From Candidatus Levyibacteriota bacterium (GTDB taxonomy: Bacteria; Patescibacteriota; Microgenomatia; Levybacterales; UBA12049): a DNA stretch of 64,000 nucleotides. Both the position numbers and the translations under genes were made by a program. Below are positions 1-64,000 of the stretch, in pieces (within the stretch, counting starts at the first letter, position 1; every line of letters starts with the position of its first letter). The notes beneath the pieces are model-generated. The model was not told where the DNA came from and did not search any database. It was given only the letters and a program-made list of their open reading frames with translations. The stretch lies in NCBI GenBank assembly GCA_016182185.1, contig JACOXU010000001.1, positions 15,700 to 79,699 on the forward strand, given 5' to 3'.

Positions 1-156
1 TTTTATTATAGTATCCACAAAATTTACAAACCGTATGAGGTTTAATTATCTTATGACAGTTTTCACATACTGCTCTATTAGTAAGACCGAGTTTTATACT
101 TTTTCTTCGTTTTCCTTGTCTTTGTCGTGAATGTCTTTTTTTGGGTTCTTGTGGCA
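1..156 (-). CDS. rpmF: 50S ribosomal protein L32, C-terminally truncated by the window edge
   Basis: Reverse-complement translation MPQEPKKRHSRQRQGKRRKSIKLGLTNRAVCENCHKIIKPHTVCKFCGYYNK. It is basic and has the C-x2-C...C-x2-C zinc ribbon typical of L32. The ATG lies at 154-156. Confidence 0.7.
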
Positions 157-196
157 TTTCCCTATTTTACCTTAATCCGAGCCTAGATGCAATAAT

Positions 197-2224
197 TTAA
201 TCGGGAGATATCTGTTTGATATTTTTGCTTTCAATTTTGCCAAGAAGCGACGGATAGTTCTTAAGCTGAGGAAAAAAATTCTCAGCTTCTTTTTTCGTTT
301 TTTCGATTAAAGAAAAATCTGAAAAAGAAGCAATTCTAAGATGAGGAATTCCGTGTTGGGCCGTACCGTAAAATTCTCCCGGCCCTCTGAGTTTTAGATC
401 AAGCTCGGCAAGTTCTGCTCCAAAATTTATCCTCTCCATAACTTTTATCCTTTCAAGGGTTTCTTCCCTTGTTGATTCCGTAAATAAGAGACAATATGAT
501 TGCTTACCTCCTCTTCCTACGCGACCTCTCATCTGGTGAAGCTGGGAGAGTCCGAAGCGCTCGGCCGCTTCGATAACCATAATAGTTGCACCTGTAACAT
601 CAATTCCAACTTCAACTACAGGCGTTGAAACCAATATATCTGCTTTACTATTTTTGAATTTTTTCAGAATTTTTTCTTTTTCCCCATGTTTTAGCTTCCC
701 ATGGAGAAGTTCGACCGTAAGATCCGGAAAGATCTCATTTTTAAGAAATTCATATTCTTTCCTGGCTGCTTTTACTGTTTTTAAACTTTCAGACTCTTCA
801 ATAAAAGGGCAAATAATAAATACCTGCGATTTCTCACTTGATATTTGATTTTTAATCCAGCTGTATGCATTTTTTCGTTTTTCGGGAGGAACAAGCCATG
901 TTTTGATTTTTTTCCTTCCTTGCGGCATCTCATCCAGAATTGAAAGATCCAAATCTCCATAGAGAGTGAGCGCAACAGTTCTAGGAATTGGTGTCGCGGT
1001 CATAGTAAGGAAATGTGGATTTTTTCCCTTTTTTCTTATTATTGCCCGCTGCTCTACTCCGAAACGCTGTTGTTCATCAACAACAACGAGCCCTAGTTTT
1101 TGATAATTAATCTTGTCAGACAGAACTGCATGCGTACCTATCAGAATGTCAAAGCTTTGAATATTTTGTTTCTTACTACCAGTTGCAAATCCAATTTTGA
1201 CACCTAAGGACGAGAGAAGATTGTCAATAGTTTGAAAATGTTGGTTCGCGAGTATATCGGTTGGAATCATAAAAACTGATTGAAATCCATTAAGGTATGC
1301 CAAATACATTGCGATACCTGCAACGACTGTCTTTCCGGATCCAACATCTCCTTCCAGAAGTCTGTTCATTGGGTTCTTTGCTCCAAGATCTTTGAAAATT
1401 TCAGAAACTGCTTTTTTTTGAGCTCTGGTTAATTCAAAGGGCAGTTTACTCCAAAATTGCTCAATCTGGTTCTTATATTTTGTAATTAAAAAGGGATGAC
1501 TGGTTAAATTTTCTTTCCATTCGGTTTTCTTTTTTTTGACAGATAATTGGAGCAAAAAAAGTTCATCGAAGGAAAGTCTTTCTCTTGCCTTGCCTGCGTT
1601 TGTAAGAGAATCAGGAAAGTGTATCTGTTCAATTGCAGTCTCAAGATCTAACAGGTCATGCTCATTAAGAATTTTTTGCGGAAGATAATCTTTAAGGTCA
1701 TTTCTGTTTTCTTGAATAATTTTATAAACCTGACGCCTTAACCATTTTGACGAAACCCCATAAGTTTCTCTATAGATAGGAACGAGTCTTCCTGTGTGAA
1801 TAGTTTTATACGCATTTTCTTGATTTATAACTTCATATTCCGGAGATTCAACAACGAGTTTCCCTAAATAAGAACTTATTTTTCCAGAAAGTGATACCTT
1901 ATCATCCTTTTTAAGGATATTTAAAATGAAGGGCTGATTAAACCATATAATTTCAATCTCTCCGGTCTCGTCCCGTACTTTTGCCTTTTGGATTTTTTTC
2001 CATTTTTTGGTATATATATTTTCAATTTCAACTAAAATTCCCTGAATTGTTACCAATTCTCCAGCTTGAACGCTCTCGATCTTGGATATGATAGTGTAAT
2101 TCTCGTATCTAAACGGGAAATGGTAAAGAAAATCTTCAAATCTTTTGATTCCGAGTTTTTCGAGCCGGCTTGCGTATCTTTTAAAGATTCCACCAGCTTC
2201 TCCTACTGGCATCTTAAGGTTCAT
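197..2224 (-). CDS. recG: ATP-dependent DNA helicase RecG
   Basis: Walker A GDVGSGKT, the DEQQRFGV motif, TATPIPRT, a QLHQMRGRVGRG helicase C-terminal motif and an N-terminal wedge/OB region. The start is probably the internal Met (MNLKMPVGEAGG) rather than ORF-track position 2308. Confidence 0.85.
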   Translation of the reverse strand: MNLKMPVGEAGGIFKRYASRLEKLGIKRFEDFLYHFPFRYENYTIISKIESVQAGELVTIQGILVEIENIYTKKWKKIQKAKVRDETGEIEIIWFNQPFILNILKKDDKVSLSGKISSYLGKLVVESPEYEVINQENAYKTIHTGRLVPIYRETYGVSSKWLRRQVYKIIQENRNDLKDYLPQKILNEHDLLDLETAIEQIHFPDSLTNAGKARERLSFDELFLLQLSVKKKKTEWKENLTSHPFLITKYKNQIEQFWSKLPFELTRAQKKAVSEIFKDLGAKNPMNRLLEGDVGSGKTVVAGIAMYLAYLNGFQSVFMIPTDILANQHFQTIDNLLSSLGVKIGFATGSKKQNIQSFDILIGTHAVLSDKINYQKLGLVVVDEQQRFGVEQRAIIRKKGKNPHFLTMTATPIPRTVALTLYGDLDLSILDEMPQGRKKIKTWLVPPEKRKNAYSWIKNQISSEKSQVFIICPFIEESESLKTVKAARKEYEFLKNEIFPDLTVELLHGKLKHGEKEKILKKFKNSKADILVSTPVVEVGIDVTGATIMVIEAAERFGLSQLHQMRGRVGRGGKQSYCLLFTESTREETLERIKVMERINFGAELAELDLKLRGPGEFYGTAQHGIPHLRIASFSDFSLIEKTKKEAENFFPQLKNYPSLLGKIESKNIKQISPD

Positions 2225-2332
2225 ATCTATTAAAAGCTGAGAAACGGAAGAACAGATGATGCAACTAAGGCAAACGAAGCAATGATCACAATTATTTTCC
2301 AAATCCAACCATGTTTTCTAAAAATGTCCATA

Positions 2333-3517
2333 CTACTTAATTTTTATTTTAATAAATTTTCTTTTTCCAACTTTTATAACCATATCATTTTTTACTTTGA
2401 TCTCCGAATTTGGGTTAGTAATTTTTACTCTATCAATTTCGACTCCACCCTGCTCGAGCAATCTTTTTGCTTCAGATTTACTTTCTGCAAGTTTCGCAAG
2501 AAGTATTAGATCATCAATTTTGACATTTGTTTCCCCGCTGTATTTATAAATTGGTAAATTAACCGGAAGCTGTCTGTCTCGTACGGTTTTTTGGAAATGA
2601 TTTTGTGCATCTTTTGCTATTTTTTCTCCATCGAGCATTTTGACGATTTCAAATGCAAGCTCCTTCTTGATATCCAGAGGACTTTCTCCTTTTTCAAGTC
2701 TGTTATTTATATTTTCAATTTCTTCATTTTGGACTCTTGTGACTAGTGTAAAATATTGAATAATTGAGTCGTCATTTATTGACATAATTTTTGTATACAT
2801 GTCATTAGGCTTATCATCAATCCAGATTGCATTATTCCAGGTCTTGCTCATTTTTCGCCCGTCAGTTCCCGAAAGAAATTCAGTGGTCAAAATAAAAGAG
2901 TCTTTATTTCTCCATTTTTTCTGCAAAGTCCTTCCCGCCTGCATATTGAATGTCTGATCGGTTCCTCCTATTTGTAAATCGGTATCCATATAATAGCTGT
3001 CATATCCTTGCATAGCGGGATATAGTGCTTCATGGAGTCCCACATATTTACCCGCTGATAGTCTTTTTTTGATAAGCTCTCTTGAAGCAAAGTCTCCGAA
3101 AGAAAACTGCTGGGTAAGTCTTATAATTTCCGCAAAAGTTAGTTTTTTTAACCATTCACTATTATTTTTAACCTGTACTTTTGAAAAATCAAGAATTTTT
3201 TCTGCCTGTTTTTTGTATGTTTTAAAATTTTTCTCAATTTCCTCAGGCGTTAGAACTGGCCTTTCAGATTCTTTATCTGACGTATCTCCGATGAGAGCCG
3301 TAAAATCACCAATGAGAAGAGTAACGTTGTGTCCAAGTTCTGCGAATTTAGCAAGTTTTATAAGAGGAACTGCATGACCAAGATGAATTCTGGGAGCAGT
3401 CGGATCAATCCCTAAGTAAACATTTAATCTTTTGTCATGGAGTATCTTTCTGAGTTCATCAATCCCGGGGATTATATTGGCAACGCCACGTGTTAAAATG
3501 CGATCAATTTTATCCAC
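2333..3517 (-). CDS. tyrS: tyrosyl-tRNA synthetase with C-terminal S4 domain
   Basis: HIGH motif (PTAPRIHLGH), KMSKT motif, and a C-terminal S4-like RNA-binding domain. Confidence 0.9.
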   Translation of the reverse strand: MDKIDRILTRGVANIIPGIDELRKILHDKRLNVYLGIDPTAPRIHLGHAVPLIKLAKFAELGHNVTLLIGDFTALIGDTSDKESERPVLTPEEIEKNFKTYKKQAEKILDFSKVQVKNNSEWLKKLTFAEIIRLTQQFSFGDFASRELIKKRLSAGKYVGLHEALYPAMQGYDSYYMDTDLQIGGTDQTFNMQAGRTLQKKWRNKDSFILTTEFLSGTDGRKMSKTWNNAIWIDDKPNDMYTKIMSINDDSIIQYFTLVTRVQNEEIENINNRLEKGESPLDIKKELAFEIVKMLDGEKIAKDAQNHFQKTVRDRQLPVNLPIYKYSGETNVKIDDLILLAKLAESKSEAKRLLEQGGVEIDRVKITNPNSEIKVKNDMVIKVGKRKFIKIKIK

Positions 3518-3587
3518 GGCTTGAGTATAACATAAGTCAGTGATTAGCGGCTAGTAGCTTAAGGTTAGTTTTGGTATAATTTAAGCT

Positions 3588-5921
3588 ATGGTAGATTACA
3601 GGAACAGCAGGCTATCAAGACGTCGCCTCAGACATAGTTCCTCAAAAATAATTCTCTACAGCAAACTTGCCAAATATGCCTTCTTCGGACTAATAGGATT
3701 TTTAATACTAATGACCGGACTTTTTCTTTGGTATGGACGTGATCTTCCAACGCCCGGAAAATTAATTGAGCCGGATTTATCACAATCTACCAGAATTTAT
3801 GATCGAAACGGTATACTCCTCTACTCTGTTTATCAAACTCAAAACAGAACCTATATTAAACTGTCTGAAATTCCAAAGATACTTCAGCAGGCAACTATTG
3901 CAATTGAAGATAAAAACTTTTATAAAAATCAGGGATTCTCAATTACCGGATATGCAAGAGCAATTAGAAATATCCTGCTTTTCAGGGGTCTTTCAGGAGG
4001 TTCTACGATTACACAGCAGTTGGTAAAGAATGTCTTATTAACTTCTGAGCGCACAATTCCCCGTAAGATAAAAGAGCTAATGCTCTCAATTCAGGTTGAC
4101 AAAAAATATACAAAGGATGAAATTCTGGAGATGTACTTAAATGATGTTCCTTATGGCGGTGCAAATATCGGAGTTGAGGCAGCTGCAGAATCATATTTCG
4201 GAAAAAAAGTTAAAGATTTAAATTTGGCAGAAAGCGCATTTCTGGCAGGTCTTCCTCAGGCGCCCAGTATATATTCTCCCTTTTCCGGAAAAAAATTTTA
4301 TGTCAAGCGAACAGAGGATGTACTTAAACAAATGGTCAACGAGGGAATGATAAGCAATAAACAAAAAGAACAGGCGCTTTCCGAGATAAAGTCAAAAACT
4401 TTTTCAGAAAAAGATACCGCAATAAAAGCTCCACACTTTGTCATGTATGTCAAACAGCTCTTAGCAGAAAAATTCGGTGAAAACTCTATTACCTCAGGTG
4501 GTCTTCAAGTCACAACGACACTCGACTATGAAATTCAAAAAAAGGCAGAGGAGATAATCAAGGACGAGATTAATAAGCTTAAGGGTTTCAATGTTGGAAA
4601 TGGAGCCGCAATCGTGTCAGATCCTAAGACGGGTGAAATTTTGGCAATGGTTGGAAGCAAAGACTATTTCGATACAGACAACGATGGTAATTTTAATGCA
4701 TCGTTATCAAACCGTCAGCCCGGGTCCTCTCTTAAGCCCATCATGTACGCGACAGCATTTGAAAAGGGATACACTGCGTCTACGCTTGTAATAGATGTGA
4801 AGACAGAGCTTCCTTCAAATGATCCAAAGAATCCTATCTATACACCGGTAAATTATGATGGAAAGTATAGAGGTCCCATTCAACTCCGTTTTGCGCTTGG
4901 AAATTCAGTAAATGTGCCTGCGGTCAAAATGCTTGCAAGAGTTGGAATAAAGGACGTTATGCAGCAGGCTTACAATATGGGGATAGAAAACTGGCAGCCA
5001 ACCAAGGAAAACCTGGCTAAAGTCGGGTTCTCGCTTGTCTTAGGAGGTCGGGAGACATCACTTCTTTCAGAAATTACGGCATATGGAGTTTTTGCAACAG
5101 CAGGAATAAGGCAAGATCCTGTCGCCATTTTAAAAGTCGTAGATAGTAAAAATAGTAAATTATTTGAGCATAAGAAAACTGATGGTCAGAAAGTCTTGTC
5201 TTCTGAGGCATCTTTTCTTATCTCTCATATCTTGCTTGACAATAATTCAAGAAGCATGGAATTTGGGACCAATTCGTGGCTTGTTATACCAGGCAGGACA
5301 GTTTCTGTAAAAACTGGTACAACTGATGATAAGAGAGATAACTGGACAATTGGATATACGCCGTCATATGTGGTTGGAGTTTGGGTGGGAAATAATGATA
5401 ATAGTCCAATGAACAAAGCAATTGCCTCAGGGGTCACGGGAGCATCCCCAATTTGGAACAGGATTATGAGGGAGGTTCTAAAAGGAAAAAGCGATGAAGC
5501 ATTTAACAAGCCGGATAATGTAGTTGCTATACAAGTAGATTCGTTCGGAGGAGGATTACCTGTAGGCGGTCAACCAACTCGTTCAGAATATTTTATAAAG
5601 GGAACTGAGCCTACGGGCCCTGGTCAGATTTATCAGAAGCTAAAACTTTCTAAACACCAATCTGGTAAACTCGCCAGTGAGTGGGAGATAAGTCACGGAG
5701 AGTACGATACAAAAGATTACATCGTATTTAAAGAAGAAGATCCTGCTTCAGCAGATGGAAAGAATCGTTGGCAGGAGGGAATTGATGCCTGGCTCAGGGA
5801 AAAATATTCTGCAGCTGATTGGCAATACTATCCGCCCAGAGAAACATCAGACTACAAGGGATCAGATGAATCAAACGAACCAACCCCCACATCTACTTTG
5901 ACTATTTCCCCAACACCCTAG
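3588..5921 (+). CDS. class A penicillin-binding protein (bifunctional transglycosylase/transpeptidase, PBP1A-like)
   Basis: N-terminal TM helix, the GT51 motif IAIEDKNFYKNQG, and transpeptidase motifs SSLKP (SxxK), SVN (SxN) and KTGTT. The C-terminal tail is low-complexity and Pro/Thr-rich. Confidence 0.9.
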   Translation: MVDYRNSRLSRRRLRHSSSKIILYSKLAKYAFFGLIGFLILMTGLFLWYGRDLPTPGKLIEPDLSQSTRIYDRNGILLYSVYQTQNRTYIKLSEIPKILQQATIAIEDKNFYKNQGFSITGYARAIRNILLFRGLSGGSTITQQLVKNVLLTSERTIPRKIKELMLSIQVDKKYTKDEILEMYLNDVPYGGANIGVEAAAESYFGKKVKDLNLAESAFLAGLPQAPSIYSPFSGKKFYVKRTEDVLKQMVNEGMISNKQKEQALSEIKSKTFSEKDTAIKAPHFVMYVKQLLAEKFGENSITSGGLQVTTTLDYEIQKKAEEIIKDEINKLKGFNVGNGAAIVSDPKTGEILAMVGSKDYFDTDNDGNFNASLSNRQPGSSLKPIMYATAFEKGYTASTLVIDVKTELPSNDPKNPIYTPVNYDGKYRGPIQLRFALGNSVNVPAVKMLARVGIKDVMQQAYNMGIENWQPTKENLAKVGFSLVLGGRETSLLSEITAYGVFATAGIRQDPVAILKVVDSKNSKLFEHKKTDGQKVLSSEASFLISHILLDNNSRSMEFGTNSWLVIPGRTVSVKTGTTDDKRDNWTIGYTPSYVVGVWVGNNDNSPMNKAIASGVTGASPIWNRIMREVLKGKSDEAFNKPDNVVAIQVDSFGGGLPVGGQPTRSEYFIKGTEPTGPGQIYQKLKLSKHQSGKLASEWEISHGEYDTKDYIVFKEEDPASADGKNRWQEGIDAWLREKYSAADWQYYPPRETSDYKGSDESNEPTPTSTLTISPTP

Positions 5922-7804
5922 ACAACTTTTGCCTTGAATTTTTGTTGTACCGCCTCAATAATTTTTTCTCTTATCTTTCCTACCTCTTCATTGGTTAAAT
6001 TTCTTTCTCTGTGTTGATAGATAATATGAAAAGTTCTGTTATTTTTAAACATATCTTTTAATTCTACGCTTTCTATAATTGTACTTTGTTTTTTTATTTC
6101 ATTGATAATTTCGCCGGTTTTTGCAATTCCGGAAATTTCAATGGTGATGTCTTCAACAACAGGGGGATACTTAGGAATAGGTTTGTATACTCTTTCAAGT
6201 TTAGTCTTTTCTAAGATATCTGAAAAATTCAATTCAAATATTACACCATCGCGGGTGACGTCAATGAATCTACTTGGATCTTCATCAATATTTAATTCTT
6301 CAAAAATTCTTTCAAGGAGCCCCTTTATTTCGTAGAAGTTTTTTTCGTTTGAAATTCCTGAAAGCATATATAATTCATTGGCTTCATCAAGAGTCGGACC
6401 AAGATAAACCTTGCCCATTTCAAACAGATTTATCTTTTCAAAATTAGGTTTATTTTGAACAAAAGCTTTTAATAAGTTTATTTTAAGAGTCGGTCTTAGA
6501 TACTCAAACTCCCGACTTACAGGATTATCGACTCTTAATACCTTATCAGAGTTTATGTTAAGATTTACCAAATCCTTTTCACTTATGAGGCTATAGGAGT
6601 AAATCTCAGAAAATCCGTCTGCCTTTAATAAATTTTTTACTTTCTCATCAATCAAATAATTCTTAAAATATAGAATTGTTTTGGTAGGTATTTCTCCTTC
6701 GGGAATAGTTTTGGGGAAATTATTGTATCCATATAATCTTGCGACTTCTTCAATAAGATCTTCTTCAATCTTAAGATCGTTTCTGTAAGTAGGAATTACA
6801 ACTTTGATCAGATCTTTTCCAGTGTCTTTTGGAGAAAGATTTAATTTCTTCAAAATATTCAAAACTATTTCTTTTTTGATTGTGATTCCAAGAATCTTAT
6901 TTAGCCTCTCGTAGCTTAAGTTTACTACCCAGGGGGCAAAGTCCTCCTTTTTGATGTCAAAAATACTGCTTGAAATCTCCCCGCCTGCTATCTCAAGTAT
7001 TAAATCAAGGCATCTTTCGAGTGCTTCAGGAGTTCCCCCTGCATTTACTCCTCTTTCAAAAATACTTGATGCCTCAGAACGAAGCCCCAGTGATTGTGAA
7101 GCCCTTCTTATAAGAACTGGGACCTCCACGGGTACTCTTATGAAGATTGTTTTTGTATTTTCAAAAGTTCCACTGTTGAATCCCCCTTTTATACCGCAAA
7201 GATCAATAATATTTTCGCGATCTGAGATTATAACCGCTCCTTTGGGTAAATAATAGGAAAGACCATCAACGCTTTTGAATTTTTCTCCGCCTTTTGCTTG
7301 ATGGACCTTCATTACTTTTCCATTAATCCTTTCATAGTCAAATGCATGAATCGGATTACCGAGCTCAAACATCACATAATTTGTTATGTCAACGATATTA
7401 TTGATCGGACGTTGACCGATTTTTATTAATTTTTCGGAAAGCCATTTGGGAGAATCTTTAACTTTTATTCCATCAACTATGATTCCTGTGAATCTTGGAT
7501 TTATAGTACTTTCTGTTTGTATATTAAGAGGTAAAGATTTTTTGGGCTTTATATTCTTTATATCAATTCTGGTTTCAGGATATTTAATCTGTCTTGCTTC
7601 AATTGCCGCAATTTCCCGGGCAATTCCAATAATTGAGAGAAGATCGGGTCGGTTTGGGGTTATCTCAAATTCAAAAAATATATCATTATCAATTTTGGTT
7701 ATTTTTTCAGTTCCTAGGCCTACCTCGGTAAGTTTCTCACCAAGTTTCTCAGGTGAGAGCGTGATATCAACGTATTCTTTAAGCCATGATAAAGGTGCTA
7801 CCAT
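5918..7804 (-). CDS. pheT: phenylalanyl-tRNA synthetase beta subunit, short form lacking the N-terminal tRNA-binding domain
   Basis: B3/B4 and B5 domain-like sequence plus a C-terminal FDX-ACB-like region. It lies immediately downstream of pheS. At 628 aa it is shorter than the ~800 aa typical bacterial PheT. Confidence 0.85.
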   Translation of the reverse strand: MVAPLSWLKEYVDITLSPEKLGEKLTEVGLGTEKITKIDNDIFFEFEITPNRPDLLSIIGIAREIAAIEARQIKYPETRIDIKNIKPKKSLPLNIQTESTINPRFTGIIVDGIKVKDSPKWLSEKLIKIGQRPINNIVDITNYVMFELGNPIHAFDYERINGKVMKVHQAKGGEKFKSVDGLSYYLPKGAVIISDRENIIDLCGIKGGFNSGTFENTKTIFIRVPVEVPVLIRRASQSLGLRSEASSIFERGVNAGGTPEALERCLDLILEIAGGEISSSIFDIKKEDFAPWVVNLSYERLNKILGITIKKEIVLNILKKLNLSPKDTGKDLIKVVIPTYRNDLKIEEDLIEEVARLYGYNNFPKTIPEGEIPTKTILYFKNYLIDEKVKNLLKADGFSEIYSYSLISEKDLVNLNINSDKVLRVDNPVSREFEYLRPTLKINLLKAFVQNKPNFEKINLFEMGKVYLGPTLDEANELYMLSGISNEKNFYEIKGLLERIFEELNIDEDPSRFIDVTRDGVIFELNFSDILEKTKLERVYKPIPKYPPVVEDITIEISGIAKTGEIINEIKKQSTIIESVELKDMFKNNRTFHIIYQHRERNLTNEEVGKIREKIIEAVQQKFKAKVV

Positions 7805-7805
7805 C

Positions 7806-8846
7806 TTAATAAAATTGATTAAGGATTCTCAGATCTGGGTTTGTCAAAAGTCTTAAATCATCCATTTGGAAGCGTTGGGTAACTAATCTTGAAAGTCCGA
7901 TGGCAAAGGCAAAGCCGGATACTTTCTTAGGATCGAAGCCCACTGCCTTTAAAACATTTGGATGAATCATTCCCGATGGCATAATTTCACTCCATCCCGA
8001 TTGCTTACAGAAGCTGCAGCCTTTCCCCTTACAAACTGTACATTCTATGTATGTGTCAACTCCGGGCTCAACAAAGGGAAAGTTGGTAGTCGCAAATTTA
8101 ATTTTGATTTTTTCACCCATGAGTTTTTGAAGTACATAATCTATAGTGCCGAAAAGATCGGTCAGTCGGACGTTGGTATCCACCAAAAAACCTTCTACCT
8201 GCCAGAATTCGAATCCATGAGATGCATCGACCTGCTCATATCGATAATTCTTGCCTGGTACAATTACCCGAAGAGGCGGTTTAGTCTTCTCCATTACTCT
8301 TCCTTGCATAGCAGACATTTGAGTTCGCAAGATTATTTCTCCGGGTTTTGCGTGGCTTTTATGAATATCAAGATAGAGAGTCTGCTGAGTATCGCGGGCC
8401 GGATGATCTTTTGGAATATTAAGCATTTCAAAATTATATTTATCGGTTTCGATTTCGGGACCATCTGCTGCCTGAAAACCAAGAGTTTTAAAAATTTCAA
8501 TAACGTCCGATAGCACAAGGCTTAAAGGGTGAAGGTGCCCGATATTGGGTTTAATTCCCGGACTAGTAATATCTATTTTTTCAATTATTTTTTCTGCCTG
8601 ATTTTTTCCAATCACTGAGGCTTGGCTTGCGATCGTTTCTTCTATTGTACTTTTTACTTCATTAGCGAGCTTTCCCACTTCAGGCTTTTTATCCTTTGGT
8701 AGTTTTGAAAGCTCCTTAATTGCAAGTGTCAACCTCCCGTTTCTTCCCAAAAACTGTAATTTTATTTCATCGAGTTCTTTTTGATCCTGAGCCTCAAGTA
8801 TCAAAGAAACAGCTGAATTTTTAATTTGAATTAAATTTTCTTCCAT
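7806..8846 (-). CDS. pheS: phenylalanyl-tRNA synthetase alpha subunit
   Basis: Class II aaRS core including the FPFVEPGVDTY-type motif; 346 aa; directly precedes pheT. Confidence 0.9.
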   Translation of the reverse strand: MEENLIQIKNSAVSLILEAQDQKELDEIKLQFLGRNGRLTLAIKELSKLPKDKKPEVGKLANEVKSTIEETIASQASVIGKNQAEKIIEKIDITSPGIKPNIGHLHPLSLVLSDVIEIFKTLGFQAADGPEIETDKYNFEMLNIPKDHPARDTQQTLYLDIHKSHAKPGEIILRTQMSAMQGRVMEKTKPPLRVIVPGKNYRYEQVDASHGFEFWQVEGFLVDTNVRLTDLFGTIDYVLQKLMGEKIKIKFATTNFPFVEPGVDTYIECTVCKGKGCSFCKQSGWSEIMPSGMIHPNVLKAVGFDPKKVSGFAFAIGLSRLVTQRFQMDDLRLLTNPDLRILNQFY

Positions 8847-8864
8847 AAAATAAGGATAACATAC

Positions 8865-9059
8865 TTAATTGTCCTTTTGAAGTTTGGATATTATGTCAAC
8901 TGCCCCGGGTTTATTTGCTACTATTTTGGCAAGACTTATTAATGTTGATTTATGGCGTTCGCTTTTTGGACTTGTCTGTTTGGCATCTATTAAGGTATTC
9001 ATTGCAATAACGACTTCTGTCTCAAGCAGGTTGTTATTTGCCCTAGTTTCTTTACTCAT
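8865..9059 (-). CDS. hypothetical small protein (64 aa)
   Basis: ORF with a GAGGATG RBS-like sequence about 9 nt upstream. It sits between the rplT terminator and pheS. No recognisable motif, and it is not Phe-rich, so it is not a pheM-type leader peptide. Confidence 0.35.
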   Translation of the reverse strand: MSKETRANNNLLETEVVIAMNTLIDAKQTSPKSERHKSTLISLAKIVANKPGAVDIISKLQKDN

Positions 9060-9077
9060 AAAAATTCACATCCTCAA

Positions 9078-9123
9078 AATAAAAAAACCTCCGCTTCTCC
9101 GCCTATATTTGGCGGATTGGAGG
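9078..9123 (-). terminator. rho-independent terminator downstream of rplT
   Basis: Hairpin CCTCCGCTTCTCCGCC...GGCGGATTGGAGG, followed on the minus strand by a U-run (A-run at 9078-9087 on the plus strand). Confidence 0.5.
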
Positions 9124-9222
9124 CCGTTTTTATACAAAACCAAACCTCCGTTTAAGCGAAGGTAAAGTAAAACGCAAATGTTACTAGGATATTAGACTGC
9201 TTCATTGTTAAAGTAAATCTTA

Positions 9223-9573
9223 TCAATTGCTTGCGACTTCGTCAACAATCTTTTTGAAAGTTGCCAGGTCATTTACAGCAAGGTCGCTTAATATTTTTCG
9301 GTTCAGTTCTATCTTTGATTCCTTGAGTTTATTCATAAAACTACTGTAAGATAACCCTTCTTTTTTTACTGCCTCTCCAATTCTGGTAATCCAGAGGCTT
9401 CTGAAATCTCTTTTTCTTATTTTTCTGCCATGGTAAGCGTAAGCTCTTGCATGAAGTTCTGCCTCACGGGCGACCTTGACAAGCTTACTTTTTGTACCCC
9501 TATAACCTTTAGTGAGCCTAAGAAGTTTTTTATGTTTTCTTCGGGAAACAACCCCTCTTTTTATACGTGCCAT
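9223..9573 (-). CDS. rplT: 50S ribosomal protein L20
   Basis: MARIKRGVVSRRKHKKLLRLTKGYRG...HARAYAYHGRKIRKRDFRSLWITRI matches the L20 signature. Confidence 0.9.
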   Translation of the reverse strand: MARIKRGVVSRRKHKKLLRLTKGYRGTKSKLVKVAREAELHARAYAYHGRKIRKRDFRSLWITRIGEAVKKEGLSYSSFMNKLKESKIELNRKILSDLAVNDLATFKKIVDEVASN

Positions 9574-9575
9574 AT

Positions 9576-9770
9576 TTATTCTCCGAGCATTTTTTTGATT
9601 TTTTTGGCAAAAGCGCCTTTAAGTACTCCAGTTTCTTTCTGTCTTCTTATTCTTTTTTTTGATTTAATCATTTTATGATGACTTTTGTACTGATGAGAAA
9701 ACAGGACTTTACCTGTTTTCGTAATTTTGAATCTTTTACTTATTGATTTCTTGATTTTTTTCTTTGACAT
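9576..9770 (-). CDS. rpmI: 50S ribosomal protein L35
   Basis: 64 aa and highly basic; KRFKITKTGKV matches the L35 N-terminal motif. Confidence 0.85.
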   Translation of the reverse strand: MSKKKIKKSISKRFKITKTGKVLFSHQYKSHHKMIKSKKRIRRQKETGVLKGAFAKKIKKMLGE

Positions 9771-10314
9771 CTTTTTTCCTTTCCGGAGAAAGAATCCCGA
9801 TAAGCTGTCGACCCTCGAAATGTCTCTCTTTTTCTATTTTTGAAATAGAAGAAAGTGCTTCAGTAACTTTGTCTATTATATTTTCTCCAAATTCTGGGTG
9901 TTGAATCTGCCTCCCCTTAAATTTTACAACCAGTTTTACTTTATTGTTTTCCTGTAAGAATTCTTTAGCTTTTTTGATAATAACTTGGAGGTCATGATTA
10001 TCCATGAAGGGTCCAAGTCTTAATTCTTTAGTCCCAGAACTTTTCGCTTTTTTCTTTTCTTCCTTTTTCTTTTTTTCTTCCTGATATAAAAATTTATTAA
10101 AGTCAATTAGTTTTGCAACGGGTGGCTGAGCATTGGGCGCAATTTCTACCAGATCAAGATCAAGCTCTCTTGCTTTTTTGAGGGCTTCAAATTTAGATAA
10201 AATACCTATTTGTTTGCCATCAGATCCTAACACTCTAAGCGTATGGGCAAAGATACGTTCGTTTATCCGATAAAATCTTTTACTATCGTGTTTAGTTTTA
10301 AATCTTTTTATCAA
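9736..10314 (-). CDS. infC: translation initiation factor IF-3
   Basis: RINERIFAHTLRVLGSDGKQIGILS...LDLVEIAPNAQPPVAKLIDFNKFLY shows IF3 N- and C-domain motifs. It overlaps the thrS end and the rpmI start. Confidence 0.85.
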   Translation of the reverse strand: MIKRFKTKHDSKRFYRINERIFAHTLRVLGSDGKQIGILSKFEALKKARELDLDLVEIAPNAQPPVAKLIDFNKFLYQEEKKKKEEKKKAKSSGTKELRLGPFMDNHDLQVIIKKAKEFLQENNKVKLVVKFKGRQIQHPEFGENIIDKVTEALSSISKIEKERHFEGRQLIGILSPERKKDVKEKNQEINK

Positions 10315-11515
10315 TTTCTTCTTGTAATCTTTGTAAAAATTGCGAAATTTTTACCTGTCCCAAATCCCTACCTTCCCTTGTTCTAATTGTTATAACAGGA
10401 AATTTTAGGCCACTTTCAATTTCTTTGTCCCCTATTATACCCATATATGGGGTTTTTTGTAAAGTAGCATCGCGGATTTTGGCAGGCAAGGTCTCTGATC
10501 TGTCATCTATCTTAGTTCTTATACCCTTATCAGACATCTCTTTATAAATTTTTATTGCGTTTTGGCTATGTCTTTCAGAAACTGGCAGTATTACAAACTG
10601 AATAGGAGAAAGCCACAAGGGAAATACTCCCTGATAGTGTTCAGTCAAAATGCCTATAAAGCGTTCGATGGATCCAAGTATTGCGCGATGTACTATTACC
10701 GGGCGTTTTGGTTTACCGTCTTTATCAATGTATTCAAGCTTCATCTTTTCTGGTATTTGAAAATCCAACTGAATAGTTGCAAGCTGCCAATCCCGATTTT
10801 GTGAATCTTTAATGTGTATATCTATTTTCGGTCCATAAAAAGCACCATCTTTTTCTTTGATGCCATATTTAACTCTTGCATCTTTCAGCGCTTTTTCTAG
10901 ATCTTTTTCTGCTTGTCTCCAAAGTTTTACATCCCCCATGGCTTTATCTGGCCTGGTTGATAGATAAAATTCTGATCTAAAACCTAGAATTTTATAAAAG
11001 TCTGTAACCAGTAATAAAAGATCATGAATTTCTTTTTGAATTTGATCAGGGCGAACATAGAGATGTGCATCATCGATGACGAATTGACGTACTCGGAAAA
11101 GCCCTCCCAGCACGCCGGATAATTCATTTCTGTTCAATATACCAAAATCCATAAATCTGATAGGTAAGTCCTGATAACTTCTTGTTTTACTGCCATAAAT
11201 CAATGAAGCTCCCGGGCAATTCATGGGTTTAAGAGAATAAGTTTCCTTTTCAATATCGAAATTAAACATATTTTCATTGTAGTAATCCCAATGTCCGGAT
11301 TTTTTAAAGAGTGAACTCTTGACCATTACCGGAGTTGAAATTTCTTCATATCCTTGTGAAATAAGTGTTTGCCGGAGGAATTCCTGGAGAGTTTTATAAA
11401 TCACCCAGCCTTTTGGGTGCCAAAAAACTGCGCCAGGCGCATATTCATGAAAAGAAAATAAATCAAGCTCTTGACCTATTTGTCGATGATCTTTAAGGAT
11501 TGCGGATTTTTTCAT
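10298..11515 (-). CDS. thrS: threonyl-tRNA synthetase, catalytic core plus anticodon-binding domain only (no N-terminal TGS/editing domains)
   Basis: Starts directly at the class II core (DHRQIGQELDLF...FWHPKGW) and has a C-terminal anticodon-binding domain. At 405 aa it is well short of the ~640 aa of canonical ThrRS. Confidence 0.85.
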   Translation of the reverse strand: MKKSAILKDHRQIGQELDLFSFHEYAPGAVFWHPKGWVIYKTLQEFLRQTLISQGYEEISTPVMVKSSLFKKSGHWDYYNENMFNFDIEKETYSLKPMNCPGASLIYGSKTRSYQDLPIRFMDFGILNRNELSGVLGGLFRVRQFVIDDAHLYVRPDQIQKEIHDLLLLVTDFYKILGFRSEFYLSTRPDKAMGDVKLWRQAEKDLEKALKDARVKYGIKEKDGAFYGPKIDIHIKDSQNRDWQLATIQLDFQIPEKMKLEYIDKDGKPKRPVIVHRAILGSIERFIGILTEHYQGVFPLWLSPIQFVILPVSERHSQNAIKIYKEMSDKGIRTKIDDRSETLPAKIRDATLQKTPYMGIIGDKEIESGLKFPVITIRTREGRDLGQVKISQFLQRLQEEIDKKI

Positions 11516-11519
11516 TTGG

Positions 11520-11744
11520 CTATTTTATCAGTTGTGGATTGGATTGTAAAACGTATTTGGTAATTTCCGCCGTAAAGCTACCGATAAATGGAATCAAATT
11601 AATTTGTTTGAGAATTATAGTTATAATTGCGACGATCAAAGAAAACCCGATTGTAGCACCTATCGCCCAAGCAACTCCTCCGATAAAATTATTAATCACA
11701 ATTTGCTTCCATGGCTTTAATACCTTTTCGTATTTATCCATCAA
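11520..11744 (-). CDS. small membrane protein (74 aa)
   Basis: Two hydrophobic segments; lies immediately upstream of thrS on the same strand. Confidence 0.45.
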   Translation of the reverse strand: MMDKYEKVLKPWKQIVINNFIGGVAWAIGATIGFSLIVAIITIILKQINLIPFIGSFTAEITKYVLQSNPQLIK

Positions 11745-11828
11745 TAAAAGTATAGCAAAATTTAAATATCAATACTATTGCCTATTCGATTGTATTTCAG
11801 GATCAGTTTTGTTAGAATTGAGTGGCCC

Positions 11829-11905
11829 GGATCCATAGCTCAGTTGGTTAGAGCGTTGCATTGACATTGCAAAGGTCAGTGGTTCGAGTCCACTTGGATC
11901 CACCA
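11829..11905 (+). tRNA. tRNA-Val (anticodon GAC)
   Basis: Cloverleaf by eye: acceptor GGATCCA/TGGATCC, D-arm GCTCAGTTGGTTAGAGC, anticodon loop TTGACAT, T-arm AGTGGTTCGAGTCCACT, and an encoded CCA. Confidence 0.9.
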
Positions 11906-11916
11906 TAGAATAAATG

Positions 11917-12180
11917 CTAAGATCTTTTTAAGTCCTCTATAACTTTTCTATCGGGAACAAAAACAGTTACTGCTTTTCTAGTTTTACCGATTCCAGAATA
12001 GACTACTTGAGGCCTAGTAATTATCTCGCTTCTGCTATTATTAATTTCATCAAAAATTACCACTTTTTCAACCTCTCCAATTCCCGGAATTTCTTCATCA
12101 GCCACCATTCCATGTCGACTTAATATATCAAAATCTTCGTGATTGATATGGCTTTCGCCGTATTCTTTATTTCCTTGCAT
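11917..12180 (-). CDS. hypothetical protein (87 aa)
   Basis: ORF with an AGGAGGTGAATT-like RBS region upstream; no recognised motif. Confidence 0.4.
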   Translation of the reverse strand: MQGNKEYGESHINHEDFDILSRHGMVADEEIPGIGEVEKVVIFDEINNSRSEIITRPQVVYSGIGKTRKAVTVFVPDRKVIEDLKRS

Positions 12181-12201
12181 AATTCACCTCCTTTTCTCAA
12201 T

Positions 12202-12225
12202 AAAAAAACCTCCCGTATGGGAGGT
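12202..12225 (-). terminator. rho-independent terminator
   Basis: Hairpin ACCTCCC-GTAT-GGGAGGT with a U-run on the minus strand (A-run on plus). It would terminate the 12364-13011 gene transcript. Confidence 0.5.
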
Positions 12226-12363
12226 TAATGTTCTAGTTTGGTTATTTAAACCATTCCTCCCACATGCATTACCCTCCGATAAGGAGAGTCTTTGCAGCAA
12301 TAAGGAGGAATTTTCTATACATATTTTAATTTTATTAACCTAAAAATGATTTGTCAAGAGTAA

Positions 12364-13011
12364 TTACCCTGTTTGGGTCGCAACTACGCGTTCATTTGAT
12401 AATCCAAAAGTTGTACCGTGTTTGGCGAACATTGTCCAGTAGTTTTTTTTGTTTTTCCTGCTTTTCATAACAGAAAGCCAAGCCCCTGAATCTTCAATCT
12501 TCATACGGGCTGATTTTACAACAGAAAGCATCCACTGGAAAAAATTAAGATGATAATCACCCGGCTTTTCTATTCTTTGTTCAACCGTAATTTCTTTAAA
12601 TTCTGCAGCAATTTCCTGTGAAGCTTTTGCTATTTGTTTAAGCTCTGACAGAATCTCTTCTATTTTAGTCTTGAGAATTCGGGTATTCTCAAGCGTGACC
12701 TGAGTTTCTCTCTGAAGAATTTCTCGTCGGTAATCTATGGCAGGTTCGATTTCTTCAAAGCTTGATTTATCTTTTCTTTTCTTGAAAGCTTTGAGCTCAA
12801 TTTCTTCTCCTTCGGACAAGTCGCCAAATCTCTCATTTTGAGATTTGTCTTCTCCTCCTCCAAGAAGCTGTTTCCACAAATCAGAAACAGCGTCTTTTCC
12901 CAGATCTTTGACGGTTGAACTAAGCACTGCTTGTCCGATTCCCTTGAAGGATTCTATCGGATTTTGATCAACAAATGTTTTTTTCTGTTTATTTTGGGAC
13001 TTGGTATTCAT
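12364..13011 (-). CDS. hypothetical protein (215 aa)
   Basis: Long ORF with a charged, coiled-coil-like middle region; no recognised catalytic motif. Confidence 0.5.
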   Translation of the reverse strand: MNTKSQNKQKKTFVDQNPIESFKGIGQAVLSSTVKDLGKDAVSDLWKQLLGGGEDKSQNERFGDLSEGEEIELKAFKKRKDKSSFEEIEPAIDYRREILQRETQVTLENTRILKTKIEEILSELKQIAKASQEIAAEFKEITVEQRIEKPGDYHLNFFQWMLSVVKSARMKIEDSGAWLSVMKSRKNKKNYWTMFAKHGTTFGLSNERVVATQTG

Positions 13012-13026
13012 CTTGTGGAAACCTTA

Positions 13027-13854
13027 TCATAAATTCTTGAGGAAATCAAGAGTTTTTTGCTGTCTTATAATACTTGCCAGTAGATATCGGTTTCCCTCTA
13101 AATTTTTCCTTTCCGTGTCGTCTTTGGCCTTTCCTATAGTATCTGTGATTTCTTTATCTTCAACAGTTATTTTTTCTTCCTCTGCAATTTTTTGCAAGGC
13201 AAATTCAAGCTGAATATCAGTCTCTGCTTTTTTGGCAAGTTCAGCCTGCATGCTTTCTACAGTTTTATTGGTTGATGAGAGATACTGATCAAGCGTAAGT
13301 CCCAGTTTTTTTATTTCATCAAGTGTTTGAGCAAGAAGTCTTTCTACTTCCTGATCAATAATAATCTTAGGTATGGATATTGTAGTATTTTTGAGAAGTT
13401 CGGTAATTATTTCATCAAGGCTAACAGGCTTTTCTTCTTTACCGGGGATTACAATTTTACTTTTGGCTGTAATTTTTTTGACATTTTCTTTATATTTCCC
13501 AAGCTCAACGACCGGTGTTTCGCAGGTCTGGGCGGTAAATTTCCAATCTTTTCCTTCCTCCAGGCTTTGAACATGAATTCTAGGATTCATGATTGGTCTT
13601 ATGTTGTGTTTATTTATAGCTTCAGAGTATGCCTGGGGAAGTAATTTCTTTAATGCATCTTCTCTTAGCTTGTCCTTATTAACTTTTTCTTTTACGATTT
13701 TTTCTGGGGCTTTTCCTTTTCTGAAGCCTGAAACACTTGCTTCTTTGGTAATCTCCTCAACAAGTTCATCAAGAGTTTTTTTGACAAGAGTATTAGGTAT
13801 TGTAATTGTCAGAGTTATGGTTCCGTCGAGACTTTTTTCAATTATTGAATCCAT
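13027..13854 (-). CDS. tig: trigger factor, short form
   Basis: N-terminal ribosome-binding domain with GFRKGKAP (TF signature GFRxGxxP). At 275 aa versus the typical ~430 aa it is probably missing the PPIase domain. Confidence 0.7.
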   Translation of the reverse strand: MDSIIEKSLDGTITLTITIPNTLVKKTLDELVEEITKEASVSGFRKGKAPEKIVKEKVNKDKLREDALKKLLPQAYSEAINKHNIRPIMNPRIHVQSLEEGKDWKFTAQTCETPVVELGKYKENVKKITAKSKIVIPGKEEKPVSLDEIITELLKNTTISIPKIIIDQEVERLLAQTLDEIKKLGLTLDQYLSSTNKTVESMQAELAKKAETDIQLEFALQKIAEEEKITVEDKEITDTIGKAKDDTERKNLEGNRYLLASIIRQQKTLDFLKNL

Positions 13855-13864
13855 AATTTAAGTG

Positions 13865-13946
13865 TGCGGATGAGAGGACTCGGACCTCCAAGGGTTGCCC
13901 CACATGGCTCTAAACCATGCGCGTCTACCAATTCCGCCACATCCGC
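13865..13946 (-). tRNA. tRNA-Leu (anticodon TAG)
   Basis: Reverse complement GCGGATGTGGCGGAATTGGTAGACGCGCATGGTTTAGAGCCATG...; long variable arm; anticodon loop TTTAGAG. Confidence 0.85.
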
Positions 13947-13968
13947 AACCAACTGATTATAGCAAAAA

Positions 13969-14517
13969 TTAGATAGTGATTGGAAGGTTGTCCTTTAGAT
14001 TTGTCAACTTATATTTTTCGATAAGATTCATAAATCCGACTACTCTTGAAGCCCAAGTTGGAGACGCAGCATACATGCTACCAATTTCATAAACATTTTC
14101 TCCGCCCCACTTGTCTATATATCTTTCCCTAAGACTTCTTGAGATAGTTTCAATTGCCTCATTCCATGAGGAAAATCTGATGACATTATTTCCATAAATT
14201 CCCCATCCCCAGGCATTATATGAATTTGTGGGAATTTGATGACCGAATGTCGATTCTACTCCTGATATTGCGACCATAAGTCTGTAATCAAGATTGTATC
14301 GATCTGCGCTTTCTATAAAGTCCTCTGTAAACGGAGCAAGCGGTGAGTTATACTGTTTAAGAAATCTACGCAATATAGCAGCTCGATTATCATTTGATTT
14401 TGACGTATCTATTGCAAAAGCAGCGGAAGATGCAGAATGAATTTCGCGAGCTAACGCAGCTTTGGAAAATATGCTTAAAAATAAAAAAATAAAAACAGGA
14501 AATATAATCTTTTTCAT
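13969..14517 (-). CDS. secreted peptidoglycan hydrolase-like protein (lytic transglycosylase/glucosaminidase-like), paralog A
   Basis: N-terminal signal/TM segment; a VAISGVESTFG motif with an E-S catalytic-type pair; a conserved NAWGWGIYG block shared with paralog 14685-15260. Confidence 0.55.
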   Translation of the reverse strand: MKKIIFPVFIFLFLSIFSKAALAREIHSASSAAFAIDTSKSNDNRAAILRRFLKQYNSPLAPFTEDFIESADRYNLDYRLMVAISGVESTFGHQIPTNSYNAWGWGIYGNNVIRFSSWNEAIETISRSLRERYIDKWGGENVYEIGSMYAASPTWASRVVGFMNLIEKYKLTNLKDNLPITI

Positions 14518-14640
14518 AAGGTTTTAGCCCATAAACCAAGGGTTATTTAGCAGGTTTTTTGTAGGAATATCGCGTGATCAAAACCATTAAAAAATCCTAA
14601 CGTATGCATTTGGAAATGGCATACCTTAGGATCTGTCAGG

Positions 14641-14669
14641 AGTATATCATAGAACTATAGGTTTGTCAA
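14641..14669 (-). promoter_or_regulatory. sigma70-type promoter (TTGACA-17-TATACT) reading toward 13969-14517
   Basis: Minus strand: TTGACA (plus 14664-14669), a 17-nt spacer, then TATACT (plus 14641-14646). An 11-nt direct repeat AACTATAGGTT occurs at 14653-14663 and 14676-14686. Confidence 0.4.
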
Positions 14670-14684
14670 GTCTCAAACTATAGG

Positions 14685-15260
14685 TTATTCAAGGTGGTCC
14701 ATGAAGAGATTTACCGAATTTGCCCACGCTCCTGTGTTTGAGGGAGTGTATTTGGCCATAATTTCTTCAGGTGTATTTAATCCTTTACTTTTGTATTCGA
14801 TAAATAAAGTTTTTGCCACAGTGTCTATAGCCTCCTCGTAACTTGTGAATTTGGTCATTTTTTTACCATAAATTCCGAATCCCCAGCAGTTATATGAGCC
14901 TTTTGGAGCTTTTTTGCACAAATTTGATTCTTGCATGGCTATTGCAGGCAAAAGCCTGAAATCAAGTTCATATTTCTCAGAGACAGACACGAAATATTCA
15001 GCATAAGGTTCAAGGGAAGAATTATGACGGTTGAAAAATGTGCGTAGATTTTCAATTCTTTTATCAAGCGTTACTATTTCATCGTTTAAAGTGCTTTCCT
15101 GCGATGGTAGGGCCGCAAATGCGACAGGTTGGGAAATATTAGAGAAAGAATGACGGTTGACATCTGCTCCGTAAGCAAGATAAGAAAGGTAAACAAGGCT
15201 CAAGAGTAAAGTCAGAGGAGTAAGGAGGAGGAAGGTTAGCAACTTGACTATCTTTCCCAT
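14685..15260 (-). CDS. secreted peptidoglycan hydrolase-like protein, paralog B
   Basis: N-terminal TM/signal segment; AIAMQESNL (SLT-like QES motif); NCWGFGIYG block. Clearly paralogous to 13969-14517. Confidence 0.55.
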   Translation of the reverse strand: MGKIVKLLTFLLLTPLTLLLSLVYLSYLAYGADVNRHSFSNISQPVAFAALPSQESTLNDEIVTLDKRIENLRTFFNRHNSSLEPYAEYFVSVSEKYELDFRLLPAIAMQESNLCKKAPKGSYNCWGFGIYGKKMTKFTSYEEAIDTVAKTLFIEYKSKGLNTPEEIMAKYTPSNTGAWANSVNLFMDHLE

Positions 15261-15321
15261 GAATACTAATCATGGTTACATATTTGAGTAAAGATGTCAA
15301 GCTTTTAAGCCTGAAGTTTTG

Positions 15322-15393
15322 AGCGGGAGACGGGTATCGCACCCGCGACCTTCTCGTTGGCAACGAGACGTTCTACTGCTGAACTACTCCCGC
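15322..15393 (-). tRNA. tRNA-Gly (anticodon GCC), non-canonical D/T loops
   Basis: Reverse complement GCGGGAGTAGTTCAGCAGTAGAACGTCTCGTTGCCAACGAGAAGGTCGCGGGTGCGATACCCGTCTCCCGCT. The D-loop AGCAGTA has no GG. The T-loop TGCGATA reads UGC where TΨC is expected. Confidence 0.8.
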
Positions 15394-15410
15394 GCGTAAA
15401 TAATTTACTG

Positions 15411-15483
15411 TGCCGAGGGTCAGAGTCGAACTGACATAGCCTGTTCTTCAGACAGGTGCCGTGACCACCTTGGCTACCTCGGC
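15411..15483 (-). tRNA. tRNA-Phe (anticodon GAA)
   Basis: Reverse complement GCCGAGGTAGCCAAGGTGGTCACGGCACCTGTCTGAAGAACAGG...TTCGACT...CCTCGGCA. Confidence 0.9.
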
Positions 15484-15487
15484 TTTG

Positions 15488-15561
15488 TGGACTCCAGAGG
15501 GTTCGAACCTCTGACCTCCTCGGTGTAAACGAGGCGCTCTGACCAGCTGAGCTAGGAGTCC
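15488..15561 (-). tRNA. tRNA-Val (anticodon TAC)
   Basis: Reverse complement GGACTCCTAGCTCAGCTGGTCAGAGCGCCTCGTTTACACCGAGGAGGTCAGAGGTTCGAACCCTCTGGAGTCCA. Confidence 0.9.
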
Positions 15562-15600
15562 AAATAGCTTGCCCTGAGTGAGCAAAGCGAATCGAATGGG

Positions 15601-15687
15601 TGCCGAGGACAGGACTTGAACCTGCACGCCTTTTTTAAGGGCACAAGAACCTCAATCTTGCGTGTATACCAATTTCACCACCTCGGC
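15601..15687 (-). tRNA. tRNA-Leu (anticodon GAG)
   Basis: Reverse complement GCCGAGGTGGTGAAATTGGTATACACGCAAGATTGAGGTTCTTG plus a long variable arm, then GCAGGTTCAAGTCCTGTCCTCGGCA. Confidence 0.85.
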
Positions 15688-15724
15688 TTTTTGGATTATG
15701 ATTATATCAAAATCCTTAAGAATG

Positions 15725-15808
15725 TGCTCTGGGAGAGACTCGAACTCTCACGTTCTTGCGAACACTAGCTTCTGAAGCTAGCCTGTCTGCCAATTTCAGC
15801 ACCAGAGC
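15725..15808 (-). tRNA. tRNA-Leu (anticodon CAG)
   Basis: Reverse complement GCTCTGGTGCTGAAATTGGCAGACAGGCTAGCTTCAGAAGCTAG plus a long variable arm, then GAGAGTTCGAGTCTCTCCCAGAGCA. Confidence 0.85.
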
Positions 15809-15954
15809 GTGCTTGTCCTGAGATTGTCGAAGGGTCTACTATTCCGCCGCTTCGGCAAATCCGCAATTTTTGCCTCAGATTATACTCGAATTGTACCAGA
15901 ATATTTTAGACTTGACAATTCTAGGTAAATATAAGATTATAAGCATGCATCAAA

Positions 15955-16395
15955 ATGAAAATAGCAAGCCCCGCCTTCTTAAATAACGCCAAAATTCCCT
16001 CTGAATATACCTGCGATGACGAAAACATAAGCCCCCCACTTCAATTTATAGATGTCCCGAGAGATACTCAAAGCCTAGTGCTCATAGTTGATGATCCTGA
16101 TGCACCGGCCAAAACCTGGGTTCATTGGGTAGTTTACAACATTGACCGGGGCGTTCAAGATGTAAGAGAGAACTCAATACCTAAGGGTGGAATTTTAGGC
16201 ATGACTGATTTTGGACGACCGGGATGGGGAGGGCCATGTCCTCCGTCAGGAAGCCACAGATATTTTTTCAAACTGTATGCCCTAGACAGAATACTTGATC
16301 TTCCGGAAGGGATGACAAAACAGCAATTGCTTGAGAAAATGTCCGATCATGTACTAGAACAAGCACAGCTTATCGGAATTTACAGCAGAAAATAG
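15955..16395 (+). CDS. YbhB/YbcL-family phosphatidylethanolamine-binding protein (PEBP/RKIP-like)
   Basis: DPDAP...WVHWVVYNI...GY.GP.PP.GSHRYFFKLYALD matches the PEBP family signature. Confidence 0.8.
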   Translation: MKIASPAFLNNAKIPSEYTCDDENISPPLQFIDVPRDTQSLVLIVDDPDAPAKTWVHWVVYNIDRGVQDVRENSIPKGGILGMTDFGRPGWGGPCPPSGSHRYFFKLYALDRILDLPEGMTKQQLLEKMSDHVLEQAQLIGIYSRK

Positions 16396-16397
16396 TA

Positions 16398-17564
16398 TTA
16401 TTTTCTCCTTGCTTTGATATATCTTAAATAGTTTTGGCCAAAAATAAAGATAAAAAGAGTAAAAATTCCCGATACTATATAAGGCGCACTTAGATTAAAT
16501 GATGCGATCGCTCCTCCTACCAAGGGTCCTATGATTCTAGCAAGTGATCCGAAGGATTGGGAAACTCCAAGGACTATCCCCTGCTCTGAAACATCTGACT
16601 CAAGCGATATAAGAGATTGAACATTAACATTCACAAGACTTATGCCAAAAGATATAAATGGACCTATGAATAAAGCAAAAACTCCAACCGGTATTAATCC
16701 AATCGCAGTTACTGAGATTGCAAACACAATCAATGCAAGTCGTATAATTTGAGATTCGCTAAACTTTTTAAGAAGAAGTCTAATTAGAAAGACCTGGGTT
16801 ACAAATGATCCTATTCCGATTAAGCCAAAATAATATCCATTTTGAGCTTCATTCCAGCCGAATTTCATCTGGGAATATAGCGGGAAGACCCCTATTATAA
16901 GAGCCAGGGAAAGATTGACAAAAAAGAAAAGAAACATTAAAAAAAACATATTTTTTGGCCGTATTACCTCACGTGTCACTTTCCAGTTTATTAACTGAAT
17001 TTTTATATGCTTCTTAAGGGTTTTATTTGATTCAGGCAGAATAATATAAATCAAGACCGTATTTACAATAGATAATACGGCTGTAATTAAAAACGGAAAT
17101 CCGGCTGAAATACCTGAAGCAACACCTCCAACCAAGGGACCGAAGATAAAACCCAGGCCAAAAACCGCACCAAGCAGAGCCATTCTTTTGGTTCTTTCAT
17201 GGGAAGCCGATGTATCTGCGATATAGGCCTGAGCGACTGAAAGATTTGCACTTCCAATTCCTGCGATAATTCGTGCGAAAATAATAATTGGAAGACTCTG
17301 TGAGGAAAATAGCATAAGATATGAGATTGAGTTTATAAAGGAGCTTAGGATAAGAATCGGCTTTCTACCATATTTATCAGAAAGCCTTCCTAAGACTGGA
17401 GAAAAGATGAATTGAAAAAGCGAAAAAATTGCAATAACTGCTCCGACGAGAAATGCTCCTCCTCCTGTTTTTTCTATTAGAAGCGGGAGAATAGGAATCA
17501 GGATTCCAAATCCCAGAAGGTCGATGAAGGCAACGAGAAGAATCGTAAATAATTTTTTATCCAT
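16398..17564 (-). CDS. MFS transporter (DHA1-like)
   Basis: About 12 TM helices; MFS motif A GRLSDKYGRKPILI. The start is probably the internal Met (MDKKLFTILL). Confidence 0.8.
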   Translation of the reverse strand: MDKKLFTILLVAFIDLLGFGILIPILPLLIEKTGGGAFLVGAVIAIFSLFQFIFSPVLGRLSDKYGRKPILILSSFINSISYLMLFSSQSLPIIIFARIIAGIGSANLSVAQAYIADTSASHERTKRMALLGAVFGLGFIFGPLVGGVASGISAGFPFLITAVLSIVNTVLIYIILPESNKTLKKHIKIQLINWKVTREVIRPKNMFFLMFLFFFVNLSLALIIGVFPLYSQMKFGWNEAQNGYYFGLIGIGSFVTQVFLIRLLLKKFSESQIIRLALIVFAISVTAIGLIPVGVFALFIGPFISFGISLVNVNVQSLISLESDVSEQGIVLGVSQSFGSLARIIGPLVGGAIASFNLSAPYIVSGIFTLFIFIFGQNYLRYIKARRK

Positions 17565-17868
17565 AGATTCTTTGATTCCTCCCCCAGTCTCGCATTTTGG
17601 CAATAATTTCACCGAGTGATTTTCCGCGCTTGGTGATTGAATACTCAACTTTAAGTGGGATAATCGGGTAAATTTTTTTAGAGACTATTCCCTCTTTCTC
17701 TAGTTGATGAAGTCTCATTGAAAGAGTCCTGGGTGATATGTTCAAAATCCTTTGAAGTTCTCCGAATCTTCGTTTTCCATCGAAAAGCTCACGCAGAATA
17801 TTTGCCGTCCATTTAGCGCCGATTACTTTAAGAGTCGTACTGATACAGGTTTGATCATTCAATTTCAT
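17557..17868 (-). CDS. HxlR-family winged-helix transcriptional regulator
   Basis: CISTTLKVIGAKWTANILRELFDGKRRFGELQRIL...LEKEGIV matches HxlR/DUF24. Lies upstream of, and co-directional with, the MFS gene. Confidence 0.8.
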   Translation of the reverse strand: MKLNDQTCISTTLKVIGAKWTANILRELFDGKRRFGELQRILNISPRTLSMRLHQLEKEGIVSKKIYPIIPLKVEYSITKRGKSLGEIIAKMRDWGRNQRIYG

Positions 17869-17927
17869 ACTATACTTTTTGTAACTACTTTACAAACTAT
17901 AGTTATTACTGATATGATATTAACATC

Positions 17928-18539
17928 ATGAAGGATTTTAGTCAACTGGAAAATAAAAAAGTTATAGAAAAAACTATTAAAGCGCTGAGGAAAAATGGAA
18001 TCGAAGCAGAAGTTGTAGAGAATAGTGAGATGGCCAAAAAAAGAATTTATGAACTTATTCCCGAAGGCTCAGAAGTCATGATAATGTCCTCAGTTACTCT
18101 TATTAAGACAGGAATTGCCAAAGAATTAAATGAATCAGGAAGATATGATTCTGTCAAGAAAAAACTCGCCTCAATGAATAGAAAAACTCAAGGCATTGAA
18201 ATGCAAAGAATAGGCGGCGCTCCACAATATGCATTGGGCAGTGTCCATGCAGTAACGCAAGACGGCAGACTTTTGATAGCATCAAACACAGGTAGTCAGT
18301 TAGGAGCATATACTTACGGCTCAGAGCATGTTATTTGGGTTGTAGGAGCACAAAAGATTGTAGAAGATTTAGATGAAGGCATGAAAAGAGTTTATGAATA
18401 TGTTCTTCCCCTTGAAAGTGAAAGGATGAAAAGGCTTTACAATATGCCAAGTAATGTTAGTAAGCTTTTGATATTCAATAAAGAAATAGTTCCCAATAGG
18501 GTCCGTCTTATATTTATCAACGAGAAAATCGGCTACTAA
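17928..18539 (+). CDS. LUD-domain (YkgG/LutC-like, DUF162) protein
   Basis: About 200 aa with a conserved SVHAVTQDGRLLIASNTGSQ...IWVVGAQKIV core. Paralog of 27090-27710. Confidence 0.65.
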   Translation: MKDFSQLENKKVIEKTIKALRKNGIEAEVVENSEMAKKRIYELIPEGSEVMIMSSVTLIKTGIAKELNESGRYDSVKKKLASMNRKTQGIEMQRIGGAPQYALGSVHAVTQDGRLLIASNTGSQLGAYTYGSEHVIWVVGAQKIVEDLDEGMKRVYEYVLPLESERMKRLYNMPSNVSKLLIFNKEIVPNRVRLIFINEKIGY

Positions 18540-18540
18540 A

Positions 18541-19005
18541 TTATGTAGATAATTTCTCAAGCGCCTTTAATGCATAAAATTTTATATTAGGAATAAGTTC
18601 CCTATTTTTTATGAGTTCATTTTTTGTAAACCATTTACATTCCTTACTTTTTTCACTTTCAATTGTTTCGGAAATAACGTTTGTGTCTGACTTAGCAAAA
18701 TAAATTAAAGTAACATGTTCGTGGGTATTGGAAATTCTATTTCTATTTAGAAAATACGGAGGAATTAGTTCTTTTGTATGATCTTTTTCTCTAAATATCC
18801 GTAAGGAATCATCTAATTCAATATCTAATCCAACTTCCTCCTTTACCTCGCGTATTGCTGCTTCATTTGGATCTTCATTAAATTCAATATGCCCCCCAAC
18901 GCTTAACCATTTTTTGTATTTATCATGCTTACGCAGTAATACTTTGTTTTTGAAAACAACAAAAACTTCAACTGTAAAATCAATTTTATCGTGGATATGC
19001 GGCAT
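18541..19005 (-). CDS. NUDIX hydrolase
   Basis: Nudix box GGHIEFNEDPNEAAIREVKEEVGL (Gx5Ex7REUxEExGU). Confidence 0.8.
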   Translation of the reverse strand: MPHIHDKIDFTVEVFVVFKNKVLLRKHDKYKKWLSVGGHIEFNEDPNEAAIREVKEEVGLDIELDDSLRIFREKDHTKELIPPYFLNRNRISNTHEHVTLIYFAKSDTNVISETIESEKSKECKWFTKNELIKNRELIPNIKFYALKALEKLST

Positions 19006-19115
19006 GCTTGGAATATATCAAAAAGTTCTGAAAAAGTACATCTTGCTGTATCTTAAGGTGCTATCACACGCCACATTTGAACTCAAAGCTGAATTTTGAT
19101 ATCATGTTTTTGCAT

Positions 19116-19186
19116 TGCCGGGTCGTCTAATGGTAGGACAACGGACTTTGGATCCGTTTATTTTGGTTCGAATCCAAGCCCGGCAG
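19116..19186 (+). tRNA. tRNA-Gln (anticodon TTG)
   Basis: TGCCGGGTCGTCTAATGGTAGGACAACGGACTTTGGATCCGTTTATTTTGGTTCGAATCCAAGCCCGGCAG. U1:A72 and discriminator G73 are as in bacterial tRNA-Gln. Confidence 0.85.
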
Positions 19187-19389
19187 CACGACTCGACACT
19201 CAGTGACCAACCCCTCTATATTAGCTTGTTATTGCGTGTCAAACCTCTAATCCAAAAGTTAAAGATTCGTACCACACTCTTGTTATTCAATAATACTATT
19301 TTGACTCACAAAAATTGTATAAATTTACTTGCTCTTTCTATCAGGGAACAACGTACTGCAAGGGATTTAGGAAGTCCGGCAGCAAAAAG

Positions 19390-20052
19390 CTATAAGGATA
19401 AAATATTTAGGCGTTTATCGTTAAAATTCATCAAATCAGATATGGAGTCAACTGTCATGTCCAATTTTGAGTGCTCTTTGTGATCTATGGTTGCGTAGTG
19501 GCCCTGACATACCTCAATTGCAAAAATAGCTGGAAATTGCTCCTTTATTTTTAAAAGCGTATCGGACTTATCTTCAATAATAACTATTTTATATCCCTCG
19601 TACTTCTTTGTTAGTTCTCCAACATGTTCCAATTTATGTTCGTACAGTGTAATGCCATCAACAAATGAAGCTAAACCACTCTGTTCAATCTTCCTTCTTT
19701 GGTATATGCTATCACCTTCTGTAAATATAACAACCTTTCCTAGCGTCTTGAGGTATTTAAGAACTTCAATTGCCTTCGGGTATAAGGCGTGGCTAAATTC
19801 GATATTTTCAAAAATTCTGCTAAGTGTAAGATCGCAAGTATTTTTATGTTTCTCAGCACAATACTCATGAATAATATTAGGAAAATCGACGAGCTTTTTG
19901 TATTCACGAAATTCCTCATGATGCTGCCAGAAATGATTTGCTTCTTTATTCCCAAGCACTCTAATCAACGATTTCTTTATCTCGTCTTTTATGTGATCAT
20001 TATTAAGAAGAGTATTATCAACATCAATAAAAATTACAACTCGCTTTTCCAT
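19390..20052 (-). CDS. HAD-superfamily hydrolase
   Basis: Motif I FIDVDNTL (DxDxT). The start is probably the internal Met (MEKRVVIF). Confidence 0.7.
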   Translation of the reverse strand: MEKRVVIFIDVDNTLLNNDHIKDEIKKSLIRVLGNKEANHFWQHHEEFREYKKLVDFPNIIHEYCAEKHKNTCDLTLSRIFENIEFSHALYPKAIEVLKYLKTLGKVVIFTEGDSIYQRRKIEQSGLASFVDGITLYEHKLEHVGELTKKYEGYKIVIIEDKSDTLLKIKEQFPAIFAIEVCQGHYATIDHKEHSKLDMTVDSISDLMNFNDKRLNILSL

Positions 20053-20107
20053 AAGCTCTTTTCCATTAGTATAACAATTGCTATACTGAATGTGTACCAT
20101 TTTTTCA

Positions 20108-21007
20108 ATGAATAATACTCCAACAGTAACAGTTAATCAGATGCGAGAAGTTGACAGACTCATGGTTGATGAAATTGGAGTTTCAATACTCATGATGATG
20201 GAAAACGCGTCAAGAAATATTGCGATACTTTCTCGCAAATTGCTTGGAGGAAACGTAAAAAAGAAACATATCGTAGTTCTCTGTGGTAAAGGCAATAACG
20301 GCGGTGATGGGTTAAGTGCTGCTCGGCATTTGATAAATTTTGGGGGAACGGTAACTTGCATACTTTCCGAGCACAAAGAAAATCTAAGAAGTAATGCTCG
20401 TGTGCAATTTAACGTTTTAGAAAACATAGATGCCGCGATCATAGAATTCTCGGATGAACAAAAAGGACTCATTCAAGAAAAGATAAAAAATTCAGATTTG
20501 ATAATTGATGCGCTCCTTGGGTACAACCTGAAAGGCAATCCGGAGGAGCCTATCGCTACGCTTATTCGCTTAGCAAATAAGTCACGAAAGCCAATTCTTG
20601 CTGTTGATATACCTTCTGGTCTTTCAGGAGATGCGGGAGAAGCTTCCGAGCCAACCATAAAAGCTACCGCAACGCTTACTCTTGCACTTCCAAAAGTCGG
20701 CTTGCAGAAAGATATGGCAAAAGAATATGTGGGAGAATTGTATTTAGCTGATCTGTCTGTACCGGCTGTTGTTTATAGAAAACTTGGTATTGATGTCCCA
20801 ATCTTATTTGAATTTGTTGGTCAAACAATACAGGTGATCGGTGAAGTAATGATTGGTATCACAGCCATTATGGTTCATAGACGAGTATGGAAAGAGCATA
20901 AAATTAACCCCCTTGTTTACAAAGAGATGCAGCGAGAGCAAATTATAGGCATTTTGGGAATTGTTTTATTAGTTGCAGGATATTTTATACAAATATTATG
21001 GAATTAA
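20108..21007 (+). CDS. NAD(P)H-hydrate epimerase (YjeF N-terminal domain) with an unusual C-terminal two-TM extension
   Basis: VLCGKGNNGGDGLSAARHL YjeF_N signature. The last ~60 aa are two hydrophobic helices (VIGEVMIGITAIMV; IIGILGIVLLVAGYFIQILW). There is no YjeF_C dehydratase domain. Confidence 0.7.
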   Translation: MNNTPTVTVNQMREVDRLMVDEIGVSILMMMENASRNIAILSRKLLGGNVKKKHIVVLCGKGNNGGDGLSAARHLINFGGTVTCILSEHKENLRSNARVQFNVLENIDAAIIEFSDEQKGLIQEKIKNSDLIIDALLGYNLKGNPEEPIATLIRLANKSRKPILAVDIPSGLSGDAGEASEPTIKATATLTLALPKVGLQKDMAKEYVGELYLADLSVPAVVYRKLGIDVPILFEFVGQTIQVIGEVMIGITAIMVHRRVWKEHKINPLVYKEMQREQIIGILGIVLLVAGYFIQILWN

Positions 21008-21369
21008 TTTTTGTCTATAATGCAGATTCAGGGTTTTTTAATAGCATTAAAGATCTAATTCATAAATCTGTATCACCAAAAACATATGGATGTAATCTTT
21101 GCGGACTCACCTTTAGTGGGGCTTCAATGAAACAAGAATGGAGAGAATTCCTAGATAGTCTTCCGATAAGGGCTACGTTTTTGCATAAAGATGAATTTAC
21201 AAAGCAATACCCAAAATACGCGATGATAACTTATCCAGTTGTATTCAAAAAAGAGAACGGAATACTCAAAGGATTTATTTATACTGATGAGATAAATCAA
21301 CAAAAGACACTTGAAACGCTTCAAAAACTCGTACGAGACAAGATGCAAGCCCACGAGTCTAGGGCTTGA
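20998..21369 (+). CDS. hypothetical protein (123 aa)
   Basis: Contains a GCNLCGLT C-x2-C element; no recognised family. Confidence 0.4.
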   Translation: MELIFVYNADSGFFNSIKDLIHKSVSPKTYGCNLCGLTFSGASMKQEWREFLDSLPIRATFLHKDEFTKQYPKYAMITYPVVFKKENGILKGFIYTDEINQQKTLETLQKLVRDKMQAHESRA

Positions 21370-21892
21370 TAAAACTTTTTTCTCCAGCTCTTATTGCAGC
21401 AGGTAAGATGTTTTCTCCTGGAGTGATAGGACAATCCCATTGGTCATTATAAGAACTGTAGGGATTGTAGGCATAATTAAAATCAATTACTAATTTATCT
21501 CCTTTTTTAGGAATTTGTAACATCCGGCCATTTTTATAAGTTTCTTTACCGGTAGTTTGATCTCTAAACAGTAAGTAATACTGAAACTGTTCCCGCTCTG
21601 GATCTTCAAAAACTATAGCATCTACATTTTGGCCTTCAACATTAAACATAACTTTACCGGCTCTTAAATAGACTTGCTCATCTCCACCCGTAGTTTTAAT
21701 AACAACTTTTTTACCAACATCCGAAATATTCTTATCCAATTCCAGCTCAAAACTTAAACCTGGATTCGGCGGAAAATATTTTAATCCGGTAAAAGTTTCC
21801 TTCTGATCTTCAGTTAAAGGAGACTCAATATTTTCTCTCCAAGCTCTATCCTTCTGTTTTCTAAATTCTAATAGTTTTTCTTTACTGTACAT
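21359..21892 (-). CDS. DUF1684-like protein
   Basis: GLKYFPPNP...DFNYAYNPYS... pattern resembling DUF1684. It is the last gene of the co-directional redox block. Confidence 0.5.
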   Translation of the reverse strand: MYSKEKLLEFRKQKDRAWRENIESPLTEDQKETFTGLKYFPPNPGLSFELELDKNISDVGKKVVIKTTGGDEQVYLRAGKVMFNVEGQNVDAIVFEDPEREQFQYYLLFRDQTTGKETYKNGRMLQIPKKGDKLVIDFNYAYNPYSSYNDQWDCPITPGENILPAAIRAGEKSFIKP

Positions 21893-21895
21893 AAT

Positions 21896-24283
21896 CTATT
21901 TTTTACTCCTTACATTGTGTCCACCGAACTCATGACGTAAAGCCGAGACAACCTGACCGGTATATGAGGGTTTTCCTTGAGATTTTTTTCTAAACTCGAC
22001 TGCCCCCTCAATAATTTCTACTGGTACGTCCATTTCTCTTGCTGTTTCAACAGTCCATTTCCCTTCGCCGCTTTGAGATACTTTTCCAGAACAACATTCT
22101 TGGGTATTTAGATCATCGCCAAACTTGGCATACGCATCTTTAAGCCATCCGACAAGACGAGAAGTAATAACCGAACCGTGATTGTAAAGATCGGCAACGG
22201 AATACAAATCAAGTGAAAAAGGAGACTTTTTAAGAATCTCAAATCCTTCACCAATTGACTGCATCATACCGTACTCGATCCCGTTATGTACCATTTTTAC
22301 GAAATGTCCAGCGCTGGCATTGCCCATATAGCCGTATCCATCTTTAATCGATAAATCTCGGAATAAAGGCTCATGTCTTTCATAAAGTTCTTTTTTACCT
22401 CCAACCATAATACAAGCACCATTGAGCGCACCATCCGGACCACCTGAAACTCCAACGTCCAAGAAATTAATTCCACTTTTGTCTAGGTCTTTTGAGCGAC
22501 GGATAGAGTCTTTATAAGGTGAATTACCACCGTCTATAATAGTGTCTCCTTTTTCAAGAAGAGGTACAAGCTCGTTTAAAACTTCGTCAACTGCCTGGTA
22601 AGATGCCATTAGCCAAATTGTGCGGGGGTTTTTAAGTTTTTCAACCAGTTCTTCCAGAGAATGGGTGCCAAGAATCCCTTCAGACTCATAAACCTTGGTT
22701 ACCTCGTAAGTCCTGTTATAACCGTACACCTTCCATCCTTTTGAAACTAATTGTTTCGCCAGATTTGCCCCCATTTTCCCAAGACCTATAATCCCTATTT
22801 CGTTTATTTTTACCTTTCCTTTTTTGATCATATTTCCCCTCGCGCTTTTATCTAATTCAGGGGCTGGAGTTGTGTCCGGTTTGTATTTCAAAAGCGGAGC
22901 AAGATTTTCCTTCCATGCCTCAATGACAGGGTCTGCAAATTTCCACTGAGCTTCAACTTCATTTTGAGAAATAAAAAGCGATTGATCAGCATGTATAGCG
23001 TGATAAAGAACCTTTGCGTATTCTTCAACATATTGTACTTTGGTTTGCTTTTTGTATAAAAAGAATGAAAAAGTTCTTTCCTCAAGCACTCGTTCAAACC
23101 CCGGTTTTTTAGTCCAGAAATGAATTACTATTTCATCCCTTGGTTCAAGGCGAAAAACTATACGATTTGGTGTATGCTTGCGGATTTCACACAAGTGGCA
23201 CACTTTTGGATGTTTTAATGTTAAGACAATTTCTTTTCGCACCTCTCCCATACGCTTACCTGCTGAAAGTGTTATCGATACACCTTTCCATTTTGGATGA
23301 AGAAGTTCAGTTTTAAGCGCAAAATATGTTTCCGTATTGGAGTTAGGTGTAACGTCTTGAATCTCTTTGTAGCCTTTATATTGCGCTCGGAATGTGTTCT
23401 TTGTTAAAATTTCCCTTCTCCACGGCAAAAGAGCCTCAAGGATTTTTGCTCTGGTTTTTCTGATGCCTGTTTCTTCTTCGTTTGATGGATATTCCATAGT
23501 GAGCGCAGCAAGCATTGAGAGAAGATGATTTTGTCCCACATCCCGCAAAGCTCCAACCTGATCATAAAAGCTTCCTCTATCTTCAACGCCTATTTTTTCA
23601 TGAAGCTGCAGATCAATGCTGTCGATGGTTGAATTATCCCAAATGTTCTCAAAGAGATTATTGGAAAATCGAAAATTTTCTATTCCCTGAACTATTTCTT
23701 TAAAAAGGTAGTGATCAATGCGGTAAATTTGCTCTTCCTTAAAATATGAAGAGAGAAGTGTCTGAAGCTTTCTTGCCGTTGCAAGATTGGTACCAAACGG
23801 TTTTTCAATAAGAATTCTGCTCCAGCCGAGTTTTCCTCCACAAGGGATGTTTAATTTCACTGCTGCAAGGTTTTTGAAAATCAAATCATAATTTATTGGC
23901 GGAACTGCCAGATAAAAAAGCTTATTAGCACAAATTCCCCATAAATTTTCTGTTTCGCTAATTTTGTTGACTAGAGCCTGATATGCTTTTTCATCTTCAA
24001 AAGTGCCATTCTGATAAGAAAAGGTCACAAAAAATTTCGAGAATTTCTCGCTTGTTACGTTTTCCCCGCTGCGTTTTTTAACCGAATCGAAAACATAGTC
24101 TTTAAATTCTTGAGCAGAAAAATCTCTTCTTGAAAAGCCTATAACGGAAATGTTATCGGGCAAAAGGTTCTGCTCGAAGAGGTGCCAGAGAGAAGGAATA
24201 ATTTTTTTTGCCGCCAGGTCTCCCGTTACGCCAAATATTACAAGAATTGTCGGTATTTCTTTTGATATTTCCTTTGATTCCAT
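21896..24283 (-). CDS. fused glucose-6-phosphate 1-dehydrogenase / 6-phosphogluconate dehydrogenase (decarboxylating)
   Basis: N-terminal half: G6PD motifs GVTGDLAAKKIIPSL (dinucleotide-binding) and RIDHYLFKE (G6PD signature RIDHYLGKE). C-terminal ~300 aa: 6PGDH motifs IGIIGLGKMGANLA, GGNSPYKDSIRR, GVSGGPDGALNG, GHFVKMVHNGIEYG, GEGKWT. Single uninterrupted ORF of 808 aa; the start is probably the Met at MESKEIS. Confidence 0.85.
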   Translation of the reverse strand: MESKEISKEIPTILVIFGVTGDLAAKKIIPSLWHLFEQNLLPDNISVIGFSRRDFSAQEFKDYVFDSVKKRSGENVTSEKFSKFFVTFSYQNGTFEDEKAYQALVNKISETENLWGICANKLFYLAVPPINYDLIFKNLAAVKLNIPCGGKLGWSRILIEKPFGTNLATARKLQTLLSSYFKEEQIYRIDHYLFKEIVQGIENFRFSNNLFENIWDNSTIDSIDLQLHEKIGVEDRGSFYDQVGALRDVGQNHLLSMLAALTMEYPSNEEETGIRKTRAKILEALLPWRREILTKNTFRAQYKGYKEIQDVTPNSNTETYFALKTELLHPKWKGVSITLSAGKRMGEVRKEIVLTLKHPKVCHLCEIRKHTPNRIVFRLEPRDEIVIHFWTKKPGFERVLEERTFSFFLYKKQTKVQYVEEYAKVLYHAIHADQSLFISQNEVEAQWKFADPVIEAWKENLAPLLKYKPDTTPAPELDKSARGNMIKKGKVKINEIGIIGLGKMGANLAKQLVSKGWKVYGYNRTYEVTKVYESEGILGTHSLEELVEKLKNPRTIWLMASYQAVDEVLNELVPLLEKGDTIIDGGNSPYKDSIRRSKDLDKSGINFLDVGVSGGPDGALNGACIMVGGKKELYERHEPLFRDLSIKDGYGYMGNASAGHFVKMVHNGIEYGMMQSIGEGFEILKKSPFSLDLYSVADLYNHGSVITSRLVGWLKDAYAKFGDDLNTQECCSGKVSQSGEGKWTVETAREMDVPVEIIEGAVEFRKKSQGKPSYTGQVVSALRHEFGGHNVRSKK

Positions 24284-24288
24284 AATTA

Positions 24289-25638
24289 TTATTCGATTGC
24301 AAAAAATGCCCTTTGTAACCATTCTGGTAAAGCTGGGTGAATATAAACAGAATTTGTAATTGCTTTTACAGTTCCATTTGCCTTCATGGCAACAATTACT
24401 TCATGAATTAGGGTAGATGCTTCATGACCTACGATATGAGCTCCAAGAATTTTTTCTCCATTCTTATCAGTTAGAACTTTTGCGAGTCCATTTTCTTGTA
24501 ATGCTCCACCCATACCGGTATCTTTGAGCTCTGCTCTCCCTACTTTATAAGCTGTACCTTCTTTTTTAAGCTCTTGCTCTGTTTTACCAACTCCACCAAC
24601 CTGAGGAGATGAAAAAACCGCATGACCTATTGCAAAGGGATTAAATGGTACTTTTTTATCAGTAAAAGCGTTTCTAATTGAAAATCCAACTTGGTCATTG
24701 GCGGTATGTCGAAACGGCAAGATACCAAGTATATCCCCAAACGCCCAGATACCATCAACATTTGTCTCAAGGTACTCATTAACCTTAATATACCCATTGT
24801 CATTCACCTCAACTCCTGTTGTCTTAACATCTAAGATGTCGGTATTGGGAACTCTGCCAGTAACAACCAGCAATTGATCACTCTCAAGTTTTCTTTCACT
24901 GTCTTTTAAGGTAATAATGAAATTGCCGTTTTGGTAGGAAACCGACTCTGCCTGTGTATTAAAGAGAATTTCATATTTTTTAGAAAACTTCTTGGTGAAC
25001 CATTGGGCTATTTCTTCATCTTCATCACTCAACATGAGATTTCCCCTGACCAAAATTGTAATTTTAGTTCCTAAAGCTCCATAAAAATGTGCAAGCTCTG
25101 CTGCTATATAACCGCCGCCTATAATTATTAAATGTTTTGGTTGTTTCTCAAGCCTTAATGCTTTTGTACTATCTAGAAATGGTGTATTTTTCAAACCCGG
25201 AATTGGGGGTATGGAAGGCCTGGTGCCTCCGACAATAAATACTTTATCAGCCTCAATCTGACCATCTCCTACCTGCATTTGTTTTGGACCAATAAACTTA
25301 CCGCGCATTTTATAGAGGATAGGGTTTCCGTTTTCTCTGACAGACTTTTCAATACCGGCCGAATCAGTATCTACCACCTCAGAGACTCGTTTTACGATCG
25401 ATGCAAAATCTATGCTTTCTATCTTGCTTTTAATCCCAAATTTTCCGCTATTTTTAATAGCTTCAGCAACATCCGATGAGTGGATCAACATCTTTGAGGG
25501 TATGCAACCTCGATTTAGACACGTTCCACCCAGCGGGCCTTCTTCGACTATTGCAACAGACATTTCTTTTTCTGCAGCAAATGATGCTACTTCGAGTCCG
25601 GCTCCTGATCCCACAACTAAAACATCAAACTTTTTCAT
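24289..25638 (-). CDS. class I flavoprotein pyridine nucleotide-disulfide oxidoreductase (glutathione reductase / Lpd-like)
   Basis: FAD-binding GSGAGL; redox-active GGTCLNRGCIPSK; a second Rossmann GGGYIAAEL with a VRG element; a C-terminal dimerisation domain with HPALPE. Confidence 0.85.
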   Translation of the reverse strand: MKKFDVLVVGSGAGLEVASFAAEKEMSVAIVEEGPLGGTCLNRGCIPSKMLIHSSDVAEAIKNSGKFGIKSKIESIDFASIVKRVSEVVDTDSAGIEKSVRENGNPILYKMRGKFIGPKQMQVGDGQIEADKVFIVGGTRPSIPPIPGLKNTPFLDSTKALRLEKQPKHLIIIGGGYIAAELAHFYGALGTKITILVRGNLMLSDEDEEIAQWFTKKFSKKYEILFNTQAESVSYQNGNFIITLKDSERKLESDQLLVVTGRVPNTDILDVKTTGVEVNDNGYIKVNEYLETNVDGIWAFGDILGILPFRHTANDQVGFSIRNAFTDKKVPFNPFAIGHAVFSSPQVGGVGKTEQELKKEGTAYKVGRAELKDTGMGGALQENGLAKVLTDKNGEKILGAHIVGHEASTLIHEVIVAMKANGTVKAITNSVYIHPALPEWLQRAFFAIE

Positions 25639-25675
25639 ATTACCTCTTCTAGTTTATCAACAAATTGCTACTTTT

Positions 25676-25876
25676 TTAACTGCTCGTACTGTGTTGTTGT
25701 CCATGTGTTGCTAAATCTTGTGGAGATTTTGCTTTCATGCCGCATTTAGAGCATATTATCGAATGTTCTTCTTGCTCATCTTTATTACTGTGCATTTGTT
25801 TTGCGTGGGAATCCATTTCATCTTGAGAATCAAACTGACCTCCGCACATAGGACATTTTAATTTATTGCTATCCAT
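25676..25876 (-). CDS. small protein with two C2H2-type zinc-finger-like motifs (66 aa)
   Basis: CPMCGGQFDSQDEMDSHAKQMH and CSKCGMKAKSPQDLATHGQQH both fit C-x2-C-x12-H-x3/4-H. A strong GGAGGTGA RBS lies 8 nt upstream. Confidence 0.6.
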   Translation of the reverse strand: MDSNKLKCPMCGGQFDSQDEMDSHAKQMHSNKDEQEEHSIICSKCGMKAKSPQDLATHGQQHSTSS

Positions 25877-25917
25877 TTTACTTCACCTCCTTTTATGTTC
25901 GTAAATTGTTAGAATGC

Positions 25918-26166
25918 TTATAAACCTAGCACTTTATCTAAAGCTTCTTTATTAAATCCTAAAATCGCAACTTCCTTTCCATCGTCTTTTACAATATGTG
26001 TGCAGGGTACTCCCATAGATTTGCAAATATGCATTGCCTCTGCTGCCTTATCTGGATTATAGTCAAGAACTATATCCTCAAAAGAAATATTCTTCTCTTT
26101 TAAGTAGCTCTTCAGCATATGACAATAGGGACAAGCTGTTGTCGAGTAAACTTTTATTTTAGCCAT
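25918..26166 (-). CDS. glutaredoxin (CPYC active site)
   Basis: KVYSTTACPYCHMLKSYL is a classic Grx CPYC motif and fold; about 82 aa starting from the MAKIKVY ATG. The ORF-track start at 26175 is a GTG. Confidence 0.8.
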   Translation of the reverse strand: MAKIKVYSTTACPYCHMLKSYLKEKNISFEDIVLDYNPDKAAEAMHICKSMGVPCTHIVKDDGKEVAILGFNKEALDKVLGL

Positions 26167-26461
26167 TTCTATCACCTGCCTTCATTTTATCCTTATGCAT
26201 TATTATTAGATTTTTGTTTGCGTCAAGCGCCTTTTTCAGCTCTTCATTTGAAGGCTCAACAAGAACCTCGCCATTAGGAAACAAAATAGTCGGAATCGAC
26301 TGCATTCCGCGATTTATCTCTTCAACTTCTGCTGCTGCACTTGGATCTTTATCTATATTTATGTATTCGTACATAACACCTCTTTGGTCAAGAAAGAATC
26401 TAGATCTATGGCAATCGGCGCACCAGTCAGCTCCATAAAATTTTATATGCTTCGAACTCAT
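26159..26461 (-). CDS. glutaredoxin-like / thioredoxin-fold protein (CADC active site)
   Basis: IKFYGADWCADCHRSRFFL is a Cx2C motif in the thioredoxin-fold position, with a later ...SIPTILFPNG cis-Pro-type region. Confidence 0.7.
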   Translation of the reverse strand: MSSKHIKFYGADWCADCHRSRFFLDQRGVMYEYINIDKDPSAAAEVEEINRGMQSIPTILFPNGEVLVEPSNEELKKALDANKNLIIMHKDKMKAGDRNG

Positions 26462-26493
26462 ATCAGTTTATATATGTAATAAGATAACATCGA

Positions 26494-26646
26494 TTAATTG
26501 TGATTGTGATCTTGTTCACGGTTTTCATTTTTTTCTTTTTTATGACTTGGGTCAGTACAGTTTTTATCTGTACATTTCTCAATCACACCGATCGCCTTTC
26601 CCATTCTGCACATCGTACAATTATCGTGTTTTCCATGTCCCATCAT
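26494..26646 (-). CDS. unannotated 50-aa Cys/His-rich small protein
   Basis: Not in the ORF track because it is under 60 aa. A GGAGGTG RBS 7 nt upstream, then ATG ATG; translation MMGHGKHDNCTMCRMGKAIGVIEKCTDKNCTDPSHKKEKNENREQDHNHN (4 Cys, 5 His). It fills the gap between the CADC-Grx gene and the 117-aa membrane protein gene on the same strand. Confidence 0.45.
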   Translation of the reverse strand: MMGHGKHDNCTMCRMGKAIGVIEKCTDKNCTDPSHKKEKNENREQDHNHN

Positions 26647-26721
26647 ATAATTTCACCTCCTTATTTGTGGTTTAATCATACAAATAATTTTATCTTTGTT
26701 CTGTCGCCCGGACGACATGTT

Positions 26722-27075
26722 TTATTTATTCTCTTTAATTATCTTACCGAGTCTAACAGGCATCATAATTAATGCAATCAAAATTCCAAAAAGTAGAACA
26801 AATATTCCGGTTAATATGTTACCAACTCCGACAAGTTTAAGTCTTAAAAGTTCCGATGGGTAATTTTGTATTTGTACTAACTGGGAGTTGAGTTCTGATC
26901 CTGTTTCTGCCGCGTCCCTGATTTCTTTACTTTGAATAAAGTATTCGGACTGAAGCACATGAAATTTTGCCTCCTCAACAGTTACTCTCTGATGCATTTG
27001 TATCCCAATTCCTGCAAATATAATACCTGCAATCATAAACACTGCCATCATTCCCATCATCATCGTCTTCATCAT
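26722..27075 (-). CDS. small membrane protein with a Met-rich N-terminus (117 aa)
   Basis: N-terminus MMKTMMMGMMAVFMIAGIIF; two TM helices (N- and C-terminal); GGAGGTGA RBS. Confidence 0.5.
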   Translation of the reverse strand: MMKTMMMGMMAVFMIAGIIFAGIGIQMHQRVTVEEAKFHVLQSEYFIQSKEIRDAAETGSELNSQLVQIQNYPSELLRLKLVGVGNILTGIFVLLFGILIALIMMPVRLGKIIKENK

Positions 27076-27089
27076 TTTTATCTCACCTC

Positions 27090-27710
27090 CTAAAATCCTA
27101 AGTTCTCTTTAATCAAAACTATCGTTATTCTTCCGGGTATCATTTCTTTGTTGATTATAAGGATTTTATTAACCCCACTTCGCATACCATAAGCTTTTTG
27201 TGCCCTCGCATCTTCGAGAGGATAGGAATATTCGTAAATTCTTCTTAAACCTTCTTGAAGGTTTTTAACAATTTTTTGCGTTCCTACTATAAAAATAACT
27301 TTTTCTGCGGAATAAACTTCTGTTGAAAGCTGGCTGCCTGTTGCCGATGCAATCAAAAGCTGTCCTTCCTCTGTTATAGCATGAACAGATCCCACTACAA
27401 ACTCAGGAGCGGCTCCAATCTTTGCCATCTCACGGCTTTGCGTGCTTCTATCCATTTTCATGAGTTTTTGCCTCACGGAATCATATTTCCCAGATTCGTT
27501 TATTTCCTTTGCAAGGCTTATAATTTCCCCAGTCCGGGACGTGGCGGTGAAAACTTCTGCTCCTGTTGGTAGCATTCCTAGAACTTCCTCTTTTGCCTCT
27601 TTGCCATTTTTAACAACGAGTGTTTTTATTCCGTTTGCTTCAAGTGCTTTTACGGCTTTTGCGATTCTCTGGTTATCGGCTAATTTATTAAAATTTTGAT
27701 TTGATTTCAT
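27090..27710 (-). CDS. LUD-domain (YkgG/LutC-like) protein, paralog
   Basis: SVHAITEEGQLLIASATGSQ...IFIVGTQKIV. Clearly homologous to 17928-18539. Confidence 0.65.
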   Translation of the reverse strand: MKSNQNFNKLADNQRIAKAVKALEANGIKTLVVKNGKEAKEEVLGMLPTGAEVFTATSRTGEIISLAKEINESGKYDSVRQKLMKMDRSTQSREMAKIGAAPEFVVGSVHAITEEGQLLIASATGSQLSTEVYSAEKVIFIVGTQKIVKNLQEGLRRIYEYSYPLEDARAQKAYGMRSGVNKILIINKEMIPGRITIVLIKENLGF

Positions 27711-27800
27711 AAGATTATTCTTTCCTTAATCAAAGTATAGTCGAGTTTTTAATTTGATTCTGTCGTTTGTAAGACAAAATAGTCTTTTTTTCAAATACAG

Positions 27801-29462
27801 TTAATTTGAGTAAAGTTCGGTATCCGGGTGGAACGCGGCCCAGGCAAACCAGAATAACCTGATGGGAATTATTTCTTCTTGGGTTTCAAGATTGATAGTT
27901 TTAATTTGTCCTGAATCAAGTTTTTCGAGTCGTAGGTTTATATCACCAATTTGATCCTCAATTATTTTTCGGTTGTCAAACACGCTTTCAGGATATGCTT
28001 TTGATAATCCATCCAGCTCAATCCCATAAACGACAGTCTTGATCTGAAGACTTTTATTTAATCCCTTTACTCCAAACAGTAGTTGGTCATCCTGCTCATA
28101 AGTGCCATAAGGATATTGGTCGTAATCCCTGCTGTGGTCTGTTTCCCGTGATAGAACTTGAGTATTAGGATGTTTTCGTTTCCATTCGCCCCATGTGGTT
28201 GTTACAATTGGTACCTGTTTTAGCTTTTCATTTCGACGGGCCGCTTCACCAACAATAGCCTCCCCTGTTATTTGTTGCCAGAGATTCCCTTCGTATCTGT
28301 CATACATAACAAGATCCGAATTATGCAGTTTTCCGGATACACCAAATTCCGTGATAACTCCGTCAACTTTTCTTTCAAATGCAAGAGCGGAACCGCAAAG
28401 CGGACAAAAAGTAATCGCAACTGGATCACCTGCAGCAATATCATTTACAATCTCATGCCAATTTAGGATTCGTTGAGGATAGGCTCGTTGTACCCCCATA
28501 TAATCAATTGCAAATACAACGTCATCATCCCGTAACCAACTAGCCTGCGTTGCTGATTCAAATTTAGGTTTATCAATCGATGGAATACAATCTTTTCCAC
28601 CAAAACAGCCTTGGAGCAAATCGCTTTTATCCACCTTAGCACCTGTGAAATCATTGGCGAGGGATACATCACGAACTACTGTTTCACCAGGTTTAGCTTT
28701 TTGCGTCTTTTTTCCACTTAAAGCCCTAAGTTGCTTGTCAATATTCACGCTTTTTTCAAACGTAGTTGCAAGCTGTGTCCATGAAGCAGGTAAATTTGCA
28801 AGCGTCCATGCCTGCAGTATTCTATCTGCTCCGGTCCATAAAAATAAAGCTGTGCCCAATATAATAATCCCAAAGATTTGTCTAATTTTTTGGTTGTTTG
28901 CTTTAACAAAACCAAGTCTTGCGGAAGCCGCGCGTCCGCCTTTTGCGATAAAATAGAGAGGAACGGCTGTTCCTAAAGCATAAGAAAATACTATTAAAAC
29001 AGATCCGAATGAGAGTGAATTTACTGCTGCGAGTGTTGCAACAGCCGCAACAACTGGACCAATACAGGGAGTCCACACAACTCCAAGACTTACACCTGTA
29101 ACAAGTCCCCCTCCGAATCCGCTACCTTGGTTTTGCACTGGACGGACTTGCCAGAAACGCTCAATTAGTATCAACGCCTTTTCCCAAATAATAGGAAAGA
29201 CCATGCTTAAACCAAAAATGACTAACAGTATTACAGCAATATTTCGAATTGTATCTGCAGGAATTCCAAAAACTTTTACAACTGTTGCAAGAAGAAGTGC
29301 GGCAATCGTAAAACTCACAACAAGCCCTATTATAACACCTCTTATTCGCCATATTTTTCCTTCAATTCCGCTTGCTAAAATAATGGGCAGAATGGGAAGA
29401 ACACATGGTGAAAAAACAGTTAAAACTCCTGACACAAATGCAATAGGTAAAAGCAAAAACAT
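27801..29462 (-). CDS. CcdA/DsbD-type thiol-disulfide transporter fused to a C-terminal DUF3179-like domain
   Basis: N-terminal ~240 aa: polytopic membrane domain with VFSPCVLPILP (CcdA/DsbD beta signature) and a second Cys (VWTPCIGP). C-terminal ~300 aa: ITFCPLCGS...FGVSGKL..DLVMYDR..GNLWQQ pattern typical of DUF3179. Confidence 0.75.
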   Translation of the reverse strand: MFLLLPIAFVSGVLTVFSPCVLPILPIILASGIEGKIWRIRGVIIGLVVSFTIAALLLATVVKVFGIPADTIRNIAVILLVIFGLSMVFPIIWEKALILIERFWQVRPVQNQGSGFGGGLVTGVSLGVVWTPCIGPVVAAVATLAAVNSLSFGSVLIVFSYALGTAVPLYFIAKGGRAASARLGFVKANNQKIRQIFGIIILGTALFLWTGADRILQAWTLANLPASWTQLATTFEKSVNIDKQLRALSGKKTQKAKPGETVVRDVSLANDFTGAKVDKSDLLQGCFGGKDCIPSIDKPKFESATQASWLRDDDVVFAIDYMGVQRAYPQRILNWHEIVNDIAAGDPVAITFCPLCGSALAFERKVDGVITEFGVSGKLHNSDLVMYDRYEGNLWQQITGEAIVGEAARRNEKLKQVPIVTTTWGEWKRKHPNTQVLSRETDHSRDYDQYPYGTYEQDDQLLFGVKGLNKSLQIKTVVYGIELDGLSKAYPESVFDNRKIIEDQIGDINLRLEKLDSGQIKTINLETQEEIIPIRLFWFAWAAFHPDTELYSN

Positions 29463-29463
29463 A

Positions 29464-29925
29464 TTAGTTTATTTGTGCAACTAAAGTATCAAAATCTCCG
29501 CCAATCCATCGTTTTATTTCGTTTCCCTGACTGTCAAGATAAACCATTGTATGCTGTTGTGCTATACCATACTTTTTCTTATTGAAGCTGTCGTGGTCGT
29601 AGTCAATCTTAAGTACTGTTAGGTTTTCGGGAAGCGATGCGCTTTTCTCTCTTAATTCTTTGTCTAAAGCAGAACATGTATTACACCATGCAGTTGCTGC
29701 AAAAAACAATACGGTATTTCCGTTTCCATATGCTTGCGTTAAGGTTCCTTCGGAATAATCAAAATAATGTGGGGAAATGGGTTGAAAATCAGCAAGTACT
29801 CTTTGCTGTGGGACTGTTTTATTTACAAAAAAATTATTAAAAAGAACTCCCGCAAAAATTACCCCCAGTACTATTATGGCAGTTGTAATTCCATTTAATT
29901 TCGTATTTTTTATTTTTAAAGTCAT
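29464..29925 (-). CDS. membrane-anchored thioredoxin-like protein (TlpA/ResA-like), WCNTC
   Basis: N-terminal TM anchor; Trx fold with active site WCNTC. Confidence 0.8.
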   Translation of the reverse strand: MTLKIKNTKLNGITTAIIVLGVIFAGVLFNNFFVNKTVPQQRVLADFQPISPHYFDYSEGTLTQAYGNGNTVLFFAATAWCNTCSALDKELREKSASLPENLTVLKIDYDHDSFNKKKYGIAQQHTMVYLDSQGNEIKRWIGGDFDTLVAQIN

Positions 29926-30365
29926 ATTAGTTGTTGTTTTATTGTTTCAATGCCGCCACCTATCCAATTATGTACTTCGTTCCCTTCGCTATCGACTTGT
30001 ACAAGTGTATGCTGTTGAACAATATTATATTTTTGTTTTAGCTCTTTTTCGGTATCGTAGTTTACCTGTAAAATAGTCACATCGTCAGGCAATTCACCAC
30101 TTCTTTCTTTAAGTTCCTCATCAAGGACTTTGCATGTTGGACACCATGAAGCCCAAAAATAGAGAACGGGGCGACCATTTGTCTTTCCAGCGGCAAGGTT
30201 CTCTTCTGAGTATTTAAGATAATGTGGGGCGATTTCTCCAGAATTGTCTTGAGTAGCTGTTATACTTCTTGTAGTATCTTTGGTCTTAGATTGCGTAAGA
30301 AAAACACCTCCTAAAATCACAATAAGAAGTATTATCACAATAGCAATTATTTTCCCGATCTTCAT
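29922..30365 (-). CDS. membrane-anchored thioredoxin-like protein (TlpA/ResA-like), WCPTC
   Basis: N-terminal TM anchor; active site WCPTC. Paralog of 29464-29925. Confidence 0.8.
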   Translation of the reverse strand: MKIGKIIAIVIILLIVILGGVFLTQSKTKDTTRSITATQDNSGEIAPHYLKYSEENLAAGKTNGRPVLYFWASWCPTCKVLDEELKERSGELPDDVTILQVNYDTEKELKQKYNIVQQHTLVQVDSEGNEVHNWIGGGIETIKQQLI

Positions 30366-30445
30366 ACTTTAAGCATACAGTAAACACTCTTCGGTATACC
30401 ACTCATAAAATTCTCAAAATTCTAGAATACTTCTGAAAGGGTTTG

Positions 30446-30847
30446 TTAATTAAGATTCGTAAGCAATGCTTCTACCCCTTTACCTCCGCTATTCCATCTC
30501 GTAATTTCCTTTCCCTGACTATCAACTTGAATAAATGTATCCTGCATGGTGATAGCATACTTTTTCTTCATGGCAGAATCATTATCATAGTCGACTTTAA
30601 GAATAGTTACATCTCCCGGAACTTCATCAAAATTTGCCTTAAAATTCCTGTCTGCTGCCTGACATGAAGGACACCAGGCAAGCGCCGCAAAGAAAAGAAC
30701 AGCACAACCATTGTTTGCCGTTGCTTTGGAAAGAGAATTTGATGAATAGTCAACATAGCGAGTTGCTATCGCAGAATCATTGGAGCCCATTGCAGAATCG
30801 TCTTCCATCATTTCCCCAGCTTCCATAAATGATCCGTCAGTCCACAT
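30446..30847 (-). CDS. thioredoxin-like protein (TlpA-like paralog), WCPSC, no N-terminal anchor
   Basis: Trx domain homologous to the two upstream paralogs (…VLFFAALAWCPSC…) but with an acidic 25-aa N-terminus instead of a TM helix. There is no in-frame upstream start before a stop at 30908. Confidence 0.6.
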   Translation of the reverse strand: MWTDGSFMEAGEMMEDDSAMGSNDSAIATRYVDYSSNSLSKATANNGCAVLFFAALAWCPSCQAADRNFKANFDEVPGDVTILKVDYDNDSAMKKKYAITMQDTFIQVDSQGKEITRWNSGGKGVEALLTNLN

Positions 30848-30888
30848 AGATTGTCCTTCTTTTAGGGTAAATGATGACCCATCTGTTT

Positions 30889-31164
30889 TTAATACTTCTC
30901 TGTTATCTTAACTACAGTGCCGTCATTTAGCGTGGCATCCTTCGTCATTGGTCTTAACTCATGATTTTTTTCAATCATCATCTTTCCGTCCTTTAAGATG
31001 TATCCAGTACCCATCATACTGTCCTCATTCTTCTCTTCCGTTACTCCTTGTACTGATGTTGTGTCTTGGGATAAAGGATCGTTTTTAGACTGCCCATTCA
31101 GAAGGAAAAAACCTCCGCTTAAAACTATCGCCGCTATTATTCCTAAGATGAGATACGTTTTCAT
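30889..31164 (-). CDS. small secreted/membrane-anchored protein (91 aa)
   Basis: Signal/TM helix MKTYLILGIIAAIVLSGGFF; GGAGGTGA RBS; Met-rich segment MMGTGYILKDGKMMIEK. It is the first gene downstream of the Crp/Fnr regulator. Confidence 0.5.
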   Translation of the reverse strand: MKTYLILGIIAAIVLSGGFFLLNGQSKNDPLSQDTTSVQGVTEEKNEDSMMGTGYILKDGKMMIEKNHELRPMTKDATLNDGTVVKITEKY

Positions 31165-31394
31165 TTATTCACCTCCATTCCCAAATTTAAGGAAATGTCG
31201 CTTTTAGTAATTTTCGCAACTTCTGTAGTTATATCTAATAACTGCATCAAGGTAATAACTTCTTTTCTATGTTTTTCGGTTTGAAAAATAGTTTTGTTCT
31301 TATCCTTTTTCTCATCATCGCAACAAGTACGTATACCTTTCATGTGACAAGAATATAACTCAATAAACAATAAATCTGTCGCGTAGAAGACAAT

Positions 31395-32057
31395 TTAAGA
31401 GGACAGTTGCTCTAGGTGTGAGGAATTAAACTGGAGCATTTTTTTTGAACGCTTAATATGCCCCTTTTTCTCTAGTTGGTTAATAAGGGTTGTTACAGTT
31501 TGTCGTGAGATGCCAAGCATCTGGGCAAGTTCTTCATGTGTAAATTTATCTGATATCTCCATATAATCTTCAGATTTTGGCTTACCTAGGCTCAAAAGTA
31601 ACTTAACTAATCTTTGAAATGCATTATCGGCGGCCACTGAGGACATTCGCTTCTCAACTGAAAGAAGTCTATTAAAAAGCTGCTTCATTAATTTTTCAGA
31701 TAGGTCCGGATACTGAGAGATTAGTGTAAAAAAATTGTTTTTTTCAAGAGAGCACACATATGAATCAACCGTTGCCTCCACAAATATCTCAGATGAACCC
31801 TCAGAGCCTAAATCTCCAAATAAACTTCCCGGACGCAGCCTTTCTATTATCGTCTTTTTACCTGATGGGGTGAGCTGAAACAATTCCACTTGGCCAGTTT
31901 TTACAAGAAATACTTTATCTCTGTCTCCAGGTTCAAAAATTACCTCTCTTTTACTATATTCCTTCATAGCAAACAGAGACTCTATTTTATGAAGTTTATC
32001 TTTCGCTAAGTCTTTAAACAAATCGAGCTGTTGAATGTACCAAAGCTTCTTGTTCAT
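31395..32057 (-). CDS. Crp/Fnr-family transcriptional regulator
   Basis: N-terminal cNMP-binding-like beta-roll; C-terminal HTH (HEELAQMLGISRQTVTTLINQLEKKGHI). Confidence 0.85.
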   Translation of the reverse strand: MNKKLWYIQQLDLFKDLAKDKLHKIESLFAMKEYSKREVIFEPGDRDKVFLVKTGQVELFQLTPSGKKTIIERLRPGSLFGDLGSEGSSEIFVEATVDSYVCSLEKNNFFTLISQYPDLSEKLMKQLFNRLLSVEKRMSSVAADNAFQRLVKLLLSLGKPKSEDYMEISDKFTHEELAQMLGISRQTVTTLINQLEKKGHIKRSKKMLQFNSSHLEQLSS

Positions 32058-32098
32058 ATACCCATTCTATCAAATAAACATGCATATTTGGAATCACT

Positions 32099-32126
32099 AA
32101 AAAGCCCCTCCGTAAAAGAAGGGGCT
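32099..32126 (-). terminator. rho-independent terminator after the GT2 gene
   Basis: Hairpin AGCCCCT-CCGTAAAAGA-AGGGGCT flanked by an A-run (5') and a T-run (3'), so it can act on either strand. It sits between the GT2 gene end and the Crp/Fnr promoter. Confidence 0.5.
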
Positions 32127-32199
32127 TTAGAAAATATCATTAAGATTCTTTAACGCTCTTCCTCAATCCCTTAGTAAGAATAGGAGGAAATGTCAATCA

Positions 32200-33015
32200 T
32201 TAATCCAAAATTTTTCTAATATATTTCGTGATGTATTTGAGGAAATACTTCTTCAAGACTGTTCTGATCTTTTGATTTTTAATCTGGTTAATCATTGCAA
32301 TTAAGCCATCAAAAGTGTCTACCTGAATAAGATTTTCAAGCTGCTTAAGGTCCTTCATTGAATTTATTTCGATTCTGCCCGATTCCTGGAGAACCCCGAC
32401 TGTGGAGAGAAGATATTGCTTAAGCGCCATAGATCTTGGCCATTTGTTCGTTTTAGCAGGTTTAACCAGTCCCTTAAGCGGAACAATTTTTATTTCTTTT
32501 TTGCTAAATAAAGTGTTAAGTATTATTTCGCTTCCTCCTGCTCCTTTTGTCCTTGATAACTTAGAAATATGAGGAGCCACAGAAGAACGCGGATAAACTC
32601 TTTCTCCAGCTAAATATACTTCGTGTCTCTCGTATTTTCCGTTTCCATGCTTGGTCGGAACAGCGAAAACTACTTTAGTTTTCCCTTTGAGAATTGGCTT
32701 AAATATTTTATTTATATGATCAGTGGTGAGATTAATTAAGTCACTATCGCAGAAGAATAAATATTGACCGGTTGCTTTCTTTATTCCTGCCGCAACTGCC
32801 CTGCCCTTTCCTTGGTTCTGTTTAAAATTTATTAATTTAATTTTATTGCCAAATTTTTTAAGAACCTCAAGGCTATTGTCTGAAGAGCCATCATTTATCG
32901 AAACAATTTCATTAATTAAATTAGAGCTAAGCAGTGTATCGATCACTTTTCCAACTCTTTTTCCCTCATTAAATACCGGAACGATTGCGCTTACTTTCAA
33001 ATTTTGCAGTTTCAT
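32200..33015 (-). CDS. family 2 glycosyltransferase (polyprenyl-phosphate sugar synthase-like)
   Basis: VSAIVPVFNEGKRV...INDGSSDNS...FFCDSDL GT2 motifs (DxD). Confidence 0.8.
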   Translation of the reverse strand: MKLQNLKVSAIVPVFNEGKRVGKVIDTLLSSNLINEIVSINDGSSDNSLEVLKKFGNKIKLINFKQNQGKGRAVAAGIKKATGQYLFFCDSDLINLTTDHINKIFKPILKGKTKVVFAVPTKHGNGKYERHEVYLAGERVYPRSSVAPHISKLSRTKGAGGSEIILNTLFSKKEIKIVPLKGLVKPAKTNKWPRSMALKQYLLSTVGVLQESGRIEINSMKDLKQLENLIQVDTFDGLIAMINQIKNQKIRTVLKKYFLKYITKYIRKILD

Positions 33016-33104
33016 AGGTAATCATTATTCTATTTTAAAACACATATCAATGCAAATAGGGCAATTGATTAAAAGATGTGGTATATTAAAGAAATATTTT
33101 AGCT

Positions 33105-34202
33105 ATGAAAATTATTAAAGTTGTTTTAAGTTTGGCGTTTTTATTTTTTTTACTGCCTCAAATTACACTTGCTCAAGCTCCGCCAAAAGACGAAAGATTT
33201 GAAGCTGTCGTTGTGAAAGTTCAAGAAGAAAAACAAATCGAAATAAATGGAAAAAAACAATTATACCAAAAATTGGAGCTTAGAATTACAAGTGAAGATT
33301 CTAAAGGTAAAATTGTCATTATTGAAAATGGTAAGATCCCTCAGGTGAAGGTTCAGGAGTTTAAAGCAGGTGATAAATTGGTAATTACGAAAAGTAAAGA
33401 TGAGGAAGGCAAAGACGTTTATTTGATAGCGGATTTTATAAGGCGGGATTCATTGTATATATTATTCGCTATTTTTGTCGGTCTTGTTATTTTCATCGGT
33501 CGAAAAAGAGGAATCTTGTCCATACTCGGAATGATAATATCATTTTTTATTATTTTTACCTTTATTCTTCCTCAGATTATGCAAGGAAGAGATCCGATAT
33601 TAATAACGGTTACTGCTTCATTTATTATCATACCTTTAACATTTTACTTATCGCACGGTTTGAATATGAAAACAACGTCTGCAGTTCTAGGAACGCTTAT
33701 TGCACTTATTATTACGGGAATCCTGGCAAATGTGTTCGTAGACGCGACAAGGCTCACGGGATTTGCCTCAGAGGAAGCGGGATTTTTGGAAATGATGAGG
33801 CAAGGAGCTTTCAATATGAAGGCGCTTCTGTTATCAGGTATTATAATCGGCGTATTGGGAATACTCGATGATATTACGGTTTCTCAAGCAGCGATTGTTT
33901 ATCAGCTCAAAGAAACATCACCCAAACTTCCTATTCAAGAGCTTTACTCAAGGGCAATGGATGTGGGAAAAGATCACATCGCCTCTATGGTCAACACGCT
34001 GGTACTTGTTTATACTGGGGCGGCCATGCCTCTTTTGTTGTTATTTATTAACAACAAAAGCCCGTTTGGCCAGGTGATAAATTTCGAAATCATAGCCGAA
34101 GAAATTGTGAGGACGCTTGTGGCAAGCACAGGCCTTATCTTGGCAGTTCCGATAACGACATTTATTACCGCACTTATTGTCTATAACAAAATAAAACTGT
34201 AA
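33105..34202 (+). CDS. YibE/F-family membrane protein
   Basis: Signal peptide plus an extracytoplasmic domain, then a polytopic region with a GILDDITVSQAAIV motif. Confidence 0.7.
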   Translation: MKIIKVVLSLAFLFFLLPQITLAQAPPKDERFEAVVVKVQEEKQIEINGKKQLYQKLELRITSEDSKGKIVIIENGKIPQVKVQEFKAGDKLVITKSKDEEGKDVYLIADFIRRDSLYILFAIFVGLVIFIGRKRGILSILGMIISFFIIFTFILPQIMQGRDPILITVTASFIIIPLTFYLSHGLNMKTTSAVLGTLIALIITGILANVFVDATRLTGFASEEAGFLEMMRQGAFNMKALLLSGIIIGVLGILDDITVSQAAIVYQLKETSPKLPIQELYSRAMDVGKDHIASMVNTLVLVYTGAAMPLLLLFINNKSPFGQVINFEIIAEEIVRTLVASTGLILAVPITTFITALIVYNKIKL

Positions 34203-34216
34203 TTCCCCGGAGCCAG

Positions 34217-34245
34217 TTGTTGTAATCGCTGTTTTCTGGTATAAT
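34217..34245 (+). promoter_or_regulatory. sigma70 promoter with extended -10 (TTGTTG-17-TGgTATAAT)
   Basis: TATAAT at 34240-34245 preceded by TG; TTGTTG at 34217-34222. It gives a ~180-nt 5' UTR before the RRM protein gene. Confidence 0.45.
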
Positions 34246-34431
34246 ACTTTTAGTCACAGCAGATTAAAGTAACGAATCTGCTTAACTTTGAATAGTTACT
34301 GATTAGACAAGGTAAAGATAGTCAATCTTTATAAAGTAGTATAAATTCGTATCTTTTCCTCTACTCACAACTCTTCTTTTTATTTAAGCAGTTTCATTAT
34401 TTTAATTTACTTTTATTCGAAAGGAGGAAAT

Positions 34432-34728
34432 ATGTCAAACAAATTATTCATAGGAAGTCTTTCATACAGTGCTACAGATTCACAACTTGAGGAACATTTT
34501 TCAAAGAGCGGAAAAGTCCTGTCTGCCAAGGTAATTACAGATAGATATTCAGGTCAGGGTAAAGGTTTTGGATTCGTCGAGATGTCTACTGAAGAGGAAG
34601 CAAAAAAAGCAATGAAAGAGCTAAACGGTACGACTCTTGATGGAAGAAACATTGTAGTAAAAGAAGCAAAGCCTCAAGAAGAAAGAGGAAGTCGCAGGAA
34701 TGATAGCTCGGGAAGCATTCAGTGGTAA
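34432..34728 (+). CDS. RNA-binding protein with RRM domain
   Basis: RNP-2 LFIGSL and RNP-1 KGFGFVEM; AAAGGAGG RBS. Confidence 0.85.
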   Translation: MSNKLFIGSLSYSATDSQLEEHFSKSGKVLSAKVITDRYSGQGKGFGFVEMSTEEEAKKAMKELNGTTLDGRNIVVKEAKPQEERGSRRNDSSGSIQW

Positions 34729-35050
34729 TTCTATATCTGTGAAAATAATTATAAACTCTAAAAAAAGTTATCTTGATGAGCACTGCAGTCGTTGCGGAAG
34801 TGAAAAACGTGTTGCAAGGAAATGGAAAGAGGAAATCGCAACGCTGACAGGAACAACGGTTCTAAAACATACTCAAATAGTTTGCATGAACGAGGAATGT
34901 CAGATGGAAGCAGATGAGCTTCTTCTTAAAGAGGCGCAAAAAAGACAAGATGCAAAAATGAAAAAGCAGGCAAATGATGAATTAAGAAAAGTTAATATTC
35001 TTCTTGCAGCAAGCAAAATTAGAAAAAATGCCCCAGAAATAAATTCCTGA
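34700..35050 (+). CDS. hypothetical zinc-ribbon-like protein
   Basis: CSRCGSE...CMNEEC (two Cx2C). Overlaps the RRM gene 3' end; the start is uncertain. Confidence 0.35.
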   Translation: MIAREAFSGNSISVKIIINSKKSYLDEHCSRCGSEKRVARKWKEEIATLTGTTVLKHTQIVCMNEECQMEADELLLKEAQKRQDAKMKKQANDELRKVNILLAASKIRKNAPEINS

Positions 35051-35089
35051 TGTTAAATAATTTATGCTGCCATTTTTTGGGCAAAGGGC

Positions 35090-36115
35090 TTGACTCAAAC
35101 TCCATACTTTTCAAGAAGTCTTCTGGAAGTTTTAAAATTTGGTAAAATTAAATTTGTGAGGAAATTTGCGATTTCGACTTTAATAATCGGATGCCTGACT
35201 CTAATTTTAGTTGCTTTTATATTAATTTTTTCACAAAAAACTCGGCAAATTCTTAGGTCCCCCCTACCCGATTTTCTTACATCTTTTAGAAATTCACAGG
35301 TTTCAACCTTGACCATATGGAAGCCAAATCTTGAGAATCAGGTTAGAAATAGCATTAAGAAACCCGTAGCTAGCGCAAAATCGGCTCTTGTCTATGATCT
35401 TACAACCGATACTGTTACTTTTGCCAAAGATCCCAAAGAAAAAGTTCCGATGGCATCATTGACTAAAATTATGACCGCGATAGTAGCGCTGGAGAACAAA
35501 AGAAAGGATGGTAAATATATTGTCAGAAAAGAAGATTTAGTCGGTGAAGACTCGATGGGACTGACAGAAGGCGAGATATTAACTCTCGAGGAATTGCTAT
35601 ATGGGTTAATACTTCATTCCGCCAATGATGCCGCAGAAACTATTGCAAATAATTACATTGGGGGAAGGGAGAGATTTATTGAAGCGATGAATGATAAGGC
35701 GAAATCTTTAGGGCTTATGAGTACAAATTTTACAAACCCAAGCGGACTTGAGGGAGATGGAGCCCAATATACCTCTGCTTACGATCTTCTGGTGATGACA
35801 CGTTACGCAGTTCTTAATTTCCCTACATTTACAAAAATAACATCGACATACGCTTATACTCTGCCCTCCTCAAAAAACCATAAAGAATTTTATCTTGAAA
35901 ATGAAACAAATCTTATCACAAGTTACCCCGGAGTCAAAGGTATTAAGACTGGATACACCCCAGAGGCCGGATTTTGTCTTGTTACCTATCTTGAGTACGA
36001 AGGATACCAGATTATAGGAATACTATTAAATAGCGATAATCGAAGAGAAGAAATGAAGCAGCTCTTGGATTATTCTCTTAAATCTCTGGGAGTAGAGCCC
36101 CCTAAGCATAGTTGA
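35090..36115 (+). CDS. D-alanyl-D-alanine carboxypeptidase (peptidase S11, PBP5/6-like)
   Basis: N-terminal TM; SLTKIMT (SxxK), HSAND (SxN), GIKTGYT (KTG). Confidence 0.8.
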   Translation: MTQTPYFSRSLLEVLKFGKIKFVRKFAISTLIIGCLTLILVAFILIFSQKTRQILRSPLPDFLTSFRNSQVSTLTIWKPNLENQVRNSIKKPVASAKSALVYDLTTDTVTFAKDPKEKVPMASLTKIMTAIVALENKRKDGKYIVRKEDLVGEDSMGLTEGEILTLEELLYGLILHSANDAAETIANNYIGGRERFIEAMNDKAKSLGLMSTNFTNPSGLEGDGAQYTSAYDLLVMTRYAVLNFPTFTKITSTYAYTLPSSKNHKEFYLENETNLITSYPGVKGIKTGYTPEAGFCLVTYLEYEGYQIIGILLNSDNRREEMKQLLDYSLKSLGVEPPKHS

Positions 36116-36150
36116 ATCAGGCTTGAGTTTCAAGTAAAATATTAACACTT

Positions 36151-36233
36151 GCCGCGGTGGTGGAATGGCAGACACGAGGGCCTTAAGAGCCTTTGTCCGA
36201 AAGGACGTGAGAGTTCGACTCTCTCTCGCGGCA
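36151..36233 (+). tRNA. tRNA-Leu (anticodon TAA)
   Basis: GCCGCGGTGGTGGAATGGCAGACACGAGGGCCTTAAGAGCCCT plus a long variable arm, then GAGAGTTCGACTCTCTCTCGCGGCA. Confidence 0.9.
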
Positions 36234-36235
36234 CT

Positions 36236-36312
36236 CGGGGAGTAGCTCAGTTGGCTAGAGCGCGCGGTTTGGGACCGTGAGGTCGGAGGTTCGAGTCCTC
36301 TCTCCCCGACCA
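36236..36312 (+). tRNA. tRNA-Pro (anticodon TGG)
   Basis: CGGGGAGTAGCTCAGTTGGCTAGAGCGCGCGGTTTGGGACCGTGAGGTCGGAGGTTCGAGTCCTCTCTCCCCGACCA; CCA is encoded. Confidence 0.9.
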
Positions 36313-36346
36313 TTTAAAATTTTTTTTATCTGCTATAATCTGCTAA

Positions 36347-37081
36347 ATGAAGGAAACTTTAAAAGAAACTCCTCAAGAGAAAAAACATTCTTTTTTAGTA
36401 AGAAATGCATTGGTGGCATTGGGAATTGCCTTTGTGACTGACCGGGTTCTTCGAGAGGGCTTAAATCCTGAAGGGCGAAAATTGGTAAGGCAAATTATCG
36501 TAAAAGCATGGACAGGTTCTAAAGTTTCAGTCGCCCGGGAAGTGGCAAAGCTTAATCAGGAATCAAAACTCTCCATACATATTGATGGACAAAAGCATAT
36601 ACCAGCTTCTGGCCCTACAATACTTATCACAAATCATACTCACGGAGGTCCCCTTAATAATCTCGGTCAATACTTTGAGATGGTAAAAGAAGGATATGAT
36701 GCAAGACGTCAGGTAGTAGACGACTATGAGAGAGAACCTTTTATTATTGTTCAAAGAGGGTTAGGTAAAGTAAAACCAGTAAGAATTTTGTCCGGTCTTT
36801 TTTATGATATTGTAGGAGGAGCTTTTAACTGCGAGATCGTAGAAATTCCCAAATATAATGAAAAGGGAGATATCATAAATAGTCAAAATTTGAGACCGGC
36901 TGCTATTCGTAGGGTAGTTGATGGTGGAGCATCTTTATGGCTTCCCCAAGGTAGGGAAAGAGATCCCGAAGATTTTGAATTTCCTGAAAAAGCAACAGGA
37001 TTCTTAAGGAAAATAAATTATGAAGATCGTTTCGTGCAATTAGTTCCGGTCAGGTCGATACCGGATAAGGTGGGGATTTAA
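36347..37081 (+). CDS. hypothetical protein (244 aa)
   Basis: Long ORF with no convincing catalytic motif. Confidence 0.5.
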   Translation: MKETLKETPQEKKHSFLVRNALVALGIAFVTDRVLREGLNPEGRKLVRQIIVKAWTGSKVSVAREVAKLNQESKLSIHIDGQKHIPASGPTILITNHTHGGPLNNLGQYFEMVKEGYDARRQVVDDYEREPFIIVQRGLGKVKPVRILSGLFYDIVGGAFNCEIVEIPKYNEKGDIINSQNLRPAAIRRVVDGGASLWLPQGRERDPEDFEFPEKATGFLRKINYEDRFVQLVPVRSIPDKVGI

Positions 37082-37225
37082 AAATTGTTTTTGGCCCGCC
37101 GGTTGATGTAGGCCATGTAGTAAAAGCAGGTGGAATTAATTACTTTGCCCAAAAGCACATCGCTGTTTTGAAATAATTGGGATCATATTGTTTCTTTTAC
37201 ATAATTTGTTTATAATTTAACAGTT

Positions 37226-37299
37226 GCGGGTGTAGTTCAATGGCAGAACACAACTTTTCCAAAGTTGATACGAGGGTTCGATTCCCTTCACCCGCTCCA
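37226..37299 (+). tRNA. tRNA-Trp (anticodon CCA)
   Basis: GCGGGTGTAGTTCAATGGCAGAACACAACTTTTCCAAAGTTGATACGAGGGTTCGATTCCCTTCACCCGCTCCA. A TATAAT box lies 10 nt upstream (37211-37216), with TTGTTT at the -35 position. Confidence 0.9.
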
Positions 37300-37692
37300 A
37301 ACGATTTTTATCGAACTCGTGGATTTTAGCCTCAAAAAATTGCTAAAATTTACAAAAATATAATCCTATAACGTTATCCCCTAACGGGAATCGAACTAGC
37401 CACAAACTTATTATTTCTTCTCTTGATCAGGTTATTCAAAATCTCCCATCCACTTTGACCCATAAAATTCTTGCATGATTGCACAAGCCAATAAATACAC
37501 AACTTCTTGTATATCTTTTAGCTCATCTTCCGTAGCATTAGGATAGTATTTCTTGATTATTTCCAATGGTAACACAATAAATGCTCACCTCCTTTAGCAG
37601 AAGTTGAAAATTTAGCATATAAAGGATACTTACGCTGGGAAGAGTGATTATAAAAATCTTTTAAATAGGCAAGAGCTAGGGGTAATTATTTT

Positions 37693-39066
37693 TCAGACAC
37701 AGCAACTTAATTTAGAAATGTCCTTAGTAAAGGACAAGGCGGCAATTTTAATAGCCTCCGAAAGCGTCGGGAACATAGGTAAGGAATTTACCACGTCATC
37801 AATGGTATTTTTATTTTTAACTAACGACATCGCTTGAGCAATTAAATCACCTGCATTAGGAGCTAAAATATGCACCCCAAGAATTACTTTTGTCTCAGGG
37901 TGGATAACCATTTTTATTAAACCTTCCGTTCTGCCAATAATAAGAGCCTTTGGAACGTCTGCAAAAGAAACAGTCCGGCAAAGACACCTTCCTAACTGTT
38001 TCATTTCTTGTTCTTCAGTAAGTCCTACACCTGCGAGCTGTGGGTCAGTAAAGATAGTCCAAGGGACAGTATTGTAATCAATACTATTTTGAGTACCTTT
38101 AAGTGCATTTTCAGCAGCAAGCGTTCCCTCTCTGCCTGCTGTTGGTTCTTCTCTAATGGGTAGATTTGTCACATCGCCCACCGAAAAAATGTGTGGTTGA
38201 GATGATTGAAATTGAGGACTTACTTTTATCGCCTGTTTATCATCAATTTCTATATTAGCTTTATCAAGACCTAAGCCTTGTGTCTCATCGGCTGATACTT
38301 GTTCTTCTTTATTAGCGGTTATATAAGTCAGGACTTTCTTACCTCCTTCTTTACGTGCAGATTTAACTTGTACATTTGTTTTAATAGTTATGCCCTCTTT
38401 GGTAAGTATTTCGGCCAAACGATCAGTAAGTTCTCTTTCTGCCGGAGGGAAAATAGAGACATTCTTTTGTAAAACAGTTATTTTTGTTCCAAAACGAGAA
38501 TACATTTGTGCAAACTCCAATCCCAAAGGCCCCGCACCAACTACAATAAGTTCTTTGGGAAGATTTTTAATCTGTAAAGCCTCAATATGAGTCAAGTATC
38601 CAACTTCTTGTATATTCTCAATCGGTGGTACAGTTGCGGTCGATCCGGCTGCAATAATAAATTTCTTTGCTTGATATTTTTGTCCATTAACTTCAATCTC
38701 GTTAGGGGAAACAAAACTAGCTTTACCTTCTATGTGGGTAACATTTTCTAAACCATTTAAGACTTTCTCATACTTTTCAGCTCTAAGCTTTGCTACTAAA
38801 TCGAGTTCATGCTGAACAACTTGACTAAAATTAAAGTTTTTAACTTCTATATCAATCCCTGGAATATTGTGACTTTTAGCAAGATGCATTACTTCTCCTG
38901 CCCAAAGAAGCGTTTTAGAAGGAACACAACCAACGTTTACACAGGTTCCGCCTAGAGGAAGTCCCTGATTAACCATCAAAGTTTTTGCTCCAAGCTCATT
39001 GGCTTTAATAGCGGAAGCAAAAGCCCCTGCGCCTCCTCCGATAATGATTAAATCGTACTCATTCAT
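37693..39066 (-). CDS. mercuric reductase-like flavoprotein (MerA core without the N-terminal HMA domain)
   Basis: FAD motif IIGGGAGA; redox-active LGGTCVNVGCVPSK, identical to the MerA active-site signature; the C-terminus ends in ...KLSCCV, a Cys pair as in MerA ...QLSCCAG. Confidence 0.75.
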   Translation of the reverse strand: MNEYDLIIIGGGAGAFASAIKANELGAKTLMVNQGLPLGGTCVNVGCVPSKTLLWAGEVMHLAKSHNIPGIDIEVKNFNFSQVVQHELDLVAKLRAEKYEKVLNGLENVTHIEGKASFVSPNEIEVNGQKYQAKKFIIAAGSTATVPPIENIQEVGYLTHIEALQIKNLPKELIVVGAGPLGLEFAQMYSRFGTKITVLQKNVSIFPPAERELTDRLAEILTKEGITIKTNVQVKSARKEGGKKVLTYITANKEEQVSADETQGLGLDKANIEIDDKQAIKVSPQFQSSQPHIFSVGDVTNLPIREEPTAGREGTLAAENALKGTQNSIDYNTVPWTIFTDPQLAGVGLTEEQEMKQLGRCLCRTVSFADVPKALIIGRTEGLIKMVIHPETKVILGVHILAPNAGDLIAQAMSLVKNKNTIDDVVNSLPMFPTLSEAIKIAALSFTKDISKLSCCV

Positions 39067-39129
39067 ATTGTCTTAATTTATGCTCGACAAGGACAACATG
39101 GCCCCATAATTTCTCACCCCCTTTAGCAT

Positions 39130-40602
39130 TTATACCCCACATCCTGCTCCACCTTTTGTTTGGGGGATAAGATTTGGTATCTTGGCAATTTCTGTCTGTA
39201 CATTCTTGCCCCAGCCGCTACCTGTTGAGTAATCAGTACCCAACGCCACTTTTGGATCAACTTTGTCCCACTCTATGTTTTTAACAACCTTAAAATACAG
39301 GGCTGTTTGAATATAATTTTGTGGGAACCAAGAGGAATTGAAGGCGAGAGCCTCTTTGTAAAGTTCATCCTCGGAGAGTCCCTGTGATGCGCCAAGTTGC
39401 AGAAGTCCTAATAACGCTGATCCATGATTGCAGTCCTGAAAGAAAGTAGAGTTATTGCAACAGGGACGATAGGTGTTTTTGGCAATTTGAGTGACTAAAG
39501 CTTCTTGCTCTGGTGTCAATTCAACTATTCTGAATTTATTGAAATACGCTCCGCCATTTTCTTCCTTTCCTATATTCCAACCCCCAGTTGAAGCAAAGTT
39601 AAAAAGAGATTTTCCATTAACAGGACTATCTTTATTTGTTGACATATAGTTTGATAGTCCTAATGCCCAAAGAAGGTTAACGTAAGTGTTAGCGTTTTCT
39701 CTGGTGAGAAGAATAGGCCTATATGAAGATTGACTTAATATATCTTTCAGCTCGGGAGGCAATCCTCCGCGTTCTTTATAAATTTCTTCAAATTTACCCT
39801 GGTCAATAACGCCATTTTGTACCAATTCTACGACGCTATCCCCTAAGAAAATTTTGCTTTGAAAACCTTGTGCTGGCAAAACTTTAGCTACAACCTCGTC
39901 ATAAACTTTGTTTCCTGTTGAAGAAATGTTAGAGGTATTTAGTTTATTGTCGTTTGAGTTAAGAAGTGCTGTCTTATTAAAGAAGCTGAAAATTATTGGA
40001 TCAGTCTTAAGCATATTCCAGCCAATAAGTATCAAAACAGCAACCAATGCTAAAGAGGCTATAAGATAAGGTTTATCTTTTGCTCGATATGAAGTAGGGC
40101 GGGGAATCGGGCAAGTTTCATCGCCGCAACTTAAAGATTTTAACTCTCTTGTTGTTAACCAGACAGGAAGCGCCATTAAGGCAAAAGAAAGTGATTTTAG
40201 TTCTAAACCTTGCAGGGGGAAAGCTGCCAGCCCTCCGGCAATGCCAATAGCGGATAAAAGAACAGAACCGCAGACTGGACAAGCAGAGGCCGCCACCCCT
40301 ACTAATGCTCCTAAACTGCTTCCGCCTTGAACTTTGAGTCTGGGCGGTCCAAATTTCCTCCAGCGATAAACAAATAATGAGGCGTTAACGCCAAAAAGGA
40401 CAATAGTACCAAAAGTAAGAAGGATATATGACCATAAGTACACAGGCTGACTTTTGGTGTTGTTGATAAGATTATAAATACTTGAATTAAGGCTTAAGCT
40501 CCAATAGAAGATAAGCAGTAGAAGTAGAGAAGCCACCAGCCCGATTGAACCGTAAAATAAAAAGGTCAATAATTTTTTCTTAAATCTGTTAATTCTTCTC
40601 AT
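39130..40602 (-). CDS. Cys-containing polytopic membrane protein with a large extracytoplasmic C-terminal domain (candidate metal-ion transporter)
   Basis: About 5 TM helices in the first 190 aa. One carries ACPVCG; a loop carries SCGDETCP. The ~300-aa hydrophilic C-terminal domain has a PCCNNSTFFQDCNHG motif and ends GGAGCGV. It lies in an operon with the ArsR and MerA-like genes. Confidence 0.55.
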   Translation of the reverse strand: MRRINRFKKKLLTFLFYGSIGLVASLLLLLIFYWSLSLNSSIYNLINNTKSQPVYLWSYILLTFGTIVLFGVNASLFVYRWRKFGPPRLKVQGGSSLGALVGVAASACPVCGSVLLSAIGIAGGLAAFPLQGLELKSLSFALMALPVWLTTRELKSLSCGDETCPIPRPTSYRAKDKPYLIASLALVAVLILIGWNMLKTDPIIFSFFNKTALLNSNDNKLNTSNISSTGNKVYDEVVAKVLPAQGFQSKIFLGDSVVELVQNGVIDQGKFEEIYKERGGLPPELKDILSQSSYRPILLTRENANTYVNLLWALGLSNYMSTNKDSPVNGKSLFNFASTGGWNIGKEENGGAYFNKFRIVELTPEQEALVTQIAKNTYRPCCNNSTFFQDCNHGSALLGLLQLGASQGLSEDELYKEALAFNSSWFPQNYIQTALYFKVVKNIEWDKVDPKVALGTDYSTGSGWGKNVQTEIAKIPNLIPQTKGGAGCGV

Positions 40603-40604
40603 AT

Positions 40605-41216
40605 TTATCTAGCGTGATGATGTTCGCTATCTCCGCCGCATCCATCAGATAAATTCCACACTTGGGTAACCTGTTGTCCAGTAAATTGGTAATTTTTAAT
40701 TAAGATTTTACCCAACCCTCCATAAACATTCCATCTCCAGCATTTACAGCAACAAGGACCTTTTTCATCAGAATTTTGCATGGCATAATCATAAGCTTCC
40801 TGTTCTTCTGTGGACAACTGAATACTGTCATAATCTGCCATTAACTTTTTGGCCAGCTTTGCCTCAATGTCATAAGGATCAGGCGGAATTTCAGCGATAT
40901 TTTGATATTTCTTCAATCCTTCAACCTGCTCGCTGTAGCGGTGCATACTCATGGGGCTACAACAAGAACCTTGCAAACGAGAATTATCTGGCATTGAAGT
41001 GATAGAATCACGAAATGCTCCCGAGCAGGAGGAATTACCATGTTTTGAGAGGTAATCAAATTTTGCAGCCAACGCATCGTTAACCAATCCCTTTGTTTCC
41101 TGTTGAGATGACTGCTTAAGAGAAAAATTAAATAGCGGCTTAGATGAGAAAAAATAAAAATAACCTGCAATAAAGGCTGAAATAATTAGTGCTAATACAA
41201 GTATCTTTTTATTCAT
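40605..41216 (-). CDS. secreted Cys/His-rich protein (203 aa)
   Basis: Signal/TM helix; Cys clusters NSSCSGAF, QGSCCSPMSMHRY, GPCCCKCWRW; C-terminus DGCGGDSEHHHAR. Confidence 0.5.
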   Translation of the reverse strand: MNKKILVLALIISAFIAGYFYFFSSKPLFNFSLKQSSQQETKGLVNDALAAKFDYLSKHGNSSCSGAFRDSITSMPDNSRLQGSCCSPMSMHRYSEQVEGLKKYQNIAEIPPDPYDIEAKLAKKLMADYDSIQLSTEEQEAYDYAMQNSDEKGPCCCKCWRWNVYGGLGKILIKNYQFTGQQVTQVWNLSDGCGGDSEHHHAR

Positions 41217-41532
41217 TGTTTTCTAATAATTGACTTTTAATGATCGAAGCAAATTTATTTTTACCTAAAGAATATAAAACTTGCTTTGCTTGCCTTCTAT
41301 TCTCAACCACTTGTATTTCTTTCAACTTCTTTAGGCTGTGGGATACTGTAGAAATTGGTAATCCAATAATTTCCGCCATCTCAGAAACTGTTAGTTCTGG
41401 ATGATGACAAAGAAGGTAGCAAATCCTCATTCTGGTGAGATCACCTGTTGTCCCAAACCTTTCAGCACATGCCTCAATTTTCTTGTTGTCTTGAAGTTCA
41501 TCCCGAAGCACTTTTTTCTTCCTCATTTGCAT
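41209..41532 (-). CDS. ArsR/SmtB-family metalloregulator
   Basis: Winged HTH ...LTRMRICYLLCHHPELTVSEMAEIIGLPISTVSHSLKKLKEI...; CxxC-type (CYLLC) metal site in the alpha3 region. The start is probably the ATG (MQMRKKK); the ORF-track extension to 41577 uses TTG and would overlap the operator. Confidence 0.75.
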   Translation of the reverse strand: MQMRKKKVLRDELQDNKKIEACAERFGTTGDLTRMRICYLLCHHPELTVSEMAEIIGLPISTVSHSLKKLKEIQVVENRRQAKQVLYSLGKNKFASIIKSQLLENNE

Positions 41533-41542
41533 ATCTATACAA

Positions 41543-41579
41543 ATGATAGGAATTTGTTTTACTTTTGTCAATGACAAAA
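41543..41579 (-). promoter_or_regulatory. promoter with perfect 8-1-8 palindromic operator (TTTTGTCA-A-TGACAAAA) overlapping -35 TTGACA; -10 TATCAT
   Basis: Minus strand: TTGACA (plus 41566-41571), a 17-nt spacer, then TATCAT (plus 41543-41548), about 10 nt before the ArsR ATG. The palindrome spans 41563-41579. Confidence 0.5.
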
Positions 41580-41846
41580 TTGTAATAACATAACAGAAAT
41601 TAATAAAAAGCTTGTGCTATAATCTGTTTACCGAATGAACCTTGTGGTGAAAGTACCTTACTGTTAGGGAGCGAATGTTGATATCATAATTGATAATTCA
41701 TCTCGGCCACTCGGATCGATTTTCTAATATGCATACTTATACATTTTTTAGACCTAAAGTATAGGCTAAATCTGGTAAAAGGCCGTCAGATAGAAATAAT
41801 CTGAAGAATTCTGGCAGTCTGGCTAAGATCACGTCAGGAGCTCAAT

Positions 41847-42245
41847 TTATTCCCCAAGCCATTTTAAGGCCTCGTTTTTATCGTTGAACCAATGAATTGT
41901 ATCGTTTCTTCCCGCTGCTCCAATGATGAAATTTGCAGCAACTTGTAGGAATACATTTTGGCCGACAATAGCAGATTTTATAATCTGTTTGTGTTTCGCA
42001 AGCTCTATCCAAATCCTCCTTGCCCCACTTGATATATGACCACGGGAGAAGTATAAGATCTCAACTATAACTTCATATTTTTTACTCGGATCGGCATTGA
42101 ATATATTAAAAAGTCTTTCTTTTACTATTTCCATTCTTCTTGTGTTTTCATCGGGATCCGCTATATCAGTGATAATGTGAATGTGGATTACTTCATTTTC
42201 GAGCCGGATTTTAAAAGTATGTTTTAATTCATCATCTGTTCTCAT
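41847..42245 (-). CDS. hypothetical protein (possible STAS-like fold)
   Basis: 132 aa; no strong motif. Confidence 0.4.
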   Translation of the reverse strand: MRTDDELKHTFKIRLENEVIHIHIITDIADPDENTRRMEIVKERLFNIFNADPSKKYEVIVEILYFSRGHISSGARRIWIELAKHKQIIKSAIVGQNVFLQVAANFIIGAAGRNDTIHWFNDKNEALKWLGE

Positions 42246-42346
42246 GGTTGATTATCTCAGTATATATGAATAAAAGGATATGATGTCAAGCAATGAGCCG
42301 CTTTTATAAACGGGATTTATGACGTATAATTTATTTACTAAATCTT

Positions 42347-43267
42347 GTGGAAATAATTTTTATTTTACTTACGATTCTTGGCTTATCGCTCTTTGAGGTT
42401 ATAACTAGCATTGATAATGCTGTTATAAACGCGGAAGTCTTGTCTTCGATGTCTCAGAAGGCCAGAAGATGGTTTTTGCTCTGGGGATTTTTATTTGCAG
42501 TTTTTGTAATAAGAGGAATACTGCCCTTACTTTTAGTTTATGCAGCTAATCCTCAGCTTGGACTAATCGGAGCTTTTACAGCAACGCTTAATGGAGGAAA
42601 TGGGATTGCCGAAACCATAAAAGAGTCATCAAGGCCACTTCTGGTGGGCGGCGGAGTTTTCTTGATTTTTCTTTTCTTCAACTGGCTTTTTATTGAACCT
42701 AAAAACTACGGTCTTAGAGCAGAAAAGTTTTTCCACGCACAAGGCGCATGGTTTTTTTCGATAATATCAATAATACTTTCTATAATTGTCTGGTTCGCCC
42801 TTAAAGAAAACGGTCTTATGGCGTTTGGCGCGGTGGTAGGCTCAACTGCTTTTTTTATAGTCCATGGATTTCGTCAGTTTGCAGAAACTCAGGAGAAAAG
42901 GCTGGTCTCTCAAGGAATGTCTGATGTATCAAAAATTGCCTATCTTGAAGTACTGGATTCTACTTTTTCTGTTGATGGTGTTGTGGGGGCATTTGCCTTT
43001 ACTTTTTCTGTTCCCTTAATCCTTTTAGGGAACGGATTAGGAGCGCTTGTCTTGCGAAAACTGACAGTCAGCAATATTGACAGAATAAAAAAATATGCCT
43101 ACTTAAAAAATGGTGCTATGTATTCGATATTATTTTTGGGTGCAATAATGATTCTTGATAGTTTTGGATTTCATATTCCACCATGGCTCTCGCCTATCAT
43201 CACCTTCGGTACTGTGGGATATTTCTTCTATAAGTCAAGGCTTGAGTTAAAAAATAATCCCTCATAA
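42347..43267 (+). CDS. TerC/DUF475-family integral membrane protein
   Basis: EVITSIDNAVINAEVL (ExxxSxDN motif); multiple TM helices. Confidence 0.6.
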   Translation: MEIIFILLTILGLSLFEVITSIDNAVINAEVLSSMSQKARRWFLLWGFLFAVFVIRGILPLLLVYAANPQLGLIGAFTATLNGGNGIAETIKESSRPLLVGGGVFLIFLFFNWLFIEPKNYGLRAEKFFHAQGAWFFSIISIILSIIVWFALKENGLMAFGAVVGSTAFFIVHGFRQFAETQEKRLVSQGMSDVSKIAYLEVLDSTFSVDGVVGAFAFTFSVPLILLGNGLGALVLRKLTVSNIDRIKKYAYLKNGAMYSILFLGAIMILDSFGFHIPPWLSPIITFGTVGYFFYKSRLELKNNPS

Positions 43268-43315
43268 TTTTGCTTCAATTTTGATCGAGTTTTTGATACA
43301 ATATCTCTGATATTT

Positions 43316-43388
43316 GCGCCAGTAGCTCAACGGACAGAGCAACTCCCTTCTAAGGAGTAGGTTGTAGGTTCGATTCCTATCTGGCGCG
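43316..43388 (+). tRNA. tRNA-Arg (anticodon TCT)
   Basis: GCGCCAGTAGCTCAACGGACAGAGCAACTCCCTTCTAAGGAGTAGGTTGTAGGTTCGATTCCTATCTGGCGCG. Confidence 0.9.
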
Positions 43389-43473
43389 CAACGTACGAAA
43401 TCGAAGATTTCTACGTTGCTGGAACGTTTAAATTTATAATTTAATACGTTCCGCCTTCTTAAATTATTCATTA

Positions 43474-43725
43474 ATGCACTACGTTTATGTGCTAAAAAGC
43501 TTAAAAGACAATAGTTTATATATTGGATATACTACTGATCTTAAGAGAAGAGTTTTTGAACATAATAATGGTTTATCACTCTCAACTAAATATAAAAGAC
43601 CGTATAAATTAATTTTTTACGAGGGGTTTCTGGTCAGAATAGATGCGAAACATAGAGAAATTTATTTGAAAAGTGGATGGGGGTTAAGAACCTTGAAAAA
43701 ACTGCTTAAGAGGACGTTGGTATAA
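43474..43725 (+). CDS. GIY-YIG nuclease-superfamily mini-protein (YhbQ/UPF0213-like)
   Basis: YVYVLKSLKDNSLYIGYTTDLKRRVFEHNNG matches the GIY-YIG motifs. 83 aa. Confidence 0.75.
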   Translation: MHYVYVLKSLKDNSLYIGYTTDLKRRVFEHNNGLSLSTKYKRPYKLIFYEGFLVRIDAKHREIYLKSGWGLRTLKKLLKRTLV

Positions 43726-43732
43726 TAGAATT

Positions 43733-44398
43733 ATGTTTCCACTTTCAGATTCTATAAAAGCCCGAAGGCTCCCTTTTATAAATCTAATACTGATTGCAGT
43801 AAATGTATATGTATTTTTTCAACAGATTACTTCAGTATCTCAAGATATATTGATTTCTAAGTATGCATTCATCCCGTCTCTTATAAATTTTTCAGATTTT
43901 TCAACTCTTACGCCTTTTGTAACAGCAATATTTTTACATGGCGGAATATTGCACATTGTTTCCAATATGTGGTTTCTTTGGGTATTTGGAGATAATGTTG
44001 AGGGATATACGGGATGGTTTTTTTATCCTCTCATCTTTCTTTTCTCAGGAATTGTGGGTAATTTACTTCAATATTTATTTATGACTGGTTCTTCTATCCC
44101 GATGCTTGGCGCATCAGGAGCAGTAGCAGGGGTTTTGGGAGCATATTTTGTACTTTTTCCTAAGGCTCAGATAAGAACACTTATTCCAATCTTCGGTTTC
44201 CCTTCAGTTATAAATATTTCTTCCGCTTTTATGCTTGGTTATTGGTTCCTGCTTCAGATTATTTCAGGCGCTACATCAATAGGTATGTCTCAGGATGTGG
44301 GAGGAGTCGCCTTTTGGGCCCATGTGGGGGGATTTGTGACGGGACTAGTATTTGGTAAACTTTTACAAAAAAAGGTGGAATTTGAGCTTGAATCTTGA
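43733..44398 (+). CDS. rhomboid-family intramembrane serine protease
   Basis: GASGAVAGVLGAYF (GxSG catalytic Ser) and AHVGGFVTGL (catalytic His); about 6 TM helices. Confidence 0.8.
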   Translation: MFPLSDSIKARRLPFINLILIAVNVYVFFQQITSVSQDILISKYAFIPSLINFSDFSTLTPFVTAIFLHGGILHIVSNMWFLWVFGDNVEGYTGWFFYPLIFLFSGIVGNLLQYLFMTGSSIPMLGASGAVAGVLGAYFVLFPKAQIRTLIPIFGFPSVINISSAFMLGYWFLLQIISGATSIGMSQDVGGVAFWAHVGGFVTGLVFGKLLQKKVEFELES

Positions 44399-44479
44399 TA
44401 TACTATTATCTGGTGAAACGTAAAATCATTCAATGATTAACGTTTCTATCGCGTTAATTTTCCTTGCAAAATTTTACGC

Positions 44480-44552
44480 GGTGGATGTAGCTCAACAGTA
44501 GAGCGCCAGGTTGTGGACCTGGAGGTCGCGGGGGCAGCACCCGTCTTCCACC
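44480..44552 (+). tRNA. tRNA-His-like (anticodon GTG) with degenerate D/T loops
   Basis: G(-1) GTGGATG TA GCTC-AACAGTA-GAGC G CCAGG-TTGTGGA-CCTGG AGGTC GCGGG-GGCAGCA-CCCGT CTTCCAC C. Canonical His anticodon arm, G-1 and C73 are present. The D-loop lacks GG, the T-loop lacks TΨC, and acceptor pair 6:67 is U-U. Confidence 0.45.
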
Positions 44553-44633
44553 CCCGAGTCAAACTCGGTTCCCCCGAGATTGGCGAGGAGTCGCGTTTGA
44601 CGCGACTACCTTAAATTGTATTAATATAAAAAT

Positions 44634-44921
44634 ATGAATGAAACGTTAGACGTTTCAGTTCGATACTACGTTTATATTCTCTACTCTCTTAAAGATAATA
44701 AGTTTTATATTGGCTTCACGAACAACCTCAAAAAACGATTGAGTGAGCATGGTGGTGGAAATGTTGAAGCAACAAAAAATCGGTTGCCGGTAAAACTTAT
44801 TCATTACGAGTATTTTATTAATCGAGCAGATGCTGAAGCTCGAGAAAGATTTTTAAAAAGTGGTTATGGTAGAAAGCAATTTAAGGAAATTCTAAAAAAT
44901 ACCCTCAAGCCTCTGATATAA
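44634..44921 (+). CDS. GIY-YIG nuclease-superfamily mini-protein (YhbQ-like), paralog
   Basis: YYVYILYSLKDNKFYIGFTNNLKKRLSEHGGG; about 50% identical to 43474-43725. Confidence 0.75.
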   Translation: MNETLDVSVRYYVYILYSLKDNKFYIGFTNNLKKRLSEHGGGNVEATKNRLPVKLIHYEYFINRADAEARERFLKSGYGRKQFKEILKNTLKPLI

Positions 44922-44928
44922 TTGTCAT

Positions 44929-45645
44929 ATGTCGGAAGCTGAGCAATCATTGTATATAATTCGTAAAACGGATCGTAAAGAACTACTCTATGCAGAACAT
45001 GAGAAATTCAGAAAAGTTGACGCTATTGAAGTAAAACGCTCTTTTGTTATTGCTCAATATATTCGTAAACACAATGTAGGTAACAAAAGATATCTTTCAG
45101 AATTAACTCATGAGCAATTTCAAGAACGTTTAAAGCGAGCAAAATCATTTGTTTCTCATCTTTCCGAGCCAAAACTAGATGAAGTTATTGCTGAAGAATA
45201 CAAAAAAAGGCTTAAGGCATACAATGCTGTAGATTGGTATACAGGAAAAGTTCATGCAAATGAAGTTGGTGTATGGAAGGGTGCAGGTGGGCTTCCTGTA
45301 CCTTGGACACAGGGTTCATTAGTTGATACTGCGGTTCAGGTTCTGGTGGCCATGCAAGAAGATAGTGATAGTGTACTTGTTGCACGAGCAAAAAGAGCAA
45401 TTCCTCGCATCAGACGCAATATGGATATAATTGAAAAAGACCCTTACCTTTACCCAATTATTTTACCTGGTGGTACGCAGGGAAGAGGTTTGAAAGGACG
45501 TCCCTATAAAGGTTTTTTGCTTATGAAAGGTGATATTGATGATGGTTGTATGAGAGCTATAGCTTTTGTTAGTAGTGGGAGAAACAGTTTTCCTGCTTAT
45601 ATTGGAATACAAAGGCGAACAGGGAGTGAAGATTTGGTAAAATAA
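44929..45645 (+). CDS. hypothetical protein (238 aa)
   Basis: Long ORF; no recognised motif. Confidence 0.45.
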   Translation: MSEAEQSLYIIRKTDRKELLYAEHEKFRKVDAIEVKRSFVIAQYIRKHNVGNKRYLSELTHEQFQERLKRAKSFVSHLSEPKLDEVIAEEYKKRLKAYNAVDWYTGKVHANEVGVWKGAGGLPVPWTQGSLVDTAVQVLVAMQEDSDSVLVARAKRAIPRIRRNMDIIEKDPYLYPIILPGGTQGRGLKGRPYKGFLLMKGDIDDGCMRAIAFVSSGRNSFPAYIGIQRRTGSEDLVK

Positions 45646-45666
45646 ATGTAAGAATAATCAAGGAGT

Positions 45667-46206
45667 ATGAATATGTCGGCAATCCGTTTTGAAGCAAAAC
45701 TATTTAAAATCGGCTCTTGGACTATTCTCAGACTTCCTAAGAACGCAAGCACCATGCTTCCATCACGCGCCTTAACAATGATTAAGGGAACCATCAATGG
45801 TTTTGTCTTTCGAGTCGCGCTCGAACCGGATGGTCGTGGAAGTCATTGGTTTAGAGTTGATGAAGAAATGTTAAAAGAAGCTCATGTGCAAGCTGATGAC
45901 AGCGTATCTTTTGAAGTTGAGCCGACCAAAGAATGGGTAGAGCCTGATGTGCCTGAGGATTTTAAAAAAGCTCTTACAGGCAGCCCAAAAGCACATACCC
46001 TATGGATGGATATCACACCAAACGCGCGCTGGGATTGGATCCGCTGGATACGAGCTGTCAAGACTCCCCAAACACGCCAAAAGCATATTGAAGTTGCCCT
46101 CTCAAAGCTTAACAAAGGTATAAGAAGACCCTGTTGTTTTAACCGCAATCTATGCTCTGAGCCATATGTATCAAAAAACTGGGTGCTCCTTACGCCAATG
46201 CAATAG
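45667..46206 (+). CDS. DUF1905 / YdeI-OmpD-associated family protein
   Basis: N-terminal FEAKL...ILRLP...LPSR...GTINGF.F...L.PDG.G.HW (DUF1905); C-terminal DFKKAL...P.A...W...P..RWDWIRWI..VKTP.TRQKHI (YdeI-like). Confidence 0.65.
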   Translation: MNMSAIRFEAKLFKIGSWTILRLPKNASTMLPSRALTMIKGTINGFVFRVALEPDGRGSHWFRVDEEMLKEAHVQADDSVSFEVEPTKEWVEPDVPEDFKKALTGSPKAHTLWMDITPNARWDWIRWIRAVKTPQTRQKHIEVALSKLNKGIRRPCCFNRNLCSEPYVSKNWVLLTPMQ

Positions 46207-46245
46207 TTCCCTTCTCTTGCTTTTTTAGCTTCATTTTGCTATAAT

Positions 46246-46899
46246 TTGAGCGTGAAAATACCCTCTTTTATAAATTTTAAATTGATAACAGTGCTCAAGC
46301 GCCTTTTCTGGCGTTCGGAAAAGTTTGTTTATGTTGCTATAGGAGATAGTACTGTTGAAGGAATTGGTTCGAGCCATTCCTCAAAATCTTTCCCTGCCTT
46401 AGTTTTTCAAAAGATAAAACAGGATAAGAAAGAAGCATCTTTTTATAACCTGGGAAAAGGAGGCGCAAGGGTAAGAGATGTGATAGAGCTTCAGCTTCCT
46501 AGAGTTATCTTGCTTAAGCCAGATCTGGTCACTATATCTGTGGGAGCGAATGATTTGCGTCGCAGAACCAATATCAAACAATTTGAGAAAGATTATCATC
46601 ATCTTATAAAAACACTTAAAGAAAAAACTAATGCACAAATTATAATCAGCAATATTCCCGATGTCTCACTCCTGCCATCTTTATCAATTTTTGTGAGATA
46701 TTTCGCCAGATTTATGAATAGAAGACTTAATCGAATTATCAACAGGCATGCTAAGCAGTTTCGGTGTATTCTCGTTGACCTTCATGAAGGAAGTAAGATT
46801 TACAGCAAAAAATATAAAGATCTGATTTCAGGAGACGGGCTTCATCCATCAGATAAGGGTTATTCTCTTTGGGCAGAGGCAATTATTGCACATCTTTAA
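46246..46899 (+). CDS. SGNH/GDSL hydrolase
   Basis: Block I VAIGDSTVEG, block III GANDL, block V DGLHPSDKGY. Confidence 0.75.
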   Translation: MSVKIPSFINFKLITVLKRLFWRSEKFVYVAIGDSTVEGIGSSHSSKSFPALVFQKIKQDKKEASFYNLGKGGARVRDVIELQLPRVILLKPDLVTISVGANDLRRRTNIKQFEKDYHHLIKTLKEKTNAQIIISNIPDVSLLPSLSIFVRYFARFMNRRLNRIINRHAKQFRCILVDLHEGSKIYSKKYKDLISGDGLHPSDKGYSLWAEAIIAHL

Positions 46900-47773
46900 T
46901 GAGGATTGAGATTAATTTTTGAGCAAGTTTTATTGTTTTTTGCGCTCCCTTTTTTCTGGGATTTACTTCTACAAGATCGAAAGATAGATTTTTTTGCTCT
47001 CTTAAGATGATCAAAACAGGCAAAATATCTTTTTCCAGTAGTCCATTTATAGCGGGAATTCCGGTTGCGGGAGCAGCTTTTTTTTTAAATACATCTATAT
47101 CAATACTTATATGAATATGGTTCATTCTTTGAGAAAAATCGGCAATTAGTTTTCTAATTCTCTCAGAATCTTGCAGATCCTTTCTATCCATATTTCGAAT
47201 TTTAATTTTTCTAAAAAATTTTTTTTCTTCTTCGTCTAAGTCCAAATTTCCAATAAAAATTGAATTTTGGGGTTTTATTTTACTGCGAACAATTCTGTTA
47301 ATCTCGGGTATATCAAAATTTCCGTACAAAGGCCTCATATACATTCCATGAAAGTTTTTTGTGGGACTTTTCTTATAAAGATTCATATCGGCATGGCTGT
47401 CAAATCGAATATATCCAAAGCGGTTAATATCGCTTATCCTTTCCAGGACTGCCAGAATTGAAGGAAGAGTTACGCTGTCATCACCGCCTATAACGACTTG
47501 GGTTTCATTGTCTTTTATCTTTTGATTAGTAAATTTTTGAAAATTAGTGTAAGAAGAGACAATTTCTGAGAACAAATTATCTGGATGTATGTCTTCCGGC
47601 TTGGGAAAAGAAAAATTGTCAATTTTGTGGGATTTGAAATGATTCAGAAAACCATTGTCCAGAATGGAATCCGGCGCGTCTTCCACTCCAAAGTTTACTT
47701 TCTTTTGTCTGTAGGGTGGGTTGGGAGTGCCTAGTCTTGACCCGGCTTTAAAAAAATGAGGAATTTTAACCAT
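46883..47773 (-). CDS. arginase/agmatinase/formiminoglutamase-family ureohydrolase
   Basis: GGDDSVT..., DSHADMN (DxHxD) and SIDIDV (SxDxD) Mn-binding motifs. Confidence 0.7.
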   Translation of the reverse strand: MVKIPHFFKAGSRLGTPNPPYRQKKVNFGVEDAPDSILDNGFLNHFKSHKIDNFSFPKPEDIHPDNLFSEIVSSYTNFQKFTNQKIKDNETQVVIGGDDSVTLPSILAVLERISDINRFGYIRFDSHADMNLYKKSPTKNFHGMYMRPLYGNFDIPEINRIVRSKIKPQNSIFIGNLDLDEEEKKFFRKIKIRNMDRKDLQDSERIRKLIADFSQRMNHIHISIDIDVFKKKAAPATGIPAINGLLEKDILPVLIILREQKNLSFDLVEVNPRKKGAQKTIKLAQKLISILIKDVQ

Positions 47774-47776
47774 TGA

Positions 47777-49633
47777 TTAATCTTCTTCAGTGACAATTTC
47801 TACGGCATCTTTTACCAGGGAAACTAATTCTACTTCGTACTCGCCTTGAGGAGCTTTAATAGTAATTTTGTCACCTGGTTTATGTCCGTTTTTCTGAAGA
47901 GCCGACACGATTGGTGAATTCGAAGATAGTTTTCCTTTTCTGGCATCAACTTGGTCAGCCGGAACAATCGTAAATGTAACGGTGCCGAGTTTTGGATGAA
48001 TGATGGTAAATTGAGTTCCGGCTTCTAGAGATTCTTCTTTTGGTTTAGAGGTTCGTGGTTGATGTTCTTCATTATTCATAAGCAAACTCTCTCTAATTTG
48101 CCTTCTTCTTTCTTGCATTCTTATTCTAAGATTTTTTTCATACCGTTCCCACGCCTCATCAGTTTTTCTTGCAGGATGTGGTCTTCCTGCGTGTGACAAT
48201 CTTGAGTCCTCAACAAGAGCGGTAATTGTAGCTTGTTGATCTATATCAAAATATGCAGTTCGTCCATTTTTTAACGGAGTAATATTTTTTTTCTTACAAA
48301 GTTTTCTTAGGGTTGCATCGGATATTTCTAGTTGTTCTAAAAAATCTCTGAATGTAATTGCTCCGTCAGGAAGATTTTCTACAGTTATCTGCAAGGTAGT
48401 TTTTCCGGAAACTTTCTTTTTACTCTTTATTAAATTTAATTTATTTGCGATTTTTTCTATATCTTCTTTGGCATAGTATTTTGCCATCCTCCCCCTTAAC
48501 GGAGTTATTCCTCCGAGTAGCTTTAGGCGTATTAGGGTTTGATAATTGATTCCTAAGTAATTGGCCAATTCGTTTGTTGATAGTGCGCCCTCCGGCATAG
48601 GAGCTTTTATTTTGATACTTTTCTTTGGGTGGTCTTTTCCAAAATAAGTTTTTAAAATTCCCTGATGCCATGGTGTTAAGATGACATCGTCAATCTGCTC
48701 TCCAAATTTCCAGCCCATTGATCTGGTTACATCGAGGACCTTATCAACCGGTAAATCATTCTGAAGGGCAAATTCTATAAGTTTTACGTCCGTCTCTTCG
48801 ACTTTTTCTTCATCCTTCCCTTTTTGACCATTACTGCTTGATGTATCTTTTTGTTCTTGTCCGCTTCGGGTTCTTTCGCTCTGGGAAAAACGTATAAGTC
48901 TCTCGAGCGCATCCTGCTGTTCCGTAAACTTACCGACTTGGTCTAAAAGATCCGCACTTATATATCTTTGCCCGCCCGGATATTCTATTAATGGTAATTG
49001 TTGTCTTTCTATCGCATCAACTACTGTTCCAACAGAAGTATTTAATCTTCTTGATGCTTCCGAAAGGCTAATAAGATTTTGTTTAAGAGAAGCAGAATCC
49101 TGCTGTATGTTTTTTTGCGTAATGATATGGTCTCTAAGCCGCAATATATCATCCATATTAATAAATGCCGCAGCAGCATTACTTTTCTTATCGAACATAT
49201 ATTCAATACCTAATTTCGCAAGGATTTTTCTTAATTCTGGATACGATACTTGAAGCGTATTTGAAAGCTGAAAGAAAGAGACATGTCTTCTTCCATCCCC
49301 TTCAGTCCTTGTTCCTATAGCTGTTTGTATTTCTGGTTTTTCAGGGGTAGTTACTTTCTCCTGTTGATTTTTTCTTTGCCAAATTAAAACAGGAAGTCTT
49401 CCTAAAAGCCTTTGCTTTAAGTCGGAAAGAGAAGAAGTAAAATCTATATTCAATGATCCATTTTCGTTTCTTGAATTATCGTCATTTAAAGGCTCAGGCT
49501 CTTTCTCATCGATTGAATCAATAAGTTCAATCGTGTTTATGAGTTGTTCAAATAAAGGCGTAAATTTTTGACGCGAAAGTTTTAGCGAAGTTTCTGAAGA
49601 TAAGACAGGTGATTGTTCAATCTCAGCACTCAC
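47777..49633 (-). CDS. multi-HTH protein with a C-terminal GreA/GreB-C (FKBP-like) domain
   Basis: Four about-50-aa repeats resembling excisionase/MerR-type HTH_17, with pattern L[ST].xE.A..LGI...L.RL...G.I...R.G...YF...D. The C-terminal ~90 aa has SSNSPIVSALQKNGHKPGDKITIKAPQGEYEVELVSL, matching the GreA C-domain signature. Confidence 0.6.
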   Translation of the reverse strand: MSAEIEQSPVLSSETSLKLSRQKFTPLFEQLINTIELIDSIDEKEPEPLNDDNSRNENGSLNIDFTSSLSDLKQRLLGRLPVLIWQRKNQQEKVTTPEKPEIQTAIGTRTEGDGRRHVSFFQLSNTLQVSYPELRKILAKLGIEYMFDKKSNAAAAFINMDDILRLRDHIITQKNIQQDSASLKQNLISLSEASRRLNTSVGTVVDAIERQQLPLIEYPGGQRYISADLLDQVGKFTEQQDALERLIRFSQSERTRSGQEQKDTSSSNGQKGKDEEKVEETDVKLIEFALQNDLPVDKVLDVTRSMGWKFGEQIDDVILTPWHQGILKTYFGKDHPKKSIKIKAPMPEGALSTNELANYLGINYQTLIRLKLLGGITPLRGRMAKYYAKEDIEKIANKLNLIKSKKKVSGKTTLQITVENLPDGAITFRDFLEQLEISDATLRKLCKKKNITPLKNGRTAYFDIDQQATITALVEDSRLSHAGRPHPARKTDEAWERYEKNLRIRMQERRRQIRESLLMNNEEHQPRTSKPKEESLEAGTQFTIIHPKLGTVTFTIVPADQVDARKGKLSSNSPIVSALQKNGHKPGDKITIKAPQGEYEVELVSLVKDAVEIVTEED

Positions 49634-49652
49634 AATTAAATTTTAGATAATT

Positions 49653-50390
49653 TTATTCTGGTTGTAAAGTATCTGATTCTACTCTGTGAGAGAGAAGCTT
49701 ATCAAGCTGAACAAGCCCTCTTATTTGCATAGCTGTATCGTGGTCAATTTGAGTATCTTTTTTCCAATAGAATTCAATTTCCGCGCTCAATTCATTAAGT
49801 TTAGGCGCCCTTGTTATATTTTGAATTACATTGAGTTTTGAGTATTGTTCTTTTCTTGGTCCCTTTTGTACAGGCGTTGAAAAAAGTGCCTGAAGTAATT
49901 CAATAGTTTCTTCTCTTGAGAAAAATCTTTTTTCCTTTTTAAATCCACTCTTTTTCTTAGCTTTTTTTACCCCTTGTTTACTGCCTGAGATATCTTCAAG
50001 CTCTTGAAGAGTAAAGCTAGCATGTCCAAACGGTAAAAGTTTGGTATCAATTCTTAATTTTAATAATTCCGCAAATGTTTTTGGACGATCACTTACCGGC
50101 TTAGTGCCCTCTCCTCTTGGTGTAGTTGGAGATGGATCAGAGATTGGTTGATGATTTATTTCGTCTCTTGAAAAAATTACTCCGCCGTGTGCTTCAATCA
50201 TAGTTCTGGCAAGTCTTGAGGTATCTTCGGTAAATTGTAAGGCAGCGGTAATTTCCGGAATTTGATCTGAAGGATTAGCATCAATGGTTTCTGAAATTTC
50301 CCCGATTAAATTTTTACTTTGTTCAAGAAGAAGTTTAATGTTTTGGGCAGTTGATATTCCAAGAGAACTTACTCTTTGTTCTGCACCCAT
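49653..50390 (-). CDS. hypothetical protein (245 aa)
   Basis: ORF directly downstream of the HTH-GreA-C gene; no recognised motif. Confidence 0.45.
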   Translation of the reverse strand: MGAEQRVSSLGISTAQNIKLLLEQSKNLIGEISETIDANPSDQIPEITAALQFTEDTSRLARTMIEAHGGVIFSRDEINHQPISDPSPTTPRGEGTKPVSDRPKTFAELLKLRIDTKLLPFGHASFTLQELEDISGSKQGVKKAKKKSGFKKEKRFFSREETIELLQALFSTPVQKGPRKEQYSKLNVIQNITRAPKLNELSAEIEFYWKKDTQIDHDTAMQIRGLVQLDKLLSHRVESDTLQPE

Positions 50391-50428
50391 AAATATTTAT
50401 GGATTATAGCGAGAGATAAAAGCTTTTG

Positions 50429-51257
50429 TCAATTAGCACTTTCTAAAAATTCCAGAGTGCCTTTTTCAAATTTTGATTTTGTAAAAAATATTGGAAATGG
50501 ATATTTGGTTTTTTTAAGATGACTTTTTTCTCCCACGAAAACAAATTCTACTTTAAATCCCAATTCATGAAGTTTTTCCCCCATGGGCAAATCAGATTTA
50601 CTATCCCCAAACGTTATAAATTTTTGAGGTTTTATTTCAGTTTCCTCAAGCCAATCAATAATTCGTCTCACGGCAAATCCCTTTCCCACATGCTTATTTT
50701 CTATGTCTGCTGCAATTACAGTTGGATCGATTTTAAAATGTTTTCCAAGATCACTTTTGTTTATAATGTTTGACAGGTCATTTATTAATGCACTTTGATT
50801 TTTTTTGTAATCAATAAGCGAATATCCGTCAGTCATCTCTACAGAAACCATAGTCTGTTTGGTATAGTCAAAAAACATACTTTTTGAATATTTTTTCTCA
50901 ACGAGATTTTTTTATTTGATTTATAAGAAATTTGGGAATTGAAATTGAGTCATCTATGTATTCTTGAATTTTTCCGTTCTCATCAAAAGTGAGCCAAGTT
51001 CCGCCCTTTTCTCCAATCACCAAAAAAATTTTCAAAATTTTTATATTCTTGATGTTTTTTAAAAGACGATTGATTACCCGATCCATAGTCCACTCTAAGG
51101 ATCTACCGGTATTTAAAATAACAGGCTCCCCTTTCTCTAGTTTTTTAATAAAGTGATTTAATATCTCAAAATCTGTAATTATTTTACTTTGAGGATTTGT
51201 GATTACACCATCAACATCAAAAATCCAGGCAGTTTGGGTCGTCTTATCTTTTGTCAT
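50429..51257 (-). pseudogene. HAD-IIB (Cof-like) hydrolase split into two ORFs (50898-51257 and 50429-50878) by a frame change
   Basis: The upstream ORF has motif I FDVDGVIT and GTWLTFDENG. The downstream ORF has KHVGKG (motif III Lys) and GDSKSD (motif IV). The ORFs are 19 nt apart and in different frames, with T-homopolymers at the junction. Combined length is about 268 aa, typical of Cof-type HADs. Confidence 0.5.
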
Positions 51258-51360
51258 AGCATTATTCTACTTTCTCAACTTAGTAAACACAAGGGATTTC
51301 GGGATAATATAACTTATAGTTATTTTACATTTAAATTAAATTCTGGTATTATCTCCCCCT

Positions 51361-52299
51361 ATGATAAAGAGGATTCAGCTTCTTGTTGTTTTATTAATAT
51401 TTTTGTTTATTTTTGATTTTGCCAAGAATATCAGAGAAGGAGGAATAATTCACAAGACTCTATCTTATAGTGCTGAGCAAAATTCTTCTTCGGATTGTAA
51501 TTCTTTGTCTAACTGCACGCCGATTTTTTCCTCAGCTTTAATCTTACCCACTCCTACGCTTGGAATTCCAGAGAATAAAATAACGGAAAATGTTCCAGTG
51601 GATGAGAAAATTAATGCTCCCGTTCAGAATGATTACTGTCTCACTGTCCCTGTTCTTACTTATCATCGTATACAGCCTCAGTCAATCGCAGTTGAAAAAA
51701 ATCAAACAGCAGGAAGCGTGGATAATGAAATTTTTGATCAGCAAATGGCGTACCTTTCCTCAAGCGGATACAGTACGATTACGGCGGAAGAATTGATAAA
51801 TGCTCTTAGAAATCATACGGGACTTCCCGCCAAAAGTGTTGTAATTACTTTGGATGATGGCTATGAAAATGCATATACATATGCATACCTGATTGCGCAA
51901 AAATATCAAATAAAACTTAATCTTATGATTGCCACCGGTCTTGTAGGTAATCAGGACTTTTTAATATGGGATCAGATAAAGGAAATGAGAAATAGCGGGT
52001 TGGTTTATTTTACCAATCATACATGGTCACATTATGCCGTAGGAAATGGCTCTTATGAGAAAATTCAATATGAGATACAAACCGCAAAGGGTCAGCTTGA
52101 GCAATATACAGGACAAACAATAAATATTTTTACTTATCCTTATGGGTCTTTTAGTCCTAATGCAATACAGATTCTCCAGCAGGACGGTTTTATCGGTGGC
52201 TTTTCTACAATTCCCGGTAAAGTTCAATGTGAATCATATATAATGACTCTTCATAGAACGAGTATTGGCAATTCTCCCCTATCATCTTACGGTTTATAA
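51361..52299 (+). CDS. polysaccharide deacetylase (CE4/NodB-domain)
   Basis: N-terminal TM; VPVLTYHRI, ITLDDGYEN (TFDDG-type) and HTWSH motifs. Confidence 0.8.
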   Translation: MIKRIQLLVVLLIFLFIFDFAKNIREGGIIHKTLSYSAEQNSSSDCNSLSNCTPIFSSALILPTPTLGIPENKITENVPVDEKINAPVQNDYCLTVPVLTYHRIQPQSIAVEKNQTAGSVDNEIFDQQMAYLSSSGYSTITAEELINALRNHTGLPAKSVVITLDDGYENAYTYAYLIAQKYQIKLNLMIATGLVGNQDFLIWDQIKEMRNSGLVYFTNHTWSHYAVGNGSYEKIQYEIQTAKGQLEQYTGQTINIFTYPYGSFSPNAIQILQQDGFIGGFSTIPGKVQCESYIMTLHRTSIGNSPLSSYGL

Positions 52300-52310
52300 A
52301 GTTTAAAATT

Positions 52311-53069
52311 TTATCCCGTGAAACCAAAAGCAGGTTTTAAAACTGTTTTTCTGTCTGGATCTTTTCGCTTATCTCCAAAATCTCTTTCGATATAAACCAA
52401 AGTGTTTCCTTTTGGTGTGACTCGGTAAACTCTTTCCTCAGTTATTCCCGCTAAGCTCATGTAGGATTTGTAGGTTTCATATTGCCCTACGCTTTCAAAA
52501 GATTGTCTATATGTAGATTCTTCTATGAAGCCGTAACTTAACAAGTCATCAATTTTTGGCGATGTATCCATTTGTAAAACATGTTCAATTGCATAGGGAT
52601 TGAGTAAATATGTTGACGTATGATCTTCGAGCTTATTGTCGATTATCTCATCTAAGGGAAAAGCTATAAGTTTACCGGTAAAAATCTGTCTCCCCCTTTT
52701 CTTGACTTTCTGTCCAAACTCTTGAGGTCTGTTAAAATCATATGCCACCCATCTTCCAGCTACGGCGTGTTCATGTAGGAGTGATCTTTCTTCTTCGTTC
52801 GGATGAAATAGGTCATGGTTAAAAATTGATCCTTCTAAGAGGCCAGCCTGTGCTTCTCTGTCGTACAAAAATCTCCTTGTTTCTGGATTTTTAAGACGCT
52901 CTCTGCCATCCTTCGTTGATATTAAGACTGTATATACGGAAATACGCCAAGCAATGTTTGCAGGATAACGCCACAATCTATGACGCTTAAAGAAATCATT
53001 TATGTCTTTAGTTAATTTATTGTTTTTTGCTTCCTGTGCAGGGTCTCTTTCTGGCTCTTGTTCTTTCAT
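52311..53069 (-). CDS. hypothetical protein (252 aa)
   Basis: Long ORF; no recognised motif. Confidence 0.45.
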   Translation of the reverse strand: MKEQEPERDPAQEAKNNKLTKDINDFFKRHRLWRYPANIAWRISVYTVLISTKDGRERLKNPETRRFLYDREAQAGLLEGSIFNHDLFHPNEEERSLLHEHAVAGRWVAYDFNRPQEFGQKVKKRGRQIFTGKLIAFPLDEIIDNKLEDHTSTYLLNPYAIEHVLQMDTSPKIDDLLSYGFIEESTYRQSFESVGQYETYKSYMSLAGITEERVYRVTPKGNTLVYIERDFGDKRKDPDRKTVLKPAFGFTG

Positions 53070-53164
53070 GTATGAAATTATAGCATGAATTTAAATTATT
53101 TTGATATCATAAGAGCTTGTTTGTCGTATTGATTTATTTCGCATAATGTTCTACTTTATTTCTA

Positions 53165-54427
53165 GTGGACAATTCTAAAGATAAAATTATTCTTCATATT
53201 GATTTTGACTCCTTCTTCGCCAGCGTTGAGCAGCAGTATGATCCCAAATTACGTAACAGGCCGATAGGAGTTACAGCCAAAAACGGCAGGACTTGTATTA
53301 TTGCTTCATCACGTGAGGCAAAGCGGCTGGGGATCAAAACAGCAAGTCGTACTTATGATGCTTTGAAAATTTGCCCCACGATTCTTTTTACTCCGGCTGA
53401 TTTTGTAAAGTATTGGGAGACAAGTAAGAAATTTTTGAATATCTGCAAAGATTATTCTCCCTTTGTTGAGATCTTCTCGATCGATGAAGTCTTTATAGAT
53501 GTGACTAAAACGATGCATTTGTTTGACGGAACTTATGGAATTATTCAAAGAATTAAAGAACGCATCGAAAAGGAAATCGGAGAATATATCACTGCTTCTT
53601 TTGGAGTTTCCCATAATAAGCTTTTGGCAAAACTTGCATCAGGCATGAATAAACCAGACGGAATCTTTGAGATTAATGCCGGTAATCTTTCAGAAGTTTA
53701 TAAAAAAGCAAAACTTACGGATGTTTGCAGAATCGGAGAAAGAATTTCTAATAGATTAAATAAACTTGGAATATATAATCTTCTTGATTTAAGAACAGTG
53801 AGCGGGAATATTTTAAGAGAAGAATTCGGTAATATCTATTCTCAAATTCTCAAGAATATTGGAATAGCAAGAGACGATTCAGAGGTGATTCCCTACACAC
53901 AAGCGCCTGCTGTAAAATCAGTGGGCAGAAATTACTGTCTTGCGCAGAATGAATATGATAAGAAAAAAATTTTACAAAATGTTTATGAGCTTTTGGAAGA
54001 GGTATGTATAAAATTAAGAAGGTTAAATAAAAAAGCAAGAATATTAGGGTTTTCTCTTCGGGGAAATATAAATATTCATGGCAGAAAAACTTATAATTTT
54101 TATTTTGACAACATAAAAGAAATTCGGCCTCTTTTTAAAGAGCTTTTGAAAAAAGATATTAAAATTTTTAATCTTTCAGCTTCTTATATAAGACAGATCG
54201 GCGTTTGGGTCTCAGGGCTTGAAGAGAAAGGTAAGGTGCCATTATCTTTGTTCGATGAAACACCAAAAAGAAAGTTTTTAGATAAAACTATTGATAAAAT
54301 TAATGATAAATTCGGAGACCACACTATCAGAAACGGGTTCCTGCTCTATTCAGAAAAACTTACAACTGTCCCCAACGGCTATATGGCAGATAAATACGAA
54401 AGAACAAAATTAGCTAGTACTGGTTAA
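53165..54427 (+). CDS. dinB: DNA polymerase IV (Y-family)
   Basis: ILHIDFDSFFASVEQ matches the DinB/UmuC catalytic motif; the palm/fingers/little-finger arrangement fits the 420-aa length. Confidence 0.85.
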   Translation: MDNSKDKIILHIDFDSFFASVEQQYDPKLRNRPIGVTAKNGRTCIIASSREAKRLGIKTASRTYDALKICPTILFTPADFVKYWETSKKFLNICKDYSPFVEIFSIDEVFIDVTKTMHLFDGTYGIIQRIKERIEKEIGEYITASFGVSHNKLLAKLASGMNKPDGIFEINAGNLSEVYKKAKLTDVCRIGERISNRLNKLGIYNLLDLRTVSGNILREEFGNIYSQILKNIGIARDDSEVIPYTQAPAVKSVGRNYCLAQNEYDKKKILQNVYELLEEVCIKLRRLNKKARILGFSLRGNINIHGRKTYNFYFDNIKEIRPLFKELLKKDIKIFNLSASYIRQIGVWVSGLEEKGKVPLSLFDETPKRKFLDKTIDKINDKFGDHTIRNGFLLYSEKLTTVPNGYMADKYERTKLASTG

Positions 54428-54431
54428 AATT

Positions 54432-55241
54432 TTAGCCTATATTACAGACAAAGTTGAGTTCTTCTTCAAGCTTCTTCTTTTGCTCATTTGAAATTTCTAG
54501 CTGTTCGATCAGGTTTTTGTTTTGGCAAATTGTTTTGCACAGTACTACTCCCTGATCAAGAAACTTTTGTTTTTGGGAAGAATTTATAGATTCAAGAGAT
54601 GTTATTGGATGAAGTTTTGATTTTTCGATCAAGTCCCTTAAGCTCTCTCCCTCAGGATAGCTCCAGCTTACTACCTTCATATCATTGCATTGGGCATAAT
54701 TTAAGGCATCGGATGTAATTTTGGTATTGGTTACAAGCCAGGCGTTTGAAAAGCCGTGTTTTTCCTTCACGTCATCAAATCTTGATTTGGTATATAAAGA
54801 AACGTGGATATTTGACATTATTCCGGGCTTATTATGGAATTTACATTCGATCATCGTCTTGGTAGAGTCTTTGGTTGCGATAATATCGATCTCATGCGAA
54901 ACACATCTGCCGCTTAGAACTTGACGCACTTGTGTATTAAAACCTTCGGTTTTTAAGATTTCTGCGATAAAATCCTCAAAGGGAAATCCAGTGGGCCCCA
55001 AATCCATAATTGATTGCTTAAGGCTATATCTTGAGCGGCTAAAGGGACGTGCGATACTTAAGAATTCTGTAATATGTCTATAAATTTCAGAAGTAGGAAT
55101 ATTATCGTAGATTTTATCTTTAACATGAGTTAAAACTTTATCACGAATATCATCTGGAATTCCTGCTCTTTTTATAGATACTATAACTTTTTTTTCATCA
55201 AACGGAACTTTTTCTCCGCTTGCTTTTATAACATTTATCAT
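54432..55241 (-). CDS. ATP-cone domain fused to an Mrr-like (PD-(D/E)xK) restriction endonuclease domain
   Basis: N-terminus MINVIKASGEKVPFDEKKVIVSIKRAGI... is ATP-cone-like (as in NrdR/NrdA). The C-terminal half has ...EGFNTQV...GRCVSHEIDIIA...MIECKFHNK, matching the Mrr_cat E-x-D...E-C-K pattern. Confidence 0.65.
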   Translation of the reverse strand: MINVIKASGEKVPFDEKKVIVSIKRAGIPDDIRDKVLTHVKDKIYDNIPTSEIYRHITEFLSIARPFSRSRYSLKQSIMDLGPTGFPFEDFIAEILKTEGFNTQVRQVLSGRCVSHEIDIIATKDSTKTMIECKFHNKPGIMSNIHVSLYTKSRFDDVKEKHGFSNAWLVTNTKITSDALNYAQCNDMKVVSWSYPEGESLRDLIEKSKLHPITSLESINSSQKQKFLDQGVVLCKTICQNKNLIEQLEISNEQKKKLEEELNFVCNIG

Positions 55242-55282
55242 GCCAATTTAATCGTACATTTTCAGGATAAAATATACAAGAA

Positions 55283-57634
55283 TTATTCTAATTTTTTAAA
55301 AGCCACAAATTCGTCCTTTTCATATATTAAACGGAAATTTTTATCGTTTTTCAAATCATTCGCCAGTTGAATCTGAAACTTAAGTGAAGGCAGAGCGTAA
55401 CTGTCATTTAGAAGAAAAAATATATAATTCGCCTGCTCAATACCGTTTGGGATAACGAATATTTTTTCTCTGTGTGATAAATGTGCTCCGAGATTATTAG
55501 TCGCTGCGATACTTGAGTCCTCAGGTATGGAGGAGAAAAAACTGATGATTTCATCCTTATTTTTATAAGGCTTGGTAAACATATCCAAGTTTGAATTTTT
55601 TGCTCCGGGAAGCGGTCCGTATAAATAAGCAGCAGAAATAGAAGTGAATAACAAAATTAAAATAACATATGAGTTTTTTAGACTTGGAAGCATTTTTTTT
55701 AAAATAGTTACCCCATAGATTGAGGAAATAAATATAAATGGGATAATGGCTGAGGCATATTGATAGTAAATATCTGACAACTGCTTATTGCTGCTTAACG
55801 TATTGATAAGTAAATCCGGTAAGGCGAAAATAAGCGCTGCTGGCGATAGAATTGCCAGAAAACCCGTCGGCCAAAAAAGCATTTTAAAATATTCGATTTT
55901 TTTGGGTTCTAAAATAATACTTGCCGTTTTAAGAGGCGAAAATATTAAATTTTTAATTATACTGATAGGGCTTTCGCCGAACTCTGAATAATAAGCCAGG
56001 GCAAAGTGATCCCCTCCTCTTGCCTGAGGAATGGCCTGCCAAATTAGATAGTAAAAGAGAAAGCTTGAAATGATAAAGATAACTGTTCCTAGCAATTTCC
56101 TTTTTTTGATCAAAAAAACATATGCGCCGAAAATTGCGGCAATAACCCAAATTTGCTCTTTTGTCGATGCGGCCAGGGCAAGAAATAAAACGAATAATAA
56201 ATATTTTTTTACCTTTAGAAAATAAAAACTTCCCAAAAGAAGCGTGGTTGTAAGTGCTACAGCATGAAAATCATATAAATTAGCATACTGGACAAAGGGA
56301 CTCAATAAATACACAAAGGAAAATACAAGAGAAATATTCTTATTTTTTAAAACTTTAAGAGATAAAAGATAGATAAAATAAGCTCCAAATCCCAGAACAG
56401 CTGACTGAATAAAAAGTAGCATTTTGGGATCTTCCCAGATAAAGTAAAAAGGCGCAAAAAGAATAAGGATAAAATCCGCATGAACTGAGAGTCTTGAAAT
56501 AATATTTGTTCCGTTGGGGTCTGTAAGCTGAAAGATGTTTCCGTTTTTGGTATTCCAGACAGTTTGATCCATGTTGCCTAAATCAAATCGCCCGGTATAA
56601 AAATTATCGTGCCTTAGAAAACTGGCAATAGTAAAATAGGCAATGTATACAGCAATCAAAATTATCAAAAAAGTTTTGTGAGGATTATTTGCTAAAATTT
56701 TTTCTATTTTCAGGAATAGTTTATTTTTCAAATTTTTCCATATTAACGCAGTAATTAAAAAAATCATTTCTGATAAGATTAATATGATTCTTGAATAGAC
56801 CGCTGCAAATCCCGCCGCTTGAAGACTCATTATTTTTGATAAGCCCAAAATTAAAATTCCCTCCCTTACTCCAAGACCCATAGGTGTTATAAAGGATATG
56901 TAACCTGCAAAAAGCGAGAGAACAAAAAAGCCTGTTAACGGGAAAATTATGAGTGTATCTAAGTATGTAATTGAAGAAATTGCAAAAAAAGTACCAAACC
57001 CAAAGAGTATAAGAGACATAATAGAAATAAAGAGTACCTTTAAATTAATAGCGGGTTGATAATCAGGTAGTAAATTTTTAAATACCGACAAAAAAGGCGA
57101 GACAGGCTTATTAATGACTATTTTGTTAAAAATAAAGAATGAAGATATTAAGATTATCGAAATACTTGCTAGCAAGACCAAATTCAAATTATTTTCAAAA
57201 ATAAACGTAAAGGAGAGTAAAGAAACAATAAGACATCCAATTACAAAGAATTCTGCTTCAATCAAAAGAAGTTTCGTGACCGTCTTTTTATCAACTCCTT
57301 TTTCTGAAAAAGCAATTCCTTTACCTAGAAATGACCAAATATTTCCTGGAACAAAACGCTTAAGCTCTGCCATTCCCCACAGAAATACTACTTCTTTAAG
57401 CGGAATATTATGCCCTTTTTCTTCAAGGAGCATCTTCCAGATGAATGAGCGAAGATAATAGAAAACATTAAAGCAAATAATTCCGAGAAATAGTAAAAGG
57501 AGATTTGGGTTTTTGAGATTAACTAAGAGCGTTTGATATTGGGGAAGAAATATTTTTACTATAAAAAATATTGCGACGAGTGAAATTGGCCAACCAATAA
57601 AAAATTTTAAGAGAGAGAAAAATGTATTGCGCAT
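55283..57634 (-). CDS. large polytopic membrane protein (flippase-like UPF0104-type N-terminal region plus a DUF2079-like region)
   Basis: 783 aa with more than 20 predicted TM helices; central RFDLGNMDQTVWNTKNGNIF motif. Confidence 0.6.
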   Translation of the reverse strand: MRNTFFSLLKFFIGWPISLVAIFFIVKIFLPQYQTLLVNLKNPNLLLLFLGIICFNVFYYLRSFIWKMLLEEKGHNIPLKEVVFLWGMAELKRFVPGNIWSFLGKGIAFSEKGVDKKTVTKLLLIEAEFFVIGCLIVSLLSFTFIFENNLNLVLLASISIILISSFFIFNKIVINKPVSPFLSVFKNLLPDYQPAINLKVLFISIMSLILFGFGTFFAISSITYLDTLIIFPLTGFFVLSLFAGYISFITPMGLGVREGILILGLSKIMSLQAAGFAAVYSRIILILSEMIFLITALIWKNLKNKLFLKIEKILANNPHKTFLIILIAVYIAYFTIASFLRHDNFYTGRFDLGNMDQTVWNTKNGNIFQLTDPNGTNIISRLSVHADFILILFAPFYFIWEDPKMLLFIQSAVLGFGAYFIYLLSLKVLKNKNISLVFSFVYLLSPFVQYANLYDFHAVALTTTLLLGSFYFLKVKKYLLFVLFLALAASTKEQIWVIAAIFGAYVFLIKKRKLLGTVIFIISSFLFYYLIWQAIPQARGGDHFALAYYSEFGESPISIIKNLIFSPLKTASIILEPKKIEYFKMLFWPTGFLAILSPAALIFALPDLLINTLSSNKQLSDIYYQYASAIIPFIFISSIYGVTILKKMLPSLKNSYVILILLFTSISAAYLYGPLPGAKNSNLDMFTKPYKNKDEIISFFSSIPEDSSIAATNNLGAHLSHREKIFVIPNGIEQANYIFFLLNDSYALPSLKFQIQLANDLKNDKNFRLIYEKDEFVAFKKLE

Positions 57635-57643
57635 TTTTACTTG

Positions 57644-57716
57644 CGAGCCGCCGGGGAGTCGAACCCCGAACCGATTCCTTAAGAGGGAATTGCTCTGCCG
57701 GTTGAGCTAGCGGCCC
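57644..57716 (-). tRNA. tRNA-Lys (anticodon CTT)
   Basis: Reverse complement GGGCCGCTAGCTCAACCGGCAGAGCAATTCCCTCTTAAGGAATCGGTTCGGGGTTCGACTCCCCGGCGGCTCG. Confidence 0.9.
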
Positions 57717-57770
57717 ATCTTTATTAAATTTTCAATATTTAGTATACTACATTAGGCCAATTATGCAACT

Positions 57771-57843
57771 GCGCCTGTAGCTCAATGGATAGAGCACGCG
57801 GCTTCGGACCGTGGGGTTGGGGGTTCGACTCCCTTCAGGCGCG
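57771..57843 (+). tRNA. tRNA-Arg (anticodon TCG)
   Basis: GCGCCTGTAGCTCAATGGATAGAGCACGCGGCTTCGGACCGTGGGGTTGGGGGTTCGACTCCCTTCAGGCGCG. Confidence 0.9.
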
Positions 57844-57850
57844 CTCACTT

Positions 57851-58060
57851 ATGACTATAAAAGAAGCTCTTCAAAACGATCTTGTAACTAGATACTATGA
57901 TTTAGAGACAGATACGTTTGCGCGAGACAGATTCAGGCTGGTTCTAAATAAAAAAAATAATATACTTATGCCAACTCCGGAGAACTACACTATCGAAGAA
58001 ACAGAAGCCCTAGTTACTCTAAAAGAAAAAGTCAATGCAAAACCCGATTTTTATAAATAG
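57851..58060 (+). CDS. hypothetical small protein (69 aa)
   Basis: The ORF-track entry 57785-58060 overlaps tRNA-Arg. The first Met after the tRNA (MTIKEALQNDL) gives a 69-aa product. Confidence 0.35.
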   Translation: MTIKEALQNDLVTRYYDLETDTFARDRFRLVLNKKNNILMPTPENYTIEETEALVTLKEKVNAKPDFYK

Positions 58061-58614
58061 TGAAAAGAGTTTTTATAATTCATGGATGGGATGGTTATCC
58101 AGAAGAAGGATGGTTTCCATGGTTAAAATCTCAACTTGAAAAAGAATATGATGTCATTATCCCCTCAATGCCTGACACTGAAAATCCTAAAATCGTTCCT
58201 TGGGTGAGAAAGTTGGAAAAGACAGTTGGAGAAATAAGAAAAGATGATATTCTCATAGGCCACAGTATTGGTTGCCAGGCAATTTTAAGATTTTTGGAAA
58301 AAACTGATAACCACCTGAAAGTTGATAAAGTTATTCTGGTTGCGCCATGGCTAAGACTTACTAACTTGGAGGATGAGGAGTCATGGAAAATAGCAAAGCC
58401 TTGGTTAGAAGCACCAATTAATTTATCTAAAGTTAAAATTAAAGCAAAATCATTTACTACTGTTTTCTCAGATAATGACCCGTTTGTACCTTTAAATAAT
58501 AAGAATGATTTTAAAACTAAGCTTGGTGCAAAGATTGTTATTGAGCGCAATAAGGGTCATTTCAACGGCGACGACGGGGTAACTGAGCTACCAGTTATTA
58601 TGAAGCTTGTCTAA
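58060..58614 (+). CDS. YdeN/RBBP9-family serine hydrolase (alpha/beta fold)
   Basis: IIHGWDGYPEEGWFPWL...ILIGHSIGC (GHSxGC nucleophile elbow); about 185 aa, typical of PF06821. Confidence 0.7.
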   Translation: MKRVFIIHGWDGYPEEGWFPWLKSQLEKEYDVIIPSMPDTENPKIVPWVRKLEKTVGEIRKDDILIGHSIGCQAILRFLEKTDNHLKVDKVILVAPWLRLTNLEDEESWKIAKPWLEAPINLSKVKIKAKSFTTVFSDNDPFVPLNNKNDFKTKLGAKIVIERNKGHFNGDDGVTELPVIMKLV

Positions 58615-58662
58615 ATACTTCGTTTCTCTTTAGAAAAATTTGTGATAGAATAAGCAGCATTA

Positions 58663-60153
58663 ATGAAAAAGGAAACCTTAATAAATATTACTGGGGGTGT
58701 GCTTCTAGTTGGTGCAACCGCAATTGGAGCAAGGCAAATTTTAAGGGAACGAGCTCCAAACGATAGTGAGAGTCCAGGAGTAAAACAAACGACTGATCTT
58801 AATCTTGAATCTTCTAACCTCAAAGAAATATTGACCGGTAAATCCCAGGACGAAATTGAAACGCTTAAATCAAATTATTTTGCGATTGCGCAAAACTTCC
58901 AGAATTTATATGGTCAACGAATTTCGGTTGAAGGAGACAGAATTGGATCAATTCTTGATTCTGATGTCGAATCAGAACTTAATAAAGAAGCTAAGAATAA
59001 CGTAGTTCTTGGAGCGCTTATTTCAGAACGCTTTTTTCCAGATAAAGTAAGAGTCAGTGATGATTATAATACTGTTACGTTTGAAGAAAATACGGTTTTG
59101 GATCTTAATAATCCATTAAATTTGAGTATAACAGCAGCATTTATAGAAAATATATTTTTATTTGAGCAGAGCTTGTCAGGACTGAATAACGGAGAGATTG
59201 TTGTATTTTATGCCTTACCAACACCAGAGGAGATAGATCGGGAAAACAGAGATCTTAAGTGGCTAGCGAATGCTGATGTAAACATTGTAATTGAATTAGG
59301 GTCTTTTGCTATATTGCCTAAAGATCATCTAGTTAAAATGTCAAGAATTTTGCAGGAATTAGAGGTAAATAAAATTCCGTTTCCAAAAGAAATAAAATTT
59401 AAAAATCCAAGCCCAGAAGACCCAGGAGGAAGTTACTATAATTCAAAGACTGATAGGCCATTTTCGATTGTAATTTATAATTCTACAGACAGCGATACTG
59501 AGGCACATGAAATAGGACATTTTGTTTCGGATGCCCATAATATGGACCAGGCTAGTGATAATTTAACAGCACATAGTCAAGATGCGTTTACCCAGATGAT
59601 AGACGGAATAAAGGAAAAGTTTAATACGACTGATTCTGTTACCGAGACGGTTGATCTTGTTGAAGAATACGCAAATAAATTTAGAATGTACTTTCAAGAT
59701 GGGGATACATTCAGATACCTAATTCTTAATGCTCAGTCAGATATAGAAAAGGAAGTTCTGCTTCAGGAATACAGATTTTTTAAAGAATTATTTAACAACA
59801 GAGAATTTAGGGCTGATGGTGTTTTGGTAAAAAAATTAGAAGACGTTGAAATTAAAGCAGGAAATATAATTGAAATAACAGATACTGATACAGAAAGACC
59901 AGGAATATTTTTAAGACCTTCCCCTACCCTTGGCATCGATGCATCTTATCCCGTTGCTTGGGATGAAGATGAAGTTAAAATTTTAGAAGGACCTCAGTAC
60001 TTTACCGATACAGATGGTAGGACAGTTGAAATGTGGAGGGTGAGGCTTGGAAATTACTTTTACGATAAATTCTATGAATCAAAAAATGAAAACGGAGGTC
60101 TAATTGATGGCTGGATGTCTAGTGAATGGTTCGGTAGGTTAGTATCCAATTAG
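58663..60153 (+). CDS. secreted putative zinc metallopeptidase (HEIGH motif)
   Basis: N-terminal TM/signal; HExxH zinc site HEIGHFVSDAH; no other family-level match. Confidence 0.5.
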   Translation: MKKETLINITGGVLLVGATAIGARQILRERAPNDSESPGVKQTTDLNLESSNLKEILTGKSQDEIETLKSNYFAIAQNFQNLYGQRISVEGDRIGSILDSDVESELNKEAKNNVVLGALISERFFPDKVRVSDDYNTVTFEENTVLDLNNPLNLSITAAFIENIFLFEQSLSGLNNGEIVVFYALPTPEEIDRENRDLKWLANADVNIVIELGSFAILPKDHLVKMSRILQELEVNKIPFPKEIKFKNPSPEDPGGSYYNSKTDRPFSIVIYNSTDSDTEAHEIGHFVSDAHNMDQASDNLTAHSQDAFTQMIDGIKEKFNTTDSVTETVDLVEEYANKFRMYFQDGDTFRYLILNAQSDIEKEVLLQEYRFFKELFNNREFRADGVLVKKLEDVEIKAGNIIEITDTDTERPGIFLRPSPTLGIDASYPVAWDEDEVKILEGPQYFTDTDGRTVEMWRVRLGNYFYDKFYESKNENGGLIDGWMSSEWFGRLVSN

Positions 60154-60164
60154 TTATCCACCTA

Positions 60165-60824
60165 CTATAAGAATTTGCTTAAATTGAAGGATTTGCGGTG
60201 GATTTTGGAAAGGCCGTATTTTTTCAAAGCTTCTCTGTGCTTTTTTGTCCCATAACCTTTATTTTTTGAAAAACCATATCCCGGATACTTTTTATTTAAT
60301 TTTCTCATTAATTTGTCTCGGTAAACTTTTGCTATTATTGAGGCAGCAGCAATTGAAATTGATTTTTGGTCACCTTTGATTATCGCTTTTTGATTTACGA
60401 GTCCAATCCCGCGAATATAGCGGACATGGAAACCGTCTGCTAAAACAAAAATAGGAGGTTTACCTTTGTTAATTTCCATAATTTGCCATAATATTAATTT
60501 TATAGCTTTTCTTATTGCCATTTGAGTTGCTTTTCCGATTCCAAATTTATTTATTACGGAAAGGTTTATCACAGATGTCGTGTGCAATAGCGACTGTTTG
60601 GTTATTTCTTTTGAGATGACTTCTCGTTTTTTTGAATTTAAAAGTTTTGAATCATTGATTTCTGAAAGCACCCCTGTTTTAAAATACGCACCTTTTTTAA
60701 ATATTACGGCACCTGCGACTACAGGGCCTGCAAAAGCGCCTCTGCCTACTTCATCAACCCCAATTACAAAACTACAATTTTTCTTCCAAAGTTTTTGTTC
60801 TTCTTTAAAAGTCGGCTTTTTCAC
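60165..60824 (-). CDS. rnhB: ribonuclease HII
   Basis: VIGVDEVGRGAFAGPVVAGAVIF matches the RNase HII catalytic motif. Confidence 0.9.
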   Translation of the reverse strand: MKKPTFKEEQKLWKKNCSFVIGVDEVGRGAFAGPVVAGAVIFKKGAYFKTGVLSEINDSKLLNSKKREVISKEITKQSLLHTTSVINLSVINKFGIGKATQMAIRKAIKLILWQIMEINKGKPPIFVLADGFHVRYIRGIGLVNQKAIIKGDQKSISIAAASIIAKVYRDKLMRKLNKKYPGYGFSKNKGYGTKKHREALKKYGLSKIHRKSFNLSKFL

Positions 60825-60888
60825 ATTTTTAAATTATATAGTTAGGTTTGACACAGCCTTATAGATTTGCTAGCATCAGTAGATATTA

Positions 60889-61293
60889 ATGAAATCTATC
60901 CTTAGAAACATTATTTTCTATGCCTCTGCCTTATTTGTTTTAACTCAAATTCTGGAGGGAGTCAAGATATCGGGTGGATTTTTTACTTTTATCTTAGGCG
61001 GTGCAGTTTTGTCCCTTATTTTTTTGATTATCAAGCCGGTTCTGAATCTAATTGCACTTCCTTTAAATATTGCGACTTTGGGCCTTTTTTCATTTTTCAG
61101 TAACGTAATTATGCTTTATATACTAACTGTTCTTGTTCCAGAAATAAAAATTAACGCTTTTGAATTTCAAGGCTATTCTTTCGCAGGCTTCATAATTCCT
61201 AATGTAGCACTTAATTCATTTATGGCATATGTAGCGACAGCGTTTTCTCTTTCTATAATTGTTTCATTTTTAACATGGTTAGTAAAAAAGTAG
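60889..61293 (+). CDS. small polytopic membrane protein (DUF360/holin-4-like, YvlD-type)
   Basis: 134 aa with about 4 TM helices; overlaps the yvcK start. Confidence 0.5.
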   Translation: MKSILRNIIFYASALFVLTQILEGVKISGGFFTFILGGAVLSLIFLIIKPVLNLIALPLNIATLGLFSFFSNVIMLYILTVLVPEIKINAFEFQGYSFAGFIIPNVALNSFMAYVATAFSLSIIVSFLTWLVKK

Positions 61294-62228
61294 TTTGTCT
61301 AGGCGGCGGAATTGGAACCGCCAATCTTTTGGCAGGGATTAAGAATAAATTCACTGATGTTACTGCTATAGTCTCTATGGCAGATGATGGTGGCTCTGCC
61401 GGAAGGCTAAGACGCTATTATAAGACCTTTCCGCCGGGAGACGTAATAAACTGCATGATTGCCCTATCTCAAAAAAATGAGCTAATGAAAGATCTTCTCA
61501 GATTCAGGTTTTCGGGTAACCGCTACGGACCAGACAATATTCTTCCGGGACAAAAACTAGGAAACCTAATTTTGGTCGCTTTAACGACTATTAAGGGAGA
61601 CTTCAGTAAGGGGTTGTTTGAAATGCAAAAAATTTTTAATACAAAAGGCAGAATTTTTCCATCAACTGCAGTGCCTATCTCTATTTGGGCGAAAACTTCA
61701 ACTGGCCATATCGTAACGCGGGAGGAAAATATTGATAGAGGAATATTTAAAGGGCAAATAAAGAAACTATTTATAAAACCTAAAAATCCGCCGGTTTTAG
61801 GTGCAGTTTTGGAGGAGCTAAAAAAGGCAGATGTTATAATTGCCGGTCCGGGTGATTTGTACACAACAATTCTTCCTGTAATTATGGTTCCTCAAATTCG
61901 TAATGAAATCGAAAAATCTAAAGCTCAAAAAATATTTGTAGTAAATGTTGCCAATAAGAGATACGAAACGCCTAAATATTTTTTAAGTGATTTTGCAAAT
62001 GCAATCGAAAAACATTGTCATAATATAATGTTTGATATGTTTATTTTGAATAATAATTTTTCTTTTGAAATTCCCCAAAAACATCAAAAAGATTATAAAT
62101 ATGTCCCTATAGACGAACAATTAGGGAACAATCCATATAAAGTTACCTACGGGGATTTAGTGAACAGAGATTTTCCTTTGTATCATGATTCCTTAAAACT
62201 TGCAAACACCATTGTTTCCAATATATAA
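61275..62228 (+). CDS. yvcK: YvcK/UPF0052 (CofD-like) gluconeogenesis-factor family protein
   Basis: VVCLGGGIGTANLL...IVSMADDGGSAGRLRR matches the UPF0052 signature. Confidence 0.8.
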   Translation: MVSKKVVCLGGGIGTANLLAGIKNKFTDVTAIVSMADDGGSAGRLRRYYKTFPPGDVINCMIALSQKNELMKDLLRFRFSGNRYGPDNILPGQKLGNLILVALTTIKGDFSKGLFEMQKIFNTKGRIFPSTAVPISIWAKTSTGHIVTREENIDRGIFKGQIKKLFIKPKNPPVLGAVLEELKKADVIIAGPGDLYTTILPVIMVPQIRNEIEKSKAQKIFVVNVANKRYETPKYFLSDFANAIEKHCHNIMFDMFILNNNFSFEIPQKHQKDYKYVPIDEQLGNNPYKVTYGDLVNRDFPLYHDSLKLANTIVSNI

Positions 62229-62244
62229 TAAATGAACTTAAACT

Positions 62245-62457
62245 ATGATGATTGCGACAGTTATACAAATAATTATTGCTGTACTTCTGATAGGTTCAAT
62301 ACTGCTTCAAATGCAGGGCAGCGGACTCTCAAAGACATTTGGAGGAGGCGGAGAGTTTTATAGAAGCAAACAAAGCATGGAGAAATTTTTAGTTTGGATA
62401 ACAGTTTTTCTTGCCATACTTTTCGGATTGTCTTCTCTTATTTTTGCTCCTCGTTAA
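62245..62457 (+). CDS. secG: preprotein translocase subunit SecG
   Basis: 70 aa with two TM helices; LLQMQGSGLSKTFGGGGEF matches SecG. Confidence 0.7.
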   Translation: MMIATVIQIIIAVLLIGSILLQMQGSGLSKTFGGGGEFYRSKQSMEKFLVWITVFLAILFGLSSLIFAPR

Positions 62458-62470
62458 TTTCAAATAATTT

Positions 62471-63823
62471 ATGATTACAATAAGACGCCGGCTTATTGTC
62501 TGGCTTATTAGAGCATATATTAAAAAATGGGGAAGATCAATTTTCATTTTTTTCATATTAGGTTTGGTAGGATTTTTTCTTTTTCGCTTTGTAATGAGAA
62601 TGCTTCCATCAACTCTTCCGATAATGGATAAAGAAACAGTAGGAATGGTGGGATCATTTACGATAAACAGTCTGCCATCTGATGTTCTTGATCAAATTTC
62701 ACAGGGGTTGACTAAAGTTTCCCAAGATGGAACGATAAAACCCGGACTTTCGACTTCGTGGAAAATTGATAAAATGGGGAAAATTTACACATTCAATCTT
62801 AGAAAGGATGTTTTTTTCAGTGATGGAACAAAGTTTACTTCAAAAACCATAAATTATGGATTTTCTGATGTAAAAGTAATTCGCCCGGATGATTTTACAA
62901 TTATCTTTCAGCTTAAAGATAGTTATGCCCCATTTTTGGTAACAGTATCAAGACCAATCTTTAAAAAAGGTTTTGTTGGGATTGGAAATTATCAAGTTAA
63001 AGATGTTGAGCTAAATGGTAGCTTTGTAACCTCCATAGATCTTTATTCAACAAATAATGAACGGAAAATCTTACGTTTCCAATTTTTTCCCACTGAAGAT
63101 GCTTTGAAAACTGCTTTTGTTTTGGGAGAGGTATCAAGAATTTATACCGTGCATGATATTAATTTTCGCGATATTTCTTTTTCAAAGTTCAAAACTACTC
63201 AGATCAACAAGCTTCTTTATGATCAAAAGCTAGCAACTCTATTTATAAATGTAAATGACAAAGTACTTTCTGAAAAAAAAATAAGAAATGCTCTTTTTTA
63301 TACAATTCCAGATAAATTTGATGAGGGTCTCAGAAACTCATCGCCTTTCTCTCCCTTAGCGTGGGCTAATACAGCCGGAGATTTGCATCAGCAGGATTTG
63401 GCACACGCAAAAGAGCTAATTTCCTCATCTTCCTTCTCTTCCTCTTCGGCCAAAACAAAATTTACCATAAAAACTCTACCTCAATATGAGAAAACTGCCA
63501 AAATATTACTTGAAAATTTTAAAAGAATTGGAATTGCGGGAGAAACAGAGGTTGTAGAATCTATCCCTCTTAATTTTCAAATGTTTCTGGGTGATTTCTG
63601 GTTGTCAAAAGATCCCGATCAGTATATGCTTTGGCATTCTAATCAGAAAGACAATATTACAGGTTACAAAAACCTACGGATAGATAAATTACTCGAGGAT
63701 GGAAGAAAAACAGTCGATTTTAACGAACGAAGGAAGATATACTCGGATTTTATAAAGTATATGCATGACGATCCGCCTGCGTTCTTTTTGTATGTCCCCT
63801 TTGCGTACGAGATAAAGAGATAA
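62471..63823 (+). CDS. membrane-anchored solute-binding protein (SBP family 5, OppA/DppA-like)
   Basis: N-terminal TM; GLTKVSQDGTIKPGLSTSWKIDKMGKIYTFNLRKDVFFSDGTKFTS resembles the SBP_bac_5 N-terminal signature. At 450 aa it is shorter than typical family members. Confidence 0.5.
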   Translation: MITIRRRLIVWLIRAYIKKWGRSIFIFFILGLVGFFLFRFVMRMLPSTLPIMDKETVGMVGSFTINSLPSDVLDQISQGLTKVSQDGTIKPGLSTSWKIDKMGKIYTFNLRKDVFFSDGTKFTSKTINYGFSDVKVIRPDDFTIIFQLKDSYAPFLVTVSRPIFKKGFVGIGNYQVKDVELNGSFVTSIDLYSTNNERKILRFQFFPTEDALKTAFVLGEVSRIYTVHDINFRDISFSKFKTTQINKLLYDQKLATLFINVNDKVLSEKKIRNALFYTIPDKFDEGLRNSSPFSPLAWANTAGDLHQQDLAHAKELISSSSFSSSSAKTKFTIKTLPQYEKTAKILLENFKRIGIAGETEVVESIPLNFQMFLGDFWLSKDPDQYMLWHSNQKDNITGYKNLRIDKLLEDGRKTVDFNERRKIYSDFIKYMHDDPPAFFLYVPFAYEIKR

Positions 63824-63824
63824 C

Positions 63825-64000
63825 TACAAAGTTAAATTTTTTAAGCGAAGTTTTCTATGGTATGATAATGCAAATCGATGAGCCTCATCTCTTATTCTCA
63901 TGAGCAGATGAAGAGCAGGTGAATTCTTACTGATTTTTACTAAGTTAAGATTACTTGTTACTATTTCTTCTTCCCTCTTGGCAAGACCAATAAGCGGAAT
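63825..64000 (-). CDS. UvrC/Cho-like excinuclease, C-terminal fragment (N-terminus beyond the window)
   Basis: The reverse-strand translation ends ...IPLIGLAKREEEIV...SPALHLLMRIRDEAHRFALSYHRKLRLKNLTL*, matching the UvrC endonuclease-domain motif (LAKR...IRDEAHRFAI..HR). It stops shortly afterwards with no HhH tail. Confidence 0.5.

Follow-up and report, generated by a model that had tools for sequence, protein, structure and literature searches.

A conserved Levybacteria gene joins an ATP-cone to an AF1548-type nuclease and a SAM/(HhH)2-like domain: a candidate nucleotide-gated nuclease

ATP-cone domains are known from the ribonucleotide reductases (RNR) NrdA, NrdD and NrdB and from NrdR, in which the domain is joined either to the reductase or to a Zn-ribbon. 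In S. coelicolor NrdR the nucleotides are touched by residues V48, K50, R51, E56 and K62, of which R51 and E56 make phosphate and adenine-N6 contacts, and mutation of the contact residues results in loss of nucleotide or DNA binding (PMC9110341). A nuclease relevant to the protein described here is AF1548 of Archaeoglobus fulgidus (PDB 1Y88; Mrr_cat and AF1548-like_C domains), which was predicted in 2007 to be a restriction endonuclease with D38, E51 and K53 (native numbering) as catalytic residues (PMC1821046). That prediction and the placement of the protein in the Mrr_cat group are all that was found in the literature on AF1548/1Y88. Searches of the accessible literature produced no paper describing or testing a fusion of an ATP-cone with a nuclease, and no study of an ATP-cone outside RNR and NrdR. 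The paper of 2000 in which the ATP-cone was first defined, as an 'evolutionarily mobile' domain, reportedly listed non-RNR fusions, and such fusions therefore may have been noticed earlier.

The window, by which is meant the whole 64-kb stretch of DNA that was analyzed, encodes on its minus strand an ATG-started ORF of 269 aa whose limits in the ORF list of the window coincide exactly with those of the gene in Table 1. The protein comprises three domains: an ATP-cone, an AF1548-type nuclease and a SAM/(HhH)2-like module. The AF2 model of the protein has a pLDDT of 90. The sequence and its domain architecture already are public under generic names, as an NCBI record identical to the 269-aa protein is named 'restriction endonuclease [Candidatus Levybacteria bacterium]'. 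The only NCBIfam matches to the protein were to YraN, and all were sub-threshold.

Table 1. Positions in the window of the ATP-cone nuclease gene, its parts and its immediate neighbors
Feature	Position	Strand	Remarks
ATP-cone / AF1548-type PD-(D/E)xK nuclease / SAM-(HhH)2-like gene	54432..55241	-	stop codon 54432..54434
ATP-cone domain, aa 1-80	55002..55241	-	beta-hairpin 3-13; helices 16-25, 30-43, 50-64, 68-79
Junction motif L81-G-P-T/S-G-F/Y-P-F-E89	54975..55001	-	sensor to first nuclease helix
PD-(D/E)xK nuclease domain, aa 86-193	54663..54986	-	
Catalytic core, aa 116-134: H116-E117-I-D119 ... E132-C-K134	54840..54896	-	
C-terminal helical domain, aa 197-269, AF1548-like_C, SAM-like/(HhH)2 fold	54435..54653	-	
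DUF2079 membrane protein, 783 aa	55283..57634	-	upstream, 41 bp from start codon; Pfam 203.8 bits
Y-family DNA polymerase (DinB-like)	53165..54427	+	IMS 150.7 bits, plus IMS_C; convergent

The N-terminal domain matches the Pfam ATP-cone profile PF03477 between aa 2 and 55 (E=7.4e-7) with 30.1 bits against a gathering score of 25.8, which is ~4 bits over threshold for a match confined to profile positions 1-61 of 88. A precomputed PF03477 match is present in nearly all listed homologues, and the domain has the ATP-cone fold, an N-terminal beta-hairpin followed by a helical bundle of ~90 residues. When a profile of the N-terminal 90 residues was searched against the PDB, E. coli NrdR was retrieved (E=0.003), and NrdR proteins are the closest ATP-cone relatives both by profile and by structure. 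The ungapped alignment pairs viKasgekeaFseekl of the profile with VVKSNDVREPFNEEKL of E. coli NrdR. The motif of the window protein reads V4-I-K6-A-S-G-E-K-V-P-F14-D-E-K-K18-V, with K6 aligned to K53 of E. coli NrdR, equivalent to K50 of S. coelicolor NrdR, and K18 aligned to S. coelicolor K62. Thus, V4, K6 and K18 are kept among the equivalents of the S. coelicolor contact residues, R51 is replaced by A7 and E56 by V12. The arginine equivalent to R51 also is missing from E. coli NrdR, which has K-S there, and at position 12 glutamate is the profile consensus, yet the position is variable across the family. In an alignment of 30 sequences from Patescibacteria, Bacteroidota, Balneolales, Chlorobiota and Acidobacteriota, which are 39-63% identical to the window protein, K6 is invariant and G9, F14, K18, S22, G27, T50 and I53 are conserved to at least 90%. 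Residues K6, F14, K18 and T50 are candidates for nucleotide contact. The phosphate-binding lysines and the hairpin are conserved in the alignments, but adenine-specific recognition cannot be asserted: with A7 and V12 at the positions of R51 and E56, and position 12 variable, the identity of the ligand and even binding itself are uncertain.

The sensor domain passes into the first nuclease helix through a junction, LGPTGFPFE, in which L81, G82, P83, G85, P87, F88 and E89 are invariant among the 30 sequences from several phyla, and which is the most conserved stretch in the whole 269-aa protein. The junction would couple the ATP-cone to the nuclease, and E89 at its end probably is the first acidic active-site residue. 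The nuclease domain matches Mrr_cat (PF04471) over aa 85-190 (E=7e-10; 39.5 bits against a gathering score of 21) and consists of helix 86-98, strands 102-110, 115-124 and 127-134, helix 145-162, strand 166-171, helix 177-185 and strand 188-191. It carries the motifs H116-E-I-D119-I-I-A and I131-E132-C-K134; the codons for D119, E132, C133 and K134 were confirmed directly on the window DNA. Residues E89, H116, E117, D119, E132 and K134 are invariant in the 30 cross-phylum sequences as well as in a separate alignment of 48 close sequences, and D119, E132 and K134 align with the predicted catalytic triad of AF1548. Further residues invariant across the 30 sequences are G100, G111, C113, Y150, R154, D157, T171-N-T173, C185, W193, P196 and P212, and L74, K75 and H136 are among others that are conserved to at least 90%. 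A metal site possibly is formed by C113, H116, H136 and C185.

The C-terminal domain scores 19.5 bits against AF1548-like_C (PF22357; aa 212-261), under the cut-off of 23.9. Its fold class is typical for non-sequence-specific DNA binding and the domain probably is a DNA-binding module of this kind, or an oligomerization module. The structure matches beyond AF1548 are to generic PD-(D/E)xK cores, namely NucS (12.9), AspBHI (11.5) and Can2 (11.2), and then FokI, MspJI, Card1 and Hjc; the nuclease fold also matches the nuclease domains of Cdn1 and NucC. An earlier, sequence-only reading of this DNA had proposed an ATP-cone fused to an Mrr-like nuclease at this position, and the ORF and the motifs that it quoted are present exactly as claimed. 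The profile matches and the invariant E/D/E/K residues bear out both the N-terminal ATP-cone and the catalytic pattern; the absence of an ATP-cone HMM match and the loss of the catalytic E/D/K residues had been named as grounds for rejecting the proposal, and neither was observed. The term Mrr-like holds for membership of the Mrr_cat family, but the enzyme is AF1548-type and is not Mrr proper, as no Mrr_N domain is present. Likewise, both of the proposed domains exist, but the third, C-terminal SAM/(HhH)2-like module had been overlooked.

A word-indexed search identified 3264 homologues at E<=1e-3, the best 120 of which all are 264-290 aa in length with 55-100% identity. An exhaustive search of 1.84 billion cluster representatives, with clusters at 50% identity, found 1448 clusters with E<=1e-3, of which 1006 reach E<=1e-10 and 557 reach E<=1e-30. 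With these homologues and the 557 clusters behind it, the homology is no chance match. A full-length match that begins at profile position 1-4 is shown by 148 of the best 150 representatives; the fusion of ATP-cone and nuclease thus is the standard form of the family. When one genome per GTDB species was considered, at least 597 loci encode a relative. Relatives occur in the Patescibacteria (Levy-, Gottesman-, Davies-, Shapiro- and Saccharibacteria, and Parcubacteria), in cultured and uncultured Bacteroidota (Bizionia, Maribacter, Winogradskyella, Salegentibacter, Fluviicola, Owenweeksia, Lacibacter and Roseivirga), and in Balneolales, Chlorobiota, Kapaibacteriota, Pyrinomonadaceae and Chlamydiota. 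Across Levybacteria the sequences are 55-63% identical, and full-length comparisons between phyla give ~40%. Homologues are absent from 50,697 phage genome records and from IMG/VR, and plasmids yielded only two full-length matches, both within metabolic cassettes. Overall, the gene is stably inherited on the chromosome in organisms with very small genomes, and its degree of conservation is unusual.

Gene context was assessed by clustering the ORFs from 84 loci and annotating the recurrent clusters. In Levybacteria-like genomes the common order is DUF2079 > nuclease gene < DinB, into which a Transgly_assoc gene or BipA is inserted at times. The DUF2079 gene lies upstream on the same strand in 32 related loci, and 27 of 34 measured gaps are no longer than 117 bp (median 42 bp). 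It probably is co-transcribed with the nuclease gene in the window; the gap between the two holds no terminator-like site, and the single promoter-like match in it does not exceed chance. As promoter and terminator counts in a scan of 54000..58000 were not above those of shuffles, claims about transcription units are not rested on that scan. A tRNA-Lys gene is situated directly upstream of the DUF2079 gene in the window. On the other side, the convergence with dinB reported in the sequence-only reading was recovered, with 4 bp between the stop codons of the two genes. A convergent DinB gene is found at -27..+33 bp in 14 loci and no farther than 1.5 kb away in 24, all of them in the Levybacteria-like clade. 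Because the genes are arranged tail-to-tail they form no operon and are not co-transcribed, and the DinB-like gene is context only, outside the unit. The linkage to DinB and DUF2079 is missing in other classes of Patescibacteria; among the 84 loci, dinB linkage was not seen in Gottesman-, Davies-, Shapiro- or Saccharibacteria or in any other phylum. The neighbors in the window include, besides DUF2079 and DinB, a polysaccharide deacetylase, a serine hydrolase, RNase HII and tRNAs.

The setting in other phyla is a cassette. In 17 loci from Bacteroidota and relatives, a beta-CASP metallo-hydrolase gene (Beta-Casp, RMMBL and Lactamase_B domains) comes after the orthologue in the same orientation, at a gap of 33 bp or less in 16 of the 17 and with a median of 3 bp. 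A thymidine phosphorylase family gene of archaeal type (NCBIfam PRK04350, about 658-659 bits; 490 bits against the AMP phosphorylase model, which is under the cut-off of that model) and a Prs-like gene (PRK07199, 388 bits) adjoin the orthologue in four further or overlapping loci, and in one of these (L039) directly follow the beta-CASP gene. The complete, tight four-gene cassette is present on two RefSeq plasmids, of Pontibacter actiniarum (Bacteroidota) and Criblamydia sequanensis (Chlamydiota), where RefSeq names it 'ATP cone domain-containing protein > MBL fold metallo-hydrolase > thymidine phosphorylase family protein > ribose-phosphate pyrophosphokinase'. The cassette starts with the orthologue in Bacteroidota, Chlamydiota, Acidobacteriota and Kapaibacteriota. 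In Bacteroidota-type loci, one to five universal stress protein genes in tandem often lie ahead of it, together with a 144-aa protein (cluster c16), located upstream of Flavobacteriia orthologues, for which Pfam and NCBIfam have no match and the PDB has only a marginal TPR match that probably is spurious; genes for a P-type ATPase, thioredoxin and PLD/cardiolipin synthase are close by. The Criblamydia cassette is flanked by genes for a P-type ATPase, phosphoketolase, glucan phosphorylase and acetate kinase. Two published gene sets are relevant here: in Bradyrhizobium diazoefficiens, microoxia raises both the proteins and the transcripts of the MBL/Prs/TP trio bll3115-bll3117 (PMC6515984), and the low-oxygen-activated lxa locus of Burkholderia cenocepacia, which resembles the islands that surround the orthologues of Bacteroidota and Chlamydiota, includes USPs, acetate kinase, a cation ATPase and a 'metal-dependent RNase' (PMC3721108). 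These two reports bear only on the character of the islands, and an ATP-cone nuclease is not claimed for either organism.

Taken as a whole, the gene is best read as encoding a nucleotide-gated nuclease for nucleic-acid turnover that is tied to energy or nucleotide status and is not devoted to restriction or defence, a reading in which confidence is evenly balanced. Judged separately and from sequence, it is likely that the protein is an active nuclease regulated via a ligand-binding ATP-cone, and a role in turnover or salvage during energy or oxygen limitation is proposed only tentatively. Within the PD-(D/E)xK (Mrr_cat) superfamily, the protein would belong to the AF1548 branch, as an endonuclease that is stably chromosomal and predicted to be catalytically competent, and its SAM/(HhH)2-like domain may grip nucleic acid without sequence specificity. 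Putative binding of adenine nucleotides (ATP, dATP or a related one) to the ATP-cone would shift the conformation or oligomeric state and turn the nuclease on or off, a switch of the only kind known for the ATP-cone in RNRs and NrdR. The junction could then pass the change straight to the first active-site helix. Nucleotide binding, the direction of gating, the substrate and the physiological role are presumed in this scheme. Where the cassette exists, it may form a route from polynucleotide to nucleotide and on to base and phosphoribose that is turned on in low-oxygen or stress islands; in the reduced Levybacteria genome the nuclease gene has no such cassette. Turnover is the likeliest role because the orthologue heads a cassette that also encodes two enzymes of nucleotide salvage and another nuclease-type hydrolase, situated in stress and low-oxygen islands, in at least four phyla. 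As tblastn with beta-CASP, TP, Prs, Usp, c16 and BipA produced no match in the window, the role is borrowed from orthologues that are ~40% identical; this transfer to the Levybacteria gene is the weakest step, and the salvage idea leaves unexplained DUF2079 and the convergent dinB, the sole conserved partners in the gene's own clade.

The scheme depends on a functional sensor. If the ATP-cone were degenerate and had become a structural or oligomerization module, the protein would be a constitutive AF1548-like nuclease, as might be suggested by the partial Pfam match and the loss of the R51 and E56 equivalents. However, the positions conserved across phyla cluster on the nucleotide-binding face known from NrdR, E. 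coli NrdR binds nucleotides even though it also is without that arginine, and the ATP-cone is kept in almost all of the best representatives, which makes degeneration very doubtful. The closeness of the ATP-cone to NrdR, together with the finding of no NrdR or second ATP-cone ORF in the window, is consistent with the converse arrangement in which the protein is a non-catalytic, NrdR-like nucleotide-responsive regulator whose nuclease fold and (HhH)2 domain replace the Zn-ribbon in DNA binding. The invariance of the catalytic residues over hundreds of clusters would be unexpected in an inactivated nuclease fold, and no nrd genes were found near orthologues in loci L001-L084 or L085-L087, so that regulation of this kind is extremely improbable.

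If the gated nuclease is accepted, its purpose could lie in DNA repair or in defence instead of turnover. A repair or fork nuclease, either structure-specific (XPF/Mus81/UvrC-like) or mismatch-type (NucS-like), might act as a partner of DinB, with the ATP-cone tying cutting to the dNTP supply. The local dinB synteny, the resemblance to NucS and the fit of the (HhH)2-type domain argue for this role, but the linkage is limited to one clade, in tail-to-tail orientation, and could be explained by shared ancestry alone; moreover, the likeness to NucS is that of a generic nuclease core (~105 residues aligned at 18% identity) and no ERCC4 or NucS family HMM is matched. A repair function is viewed as unlikely. 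The sequence-only reading had offered a defence role, which in its fuller form would be an anti-phage or Type IV-like system whose ATP-cone senses ATP/dATP pools altered by infection and frees a non-specific nuclease, leading to abortive infection, on the model of the PD-(D/E)xK effectors that are gated by CARF or SAVED. This might be supported by the NCBI label 'restriction endonuclease' on family members, by the fold matches to the nuclease domains of Can2, Card1, Cdn1, NucC, MspJI and AspBHI, and by a layout of sensor plus nuclease as in known ligand-gated defence effectors. PADLOC searches with the protein also gave matches to CARF-PDDEXK models, but these were weak (best E=3.5e-4) and confined to the nuclease core, beyond which no PADLOC family reached significance, and the gene thus is not classed as a defence system. 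Neither the window gene nor the 84 clustered loci have conserved defence genes, methyltransferases or mobile elements nearby, the synteny with housekeeping genes is stable in 32 Patescibacteria loci, the sequence is strongly conserved, and homologues are lacking in the phage and viral collections. The defence role was not upheld by these data and would be distinctly improbable.

The nucleotide-gated turnover nuclease would have consequences at several levels. If the nuclease is under the control of an ATP-cone switch, an ATP/dATP signal would decide when cells cut nucleic acids, and the known uses of the sensor would widen. In its furthest extension, which is rather unlikely as a whole, the protein would be the first enzyme outside ribonucleotide reduction to be controlled by an ATP-cone, a nuclease gated by energy charge or dATP that opens a nucleic-acid catabolic route (nuclease, beta-CASP hydrolase, NMP/nucleoside phosphorylase and Prs-like kinase) used in hypoxia or dormancy by Bacteroidota, Chlamydiota and others, and in ultra-small Patescibacteria a near-core gene for nucleotide scavenging. 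Bacteria of the candidate phyla radiation (CPR) are thought to depend on salvaged nucleotides, and a conserved nucleotide-sensing nuclease is a plausible piece of the CPR core economy. The family would also lend a function to the orphan structure AF1548, and it would provide a testable entry to a conserved, uncharacterized cassette of ATP-cone nuclease, beta-CASP, thymidine/AMP-phosphorylase-family and Prs-like genes in the low-oxygen or stress islands of several phyla. The finding would carry clearly greater weight if the nucleotide gating, or the link to a catabolic cassette in hypoxia or starvation, is true, and would reduce to a refinement of annotation if the protein is an ordinary constitutive nuclease.

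The family can be compared with several known systems. AF1548 is alignable over both the nuclease and C-terminal domains, with H116 of the family replaced by Q, and the match starts at chain residue 23, which corresponds to residue 91 of the query. At most ~22 residues thus precede the nuclease in AF1548, and there is no space for an ATP-cone; as AF1548 is a structural-genomics protein without known function, the match provides the fold and not the mechanism. Mrr, a Type IV enzyme, shares the Mrr_cat catalytic family and the D-(D/E)xK motif, but the family does not match the Mrr_N winged helix of modified-DNA recognition, has other accessory domains and a non-defence context, and is far better conserved than is usual for restriction enzymes. 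The order of nuclease followed by a SAM/(HhH)2-like domain is common to the family, XPF/Mus81/Hef and the C-terminal half of UvrC, and suggests structure-directed rather than sequence-directed DNA binding; the likeness to XPF/Mus81 is architectural only, and the ERKxxxD motif is lacking. NucS/EndoMS differs in having an N-terminal DNA-binding domain and a PCNA/clamp motif, both of which are missing from the family. Whereas the ATP-cones of NrdR and the RNRs are joined to a Zn-ribbon or a reductase, that of the family starts from residue 2, has no accompanying Zn-ribbon and is joined to a nuclease. The CARF/SAVED-gated PD-(D/E)xK nucleases Can2, Card1, Cdn1, Cap4 and NucC respond to a dedicated second messenger, and, unlike these, the family is not encoded near CRISPR or CBASS genes, carries an ATP-cone in the place of the sensor and presumably has a primary metabolite, ATP or dATP, as its ligand. 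The protein as proposed would join two kinds of system that are known already, the ligand-gated nucleases and ATP-cone allostery.

The gene for the ATP-cone nuclease may be transcribed as a single unit with tRNA-Lys(ctt) and the gene for the DUF2079 membrane protein, in the order tRNA-Lys, DUF2079, nuclease, as all three are encoded on one strand and only 8 bp separate the tRNA gene from the DUF2079 gene that follows it. The N-terminus of a mechanical 91-aa ORF nearby is probably spurious because tRNA-Arg(tcg) overlaps its start. Among 12 ORFs scanned from 47.8 to 60.8 kb, DinB and RNase HII (Pfam, 112.9 bits), the gene for which is 5 kb from that of the ATP-cone nuclease, were the only other nucleic-acid enzymes. 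The same region includes a 618-aa protein that unites HTH_17 and GreA/GreB C-terminal domains, an unusual combination; most of this protein is without a Pfam match. A further pair of neighbouring ORFs, which do not share a reading frame, jointly look like one HAD-family hydrolase, with a DVDGV motif in the upstream part and GDSKSD in the downstream part. A split gene, a pseudogene with a frameshift or a mistake in the assembly could each account for the pair.

Locations of features in the window and at related loci
Feature	Location	Strand
618-aa protein	window 47777..49633	-
HAD-like ORF, GDSKSD	window 50429..50878	-
HAD-like ORF, DVDGV	window 50898..51257	-
Nuclease domain of ATP-cone nuclease	window 54663..54986	-
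tRNA-Lys(ctt)	window 57643..57716	-
tRNA-Arg(tcg)	window 57771..57844	+
Mechanical 91-aa ORF	window 57785..58060	
RNase HII gene	window 60165..60824	-
c16 gene (example)	L068, 6668-7102	
Four-gene cassette	L086, Pontibacter actiniarum plasmid NZ_CP021236.1, 1972-6597	
Four-gene cassette	L087, Criblamydia sequanensis plasmid NZ_LK031773.1, 8001-12608	

Many GTDB records of related loci (L008-L011, L018, L020-L024, L028, L029, L033 and others) are titled 'uncultured Gammaproteobacteria bacterium'. These records display the Levybacteria-type synteny, in which the DUF2079 gene precedes the nuclease gene and dinB is convergent, and encode proteins that are 48-61% identical; the titles therefore are probably wrong. 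The Pacearchaeota label of a 79%-identical protein (P0006) is likewise doubtful.

Flavobacteriia orthologues of the ATP-cone nuclease are directly preceded by genes for ~144-aa proteins of cluster c16 (L040, L044, L045, L052, L062, L068, L069, L083, and L084), usually at a distance of 21-67 bp and on the same strand. The c16 proteins matched no Pfam or NCBIfam entry. On two plasmids, an ATP-cone protein gene leads a tight four-gene cassette that continues with genes for an MBL-fold (beta-CASP) hydrolase, a thymidine phosphorylase family protein and a ribose-phosphate pyrophosphokinase. The Criblamydia cassette is flanked by genes for a P-type ATPase, phosphoketolase, glucan phosphorylase and acetate kinase. 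The cassette resembles a module for nucleic-acid/nucleotide catabolism, so far uncharacterised, that belongs to low-oxygen islands.

Residues C113, H116, H136, and C185 in the nuclease domain are located near to the catalytic residues of the ATP-cone nuclease. Three of them, both cysteines and one histidine, do not vary, and the other histidine is almost invariant. The four residues may form an additional site that binds metal or one that is sensitive to redox state. In contrast to the histidine of the ATP-cone nuclease family at position 116, the Archaeoglobus fulgidus relative AF1548 possesses glutamine.
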